From: a bacterium
GTDB taxonomy: Bacteria; UBA6262; WVXT01
Length of the DNA stretch: 20,318 nt
NCBI GenBank assembly: GCA_046759165.1
Contig: JBHIBS010000027.1
Span: forward strand, 1 to 20,318
Direction: 5' to 3'
The notes beneath the pieces were generated by a model, which worked only from the letters and a program-made list of their open reading frames with translations, made no database searches and was not told where the DNA came from. A program made the translations under genes and the position numbers. How positions within the stretch are numbered: the first letter of the stretch is position 1; the number at the start of each line of letters is the position of its first letter. Of the stretch, positions 1 to 20,318 are shown one piece after another.

Positions 1-1
1 C

Positions 2-28
2 GCCTGCGAGTCGGTGAGCAGGCAGGTC
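2..28. repeat. Partial copy (second hairpin only, cut by the window edge) of double-hairpin element A
   Basis: GCCTGC-GAGTCGGTGA-GCAGGC followed by AGGTC. It has the same 10-nt GAGNYGGTGA loop and 6-bp stem geometry as 14464-14485 and 20207-20228. Confidence 0.75.
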
Positions 29-60
29 ACCGAGTGAAGCGAAGCGAAAGGAGGGGAGGA

Positions 61-975
61 TTGAAAGGGAAAAGTATTGTACTTATTCTGGTATTACTGG
101 TTCTTGGTCTGGTCACCTACAGGGTAGTAGAGTATAACATAGCAAAAAGAAGCATAAAGGAATCTCCGGAAGAAAAGGTCACTTCAATTAAGACTGTTCG
201 GTCGACAAGAGGAGATATAGAAGAGATAATATCTCTCAACGGCGATATTCGCGGATTGAGGGAAGTGGACGTCTATACAAGGGTTTCGGGGAAGTTAATT
301 GAGAAGGTTAAGGAGGAGGGGCAGAATGTTAAAAAGGGCGAAGTCGTCGCTCTGATTGACCGCGATGAACCTGCTTTAGGATTTACAAAAGCGGAAGTGA
401 GAGCGCCTATTAGTGGGACGCTTATCAGATACTATGTTGATATAGGTGACTCCGTCATCCCTCAGGAACCAATGCCTCAGGAGCCCGTTCTGAATATTGC
501 TTATATGGATAAAGTTAGGATTGTGGTTAATGTGGGAGAGAAGGATATTTCTAAAGTGAGAAAAGGAGAGAAGGTACGCATCTCCGTCGATGCTTACCCG
601 GGAGAAAGTTTCCTGGGCACGGTTGTGAAAGTTGCTCCGGCGGTGGATCCCAGGAGTAGAAAACTGAAAGTTGAGCTGGAGATTGAGAACAAAGACCACA
701 GGTTGAAGCCGGGAATGTTTGCTGATGTAGAGATAATATATAGGGAACATAGGAATGTATTGGTTGTACCCAGAATTGCAGTTCTGGAAAGGGAAGGGAG
801 GAAGGTTCTGTTTACGGTTGAAGGTGATCGCGCTAATTTGAGAGAGGTCAGGACTGGGGTTAGTGACGGAGAGAAAATAGAGATTGTTGAGGGATTAACT
901 AAAGGGGAGAGTGTGATTGTCGAGGGCAATTATGGGTTGACTGATGGAGCAAAAGTAGAAGTGGGAGGCATCTGA
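61..975 (+). CDS. Efflux RND transporter periplasmic adaptor (membrane fusion protein)
   Basis: Single N-terminal TM anchor, lipoyl-like halves (RVSGKLIEKVKEEGQNVKKGE, VRAPISGT), LKPGMFADV and IVEGLTKGESVIVEG motifs. Its stop overlaps the permease start (TGATG). Start moved from GTG 34 to TTG 61 because GGAGG lies at 50-54. Confidence 0.92.
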   Translation: MKGKSIVLILVLLVLGLVTYRVVEYNIAKRSIKESPEEKVTSIKTVRSTRGDIEEIISLNGDIRGLREVDVYTRVSGKLIEKVKEEGQNVKKGEVVALIDRDEPALGFTKAEVRAPISGTLIRYYVDIGDSVIPQEPMPQEPVLNIAYMDKVRIVVNVGEKDISKVRKGEKVRISVDAYPGESFLGTVVKVAPAVDPRSRKLKVELEIENKDHRLKPGMFADVEIIYREHRNVLVVPRIAVLEREGRKVLFTVEGDRANLREVRTGVSDGEKIEIVEGLTKGESVIVEGNYGLTDGAKVEVGGI

Positions 976-3900
976 TGAAGCTACCTGAATTTTCTGTTGA
1001 GCGCCCGGTAACTATAACTATGCTCATTCTAATTGTTGTAGTGGTTGGTGCTATCTCTTTGAGCAATTTGGGGCTCGACCTGATGCCTGATATAACCTAT
1101 CCCGTGATGTCAGTAGTTACTTCCTACGAAGGTGTGGCTTCTGAAGAGATGGAGAACTTGGTGACAAAACCTATTGAGGAGGTGGTAGCTACTGTAAAGA
1201 ATGTGAAGAAGGTTAAGTCTTTTTCTCAGGAAGCCTTATCTGTGGTAATGGCGGAGTTTGAGTGGGGAGCCAATTTAGACCTGTTGGCTCAGGATATTAG
1301 GGACAGGCTGGATATGATTAGTGATTTTCTTCCCGAGGATATGGATAAACCAATAGTAGTGAAGTTTGACCCTTCTATGATGCCTGTAAGTGCATTTGGG
1401 ATTGTGGGAAAGAGGGACTTAAGAAGCCTTCGCCAGCTGACTAAAGATGTCTTTAAGGACAGCTTGGAACAGGTAGATGGAGTTGCCTCGGCAATGGTTT
1501 GGGGAGGAAGGGAGAGAGAGGTGAGAGTGGAAGTCGACCGGAAGAAGCTGGAGTCTTTAGGCCTTTCCTTAGGAGAGGTTAGCCGGAAACTGGCTCTGGA
1601 AAATCTCAACCTTCCAGCTGGTCACCTCAAATCAGGCTACCAGGAATATCTTCTGCGCACTGTAGGTGAATTTGAGTCTGTTGACGAGATCAGGGACATA
1701 GTGATTACTCTCAGAGGGAATGTTCCCATATATTTGAAGGATATTGCCACGGTTTCTGATACCTATCGAGATGTTCGTAGTTACGCCCGCACCAATAAAA
1801 GGAATAGCGTGCTGGTCGTAGTGAACAAGGAATCGGGAGCCAATACTGTGGCAGTTTCTAACGGTGTGAATAGAGCGCTTAAGGAGTTAAAAGGGAAACT
1901 TCCTCAAGATATAAAGTTCTATACTGTTTTCGACCAATCACGAATGATAAAGAGAATCCTTAAGGTGACTGGCTCAAATGCTATTTTAGGTGGTTTTCTG
2001 GCGGTTGTGATTCTCTTTCTTTTCTTGCATAATTTCCGTCCAACAATTGCCATAGCGTTAGCAATTCCCCTTTCTTTGATAGCCACTTTTATTCCTTTAT
2101 ATTTTCTCGGGTATACTCTCAACTTTATCACTATGATTGGAATTGCTCTGGGAGTAGGAATGATTGTGGATAATGGGATTGTGGTGATTGAGAACACTTT
2201 TCGCCATCTGAGCCTTGGTGAAGACTCGAGGATTTCGGCCAAATTAGGTGCCACTGAAGTGAGTAGGGCCATTACTACCTCAACTCTCACTACTGTGGCG
2301 GTCTTTCTACCGCTTCTATTCATAAAGGGAATTGCAGGGAAGCTCTTTACTCAGATGGCTCTAACCATATCTTTTGCCTTGGTTGCTTCCTTATTTGTGG
2401 CTCTGACTCTGGTGCCAATGATGGCTTCTAAGATTTTCAAGACAGGTCCAGCTAAAGGTTACGAGGTCAGTTTTGGGAGAAGAACTTTTAGTTATTTTAG
2501 AGAGAGATATAAAGGATTTTTACATAAGGTATTGGCTCGTCGGAAAAGAGTAGTCTTTTGGGCAATTATCCTCTTTTTAGTGAGTCTGGGTCTAATTCCC
2601 TTCATGGGGAAAGAGTTCTTTCCCAGTATAGACAATAATATGGCTTTTTCTATGGTAAAGATGCCTGTGGGAACCAATTTAGAGGAGACCGATAAGGTGG
2701 TCGGAAAGATTGAGGATATTATCCTGGCAGAGGAGGGTGTTCAGACTGTGGGTACTTACATTGGTCTCTCCGAGGGAACAAAACAGGATGCAGCTTTTGG
2801 TTGGGGGGCGACGGGAGTAAACGAAGCAGAAATTTTCATTCGCTTGGAAGATAAATTGAAGAGAAAACGCATTTCTAAAGAGATTGTTAATGATATTCGA
2901 GCTCAACTTCCCCAGATAGAAGGAGCTAAATATGAATTTATGGATATGGCTCAGTCGATGATTACGGGAGGAGGTGCTCGGGAGGCTTCTATTGAGCTTA
3001 AACTCTTTGGCAAAGACCTGGGGATACTGGAAAATGTTTCCCGAGTAATTATGGGAGCGATAGGGAAAATTGAGGGAGTCTATGATTTAGCAAGTTCCCT
3101 GGAGAAGGGAAGGCCAGAACTACAAATTATAATTGACCGTCAACGTGCATCCCAGCTGGGATTGACTGTTAGTCAAATTGCCTCTACATTGCAAACGGCG
3201 GTTCAGGGAAAGGTGGCTACATTGTTTCGCCAGGGAGGGGAAGAAGTTAATATCCGGGTCTCTCTTGATGAAAGGGGCAGAGGAAATCTCAAGGAGATTG
3301 AGAATATAATTCTTCCTTCTCCTCTGGGAGTGCTCGTGCGTTTGCAAGATGTTGCGGATATTCGAGAGGCTAGAGGACCGATAAGGTTGAATAGAGAGAA
3401 CCAGAAAAGAATGGTCTCTTTAACTGCTAATCTCGGTGGCAGACACTTGTCAAAGGTAATAAAGGATGTAAAGAATAAGATAAGAAGAGTTGCTTTCCCG
3501 GAGGGCTACTTTGTCGACTATGGAGGACAAGCTGAGAAGATGCGAGAGACATTTGTAAGTTTAAGTCAGATACTTATTTTGGCGGTGCTTTTAGTATTTA
3601 TGATTATGGCAGCACAATTTGAGTCTTTTACCCAGCCATTGGTTATTATGTTTACTGTTCCCCTCGCTTTAATTGGAGTTATCTTGGCTATTGTCATCAG
3701 CGGAAAGACTCTCTCCCTTCCCTCAGGTATAGGAGTAGTTGTCCTTGCTGGAATTATAGTAAATAATGGTATTGTTATGATTGATTACGTTAACCAATTG
3801 CGTAAGAAAGGAATGGAGAAGATGGAAGCAATCATCGAGGGTGCGGGGACGAGATTACGTCCGATTCTAATGACTGCTTCTACTACTATTCTGGCGATAC

Positions 3901-4037
3901 TTCCGCTAGCTATTAACCGTGCCGAAGGTTCAGCAGCGCGCTCGGTGGTAGCTGTCTCTATAATGGGTGGATTGCTTGTCGGGTCTATTCTCACGCTGAT
4001 AGTCATTCCCGCTCTTTATAGTCTATTCGAAAAGTGA
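975..4037 (+). CDS. Efflux RND transporter permease (AcrB/AcrD/AcrF family)
   Basis: 1020 aa with the two-repeat RND topology. Motifs include ERPVT, GMIVDNGIVVIEN, TTVAVFLP, GIIVNNGIVMID and TRLRPILMT. Confidence 0.96.
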   Translation: MKLPEFSVERPVTITMLILIVVVVGAISLSNLGLDLMPDITYPVMSVVTSYEGVASEEMENLVTKPIEEVVATVKNVKKVKSFSQEALSVVMAEFEWGANLDLLAQDIRDRLDMISDFLPEDMDKPIVVKFDPSMMPVSAFGIVGKRDLRSLRQLTKDVFKDSLEQVDGVASAMVWGGREREVRVEVDRKKLESLGLSLGEVSRKLALENLNLPAGHLKSGYQEYLLRTVGEFESVDEIRDIVITLRGNVPIYLKDIATVSDTYRDVRSYARTNKRNSVLVVVNKESGANTVAVSNGVNRALKELKGKLPQDIKFYTVFDQSRMIKRILKVTGSNAILGGFLAVVILFLFLHNFRPTIAIALAIPLSLIATFIPLYFLGYTLNFITMIGIALGVGMIVDNGIVVIENTFRHLSLGEDSRISAKLGATEVSRAITTSTLTTVAVFLPLLFIKGIAGKLFTQMALTISFALVASLFVALTLVPMMASKIFKTGPAKGYEVSFGRRTFSYFRERYKGFLHKVLARRKRVVFWAIILFLVSLGLIPFMGKEFFPSIDNNMAFSMVKMPVGTNLEETDKVVGKIEDIILAEEGVQTVGTYIGLSEGTKQDAAFGWGATGVNEAEIFIRLEDKLKRKRISKEIVNDIRAQLPQIEGAKYEFMDMAQSMITGGGAREASIELKLFGKDLGILENVSRVIMGAIGKIEGVYDLASSLEKGRPELQIIIDRQRASQLGLTVSQIASTLQTAVQGKVATLFRQGGEEVNIRVSLDERGRGNLKEIENIILPSPLGVLVRLQDVADIREARGPIRLNRENQKRMVSLTANLGGRHLSKVIKDVKNKIRRVAFPEGYFVDYGGQAEKMRETFVSLSQILILAVLLVFMIMAAQFESFTQPLVIMFTVPLALIGVILAIVISGKTLSLPSGIGVVVLAGIIVNNGIVMIDYVNQLRKKGMEKMEAIIEGAGTRLRPILMTASTTILAILPLAINRAEGSAARSVVAVSIMGGLLVGSILTLIVIPALYSLFEK

Positions 4038-4041
4038 TAAA

Positions 4042-4947
4042 TTAAAAATCTAGAAATATGGCGGTTCCTAAGAGGTTTCTCTTTTCATTATAGAATTGTC
4101 CTCTCCAATCGTTCCCCCTGTAGTAAACAAAAGTGACCCTGAAGTTCTTTTTCGCAGTCAATTTGGTTCCTACCTGAAGGCTAAAATCACAGGATTGATT
4201 AAAATCTCCTCTTATTTGGAGATCCAAAGCAGCATATGGATTGAACAAGTGCTTTATTAAAGGCAGCGTTTCCAGTTCGATTCCCCATTGGAGTGAAAGA
4301 GGAGAAGATGGTTCTGGTTGTCCGTGCAAGAGTAAAGAGGTTCCAGCATAAAGTCTAACGTTAAGAATTTCATAGAAGAGAACTACTTTTGCAAATTCTC
4401 GACTATAGATTATGGCTTTGCGGTTGGCTTTTTCAGTAAGGTGGCTTGATATATGACTGAACTGAAGCCTGGCAGAGAAGGGACCCCTTCTGAAGTCGAT
4501 GGGAAAAGTGCCAAAGAGGTCTACAGTCTTTAATATAAATGTGAGTCCTCTCCACTCCCCTGAGGTAAGAGCGCATCCTCCCAGCCCGACGCGAAGTTGG
4601 TATTCCAGTTTATTAACTCCACTTTCAGGAGAGACCCTATATTTGGTTAATTCGGCTAACTTTGCTATATGTCCTATGTATCCATCGAATCCAACATATT
4701 TAGATCCCTCTTCCTTATATATTACAGTACCAAATTTTACCTCTCCTGGATCGGCAAGCAAATTTCTAAAGCTCGCACCAGAAGGAAAGAGTTCCCATTT
4801 AAAAGAGTAGTTACTCCGGCTTTCCGTGATTTCTCCAGCAGCATAAAGGGAGTGATTAAAGCAGAAAAAAACAGAGAGAAAATAACAAATCAGTAAAAAT
4901 CTACAAATAGCTCTTTCCATTTTTTTAATTCTATAATTTAACGCCAT
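4042..4947 (-). CDS. DUF1207-like exported protein, probably an outer-membrane beta-barrel
   Basis: Signal-peptide-like N-terminus (..HSLYA), motifs FRNLLADP-E, HISSHL and YSRE recalled from DUF1207, alternating beta-strand pattern and C-terminal Phe. The start may be ATG 4920. Confidence 0.7.
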   Translation of the reverse strand: MALNYRIKKMERAICRFLLICYFLSVFFCFNHSLYAAGEITESRSNYSFKWELFPSGASFRNLLADPGEVKFGTVIYKEEGSKYVGFDGYIGHIAKLAELTKYRVSPESGVNKLEYQLRVGLGGCALTSGEWRGLTFILKTVDLFGTFPIDFRRGPFSARLQFSHISSHLTEKANRKAIIYSREFAKVVLFYEILNVRLYAGTSLLLHGQPEPSSPLSLQWGIELETLPLIKHLFNPYAALDLQIRGDFNQSCDFSLQVGTKLTAKKNFRVTFVYYRGNDWRGQFYNEKRNLLGTAIFLDF

Positions 4948-5061
4948 AAGTAATTATATTCAAAATTTAAAAATTTGCAACAAAAAATGGAATTTTTCTG
5001 AACACCAAATCTAAAGCGATGAAGAGATCTTTTCGGAGCTCCCAAACGGGCCAATGAGTTG

Positions 5062-5090
5062 TTGACAAAAGAGGATAATTGTGTTATAAA
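5062..5090 (+). promoter_or_regulatory. Sigma70-type promoter for the CDF-NSS operon
   Basis: TTGACA (5062-5067), a 17-nt spacer, then TATAAA (5085-5090) with an extended -10 TGn. Confidence 0.8.
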
Positions 5091-5120
5091 TAAAACAAAA
5101 ATTTAGAGAGTGAAATAATT

Positions 5121-6245
5121 ATGTATTCATTAGAACAAAGATTCAGAAAAGGTAAAATAGTGAGCTGGACCGGCCTTTGGGTAAACGTCTTTTTAACTTT
5201 ATTTAAGATATTTGCCGGAATTTCGGGAAGGAGCCAGGCGATGCTTTCTGATGGTTTCCATTCTCTTTCAGATATTTTTGCTGGCATATTAGCTTTAACC
5301 AGTTTGAAAATTTCTGAAAAGCCCGTTGATAAAGACCACCCTTATGGACACGGAAAAGCCGAATCAATAGCAGCACTTTTTATCAGTTTCATGTTGTTCG
5401 GAATGTCCATAGTGCTTTCTTATCGTGCACTGAGCGCTATTTTTTTAAAGATTAAGATTGTGCCAGGCCTTTTGCCTCTATGGGCTGCTTTGGTTTCCAT
5501 TGCAGTCAAAGAATCGTTATTCAGATATGCTTATTATATAGGCAAAAAATTTGACAATTTAGTCATCTTGGCCAGCGCCCATGATCACCGTGCTGATGCA
5601 CTTTCTTCTGTAGCAGCTTTGGTTGGGATAACAGGTGCCAGACTTGGATACACTTTCCTCGACCCTCTGGCTGGCTTCGTTGTTGCAGTGTTCATTTTTA
5701 AGATGGGAATAGACATTCTTGGCTCATCTATGAGAGAACTGATGGACACTTCTCTTCCAGAAGATTTTATTGACGAAATTAAAAAGGTCACATTGAGTAT
5801 AGATGGGGTAAAAGAAATCGATGATATCAGGACGCGTCGCATAGGTTGGAGAAATTCAATAGATTTGAGCGTTGAAATTGACGCCCATTTGTCTATAGAG
5901 GAAGGGCATCGGATTTCCAATCAAATCGAGGAATTGCTACTTCAGAAGTTGAAAAATATTGGTAACATAATGATTCATATAAATCCAAGAGCTGAAGATA
6001 GAGAAAAAAAGAATAAAAAGCTAGAAATTATCACCAGGATTTTACAGAGGCACTACTATAAATTTGTAAATTTTCATGATTTATCCATAGTAAGAAAAGG
6101 GAGCGAACAGCAGGCTTATCTCCATCTTGTCTTGGCGAGGAAAATTAGCGTTGAACAAGCTCACCGGATATGCGACCACCTGGAAAAGGATATAAAGAGG
6201 GAACTCCCTAATCTTAAAGTGCTAATCCACGTGGAGCCCGCATAA
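5121..6245 (+). CDS. Cation diffusion facilitator (FieF-like) with a second C-terminal dimerisation domain
   Basis: SDGFHSLSD, HPYGHGKAE and HDHRAD motifs. Two cytoplasmic domains end in IMIHINP and VLIHVEP. Confidence 0.93.
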   Translation: MYSLEQRFRKGKIVSWTGLWVNVFLTLFKIFAGISGRSQAMLSDGFHSLSDIFAGILALTSLKISEKPVDKDHPYGHGKAESIAALFISFMLFGMSIVLSYRALSAIFLKIKIVPGLLPLWAALVSIAVKESLFRYAYYIGKKFDNLVILASAHDHRADALSSVAALVGITGARLGYTFLDPLAGFVVAVFIFKMGIDILGSSMRELMDTSLPEDFIDEIKKVTLSIDGVKEIDDIRTRRIGWRNSIDLSVEIDAHLSIEEGHRISNQIEELLLQKLKNIGNIMIHINPRAEDREKKNKKLEIITRILQRHYYKFVNFHDLSIVRKGSEQQAYLHLVLARKISVEQAHRICDHLEKDIKRELPNLKVLIHVEPA

Positions 6246-6259
6246 GCAAGAGGTGAAAA

Positions 6260-7813
6260 ATGGCAGAGATCAATAAATCACGGGAAACGTGGAGAACAAA
6301 GATTGGGATTATCCTTGCAGTTGCCGGCTCGGCAGTCGGGATAGGGAACTTTTTGCGTTTTCCCGTCCAGGCAGTCCAGAATGGCGGTGGCGCATTTATG
6401 ATACCGTACTTTATTTCTTTTCTCCTTCTTGGGATCCCTTTAATGTGGATAGAGTGGACTGCTGGCAGATTCGGTGGAGGATTCGGCCATGGCACAGCCC
6501 CGGGTATTTTCCATTCGATGTGGCAGAAGAACCGTTTCATTAAATATTTTGGTGTTATAGGCATTTTTGGTCCTATTCTCATCTTCATATATTATACCTA
6601 TGTTGAGTCGTGGTTACTGGGTTATGCATTTTTTTCTATCACCGCGCGCTACGCTTCAGCAACCACACAGCAGGCGATGCAATCGTTTCTACAAGGTTAC
6701 CAGGGGTTGCAATCGAACGAGTATTTTCGTAGTATTGGCTGGGCATATCTATTTTTCATAATTGCATTTTCATTAAATATCTTCGTAATTTATTATGGCA
6801 TTCGTAAAGGGATAGAAAAATTATGTAATTGGGCAATGCCCATACTATTAATCTGTGGAATTATCCTGGCTGTTCGTGTGTTAACTTTGGGAATACCCGA
6901 TTTATCAAGGCCGGACTGGAACTTACTTAATGGATTGGGATTTCTGTGGAATCCAAATTTTGCCGCTTTAAAGAGCGCCAAGGTTTGGCTTGCTGCTGCT
7001 GGTCAGATATTCTTCACTCTCAGTGTTGGAATTGGCGTAATTCTTACTTATGCGAGTTATTTGACTAAGCGGGATGATGTTGCTCTTTCTGGATTAACTG
7101 CGGCAGCAACAAATGAATTTGCTGAAGTTATTTTGGGCGCAAGCATCGTTATTCCGGCAGCTTTTGTATTCTTTGGTTCTCGCGAGATTGTAAATATTGC
7201 TCAAAGTGGGGCCTTCAATTTAAGTTTCGTTACTATGCCGCTAATTTTTCAGAGGATTCCTCTGGGTGCAATCTTTGCTTTTTTGTGGTTTACACTTCTC
7301 TTTTTGGCTGGTGTGACTTCCAGCGTTTCTTTGGCCCAGCCTGGGATAAGCTTTTTGGAAGACGAGTTCGATATAACCAAGAAGAAATCAGCAACTATAT
7401 TTGGAGTAGTTACATTTATTCTTTGCCAACCATCTATTTTTTTACTAGGAAAAGGAGTGTTGAATGAACTCGATTTTTGGGGAGGGACATTTTGTCTGGT
7501 GCTTTTTGCTACTATTGAGACGATAGTGTTTGCTTGGATTTTTGGCATCGACCGTGCCTGGGAAGAGATTCATCACGGAGCAGATATTGTTATTCCCAAA
7601 TTCTATAAGTTTATCATCAAATATATCACTCCACTATTTTTGCTTTTCATCCTTGGATTCTGGCTAGTTAAGGAAGGATTACCTACGATAACAATGAAGA
7701 ATATCACTCCAGAGCAATATCCATACGTTTTATTCATAAGGGTCTTAATACTAATAATATTTATAGCCTTAACAATTTCTGTAGCATACGCATGGAAGAA
7801 GAGGAAAAAATGA
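6260..7813 (+). CDS. Sodium-dependent amino-acid transporter, NSS/SLC6 family, close LeuT homologue
   Basis: AGSAVGIGNFLRFPVQA, GGGAFMIPY, GIPLMWIEW, GQIFFTLS, LSGLTAA and DFWGGT are collinear with Aquifex LeuT as I recall it. Confidence 0.95.
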   Translation: MAEINKSRETWRTKIGIILAVAGSAVGIGNFLRFPVQAVQNGGGAFMIPYFISFLLLGIPLMWIEWTAGRFGGGFGHGTAPGIFHSMWQKNRFIKYFGVIGIFGPILIFIYYTYVESWLLGYAFFSITARYASATTQQAMQSFLQGYQGLQSNEYFRSIGWAYLFFIIAFSLNIFVIYYGIRKGIEKLCNWAMPILLICGIILAVRVLTLGIPDLSRPDWNLLNGLGFLWNPNFAALKSAKVWLAAAGQIFFTLSVGIGVILTYASYLTKRDDVALSGLTAAATNEFAEVILGASIVIPAAFVFFGSREIVNIAQSGAFNLSFVTMPLIFQRIPLGAIFAFLWFTLLFLAGVTSSVSLAQPGISFLEDEFDITKKKSATIFGVVTFILCQPSIFLLGKGVLNELDFWGGTFCLVLFATIETIVFAWIFGIDRAWEEIHHGADIVIPKFYKFIIKYITPLFLLFILGFWLVKEGLPTITMKNITPEQYPYVLFIRVLILIIFIALTISVAYAWKKRKK

Positions 7814-7905
7814 CAAGTTCGGGTTGGTTTTTTCTGGTCTTTTCTTGGTCAGTCATATTTCTTCTTTTGATATTCTGTTTTTATCATATCTTAAGAAAGA
7901 AATAA
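7810..7905 (+). CDS. 31-aa single-TM peptide, putative NSS transporter small subunit (MetS-like)
   Basis: ATGA overlap with the NSS stop and a GAGG upstream. It translates to MTSSGWFFLVFSWSVIFLLLIFCFYHILRKK and lies before the terminator. Not in the ORF track because it is too short. Confidence 0.75.
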   Translation: MTSSGWFFLVFSWSVIFLLLIFCFYHILRKK

Positions 7906-7935
7906 ATTCTTAAAGGTAATTCAAAAACGTTAATT

Positions 7936-7971
7936 AACCGCCCATTTTATAAACAGGGCGGTTTCTTATTT
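7936..7971 (+). terminator. Intrinsic terminator of the CDF-NSS operon
   Basis: AACCGCCC / GGGCGGTT 8-bp stem followed by TCTTATTT. Confidence 0.65.
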
Positions 7972-7974
7972 GGG

Positions 7975-8003
7975 TTGACAAAGGCATTTAAATCTGGTAT
8001 AAA
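7975..8003 (+). promoter_or_regulatory. Sigma70-type promoter for the tRNA cluster, possibly continuing into tig
   Basis: TTGACA (7975-7980), 17 nt, then TATAAA (7998-8003) with TGn. Confidence 0.8.
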
Positions 8004-8107
8004 TTAGACGACAACTTCTTATTTTTCTATTTCAGCAATAGCTTAGGTAAGTAAATAGAAAAATTACTATTGTTCCCTGCTGGCCCATAAGGAGGAGGGG
8101 GTTGATA

Positions 8108-8160
8108 GTCTCGATTTTCCATCGAGACACTTGAGAGGATTCCACGGAGTGGAAGCTGAT
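8108..8160 (+). repeat. tRNA-abutting two-hairpin element B, copy 1
   Basis: GTCTCGAT/ATCGAGAC hairpin, ACTTGAGAGG linker, TTCCAC-GGA-GTGGAA hairpin, then GCTGAT and the tRNA. 23/32 identical to 16173-16204. Confidence 0.7.
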
Positions 8161-8237
<77 letters not shown>

Positions 8238-8271
8238 GATAAGACAAGGGAGTTTTAAATATATATCTTTT

Positions 8272-8344
8272 GGGCCATTAGCTCAACAGGTAGAGCAACT
8301 GCCTCTTAAGCAGGAGGTTGGAGGTTCGATTCCTCCATGGCCCA
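8272..8344 (+). tRNA. tRNA-Lys(CUU), CCA not encoded
   Basis: GGGCCAT/ATGGCCC acceptor stem, anticodon loop CT-CTT-AA, GGAGG-TTCGATT-CCTCC T-arm. Confidence 0.93.
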
Positions 8345-8347
8345 CTT

Positions 8348-8438
8348 GCCGCGGTGGTGAAATTGGCAAACACGCTAGGCTTAGGACCTGGTCTCCAATT
8401 ATATGGAGTTGAGAGTTCGAATCTCTCCCGCGGCACCA
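8348..8438 (+). tRNA. tRNA-Leu(UAG)
   Basis: GCCGCGG/CCGCGGC acceptor stem, CTAGG-CT-TAG-GA-CCTGG anticodon arm, long variable arm (CTCCA..TGGAG), A discriminator plus CCA. Confidence 0.93.
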
Positions 8439-8456
8439 CCTAGGGTCAAAATCGCT

Positions 8457-9752
8457 ATGGAAAATTTAAAAGTAGAAATGTTCAAGAAAAGCGAATGTGA
8501 GCTTGTTTTCAAAATCGAGATTCCTCAGGCAGAAGTAGAGCAGGAAATGGAGTCGGCATATAACCGGATTCAAAGGGAGGCTGTTATACCCGGTTTCCGT
8601 AGAGGGAAGGCACCGTCTCCTTTATTGAGGGAGAGATTTAAGTCCCGTTGCCAGGAAGCTGTTTTAGAATCGCTTGTCCCAGGTGCATTATCTCAGGTGG
8701 TAAAAGAGAAGGGAATCGACCCTGTTGTTCCGGCAAAGATTTCTGACCTTAAAGTCGATTTTGATAAAAGGGGCCCGATATCTTTTCAGGCAGCTGTTGA
8801 GGTGATGCCTCATTTTGACCCACGGGATTATAAGAGACTGAGGATAAAAAGAGAGACAAAAGTCGTGGGAGATTCTGAAGTAGGGAAGAGTCTGAAGGAA
8901 CTACAGAAAAGGAATGCCCAGGTTGTGGTCTCCGGAGATAGCGTGGTGGATAGAAAAAGTTATGTAGTAATCGATTATCAAGGGTTCGATAATGGTAAGC
9001 CCTTGGATAGTCTGCGGGGAGAAAATCAGTTGATAAGCATTGAAAACCCCATTTTTCTCCGGGAGTTCTCTGAAGGATTGATTGGCATGGGAAGAAATGA
9101 GGAAAAAAATCTTGAAGTTAGCTTTCCTGATAATTATTATAACAAAAAGCTGGCTGGACGTAAGGCTCTCTTTAAGATAAAGGTTAAAGAGATTAAACAC
9201 ATGCAATTACCGGAAATCGACGATGCTTTTGCTCAGGGATTAGGTGTTAAATCTTTGAGAGAACTGAAGGAGAAATTGAGGAAAAATTTGATTGGGCTGG
9301 AGGAGCATAGAGCAAGAGAGGCGATGAAAGAACAGATTATTGACAGGCTAATTGAGAATAACCCGGTGGCGGTTCCCTATTCTCTGGTCGAAAAACAGCT
9401 CGATTATTTGGTCTCAAAGATGAAGGCTTACCTCCAGAGTCGTGGGCTTACTTCGAAAGATATCGGGGCGGGTGAGGAAGTTCTGCGGAAGAAATATCGT
9501 AACCTCGCGGAAAAAGAGGTCCGAAGCGCTTTAATTCTTACCAGGATAGCTGAGAAAGAGAATATCCAAGTCGATTCCAACGAAATAGAGAAGGAAATAG
9601 AGGAAACAACAAAATCAACCAAAGAGAAAGAAGAAGAGGTAAAGAGATATTTTTATGAAAATATAGACCAAATCACAAGCAGAATGAAAGAGAATAAAGT
9701 ATTTGACTTTTTAATAGAAAATGCTAAAATTGTAAAGGAGAAGATGAAATAA
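8457..9752 (+). CDS. tig: Trigger factor
   Basis: IPGFRRGKAP ribosome-binding signature, FKBP-like middle domain (VSFPDNY..LAGRKALFKIKV) and position before clpP. The start is moved to ATG 8457 because the ORF-track start at 8403 lies inside tRNA-Leu. Confidence 0.95.
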   Translation: MENLKVEMFKKSECELVFKIEIPQAEVEQEMESAYNRIQREAVIPGFRRGKAPSPLLRERFKSRCQEAVLESLVPGALSQVVKEKGIDPVVPAKISDLKVDFDKRGPISFQAAVEVMPHFDPRDYKRLRIKRETKVVGDSEVGKSLKELQKRNAQVVVSGDSVVDRKSYVVIDYQGFDNGKPLDSLRGENQLISIENPIFLREFSEGLIGMGRNEEKNLEVSFPDNYYNKKLAGRKALFKIKVKEIKHMQLPEIDDAFAQGLGVKSLRELKEKLRKNLIGLEEHRAREAMKEQIIDRLIENNPVAVPYSLVEKQLDYLVSKMKAYLQSRGLTSKDIGAGEEVLRKKYRNLAEKEVRSALILTRIAEKENIQVDSNEIEKEIEETTKSTKEKEEEVKRYFYENIDQITSRMKENKVFDFLIENAKIVKEKMK

Positions 9753-9857
9753 GTTGAATTCCATGGTAGCACAGGTCGTGAGAACCTACCAGGAGAGTCT
9801 CCGAAGGTTGGGTTATTTAGAATTACAAATAGAAAACGCATGTTTAGGAGGTAGAAT

Positions 9858-10460
9858 ATGAAGCTAAAAACTTTCGGGCAGTTAATTCCGATGGTGGTCG
9901 AGCAGTCACACAGAGGAGAGAGAGCCTTTGATATTTATTCCCGTCTTTTGAGGGATAGGATTGTCTTTTTGGGTACCCCTCTAACGGATGAAGTTGCCAA
10001 TGTGATTATTGCTCAATTGCTGTTTCTAGAGGCAGAGGACCCGGATAAAGACATTTCCTTATACATTAACTGTCCTGGAGGAGTAGTAACTGCCGGTCTT
10101 GCGGTTTATGATACAATGCAATATATTAAACCGGATATCTCTTCCATATGTATAGGTCAGGCAGCCAGTATGGGAGCACTTCTTCTCTCCGCAGGGTCAG
10201 AGAATAAGCGATATGCCCTGCCCAATTCCCGCATAATGATACATCAACCTCTAGGGGGAGTACAGGGTCAAGCAACTGATATTGGAATTCAAGCTAAGGA
10301 AATTATGCGTATGAAAGCCAAGATGAATGAGATTATGGCGAAACATACGGGTCAACCCCTGGCGAAGATAGAGAAGGACACAGACCGCGATTTCTTTATG
10401 ACGGCCGAAGAGGCAAAAACCTATGGTCTGGTTGATGAAGTAATTGAGCAGAGAAGATGA
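9858..10460 (+). CDS. clpP: ATP-dependent Clp protease proteolytic subunit
   Basis: DIYSRLL, GQAASMG (Ser), RIMIHQP (His) and DRDFFM motifs. AGGAGG RBS upstream. Confidence 0.98.
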
Positions 10461-10522
10461 AAGGTGTGCCCGGAATTTGGTTTGCTCGCGGAGAATTTTT
10501 TGGTCTTTGACCACTGCCTGCC

Positions 10523-10551
10523 TAAACAATCGACGTAAAAGAATGTATAAT
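10523..10551 (+). promoter_or_regulatory. Possible sigma70 promoter for lon
   Basis: Perfect TATAAT at 10546-10551, with a weak -35 TAAACA at 17-nt spacing. Confidence 0.45.
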
Positions 10552-10626
10552 TGATACTGAGGTTATAAATAAAGAGAAGAAGCCAGCGTTAGTACAAAAT
10601 AAAATAGTACAGAAAGGAAGGCTGAA

Positions 10627-13086
10627 TTGATTACACCAGAAAGGCCTAAAAAATCGATTGTGATACCCAATGTCTTACCCCTTCTGCCAGTAAGAGACGT
10701 GGTAATATTCCCTTATATGGTTCTTCCATTAGCGGTAGGACGGTCTAAGTCGATCAGAGCTTTAGAAGAAGGGATGGCACGAGACCACTTAATTTTCCTT
10801 GTGACTCAGAAAAAGATTCAAACCGAAGACCCGGGGAGGGATGACCTCTATTCGGTAGGGGCAGTGGCAGAAATTCTCCAGCTTTTAAAGATGCCTGACG
10901 GTACGGTTAAGATCCTCGTCGAGGGTTTAGAAAGGGGGAAAATTGTAGACTTTATTCCTCAACAGGGATTTGTTCAGGTGAGGATTGAGAGGCCTTTAGA
11001 AGCATATGTTCCGAACCAGGAACTTGAGGCTTTGATGCGCAATGTGGTAGCCCTGTTTGAACGATATGTGAAGTTGAATCGTCGTATTCCCATAGAGACT
11101 ATAATGTCAGTTTCAAACATTGAAGATCCCAGCCGTTTAGCTGATGTTATTGCATCTCATATCTCGATCAAAATATCTCAGGAACAGCTTATTCTGGAAG
11201 CATTGGATCCCAAGAAGAGGCTTATAGAGTTGTCCAAAATTTTGACCGCTGAGAATGATATTCTCTCTATCGAGAAGAAGATTCAGGTTCGGGTGCGTGA
11301 CCAGATTGAAAGCACACAGAAAGAATACTATCTGCATGAGCAGATGAAGGCAATTAAGAAAGAATTGAAAGAGAAAGATGAATACGGAAGGGAAGTAGAT
11401 GAACTGAGAGAGAAAATCAAAAAATCTAAGGCACCTCCTGAGGTAGTAAAGCAGGCAGAGAAAGAGATTTCTCGTCTGGAGAAAATGATGCCTTTCTCTC
11501 CAGAGGCCACGGTAATTAGGACTTACCTGGACTGGATAATCAAGGTGCCTTGGGGCATCAGGACCAAAGACCATCTGGATATTGGAAGAGCTGAGAGGAT
11601 TTTGAACGAAGACCACTATGGGCTGGATCAGGCCAAGCAGAGAATAGTAGAATATTTGGCAGTATGCAAGTTAACAAAAAAGTTAAAGGGCCCGATTATC
11701 TGTTTTGTTGGTCCACCGGGCACAGGCAAGACATCTCTGGGGCGTTCGATTGCTCGTGCATTGGGTCGCAAGTTCATTCGTATGTCGCTGGGAGGAATAC
11801 GCGACGAGGCTGAGATTCGTGGCCACCGAAGGACATATATTGGTGCTATGCCCGGAAGGATAATTCAGTCGCTGGGCAAAATAAAATCGAGAAACCCTGT
11901 ATTTCTACTCGATGAAGTGGATAAGATGGGTCAGGATTTCAGGGGCGATCCAGCTGCGGCTCTTTTAGAAGTTCTGGATCCCGAACAGAACAACACTTTT
12001 TCCGATCACTATTTAGAGGTGGAATTCGATTTATCCGATGTGATGTTTATTACAACTGCCAACACTCTCTACACGGTTCCGGCATCTTTAGCTGACCGAA
12101 TGGAGGTTATTAAGTTCCCTGGCTACACGAAAGACGAGAAGATTAAGATTGCCCAACAATTCCTCGTGCCCAAACAGATCAAGGAAAATGGGTTAAGTTC
12201 GGACAAATTAATTATATCGGAGGGGGCCTTAAATTTGATAATCCGCGATTATACCCTTGAGGCGGGAGTAAGAAACTTGGAGAGGGAGATAGCAAATGTC
12301 TGCCGGAAGGTGGCGAAAGAGTTGGCATCGGCGAAGGGTAGAAAAGTTGTAACAATTACTGCGAGAAACCTTCACCATTATTTGGGCGTCCCCAAGTACC
12401 ACAGGGACAAGCCGGGCCAGAACGAAGTGGGCGTAGCCACTGGACTTGCCTGGACAGAATTGGGTGGAGATACTATTTCTATCGAAGTTTCAATTATGAG
12501 GGGTAAAGGTAGTCTCACCCTTACAGGGAAACTGGGGGAAGTGATGAGGGAATCTGCTCAGGCAGCACTTTCTTATGTGCGGTCCGGTGCTGATAAGTTA
12601 GGTTTACCCCAGGATTTTTACAAGAATAGCGAGATTCACATTCATGTCCCAGAGGGGGCGATTCCCAAAGATGGTCCATCGGCGGGGATTACTATGGCAG
12701 TTGCTTTAGCTTCAGCATTAACCAACAGGCCAGTTAAGAAGGATGTGGCTATGACTGGAGAGATAACTCTAAGGGGGCGGATTTTATCCATAGGTGGATT
12801 TAAAGAGAAAGTGCTGGCAGCTCATAGGTCGGGAATAAAAACAGTTATATTTCCACAGGAAAATGAGAAGAACCTGGAAGAGATTCCAGAAGAGATCAAG
12901 AATAAGTTGAAATTCGTACCAGTTAAGAACATAGATGAAGTATTGAGAATATCTCTAGTTCCCGGGGAAAAGAGAAAAGCAAGGATAACCAGACGAAAGA
13001 GATTAAGCCGTTTACCATTAGCCCAAAGGTTACCCGGACTACAAGCCAAAGGAAAAACAAAACAGGAAAACAAAAGAGAGAACTAA
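10627..13086 (+). CDS. lon: Endopeptidase La (LonA)
   Basis: [14 protein letters not shown]-domain, Walker [30 protein letters not shown], catalytic PKDGPSAG and IGGFKEK. TTG start with an AAAGGA RBS. Confidence 0.98.
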
Positions 13087-13174
13087 GAATCGAGAACTAA
13101 GGTGGAAAGTATTTATTTTTTCGTGATCTTAGTTTAAGTTTTTAGTTCTTAATTTTTATCCAGGGAGCAGAAAA

Positions 13175-14311
13175 ATGAAAAAATATCTTTTAACGCCAGG
13201 TCCCACTCCTGTTCCGGAAAGGGTGCTTTTAGCCTTAGCTCAGCCAATTATTCATCACAGAACTCCGGAGTGCGGTCAAGTTCTTTCTGAAGATATAGAA
13301 GGTCTGAAATACGTATTTCAAACGAAAAACGACCTTTTGATTTTTACAGCTTCAGGAACTGGCGCGATGGAGGCCTGCGTGGTTAACCTCCTCTCTCCGC
13401 AAGACAAAGTTTTAATTGTTAATACTGGTGCGTTTGGCAGAAGATGGGTAAATATTATTAAGTCATTTGGAATTGAGCCAGAAGTTATTGAATATCCCTG
13501 GGGTAGAGTAGCCAGGTCCAAGGATGTGGAGAAGAAACTAAAGGATATACCAGGAATTAAAGCTGTATTTACACAAAATACAGAAACCTCAACGGGTGTG
13601 GTCAACAATATTGAGACAATTGGCAGGATAGTGGCAGGAACGGAGGCTGTCTTGGTAGTCGATGCGATAAGTGGGCTAGGGGGACAGGAGATGAAGACCG
13701 ACGAGTGGAATGTAGATGTGGTAGCGAGTGGTTCTCAGAAAGGGCTGATGCTCCCCCCAGGATTGGCTTTTGTCAGTATTAGCCAGAAGGCTTGGAAACT
13801 TGTAGGAAATTCTAAGTTGCCAAAGTTTTACTGGGACTTTAAGGCATACAAGAAGTTTCTCGAGGAGAAAAAACAGACACCCTACACTTCGGCAGTGGGC
13901 TTGTTGCTGGGATTGCAGGAATCTTTGAGAATGATAAAAGAAGAAGGGCTGGACCAAATCTTACGGCGCCATGCGATCTTGGCTTCTGCTACAAGAGCAG
14001 GAGTGGAGGCAATGGGTTTAGAGCTCTTCGCAGAGGCTCCTTGCAATGTGGTTACAGCAGTTAAGGTGCCGGAAGGAATCGATGGAGTGCGGCTGGTTAA
14101 AATGATGCGTGATGAGTATGGAGTTGGAATTGCTGGCGGTCAAAGAGAATATAGAGGCAAGATTTTCCGCATTGCACATCTGGGCTACATGGATAGATTT
14201 GATGTAATAATCGGGCTTTCGGCTCTGGAAGTAGCATTGAGTAAACTAGGATATAATATCGAAGCAGGAAAAGGGATAGCTGCGGCAGAGAAGGAATTCC
14301 TGAAAATATAG
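13175..14311 (+). CDS. Class-V PLP aminotransferase (alanine-glyoxylate/serine-pyruvate family), probably serving as phosphoserine aminotransferase
   Basis: LLTPGPTPVP, SGTGAME, ETSTGV, VDAIS, SQKGLMLPPG (PLP lysine) and FRIAHLG. The SerC role is inferred from adjacency to serA. Confidence 0.88.
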   Translation: MKKYLLTPGPTPVPERVLLALAQPIIHHRTPECGQVLSEDIEGLKYVFQTKNDLLIFTASGTGAMEACVVNLLSPQDKVLIVNTGAFGRRWVNIIKSFGIEPEVIEYPWGRVARSKDVEKKLKDIPGIKAVFTQNTETSTGVVNNIETIGRIVAGTEAVLVVDAISGLGGQEMKTDEWNVDVVASGSQKGLMLPPGLAFVSISQKAWKLVGNSKLPKFYWDFKAYKKFLEEKKQTPYTSAVGLLLGLQESLRMIKEEGLDQILRRHAILASATRAGVEAMGLELFAEAPCNVVTAVKVPEGIDGVRLVKMMRDEYGVGIAGGQREYRGKIFRIAHLGYMDRFDVIIGLSALEVALSKLGYNIEAGKGIAAAEKEFLKI

Positions 14312-14321
14312 TTAAGGCTCT

Positions 14322-14345
14322 GTAGGATTCGATTTGTCGAACCCG
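14322..14345 (+). repeat. GTAG-type REP-like palindrome
   Basis: GTAG followed by an imperfect palindrome, GGATTCGA-TTTG-TCGAACCC. A related copy lies on the minus strand at 17887-17910. Confidence 0.5.
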
Positions 14346-14424
14346 TAATTGGATCTAGCTCGAGAGCGAAGTTCTGCTTTATAAATGAACTGATTCACTT
14401 AGATAATAACCCTGTGCGGAAGGG

Positions 14425-14485
14425 GTCGCTGGAGCGACGAATAAGGAGCTCCGTGTTAGCGACGGGCGCGAGACGGTGAGCGCCC
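14425..14485. repeat. Double-hairpin element A, full copy
   Basis: GTCGCT-GGAGC-GACGAATAAGGA-GCTCC-GTGTT-AGCGAC-GGGCGC-GAGACGGTGA-GCGCCC. 48/61 identical to 20168-20228, with all stem changes compensatory. Confidence 0.85.
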
Positions 14486-14538
14486 CGGGTTGAGGTTTCC
14501 CCTATTGAGCACAGGCTGATTCACATAAGGAGGTTTTC

Positions 14539-16119
14539 GTGAAGGTATTAGTTAGCGATAATTTAGCGGAAGAAGGTATAGAGTTATTGAGGGGAAATCC
14601 CAATATTACAGTTGATGTAAAGCCTAAAATGGAATCGCAAGAGTTGATAAAGCACATCAGCGAATACGATGCTCTTCTTGTGCGAAGTGCAACTAAGGTG
14701 ACGGGAGAGGTAATCGACGCAGCAAAGAATTTGAAAGTCATTGGACGAGCGGGAGTGGGAGTGGATAATATCGATGTTGAGGCAGCAAGTAGGAGGGGTA
14801 TCCTGGTAATGAATACGCCCGGCGGAAATACCATTTCTGCAGCAGAACATACAATGAGTATGCTCTTAGCATTATCCCGCTGTATTCCCCAGGCTAACGT
14901 ATCCCTGAAGAGTAGGCAGTGGGAAAAGAAAAAATTCCTAGGAACCGAAATTTTCAAAAAGACCCTGGGCATAGTCGGAGTGGGTAGAATCGGAGCTGAA
15001 GTTGCAAAAAGGGCGCAGTCTTTCGGAATGGAGATAATAGCTTACGATCCCTATATTTCTAAGGCCCATGCGCGAGAGATTGGCGTTAAATTGGTTAGTT
15101 TTCCGGAACTTATTAAACAGGCAGACTATATAACAATTCATGTTCCATTAACTTCTGAAACTAAACACATATTTAATAGAGAAACCATCAATCAGATGAA
15201 GGAAGGAGTGAAGATTATAAATTGTGCTCGTGGTGGAATCATAGATGAAGCTGCCTTAGCAGAAGGAGTGAAGTCAGGTAAGATTGGTGGGGCAGCTCTC
15301 GATGTTTTTGAGAATGAACCACCTTTTGATAGTCCCATTTTGGGTTTGGAGAATATAATTGTTACACCACATTTGGGAGCTTCAACCGAAGAGGCTCAGA
15401 TTAACGTGGCAAGAGATATTGCACTGCAAGTTTTAGATTTTCTTAACAAAGGCATTGTTCGCAATGCAGTTAACATGCCAGAATTAGACCCTGAGAAAAT
15501 GAAGACCTTGGGTCCCTATATCGGTCTTTGTGAGAAATTAGGGAGGTTACAGGCCCAGATAGGCGAGGGAGGGTTTACTCAGATTGTCGTCCAATACTCA
15601 GGAGAGATTCTCCATCACGAGATTAAGCCTTTAACCATTGCACTGCTTAAGGGGCTTCTGGAGCCAATTTTGGAAAGGGAAGTCAATTTTGTCAACGCTC
15701 CTTTAATTGTCCAGGAGAGGGGGATTAAAGTTATCGAGTCTAAAGTGAGCAAGGTGGAAGATTTTGCCAACTTAATAGTGGTCCAGGCAATGACAGAAAA
15801 AGGTGAGAATACGGTTACCGGGACTCTTCTGGGGAAGAAAGAGCCTCGTCTGGTAAGAATTGGCGAGTTCGATTTGGACGTTATTCCTGAAGGATATATG
15901 CTACTCTGTTCAAATTTGGACAAGCCGGGAGTAATTGGTAAAATAGGAACAATTTTGGGAAATAGAAAGATTAATATAGCCGGGATGCAGGTAGGGAGAA
16001 AAACAGTTGGTGGAAAAGCGCTAACCATCATTAATGTAGATTGTAATATTTCAAAAGAGGTTTTAAAAGAGATAGAAGGTATAGCCGAAATCCTCGAAGT
16101 AAAAATGGTAAACCTTTAA
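14539..16119 (+). CDS. serA: D-3-phosphoglycerate dehydrogenase (long form with ASB and ACT domains)
   Basis: RAGVGVDNID, GVGRIG, NCARGGII, DVFENEPP and TPHLGASTEEAQ motifs. C-terminal ACT domain (DKPGVIGKIGTILG..INIAGM). GTG start with a TAAGGAGGT RBS. Confidence 0.97.
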   Translation: MKVLVSDNLAEEGIELLRGNPNITVDVKPKMESQELIKHISEYDALLVRSATKVTGEVIDAAKNLKVIGRAGVGVDNIDVEAASRRGILVMNTPGGNTISAAEHTMSMLLALSRCIPQANVSLKSRQWEKKKFLGTEIFKKTLGIVGVGRIGAEVAKRAQSFGMEIIAYDPYISKAHAREIGVKLVSFPELIKQADYITIHVPLTSETKHIFNRETINQMKEGVKIINCARGGIIDEAALAEGVKSGKIGGAALDVFENEPPFDSPILGLENIIVTPHLGASTEEAQINVARDIALQVLDFLNKGIVRNAVNMPELDPEKMKTLGPYIGLCEKLGRLQAQIGEGGFTQIVVQYSGEILHHEIKPLTIALLKGLLEPILEREVNFVNAPLIVQERGIKVIESKVSKVEDFANLIVVQAMTEKGENTVTGTLLGKKEPRLVRIGEFDLDVIPEGYMLLCSNLDKPGVIGKIGTILGNRKINIAGMQVGRKTVGGKALTIINVDCNISKEVLKEIEGIAEILEVKMVNL

Positions 16120-16153
16120 CTTACAGTCCCGATTTTCAGTTGGGGCGCAAGGG

Positions 16154-16204
16154 GGGAGAACCACGTTCTCCCACTTGGGAGGTTTCTGCGGAGCAGAAAC
16201 CGAC
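16154..16204 (+). repeat. tRNA-abutting two-hairpin element B, copy 2
   Basis: GGGAGAAC/GTTCTCCC hairpin, ACTTGGGA linker, GGTTTCTGC-GGA-GCAGAAACC hairpin, then GAC and the tRNA. Confidence 0.7.
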
Positions 16205-16278
16205 GAGCCGGTAGCTCAGCTAGGTAGAGCAGCGGCCTTTTAAGCCGTTGGTCGCGCGTTCGATTCGCGCCCGGCTCA
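16205..16278 (+). tRNA. tRNA-Lys(UUU), CCA not encoded
   Basis: GAGCCGG/CCGGCTC acceptor stem, GCGGC-CT-TTT-AA-GCCGT anticodon arm, GCGCG-TTCGATT-CGCGC T-arm. Confidence 0.94.
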
Positions 16279-16367
16279 TTAAAAAAGACAGACAAAAACC
16301 CGAATCTGCTTACAAATGAATGAGGAATTATTAAAATCGTATTGTCAGGCGTATAAGATAAGAGAAG

Positions 16368-17903
16368 ATGAGCGGTGAAGATCAGAAGATTAAAACTTAC
16401 AGGATTACATTTATTTCTATATTATCAGTAATTACTATCCTTCGTCTAATCTATGCTCGGCTCCTGCCTCTCTCCGCTGATGAAGCTTATTTCTGGCAAT
16501 GGTCTCGCCATCTTGCTCTATCTTATTATGAACATCCTCCTATGACAGCGATTTTCGTAGCTCTTTTTACTTTGTTTAAAGACACATTACTTACAGTAAG
16601 ATTGGCTCCTATAGTTTTGGTTTTGGGGACAACGATTCTTGTTTATCTTCTGGCTAAGGAGATGTTTCAGGATGAGAGGGTAGCTTTCTGGTCAGCTCTT
16701 CTTGTAAATATTGCTCCAATCTTTGCTGTGGGAGCGGTTATTACAACTACAGATTCTCCTCTTGGATTCTTCTGGATGCTCACTCTTTATTTTGTTTACA
16801 AAGCTACAAATTCCCAGAAGCAATACTGGTGGTGGCTTTCTGGATTAGCTTTGGGTTTTTCATTTCTTACAAAATTCATCTCTATTTTCATTCCCCTTTC
16901 AGTATTTTTATTTTTATTATTCTCTAAAGAAAAGAGAAAATGGCTAATGCGTAAAGAACCATATTTAGCATTTCTCCTGTCGCTTCTGGTCTTCAGTCCT
17001 GTTATTATCTGGAATGCTTCAAGAGGCTGGGTAACATTTAAGTATAATTTAGGAATGAGATATCTTTCTGGCGATGTTTCACTCAAATTTAAATATTTTC
17101 TTGAATACTTTGGAGGTCAAGCTCTTATTATCTCACCATTTCTATTTATAGGTTGCATGGCAGGGATAATCCATAGCGCATATAGAGGATTTAAGGATAA
17201 TGATAACAAGTCTCTTTTTTTATTCTTTACTTCAATAGTAGTTATCTTAATATTTGGGATATATAGCTGGTTTGATCGTGTAGCTCCGCACTGGGTGGCT
17301 TGCGGTTATCTTACAGCCTTTATAGCTGCTGCGGTATTATTTTTTAGGTGGAAAAAAAAATTGTATCGAAGCCTCGGGATTGTAACTATCTCTTTTGGAA
17401 TTTTTATGACGGTTTTTATACATGCTGTACCTGTTTATCCAAAAATTCTCACATCAATTGTAAAGAGTAAAGGAGGCGGTCCGAAAAGATTAGAAGTATT
17501 TCTTTCTGGCTGGATGAAGGATTTAGCTAAAAAGTTAAGTATGTTGAAGAAAGAGATGCCCGAAGATACATTCATATTATGTAGAGGTTATGCTTTAGCA
17601 AGTTATATGGCTTTTTATACTGATGGTCAATATGAGACCTATTCAATAGGTCAGAGCACCACACATGGGCATTCTTATCAATACTGGTCAGATTTCGATT
17701 CTCTTATTGGAAAGGATGCTATTTTTGTTAAAGGAGGAGAGAAAGAGAGCGGCTACATTAAAAAGTTGAGGCTTGCTTTTGATAAGATTAGGAAAGAACC
17801 TGTTTTTAAAGTTACAACGGACGGTGAAGTTATAAAGAGATTTTCTATCTGGCGTTGCTATAATTTTAAAGGGTTTAAGCAGAATGCGAGTTCAATAAAT
17901 TGA
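16368..17903 (+). CDS. ArnT/PMT_2-family (GT-C) membrane glycosyltransferase
   Basis: DEAYFWQWS, YYEHPPM, TTDSPL and LTKF motifs, about 11-13 TM segments and a C-terminal periplasmic domain. Confidence 0.88.
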   Translation: MSGEDQKIKTYRITFISILSVITILRLIYARLLPLSADEAYFWQWSRHLALSYYEHPPMTAIFVALFTLFKDTLLTVRLAPIVLVLGTTILVYLLAKEMFQDERVAFWSALLVNIAPIFAVGAVITTTDSPLGFFWMLTLYFVYKATNSQKQYWWWLSGLALGFSFLTKFISIFIPLSVFLFLLFSKEKRKWLMRKEPYLAFLLSLLVFSPVIIWNASRGWVTFKYNLGMRYLSGDVSLKFKYFLEYFGGQALIISPFLFIGCMAGIIHSAYRGFKDNDNKSLFLFFTSIVVILIFGIYSWFDRVAPHWVACGYLTAFIAAAVLFFRWKKKLYRSLGIVTISFGIFMTVFIHAVPVYPKILTSIVKSKGGGPKRLEVFLSGWMKDLAKKLSMLKKEMPEDTFILCRGYALASYMAFYTDGQYETYSIGQSTTHGHSYQYWSDFDSLIGKDAIFVKGGEKESGYIKKLRLAFDKIRKEPVFKVTTDGEVIKRFSIWRCYNFKGFKQNASSIN

Positions 17904-17962
17904 ACCCATAAAGTACCTCGATAAGCAAGATTATTAACTATTTCTGATCAAAAAGTTTATAT

Positions 17963-19057
17963 ATGAATAAATCAAAGCTTGCCGTTCTAAAAACTACTCC
18001 TGAAACTGTGCTCAAGGACATACAGAGGCTCGTAAGAATGGCAGATTTTGAACACGGGCTTCCCAAAGATAAGACAACTATCTTAAAAGATAATATATCG
18101 TGGCACTTCCCTTATATTAGTGCCAATACTACCCCATGGCAGATGGAAGGAACAATCCTAGCATTAATTAGCGCTGGTTATAAGGACATCACTGCAGTCC
18201 ATAATAATACGGTAGTCACGGATCCTTACAAGGGTCAGGTAATGAATAAACTTTCTTCTATCTACAAAAAATATCATATAGAGGAAAGATACAATTTTAT
18301 CCCCGAGGATATCCAATGGATTGACTATAAGCCAAAGACGAAGATGAGGGTACTCGACAGAATTTATCCTGAAGGTATTAAGGTACCTGAATACTTTATT
18401 GGCAAAAACATCATACACCTTCCCACAGTAAAGACCCATATATATACTACGACGACGGGTGCAATGAAAAATGCTTTTGGTGGACTTTTGAGCACAAAGC
18501 GGCATTATACCCACTGTGTTATCCACGAAACTCTTGTTGACCTGCTGGCTATCCAGAAGGAGATTCACACGGGTATCTTTGCTGTGATGGACGGCACTAT
18601 ATGTGGAAGTGGCCCAGGACCAAGGACAATGACACCTGTAGAAAAGGACTATATCCTTGCAAGCAGTGATAGTGTAGCCATAGATGCCGTTGCAGCTAAG
18701 ATGATGGGTTTTGATCCTATGAGCATACCATATATACGCATGGCCCACGAAGATGGCCTGGGTTTGGGAAGAATTGAGGAAATAGAGATTGTTGGAGAAG
18801 ATATCTCAAATGTAAACTTTTCGTTCTCGGTGGGAGACAACCTTGCAAGCAAGGTGGGTGATTTCTTCTGGTTTGGTCCACTAAAGATATTACAGGGGCT
18901 GTTTTTCAGGACACCTCTTGTTTATCTATTTGTTTTTGGCTCATTTTTTTATCATGATTATATATGGTGGCCGATAAAAGGAAAGAAGATTCAGAAGCAT
19001 AAGGTTTTAAATACAAAATGGGGCAAGCTTTTTAAGAGTTATCCCATCCCCGCATAG
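17963..19057 (+). CDS. DUF362 domain-containing protein, with no ferredoxin domain
   Basis: ILKDN, HLPTVKTH..TTTGAMKNAFG, AVMDG..G.GP and D.VAIDAVAAKMMGFDP motifs. There is a hydrophobic C-terminal stretch. Confidence 0.85.
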   Translation: MNKSKLAVLKTTPETVLKDIQRLVRMADFEHGLPKDKTTILKDNISWHFPYISANTTPWQMEGTILALISAGYKDITAVHNNTVVTDPYKGQVMNKLSSIYKKYHIEERYNFIPEDIQWIDYKPKTKMRVLDRIYPEGIKVPEYFIGKNIIHLPTVKTHIYTTTTGAMKNAFGGLLSTKRHYTHCVIHETLVDLLAIQKEIHTGIFAVMDGTICGSGPGPRTMTPVEKDYILASSDSVAIDAVAAKMMGFDPMSIPYIRMAHEDGLGLGRIEEIEIVGEDISNVNFSFSVGDNLASKVGDFFWFGPLKILQGLFFRTPLVYLFVFGSFFYHDYIWWPIKGKKIQKHKVLNTKWGKLFKSYPIPA

Positions 19058-19155
19058 TTTGCACAGCATTACAGAACATATAGCATCATATTTCAATAGA
19101 TAAGAAAGATTATGTTAGATTCTATTTCAGACCTTTATTTGTTTGAAGGTGACTA

Positions 19156-20031
19156 ATGATAAAAAATTATGTAAGGTTAATAAGGCCAAAACACTGGGTA
19201 AAGAATTTATTTCTGTTTCTACCGTTATTGTTCGGCTTGCAGATATTCAATCCCAAAAGTTTATTAACTGCTAGTGTAGCATTTGTCAGTTTTTGTTTTG
19301 CTGCAAGTAGTATATATATATTCAATGACATCATGGATTTGCAAAGTGACAGATTCCACCCAATAAAAAAGCATCGTCCATTAGCTTCTGGAGAAATAAA
19401 TGTCACTACTGCGTACATAATTTCTACTGTTCTGGCGTTAATGAGCCTATTCCTGGGCTTTTTTTGCAATATAGGATTTGTCTTGGTAGTAGTTACATAT
19501 ATGGGAATTAATATACTTTATTCTATTTATCTCAAGAATGTTGTTATCCTAGATGTATTTATAATAGCATTAGGATTTGTATTGAGGATAGTAGCTGGCT
19601 CTGTTGCTACAAATATATATATGTCAAAATGGATACTATTATGTGGCTTTACGCTTTCTCTTTTTTTAGGGTTTACCAAAAGAAGAGCAGAAATGGTAGA
19701 ATTGGGAGAAGGTTTTGTTTCTCATAGAGCAGTATTGTCTCATTATAACCCGTATTTTTTAGATACTATGATAAATATAGTGAATTCTTTAACTGTTATT
19801 ACTTACTTATTCTATACAATAGATTCAACAACAACTGCTAAATTTGGAAATAAGCTATTTCTATCATTGCCAATAGTTTTATATGGTATTTTTAGGTACC
19901 AATATCTTATTTATCACAAAGGAAAAAGTAGTAGTCCCACAGAAAATTTCCTTACTGATATTCCATTATTATCTGCTGTTATAATCTGGGCGATTTTTTG
20001 TGGTGGAATAATTTTTTTCAAAATTAGGTAG
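19156..20031 (+). CDS. UbiA-family decaprenyl-phosphate phosphoribosyltransferase-like protein
   Basis: RPKHWVKN, NDIMD...DRFHPIKKHRPLASG, YSIYLK, GFVLR..AG, KRRAE and YGIFRY are typical of the Rv3806c-like subfamily. Confidence 0.88.
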   Translation: MIKNYVRLIRPKHWVKNLFLFLPLLFGLQIFNPKSLLTASVAFVSFCFAASSIYIFNDIMDLQSDRFHPIKKHRPLASGEINVTTAYIISTVLALMSLFLGFFCNIGFVLVVVTYMGINILYSIYLKNVVILDVFIIALGFVLRIVAGSVATNIYMSKWILLCGFTLSLFLGFTKRRAEMVELGEGFVSHRAVLSHYNPYFLDTMINIVNSLTVITYLFYTIDSTTTAKFGNKLFLSLPIVLYGIFRYQYLIYHKGKSSSPTENFLTDIPLLSAVIIWAIFCGGIIFFKIR

Positions 20032-20066
20032 TAAAATATTAATCAAATTCAACAGCAACCAAGCGT

Positions 20067-20092
20067 GCGTGTTCGATTCGCGGTCGGGTCAT
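20067..20092 (+). repeat. Decayed duplicate of the tRNA-Lys(UUU) 3' end (att-like)
   Basis: GCGTGTTCGATTCGCGGTCGGGTCAT versus GCGCGTTCGATTCGCGCCCGGCTCAT (16254-16279), 22/26 identical. Confidence 0.75.
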
Positions 20093-20127
20093 ATGATGTA
20101 AGATTTTATGGGATTTTGATAGAACTT

Positions 20128-20165
20128 GTCCCCGTCGACTAGTGGTTAGGTCACCACTCTTTCAA
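20128..20165 (+). pseudogene. 5' half of tRNA-Glu(UUC), interrupted after the anticodon loop
   Basis: GTCCCCG-TC-GACTAGTGGTTAGGTC-A-CCACT-CT-TTC-AA. No T-arm or 3' acceptor strand follows. Confidence 0.75.
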
Positions 20166-20167
20166 GG

Positions 20168-20228
20168 GTCGCTGTTCCGACGAATAAGGAGGAACGTGAC
20201 AGCGACGCCCGCGAGATGGTGAGCGGGC
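20168..20228. repeat. Double-hairpin element A, full copy inside the tRNA-Glu remnant
   Basis: GTCGCT-GTTCC-GACGAATAAGGA-GGAAC-GTGAC-AGCGAC-GCCCGC-GAGATGGTGA-GCGGGC. Confidence 0.85.
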
Positions 20229-20296
20229 GGGTCCACTGCAGAAAGAGTGGCGGGATATATAGAGATGTAAGATTTTATGGGATTTTGATAGAACTT

Positions 20297-20318
20297 GTCC
20301 CCGTCGACTAGTGGTTAG
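20297..20318 (+). tRNA. Start of a second tRNA-Glu copy, truncated by the window end
   Basis: The first 22 nt are identical to 20128-20149. The anticodon is not visible, so identity is inferred from the upstream copy. Confidence 0.5.

Follow-up and report, generated by a model that had tools for sequence, protein, structure and literature searches.

A conserved, structured 5'-leader element lies in fixed register with +1 of three tRNAs in one family of uncultured bacteria. Its 33-nt core forms the 3' tail of a folded leader that is prone to repetition and has not been described before. The common view of bacterial tRNA leaders is that they are unstructured, fast-evolving, throw-away sequences. 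This leader family stands apart from that picture, with a defined fold, a one-base register to the RNase P site, a place before three tRNAs, a capacity for tandem multiplication, and no counterpart among described RNA families. The two copies in the window, which is the whole 20,318-nt stretch of DNA analyzed here (contig JBHIBS010000027.1 of assembly GCA_046759165.1), are short or degenerate versions of the full unit.

The Core Element Ends at tRNA −1

An earlier, sequence-only reading of the window had proposed that an element ends exactly at the −1 position of two different tRNA genes. ARAGORN and Rfam place the starts of tRNA-Arg(UCG) and tRNA-Lys(UUU) at 8161 and 16205, and the elements end at 8160 and 16204, confirming this register. 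That reading had also described 32-mers before the two genes that align without gaps at 23/32 identity, together with a C-GGA-G hairpin in both copies carrying two compensatory stem swaps. A recount from the sequence returns the same identity and the same swaps, and the hairpins are recovered by RNAfold, which predicts two of them in 8108–8160 (−17.5 kcal/mol, z −2.1) and two in 16154–16204 (−26.5 kcal/mol, z −4.7). Each element was said to precede the first tRNA of its cluster, and this too is correct: tRNA-Arg(UCG) heads an Arg-Lys-Leu cluster and tRNA-Lys(UUU) stands alone.

The core consists of CACTTGNGAGG, followed by a covarying hairpin (H3) with a CGGAG loop and then by CYGAY, the last base of which is tRNA −1. 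The 70 nt upstream of each of the 40 tRNAs were listed for the whole assembly of the source genome (G000; 1.89 Mb, 165 contigs, 42% G+C). The core precedes three of the 40, namely tRNA-Arg(UCG), tRNA-Lys(UUU), and tRNA-Ala(CGC), each time ending at −1, and the remaining tRNAs in this set are without it. The third copy, before tRNA-Ala(CGC), lies at G000:C21:27982-28014(−) and is interrupted by a contig end; its stem, TTTCGC/GCGAAA, is a third variant. A strict pattern for the element finds three matches in the source genome, each at tRNA −1, and its reversed control finds none. The 12-nt 5' motif has four matches there, three of which are the cores and the fourth of which (C49:8509) has no hairpin.

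Distribution among Relatives and Metagenomes

The relatives of the source genome comprise eight further species genomes in the family, two order mates, and one class mate. A 33-nt covariance model of the core, R1, has matches in 7 of these 12 genomes, and the nine strong ones all sit at tRNA +1 of Arg(UCG), Lys(UUU), or Ala(CGC). In the leaders of the orthologous tRNAs of the family, YGAY at −1 with a hairpin before it is found at Ala(CGC) in 8/8 genomes, at Lys(UUU) in 6/7, and at Arg(UCG) in 3/6, being missing in G003, G005, and G006. This absence from the Arg leader, together with the Lys(UUU) leader of G005, in which the 3' half alone is kept and H3 is split by another repeat, shows that the element is dispensable. 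Module A, the G-rich module near the 5' end of the full unit, has eight matches in 5 of the 12 genomes, every one in the leaders of the same three tRNAs. Seven leaders inspected in genomes of the order and class mates lack the element; they are AT-rich and have ordinary promoters.

Wider searches lead back to the same family and the same genes. A strict-pattern scan of one genome per prokaryote species gave 14 loci, of which three are real and belong to the source family, their NCBI titles being those of 'Clostridia bacterium' MAGs; the other 11 have neither hairpin nor tRNA and were dismissed as chance. The metagenome pattern scan gave 64 matches in 53 loci, 31 of them real and distributed over 20 loci. 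Some of the metagenome loci are probably drawn from organisms already represented by the species genomes, which makes the counts non-independent. Nineteen of the 31 abut tRNA +1 (Ala(CGC) 10, Lys(UUU) 8, Arg(UCG) 1), and the remaining 12 belong to units inside arrays that precede the same three tRNAs. R2, a covariance model of the full unit, was run over 151 genomes and produced one outside match, in G055, which is weak (30.5 bits) and covers mainly a palindrome with its flanks. It is located between tRNA-Val and a copy of the last ~20 nt of that tRNA. No integrase is found in the 3 kb examined near it, and the 41 genomes around G055, itself included, hold no R2 match beyond this one. The sequence-only reading had staked itself on copies keeping a fixed register to tRNAs, and not lying at random intergenic sites, and on further homologues with covariation; both are found.

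Anatomy of the Full Leader Unit

In relatives and metagenomes, the core forms the 3' end of a ~122-nt unit built from a long-range helix (P1), two hairpins (H1 and H2), the terminal hairpin H3, and a YGAY tail of 3–4 nt. From its 5' end, an AU-rich linker is followed by the G-rich module A (..GGGAGAACCUCUAAGGAGAGGGGG), AUAACAG, H1, and GCAAGGGG. Next come H2 (GGAGAAC-NNN-GUUCUCC), CACUUGRGAGG, H3, and the tail CYGAY. The 5' strand of P1 lies within module A and its 3' strand within CACUUGRGAGG, a purine-rich junction sits between module A and H1, and a helix, P2, closes H2. The linkers CACUUG, GGGGGAUAACAG, and GCAAGGGG are nearly invariant, as is the CGGAG loop, which is present in 24/28 units. 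Three nucleotides are always free between H3 and tRNA +1.

This anatomy changes how the window copies, listed in Table 1, are read. The sequence-only reading had placed a perfect 8-bp hairpin directly upstream of each core and treated the resulting two-hairpin block as a single conserved element. Both upstream hairpins exist, but they are not homologous modules: the one at 8108–8128 is H1 and the one at 16154–16172 is H2. The block therefore does not stand as a unit, since its upstream half is made of non-homologous, optional modules.

At the Arg locus, R2 aligns 8064–8160 at 32.7 bits with the P1 pairs mostly broken, and the H1 arms resemble the dispersed palindrome TCCCGATT..AATCGGGA described below. 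The hexamers and spacing of the promoter-like site upstream of this operon are kept in G004, G005, G006, G008, and the metagenome locus L125; the consensus promoter scan passed over the site in the window, as it requires the second hexamer to have T as its sixth base. At the Lys locus, R2 scores 16092–16204 at 84.8 bits and aligns the end of serA with the 5' strand of P1. By complementarity, the last serA codons can form that strand with core bases GGAGGTTT, and CAAG in the stretch that ends with H2 can pair with core CTTG to make P2. In the Lys-locus copies of G004 and L146, the cassette begins at the serA stop codon, and promoter space is nil.

Table 1. Features of the two leader copies and their tRNA genes in the window.
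Feature	Position	Strand	Description
Promoter-like site of the tRNA-Arg/Lys/Leu operon	7975–8003	+	TTGACA, 17 nt, TATAAA; ~155 nt before tRNA-Arg
Degenerate 5' part of the Arg unit	8064–8107	+	Remnant of module A and G-rich junction ...GGAGGAGGGGGTTGATAG
H1 of the Arg locus	8108–8128	+	GTCTCGAT-TTTCC-ATCGAGAC, 8 bp; aligns with H1 of full units
Core of the Arg locus	8128–8160	+	CACTTGAGAG; hairpin H3 8137–8157 with CGGAG loop; tail GAT to tRNA-Arg(UCG) −1
tRNA-Arg(UCG)	8161–8237	+	ARAGORN, Rfam; opens the cluster
tRNA-Lys(CUU)	8272–8345		Second gene of the tRNA-Arg(UCG) cluster
tRNA-Leu(UAG)	8348–8438		Third gene of the tRNA-Arg(UCG) cluster
Last serA codons	16110–16117	+	AAACCTTT; overlaps stop codon 16117–16119; R2 aligns to module A
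H1 of the Lys locus	16126–16146	+	Imperfect, GTCCCGATT..AGTTGGGGC
Linker and H2 of the Lys locus	16147–16172	+	GCAAGGGG; H2 16154–16172 = GGGAGAAC-CAC-GTTCTCCC
Core of the Lys locus	16172–16204	+	CACTTGGGAG; H3 16181–16201 (9 bp, CGGAG loop); tail GAC to tRNA-Lys(UUU) −1
tRNA-Lys(UUU)	16205–16278	+	ARAGORN, Rfam; solitary

Covariation Supports the Fold

Among 12 distinct cores, 5 of the 9 H3 pairs are changed on both sides, a score reached by 0/500 shuffles, and all slid controls score lower. Among 28 distinct units, the full H3 has double changes at 8/9 pairs, in part because some units have H3 replaced wholesale by CCCGAUU..AAUCGGG, a palindrome. In the same 28 units, 90.1% of the cells of P1, H1, P2/H2, and upper H3 are paired, versus 31–51% when the strands are slid, and 12 of the 32 pairs of the whole-unit structure are changed on both sides; again none of 500 shuffles reaches the score, but the sequences are few and related, so that these controls overstate the support. 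The P1 pair 26–111 illustrates the pattern, occurring as CG in 14 units, UA in 8, and UG in 4. Covariation thus supports H3, H1, and P1; H2 and P2 do not vary among the aligned units, which leaves covariation silent on them. A local hairpin within module A, CCUCU..AGAGG, shows no covariation and pairs at any slide. Taken as a comparative result on related sequences, the support for the structure appears real but moderate. G-U cells show no clear excess over A-C cells (12 versus 9 in P1, 5 versus 4 in H1, 4 versus 2 in H3), and a fold of the sense-strand RNA is therefore not proven over a palindrome acting at the DNA level.

P1 and the lower stem of H3 compete for the same bases, core positions 10–13 (G10-U13). 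When either is forced at 37 °C, the two predicted folds lie within 5 kcal/mol of each other in 19/28 units, and P1 is favored in 10/28.

Tandem Arrays, Module Exchange, and Turnover

Units occur singly or in tandem arrays with a period of 135–142 nt and up to three full units. At internal junctions, YGAY is followed by the first 2–5 bases of the tRNA and then by the AU-rich linker, and the copied bases are those of the local tRNA: GAG at Lys, GCGCC or GCG at Arg, and GG at Ala. Locus L151, whose core and tRNA start are the same as those of the source-genome Ala copy, carries three cores in tandem, the first without module A and the others in full units. As L151 shows, contig C21 of the source genome breaks at Ala(CGC) because a tandem array lies there. 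Locus L155 is the Lys locus of the source genome with one further unit.

Hairpin modules are also exchanged. H3 can be replaced by the unrelated palindrome CCCGATT..AATCGGG, with its loop in either orientation, while the GAG...CGAY flanks and the register to the tRNA are kept. The palindrome TCCCGATT-N-AATCGGGA serves as H1 and at times as H3. It is dispersed in 9/9 family genomes at 2–37 copies per genome, and it is found in 0/3 order and class mates and in 3/139 other genomes.

Turnover reaches down to single populations. Two sequencing runs of other studies contain a contig in which 16119 is fused to 16170; H1 and the greater part of H2 are missing from this short form, and the core directly follows the serA stop. 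Other contigs from the same two runs carry the long form, and their loose ends show module A and H1. Across loci, the Arg core of the source genome is identical to the Lys core of G004 (33/33), whereas orthologous Lys cores differ at 9/33 positions. The plain alternative offered in the earlier reading, paralogous leaders from an old duplication, is right in that the units are homologous, have duplicated in tandem, and have variants common to several loci; as an account of the whole it is only partly true.

Comparison with Known Elements

At the gathering score, Rfam 15 returns nothing but tRNA for the window. With the threshold relaxed to E 10, 7960–8170 gives no credible match, and at E up to 1 there is none at the six relatives' loci with full units. 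Several identities suggested by individual motifs were rejected. For a hammerhead or other self-cleaving ribozyme, CUGAUG occurs in the window's Arg copy alone, other copies having CCGACG; the junction triplet is preceded by A and not U; and Rfam yields no ribozyme match. The GGA in the H3 loop and linkers recalls a CsrA/Rsm sponge, but the loops of replacement hairpins are often without GGA, and CsrA (PF02599) was not found in the source genome, which is 92% complete. The conserved GA...GA flanks of H3 recall a kink-turn or a box C/D-like motif, but a canonical stem past the bulge is impossible (U-Y opposition), and the L7Ae family (PF01248) was likewise not found in this 92% complete genome. 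The units share GGGGATAACAG (11–12 nt, E 0.02–0.08) and GGGAGGTTTG (10 nt, E 0.23) with domain V of 23S rRNA, and the common words are collinear in some units; this mimicry was judged too weak and taken as chance.

The unit was also compared with known kinds of mobile repeat. The core, the CGGAG hairpin, and module A occupy three sites in the source genome, all at tRNAs, which does not fit dispersal of the REP/BIME kind. The source genome has two Y1 transposase (Y1_Tnp) genes and several other repeat families, but a RAYT-type link was rejected, as the inverted repeats flanking the Y1_Tnp genes (GGGGTCAGAGT...TTTTT type) differ from the leader hairpins. An element integrated at an att site in a tRNA gene would have a direct repeat of tRNA sequence on its flanks and an integrase gene or its remnant nearby; internal junctions repeat 2–5 nt of the tRNA 5' end, and the ten largest ORFs of the window include no integrase or transposase. 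The genes of the window are housekeeping genes: an SNF symporter, tig, clpP, lon, a class-V aminotransferase, serA (assigned by Pfam), and a PMT-type glycosyltransferase.

The closest natural analogue appears to be the set of 178-bp tyrT repeats of E. coli with their rtT RNA (RF00391), which are likewise tandem, structured, non-coding repeats beside a tRNA gene. Each tyrT repeat carries a short copy of the tRNA end and is released when the tRNA transcript is processed. These repeats lie 3' of the tRNA and copy ~19 nt of its 3' end, whereas the leader units are on the 5' side, stop at −1, and repeat no more than the first 2–5 nt; nor do the leader units match tyrT/rtT in sequence or in Rfam. 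A second precedent is 3'ETS-leuZ of E. coli, a functional RNA excised from a tRNA precursor by tRNA-processing nucleases. Such tRNA-spacer RNAs are single, short, Hfq-dependent, and enterobacterial; the leader cassette, in contrast, is 5', ~122 nt long, repeated, and from an uncultured lineage. REP/BIME elements of E. coli and other bacteria share further traits with the leaders: hairpin modules joined by conserved linkers, optional and in either orientation, placed in transcribed extragenic DNA and able to leave an upstream RNA with a 3' hairpin. The leader unit as a whole differs in being confined to three tRNA leaders with a one-base register to +1. By this analogy, REP/BIME mosaics would explain the swapping of modules but not the unit.

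An engineered system shares the local geometry. In the synthetic RNase P riboswitch of Ender et al. (2021, PMC7897497), a hairpin 5'-adjacent to the tRNA sets the length of single-stranded leader, and a sequence further upstream can take over one of its arms. The device shows that masking of the leader by an adjacent hairpin can control RNase P cleavage. That device is engineered and binds theophylline (PMC7897497), whereas any switching of the natural leaders is predicted from their sequences only.

Expected RNase P Processing and a Proposed Role of the Leader

The source genome carries a type A rnpB (174 bits) and rnpA (95 bits), and PIN_5/HARP was not found in it; the sequence-only reading had asked about these genes. 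With ordinary RNase P genes and no HARP, an unusual processing enzyme is not behind the element, and removal of the leader by RNase P is its expected fate. The cassette occupies a leader position, on the tRNA strand between a promoter or upstream gene and tRNA +1. Among the RNA sequencing runs screened, 4–6% of the sampled sequence words were present, most likely from conserved tRNA parts. According to the work on the synthetic device (PMC7897497), RNase P needs roughly −1 to −4 in unpaired form, and cleavage is prevented when a hairpin covers the leader.

We tentatively favor a lineage-specific, self-folding ~122-nt 5'-leader cassette that is cut off by RNase P and in which H3 is the boundary hairpin; this reading is possible rather than probable. 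The cassette would be co-transcribed with tRNA-Lys(UUU), tRNA-Arg(UCG), or tRNA-Ala(CGC), and RNase P would cut directly after its last base, parting it from the tRNA. H3 and the short tail would hold the G-rich leader in its own fold and off the tRNA body, and would offer RNase P a fixed junction. After cleavage, the upstream RNA (the leader or, at the Lys locus, the serA mRNA) would keep a 3'-terminal hairpin, a benefit that seems most plausible for serA. Units are gained, lost, and rebuilt, on this view through recombination between repeats, and hairpin modules are swapped for the dispersed palindrome. To judge from the replacements, the constraint on H3 seems to be satisfied by whatever stable hairpin stands at −4 and leaves a 3-nt spacer, and the keeping of a hairpin without its sequence fits a boundary or insulating role. 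A boundary role alone leaves the near-invariant CGGAG loop, the linkers, and the tandem arrays unexplained, and the dispensability of the element, seen in the Arg leaders, in G005, and in the short form that joins 16119 to 16170, also speaks against it.

A rival reading is a selfish or neutral cassette at the tRNA 5' boundary. It could be a small element that is non-autonomous, or else a tandem duplication that has run away; the cell would put up with it there as RNase P clears it from the transcript, and its hairpins would serve its own propagation or recombination. This explanation is unlikely, yet several findings lean toward it. Presence and copy number shift fast among close relatives and within populations, identical cores stand before different tRNAs when orthologous cores diverge, and hairpin modules are drawn from a palindrome family dispersed through each genome. 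The tRNA-start copies at junctions (GAG, GCGCC, GG) resemble a target duplication, the source genome has the two Y1 transposase genes and other repeat families already described, and the weak unit-like match in G055 has tRNA-Val on one side and its ~20-nt duplicate on the other. Set against these, the unit itself, in the form of module A and the CGGAG hairpin, is not dispersed and occurs before three tRNAs only. The duplicated stretch varies in length, which is unlike a transposase footprint, and single units such as that of G004 Arg have no tRNA-start copy on their left. The repeats around the Y1 transposase genes differ from the cassette hairpins, the window has no mobility gene of its own, and near-invariant linkers across genera suggest constraint. 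If the cassette were such a passenger, the space before tRNA +1 would be a safe harbor for repeats, with RNase P cleaning the transcript.

It is quite unlikely that a P1/H3 toggle gates RNase P maturation of the three single-copy tRNAs, or else that cassettes home to tRNA +1. Homing, if true, would make RNase P a removal device and the cassette something like an intron outside the gene. A natural RNase P gate, in which a two-fold switch sets the rate of 5' maturation of these tRNAs, is by itself decidedly improbable. In one fold, P1 would take core bases 7–13, leaving lower H3 open and 6–9 nt before the tRNA single-stranded; in the other, H3 would be complete and GAY alone free. The trigger could be temperature, a protein, a ligand, or ribosomes translating the end of serA, whose stop region is the 5' P1 strand in the Lys copy. 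The sharing of G10-U13 by P1 and lower H3 argues for such a gate, with compensatory change in both helices and with position 12 able to pair with either partner in U/A and C/G variants. So do the small energy gaps between the forced folds, the lack of covariation in the rival local hairpin of module A, and the synthetic device of the same logic, which is described as working in vitro and in vivo (PMC7897497). On the other side, the core-only copies (G004 Lys and L146) and the window's Arg copy cannot switch, nor can units with a stable palindrome as H3, for which ddG is 7–13 kcal/mol. The P1 strand is broken in 2/28 units, the covariation of P1 comes from few independent changes, no aptamer-like conserved pocket was identified, and arrays of identical units are unusual among switches. 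Were the fold to tune RNase P access, a device that exists to date as a synthetic construct alone would gain its first counterpart in nature.

A further rival is a leader-derived trans-acting small RNA or protein decoy, a stable G-rich RNA of ~120 nt freed by RNase P, in several copies per transcript where units form arrays, and aimed at a protein or at pyrimidine-rich RNAs. Single-stranded purine tracts and the invariant CGGAG loop would suit such an RNA, as would a hairpin at its 3' terminus, and tandem arrays would lift its dose. Small RNAs derived from tRNA spacers, as outlined in the literature, provide a precedent, and so does rtT RNA, to which a bioRxiv preprint assigns a role in tyrT transcript processing (10.1101/2024.07.17.603846). 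We consider this very unlikely, given that CsrA and L7Ae-family partners were not found in the source genome at its 92% completeness and that internal units have no tRNA to guide RNase P. A DNA-level signal, with the palindrome and flanks acting as a promoter, operator, or recombination site for the tRNA genes, is scarcely credible: the AU-rich linkers that open units hold −10-like hexamers (TATAAT in L151), the loop of the dispersed palindrome contains TTGAAA, and G-U pairs are not clearly above A-C, but the stem arms covary with no single sequence kept, neither inspection by eye nor the promoter scans give a properly spaced −35/−10 pair on the core, the orientation to the tRNA is constant, and the register follows RNA +1 and not a promoter distance.

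Two further observations concern the repeats themselves. Tandem arrays of the leader unit break assemblies and could pass for CRISPR-like or regulatory repeats. One copy of the dispersed palindrome lies within rnpB, and a look-alike is present in 23S rRNA.

Repeats at the tRNA leaders

In the genome that contains the window (G000), contig C21 ends within the tRNA-Ala(CGC) leader (27982-28014). A near-identical metagenome contig, L151, carries at this leader three tandem copies of the core, the 33-nt 3' end of the folded leader unit, with a period of 142 nt. Given these tandem cores in so close a relative of the sequence, the assembly break in C21 was probably caused by the repeat.

A separate repeat, CCCCTCACCC(TAA)CCCTCTCCCC-N3-GGGGAGAGG (hereafter the TAA repeat), was seen in both orientations in G000 and in the Lys, Arg, and Ala leaders of its relatives. 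The TAA repeat splits hairpin H3 of the Lys leader in the family relative G005, and it replaces the unit in the Arg leaders of G003, G005, and G006, all members of the same family. The Ala loci of relatives also hold GTAG-tagged palindromes (GGTAGCCGCAACC..GGTTGCG), each with an inverted partner ending in CTACC. The positions of these and the other elements described here are collected in the table.

Locations of repeats, palindromes, the unit-like element, and transposase genes
Feature	Location	Context
TAA repeat	G000 C10:11613, C13:12126, C19:9038, C29:4651, C141:620	
GTAG-tagged palindromes	L014, L080, L118, L126 (relatives' Ala loci)	between first unit and upstream gene
~90-nt repeat, window copy	about 14420-14540	just 5' of serA
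~90-nt repeat, further copies	G000 C5, C10, C17, C29, C40, C43, C61, C76, C85	
Palindrome TCCCGATT-N-AATCGGGA	G000 C39:3615-3633	within rnpB (RNase P RNA gene)
Close look-alike of this palindrome	G000 C1 about 13069-13085	within 23S rRNA
This palindrome, other listed sites	G000 C4:23121; C10:34304	
Weak unit-like element	L167 (G055:C126) 1406-1680	between tRNA-Val(UAC) and direct copy of its last ~20 nt
Y1 transposase genes	G000 C4:49552-50500; C40:2340-3070	

The serA end and the tRNA-Lys core

Part of the core 5' of tRNA-Lys (window 16177-16185) is complementary to the serA terminus, its final codons plus the stop (AAACCTTTAA, 16110-16119), and a core with the matching ..TTGAGAGG.. is present in relatives whose serA end reads ..AACCTCTAA. 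The word AACCTCTAA is also found in the G-rich module A of the full unit. Because both carry this word, module A could have arisen through duplication of the end of serA.

A repeat of about 90 nt (..GGAGCGACGAATAAGGAGC..GGGCGCGAGAYGGTGAGCGCC..) is dispersed in G000 in at least 11 copies, and its window copy continues into ..CTGATTCACATAAGGAGG and the serA start codon. Related pieces were found 5' of tRNA-Gly (two genes), tRNA-Asn, and tRNA-Val.

Dispersed hairpins and transposase genes

One dispersed hairpin, the palindrome TCCCGATT-N-AATCGGGA, occurs family-wide, with 2 to 37 copies per genome. The full-unit covariance model gave a weak unit-like match of 30.5 bits in G055, an unrelated, deep-branching genome. 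This element combines a start rich in G with the junction GAGGGGGTGACAG, the palindrome itself, a second hairpin, and the end GGAGCGAAAGCGAC; a search in 41 genomes around G055, G055 included, returned G055's own match only.

G000 contains two Y1 (IS200/RAYT-like) transposase genes, one of which lies directly 3' of tRNA-Arg(UCU) and tRNA-His. Each has flanking inverted repeats of its own, of the AAAGGGGTCAGAGT..TTTTT type and the GGGGACAGGCTACTTTTT type.

Trigger factor start

The longest open reading frame of trigger factor begins at window position 8403, within tRNA-Leu (8348-8438), and translation probably begins in reality at the ATG near 8458.

Follow-up and report, generated by a model that had tools for sequence, protein, structure and literature searches.

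A double hairpin with two near-invariant loops as the conserved core of a mobile-looking intergenic repeat

The window and its copies of the double hairpin

The window analysed here is the whole of contig C27 (20,318 nucleotides) of a 165-contig draft genome, G000, with a size of 1.885 Mb, a G+C content of 42% and a completeness of 92%. At its start, the genes of an HlyD-family adaptor, with a TTG start at position 61, and of an AcrB-type pump occupy positions 61-4037. Further downstream, a class-V aminotransferase gene and then serA, encoding phosphoglycerate dehydrogenase, cover positions 13175-16119, around a full copy of a 63-nt double hairpin. This double hairpin, whose two loops are near-invariant, forms the conserved core of an intergenic repeat that looks mobile, and the window contains it twice in full and once in part (Table 1). 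Elsewhere in the window, a 119-nt direct repeat of 73% identity (8128-8246 and 16172-16290) corresponds to tRNA-Arg and tRNA-Lys(UUU) together with their upstream regions.

Table 1. Repeat modules and tRNA-related pieces in the window
Feature	Position	Strand	Basis or remark
Partial core copy, 3' part of the second hairpin, subfamily A2	1..23	+	Cut by the contig start; matches A2 copies over their 3' part
Module C, tail after A2 copies	24..60	+	Terminates in the HlyD-family gene's Shine-Dalgarno sequence
Left copy of the 9-nt direct repeat CTGATTCAC bounding the inserted unit	14390..14398	+	Orthologous site of G008: single copy, no unit
Module E, 5' arm of the outer stem	14399..14422	+	Fold; pairs with 14509-14515; recurs before other copies
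Full core copy, subfamily A1	14423..14485	+	Covariance model (86.7 bits), alignment, fold
Module B, 3' arm of the outer stem	14486..14533	+	Right CTGATTCAC at 14516-14524; serA Shine-Dalgarno sequence AAGGAGG at 14527-14533
tRNA 3'-end-like fragment (T arm and acceptor strand), no gene	20060..20092	+	85% identity to the 3' end of tRNA-Lys(UUU)
Duplicated upstream region and tRNA-Glu(UUC) bases 1-40	20095..20167	+	Comparison with intact tRNA-Glu on C54
Full core copy, subfamily A2	20166..20228	+	Covariance model (78.7 bits), alignment
Spacer with a small hairpin, CCACT/AGTGG	20229..20263	+	By eye; about 6 of 35 positions differ from L112
Repeated upstream region, followed by the 5' part of the intact tRNA-Glu gene	20264..20318	+	Continues on contig C54

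The core folds into a 6-bp stem (P1) enclosing a 5-bp stem (P2) with a 12-nt loop (loop 1) and a 5-nt bulge on its 3' side, followed by a 6-bp stem (P3) with a 10-nt loop (loop 2). A sequence-only reading of the window had reported two 61-nt copies that match without gaps at 48 positions, and a partial third one. All three are found where that reading had placed them, the partial one being cut by the contig start, and the boundaries of the full copies were corrected to those of Table 1. The 48/61 match also holds: by eye, ten of the 13 differing positions pair up as five compensatory changes, with three pairs in the inner stem and two in the second hairpin, and of the remainder two fall in the bulge and one in loop 2. 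A repeat search of the window likewise aligns 14423-14482 with 20166-20225 without gaps at 82% identity. A conserved G-rich lead-in and a CGG tail widen the first full copy to 14422-14488, and in the computed fold this copy is enclosed by a larger hairpin, with modules E and B as its two arms. Module E holds a -10-like GATAAT. The promoter-like match at 14378-14407 is the only one in the interval 14200-14600, where 0.6 are expected by chance, and a scan of the same interval found no terminator. In the A2 copies, 7-9 nt of loop 2 are complementary to the beginning of module C (window positions 8-18 with 27-35); in the A2+C units, as distinct from the other subfamilies, this pairing permits by eye an alternative hairpin that competes with P3.

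The second full copy lies among pieces of tRNA genes and had been described as residing inside tRNA-Glu, a description that does not stand. The tRNA-Glu duplicate is broken in the anticodon arm, at a 3-nt AGG overlap with the core. Neither a T arm nor an acceptor 3' strand follows the copy at 20166, ARAGORN reports no tRNA at 20128, and the intact tRNA-Glu(UUC) gene is located downstream at C54:16-90, the start of C54 overlapping the end of C27. Therefore, the core is fused to a truncated duplicate and does not form an intron. A split or a permuted tRNA was likewise rejected, since no 3' half follows the copy and the intact gene lies downstream. The contig end carries a 55-nt stretch, including the 33 nt upstream of tRNA-Glu, that is repeated at 100% identity with a spacing of 169. 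ARAGORN reports no tRNA at 20060-20092, and the spacer at 20229-20263 is possibly a decayed tRNA remnant. The same tRNA-Glu/core fusion occurs in the related genome L112, where the core differs only in the bulge. An analogous tandem involving tRNA-Gly(CCC) is found on contigs C29 and C85, where the series of core copy, 11 nt and first 53 nt of the tRNA is duplicated in tandem before the intact gene; a duplicated 3' fragment lies after this intact gene (C85:1-300 and the end of C29). Overall, 7 of the 44 copies in G000 are in tRNA clusters, and three of the 15 loci of an Endomicrobium-labelled genome are fused to 5' fragments of tRNA genes, after which comes the intact tRNA.

Over the 1.885 Mb of G000, iterated nhmmer searches report 44 matches and a covariance model of the core, R1, reports 41 at E<=0.01, in agreement with the genome-wide dispersed family proposed from the window. 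Many copies are either close to a contig end, at about 150 nt or less, or arranged in direct tandem. Therefore, the element breaks the assembly and the true copy number is probably higher. The family comprises several subfamilies differing by whole-stem swaps, one of which has a longer insert replacing the bulge. AAGGAGG borders the A2+C units at either end, and their tandem spacing is about 92 nt. The module C motif AGGTCACCGA[CG]T is found 11 times in the genome, and the end of module B, GATTCACATAAGGAG, occurs in 12 copies, just before start codons. Units made of core and tail occupy the gaps between co-directional genes, immediately before the next gene's Shine-Dalgarno sequence, which the tail itself supplies, and the copies lie 35-55 nt upstream of start codons. 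With simple ORF calling, element and upstream ORF share a strand in 37/39 copies, element and downstream ORF in 26/28. The gene strand bias of this genome is extreme, with skews of about +/-0.2 over 20-kb stretches. As 1304 of its 1395 ORFs (93%) follow the local GC skew, sense orientation and replication orientation are inseparable there.

Fold, covariation and loops of the core

The two full copies of the window fold with z-scores of -3.7 and -3.8 as RNA and of about -3 as DNA, and the complementary strand of core copies folds equally well. Wobble pairs, counted as a guide to the strand, amount to about 26 G-U against 30 A-C cells, leaving out the fixed G-U in loop 2, a balance that favours neither strand. 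RNAalifold independently recovers the same helices from the G000 copies. Covariation was assessed against shuffles at two scales. Within G000, pairing reaches 95.6% over 26 short-form copies, 24 of them distinct, and both sides are changed in 9 of the 19 pairs. Their covariation score is 0.390 compared with 0.124 in shuffles, none of 500 shuffles reaching the observed value, and slid-register controls pair at 47% at most. Across phyla, a set of 57 sequences (52 from other genomes and five from G000) is 91.0% paired versus 65.8% in shuffles, 15/19 pairs are changed on both sides, and the score of 0.577, compared with 0.151 in shuffles, is again reached by 0/500. P2 and P3 are about 97.5% paired in this set, with three to four pair types per position, and the lower pairing of P1 (76.8%) results from shifts of the alignment register. 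The earlier proposal that structure is maintained by compensatory change around fixed loops is thus supported within G000, across phyla and by RNAalifold, the scores of both larger alignments being far above those of the shuffles. As to the features it listed as conserved, the loops are near-fixed, but conservation of the 5-nt bulge is loose when phyla are compared.

The cross-phylum sequences were gathered with a pattern that fixes both loops and leaves the stems unconstrained, and therefore the invariance of the loops in pattern-collected sets is partly by construction. The copies collected with the model display some variation in the loops, with single changes in loop 1 and two central letters of loop 2 that vary freely. 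In the copies of the Endomicrobium-labelled genome, loop 2 is shorter by one base, and one natural variant (L195) has a helix inserted in this loop. The loops of the core are the constrained part while the stems drift by compensatory change, and this sequence pattern suggests that the loops may form the recognition surface of a trans-acting factor.

Each loop opens and closes with GA, so that tandem G.A/A.G pairs would cap each stem in the manner of a K-loop. According to PMC9723947, a K-turn or K-loop consists of a helix with tandem sheared G.A/A.G pairs, on the other side of which are a 3-nt bulge and a helix in the K-turn, or a loop in the K-loop. Both core loops follow this arrangement at the level of the sequence pattern: a stem, GA at either end of the loop, the stem again, and purine-rich letters in the loop. 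The tandem G.A pairs put forward in the sequence-only reading would fit the sequence pattern of both loops, with the exception of two G000 copies (C33 and C19b) in which the closing G.A/A.G positions of loop 1 are swapped for Watson-Crick G-C/A-T pairs. Such a replacement fits with these closing positions facing each other. K-loops occur in archaeal H/ACA and C'/D' RNAs, and the second hairpin matches the apical loop of the archaeal H/ACA RNA Pab91 below threshold (E=2.1). A PF01248 search for the L7Ae family reports 0 matches in the 92%-complete G000, its control search returning hits in 7 of 14 reference genomes. The bacterial YbxF/YlxQ proteins were reportedly found by Baird et al. in 2012 not to bind K-loops. 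Lastly, the AAGGAG of loop 1 and the GGUGA of loop 2, taken in order, complement UCACCUCCUU of the 3' tail of the G000 16S rRNA; this is a lead only, because it was noticed post hoc and overlaps the GA letters that a K-loop requires.

The core had not been recognised as a known family in the sequence-only reading, and the searches agree. A scan of the window against Rfam 15 at gathering thresholds reports four tRNAs only. A permissive scan of 14300-14600 and 20000-20318 reports nothing near threshold (all E >= 1.8), the best scores being those of sR35 (9.2 bits for a threshold of 60), CRISPR-DR28 (17.1 for 35) and Pab91 (16.1 for 71). A guanidine-II-like reading, based on ACGR loops, was rejected on account of the freely varying central letters of loop 2. 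No description of the core was found in open-access article text, and large motif surveys may list it under another name.

Distribution, genomic setting and site turnover

At the BLAST level, the element is present in 8/8 genomes of the same family, in 0/2 of the sister family and in 0/30 other sampled genomes. In a sample of 151 genomes, R1 reports it in G000, in 8/8 sister genomes and in 1/142 genomes of other families. The sole carrier among these 142, G021, has two copies 158 nt apart (C12:24710-24935). The loop pattern returns at least 113 stretches in GTDB contigs sampled at one genome per species and at least 120 in metagenome contigs. Its search of a viral contig collection, which served as a test for phage-borne copies, gave 0 matches. 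Among the matches listed, most have Nitrospira/Nitrospiraceae labels, and the others include delta-proteobacterial/Syntrophaceae/Thermodesulfobacteriota, Planctomycetia, Endomicrobia/Elusimicrobia and Omnitrophota labels as well as Firestonebacteria MAGs. MAGs labelled Clostridia are also among the matches listed, and their copies match the type of the G000 family. R1 reports 15, 14, 7, 18 and 9 copies in five genomes with other labels (Nitrospira, delta/Syntrophaceae, Planctomycetia, Endomicrobium and Omnitrophota; 7-18 copies each). The distribution is patchy, and the core, which behaves as horizontally spread DNA, is found in several distant phyla.

In every lineage examined, the core forms the tip of a larger imperfect palindrome, which is specific to the lineage and composed of other repeat modules. 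In the Nitrospira-labelled genome, it tips a palindrome of roughly 230 nt, whose outer inverted repeat has 127 and 130 occurrences versus 0 and 1 for the control; only about 15 of the elements with this outer repeat carry the core. In this genome, G041, a 16-nt outer inverted repeat is common to about 128 palindromic elements, many of which abut stop codons and have A-run and T-run arms resembling bidirectional terminators. The delta-labelled copies have a related outer repeat and, after the core, a hairpin plus T-run on the same strand. The Endomicrobium-labelled copies have different outer arms.

The orientation of the core relative to genes also depends on the lineage. In the Nitrospira-labelled genome, where gene calls are Pfam-checked ORFs, the core is antisense in 5/5 co-directional pairs, and the strand of the copies follows replichore-like blocks on a 2.87-Mb contig. 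Using ORF-based calls only, sense copies prevail 7:1 in the delta-labelled genome and 6:2 in the Endomicrobium-labelled one. At 80 metagenome loci, the flanking genes are same/same in 17 cases, opposite/opposite in 13, same/opposite in 10 and opposite/same in 5. These differences between lineages make a single role at the mRNA level doubtful, and a role as ssDNA is likewise only a possibility, skew and gene strand being confounded. The 123 ORFs flanking the 80 metagenome loci are ordinary housekeeping genes, with no transposase, integrase or RT among them and, as nuclease-like neighbours, one HNH protein and two PIN proteins only.

Sister genomes of the same family, in which the first 200 residues of the SerA protein are 87-92% identical, differ in what they have upstream of the same genes. 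At the serA site, G003 and G006 have an element-free spacer of roughly 50 nt. G008 has a longer spacer, with one CTGATTCAC directly before the Shine-Dalgarno sequence and no unit, and G000 has a 126-nt unit (E, core and B) between two CTGATTCAC copies. Other modules are found at this site in G001, G004 and G007. At the site of the HlyD-family gene, the core is absent from G007, G001 and G005. The site is occupied by A2 and module C in G000, by an A3 long-form copy plus a chimeric copy in G008 and, in G003, by a copy that starts exactly at the TAAGGAG of loop 1 and is joined to RBS-like sequence. The two sites are therefore hot spots for the gain, loss and exchange of units, which take place at short repeats coinciding with Shine-Dalgarno sequences. 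The mobile but non-autonomous behaviour suggested at the outset, together with the empty orthologous sites that it implied, is thus observed at both, since each is empty, filled or occupied by another subfamily among sister genera. BLAST also shows that core copies are often 99-100% identical between genera, compared with the 87-92% of the SerA residues, a near-identity that could stem from gene conversion as well. Similarly, the coincidence of the flanking repeats with Shine-Dalgarno sequences could reflect the survival of harmless insertions instead of targeting.

Possible origins and relation to known repeats

From the observed fold, copy number, distribution, site polymorphism and boundaries, we infer a trans-acting factor, a mechanism of spread and a possible effect on expression. 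We favour, with moderate confidence, a non-autonomous mosaic repeat that is recognised in its folded, single-stranded form, that relies for its spread on recombination or template switching at short repeats and that has RNA-level side effects when it lands in leaders. Units would be gained, lost, swapped and tandemly multiplied by such recombination or template switching, and the exchange points would be the short direct repeats that bound the units (AAGGAGG or CTGATTCAC) together with replication forks stalled at the hairpins. The same process would account for the fusions between units and 5' pieces of tRNA genes as well. An inserted unit would then be co-transcribed within a leader or an intercistronic RNA, where its compact structure may alter RNA stability or ribosome loading.

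The core might instead be a cis-acting RNA useful to the host, namely a twin K-loop in leaders and intercistronic regions that would tune expression by binding a protein or the 30S subunit or by keeping RNases off, the repeats being only its vehicle. We regard this as doubtful. In its favour, the G000 copies are in the sense orientation, 35-55 nt before start codons, and provide the Shine-Dalgarno sequence with their tail. The mostly sense copies of the delta- and Endomicrobium-labelled genomes, the same-strand hairpin plus T-run after the delta-labelled copies and the conservation of the loops across phyla also agree with it, as do the fit of the loops to the K-loop pattern, with the sub-threshold Pab91 match as a weak lead, and the complementarity of the two loops to the 16S tail, subject to the post hoc overlap mentioned above. 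However, the core is antisense in all five Nitrospira-labelled co-directional pairs and in 13 of 30 metagenome co-directional pairs, orthologous genes of sister genera do without the element, the downstream genes are functionally unrelated, and the PF01248 search found no L7Ae-family gene in the 92%-complete G000.

A broader version, to which we give somewhat less credence still, is that the core represents a new widespread class of structured RNA, in which a twin K-loop would dock on a universal partner, either, in its most concrete form, by bipartite pairing of loop 1 (AAGGAG) and loop 2 (GGUGA) with the 16S 3' tail or by binding a K-loop-binding protein shared by the carrier phyla. If the pairing with the 16S tail were true, these mosaic repeats would be mobile modules on which ribosomes land or by which they are titrated, and which home to Shine-Dalgarno sites as well.

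The core could also be an ssDNA element moved by a Y1 (HUH) transposase, REP/REPIN-like or a miniature derived from IS200/IS605, its hairpins being recognised on the lagging-strand template. The sequence-only reading had considered mobilisation by HUH/Y1, IS110 or RT enzymes, and the gene content of G000 speaks against it. Two Y1_Tnp genes and two IS110-type genes are present, no core copy lies beside any of them, and RVT_1 has no match in G000. A RAYT-like Y1_Tnp gene (C4:49700-50500) is flanked by an inverted repeat of about 22 nt that has at least 10 further copies in G000; on C76, one of them takes the place of the initial 10 nt of a core copy. A separate family of palindromic repeats of about 70 nt is found at C5:17390-17500, beside an IS110-type gene, and at about 20 other places in G000; arms of the 'cattgcg...cgcaatg' type, related to this family, flank some Endomicrobium-labelled core copies. 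An ssDNA element would fit with the fold being equally possible as DNA (z about -3), with the patchy distribution, with the two resident Y1_Tnp genes and with a strand that follows replichore-like blocks in the Nitrospira-labelled genome and the local skew in the others. Yet the sign of the strand bias in Nitrospira is opposite to that in the other three genomes, GC skew is confounded with gene orientation, the repeat flanking the C4 gene is a different one, core copies adjoin neither Y1 gene and no Y1 gene is among the 123 neighbouring ORFs. Moreover, the direct repeats flanking the core measure 7-9 nt, or as much as about 70 nt next to tRNA genes, and the IS200/IS605 signature differs from this. 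We therefore hold this origin to be quite improbable. Finally, a small self-cleaving ribozyme or an RNase processing signal carried by the repeats is highly improbable: small ribozyme classes combine small size, conserved unpaired nucleotides, variable stems and patchy multi-copy occurrence, which the core resembles by analogy, and copies are enriched beside tRNA genes in G000 and at the Endomicrobium-labelled loci, but no similarity to an Rfam ribozyme is found and the conserved nucleotides are in terminal loops, with no junction.

Returning to the non-autonomous mosaic repeat, dispersed intergenic repeats are usually confined to one genus or family and defined by their palindromic arms. Here, what is conserved is an asymmetric, covarying double hairpin with near-fixed loops, which several distant phyla carry at 7-40 copies per genome. 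The core points to a trans-acting factor for a folded single strand or to a new route by which small structured modules may spread, a route that would settle them at ribosome-binding sites and tRNA genes. In practice, the core breaks short-read assemblies, many contig ends of G000 being inside copies, and its insertion rewrites the leaders of housekeeping genes; the covariance model R1 now makes its annotation possible.

Among known repeats, the REP and BIME elements of enterobacteria, including the forms centred on an IHF site, are intergenic palindromic mosaics of tens to hundreds of copies that are often located within operons and co-transcribed. By description, the core element resembles them in that short intergenic palindromic units are assembled into mosaics, with a non-palindromic central motif between inverted arms. 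It differs in that the asymmetric tip, not the arms, is the conserved part, that this tip is found in several phyla, and that the RAYT-like genes resident in G000 carry another repeat. In REP/REPIN systems with a RAYT, the Y1 gene is flanked by copies of the repeat, whereas core copies flank neither Y1 gene of G000; a REP is a short simple palindrome typically arranged in inverted doublets, whereas the core has asymmetric hairpins in a fixed order and stands singly or in direct tandem.

MIRU and the pneumococcal BOX are intercistronic, follow the polarity of the flanking genes, form tandems of variable copy number, have a modular build and are restricted to a single genus, and MIRU has small coupling ORFs. 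As described for these, the core units are intercistronic, gene-polar, modular and arranged in tandem (about 92 nt for A2+C); unlike them, they are not confined to a genus and are defined by a covarying two-hairpin core. The likeness to MITEs of the Correia and ERIC type, also by description, lies in the non-autonomous nature, the long imperfect palindromes, the location near gene ends and the presence/absence polymorphism. MITE-like outer inverted repeats are found in the Nitrospira- and delta-labelled forms and outer stems in G000, but they vary by lineage and are also present on core-less elements. Unlike in MITEs, the flanking repeats measure 7, 9, about 20 or about 70 nt depending on the site, no parent IS was found, and the Nitrospira-labelled copies have no target-site duplication. 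The outer repeats differ between lineages and the inner tip is conserved, the reverse of the usual MITE. In kind, the element is closest to the REP/BIME, MIRU/BOX and MITE types, and it is distinguished from them by its covarying, cross-phylum core.
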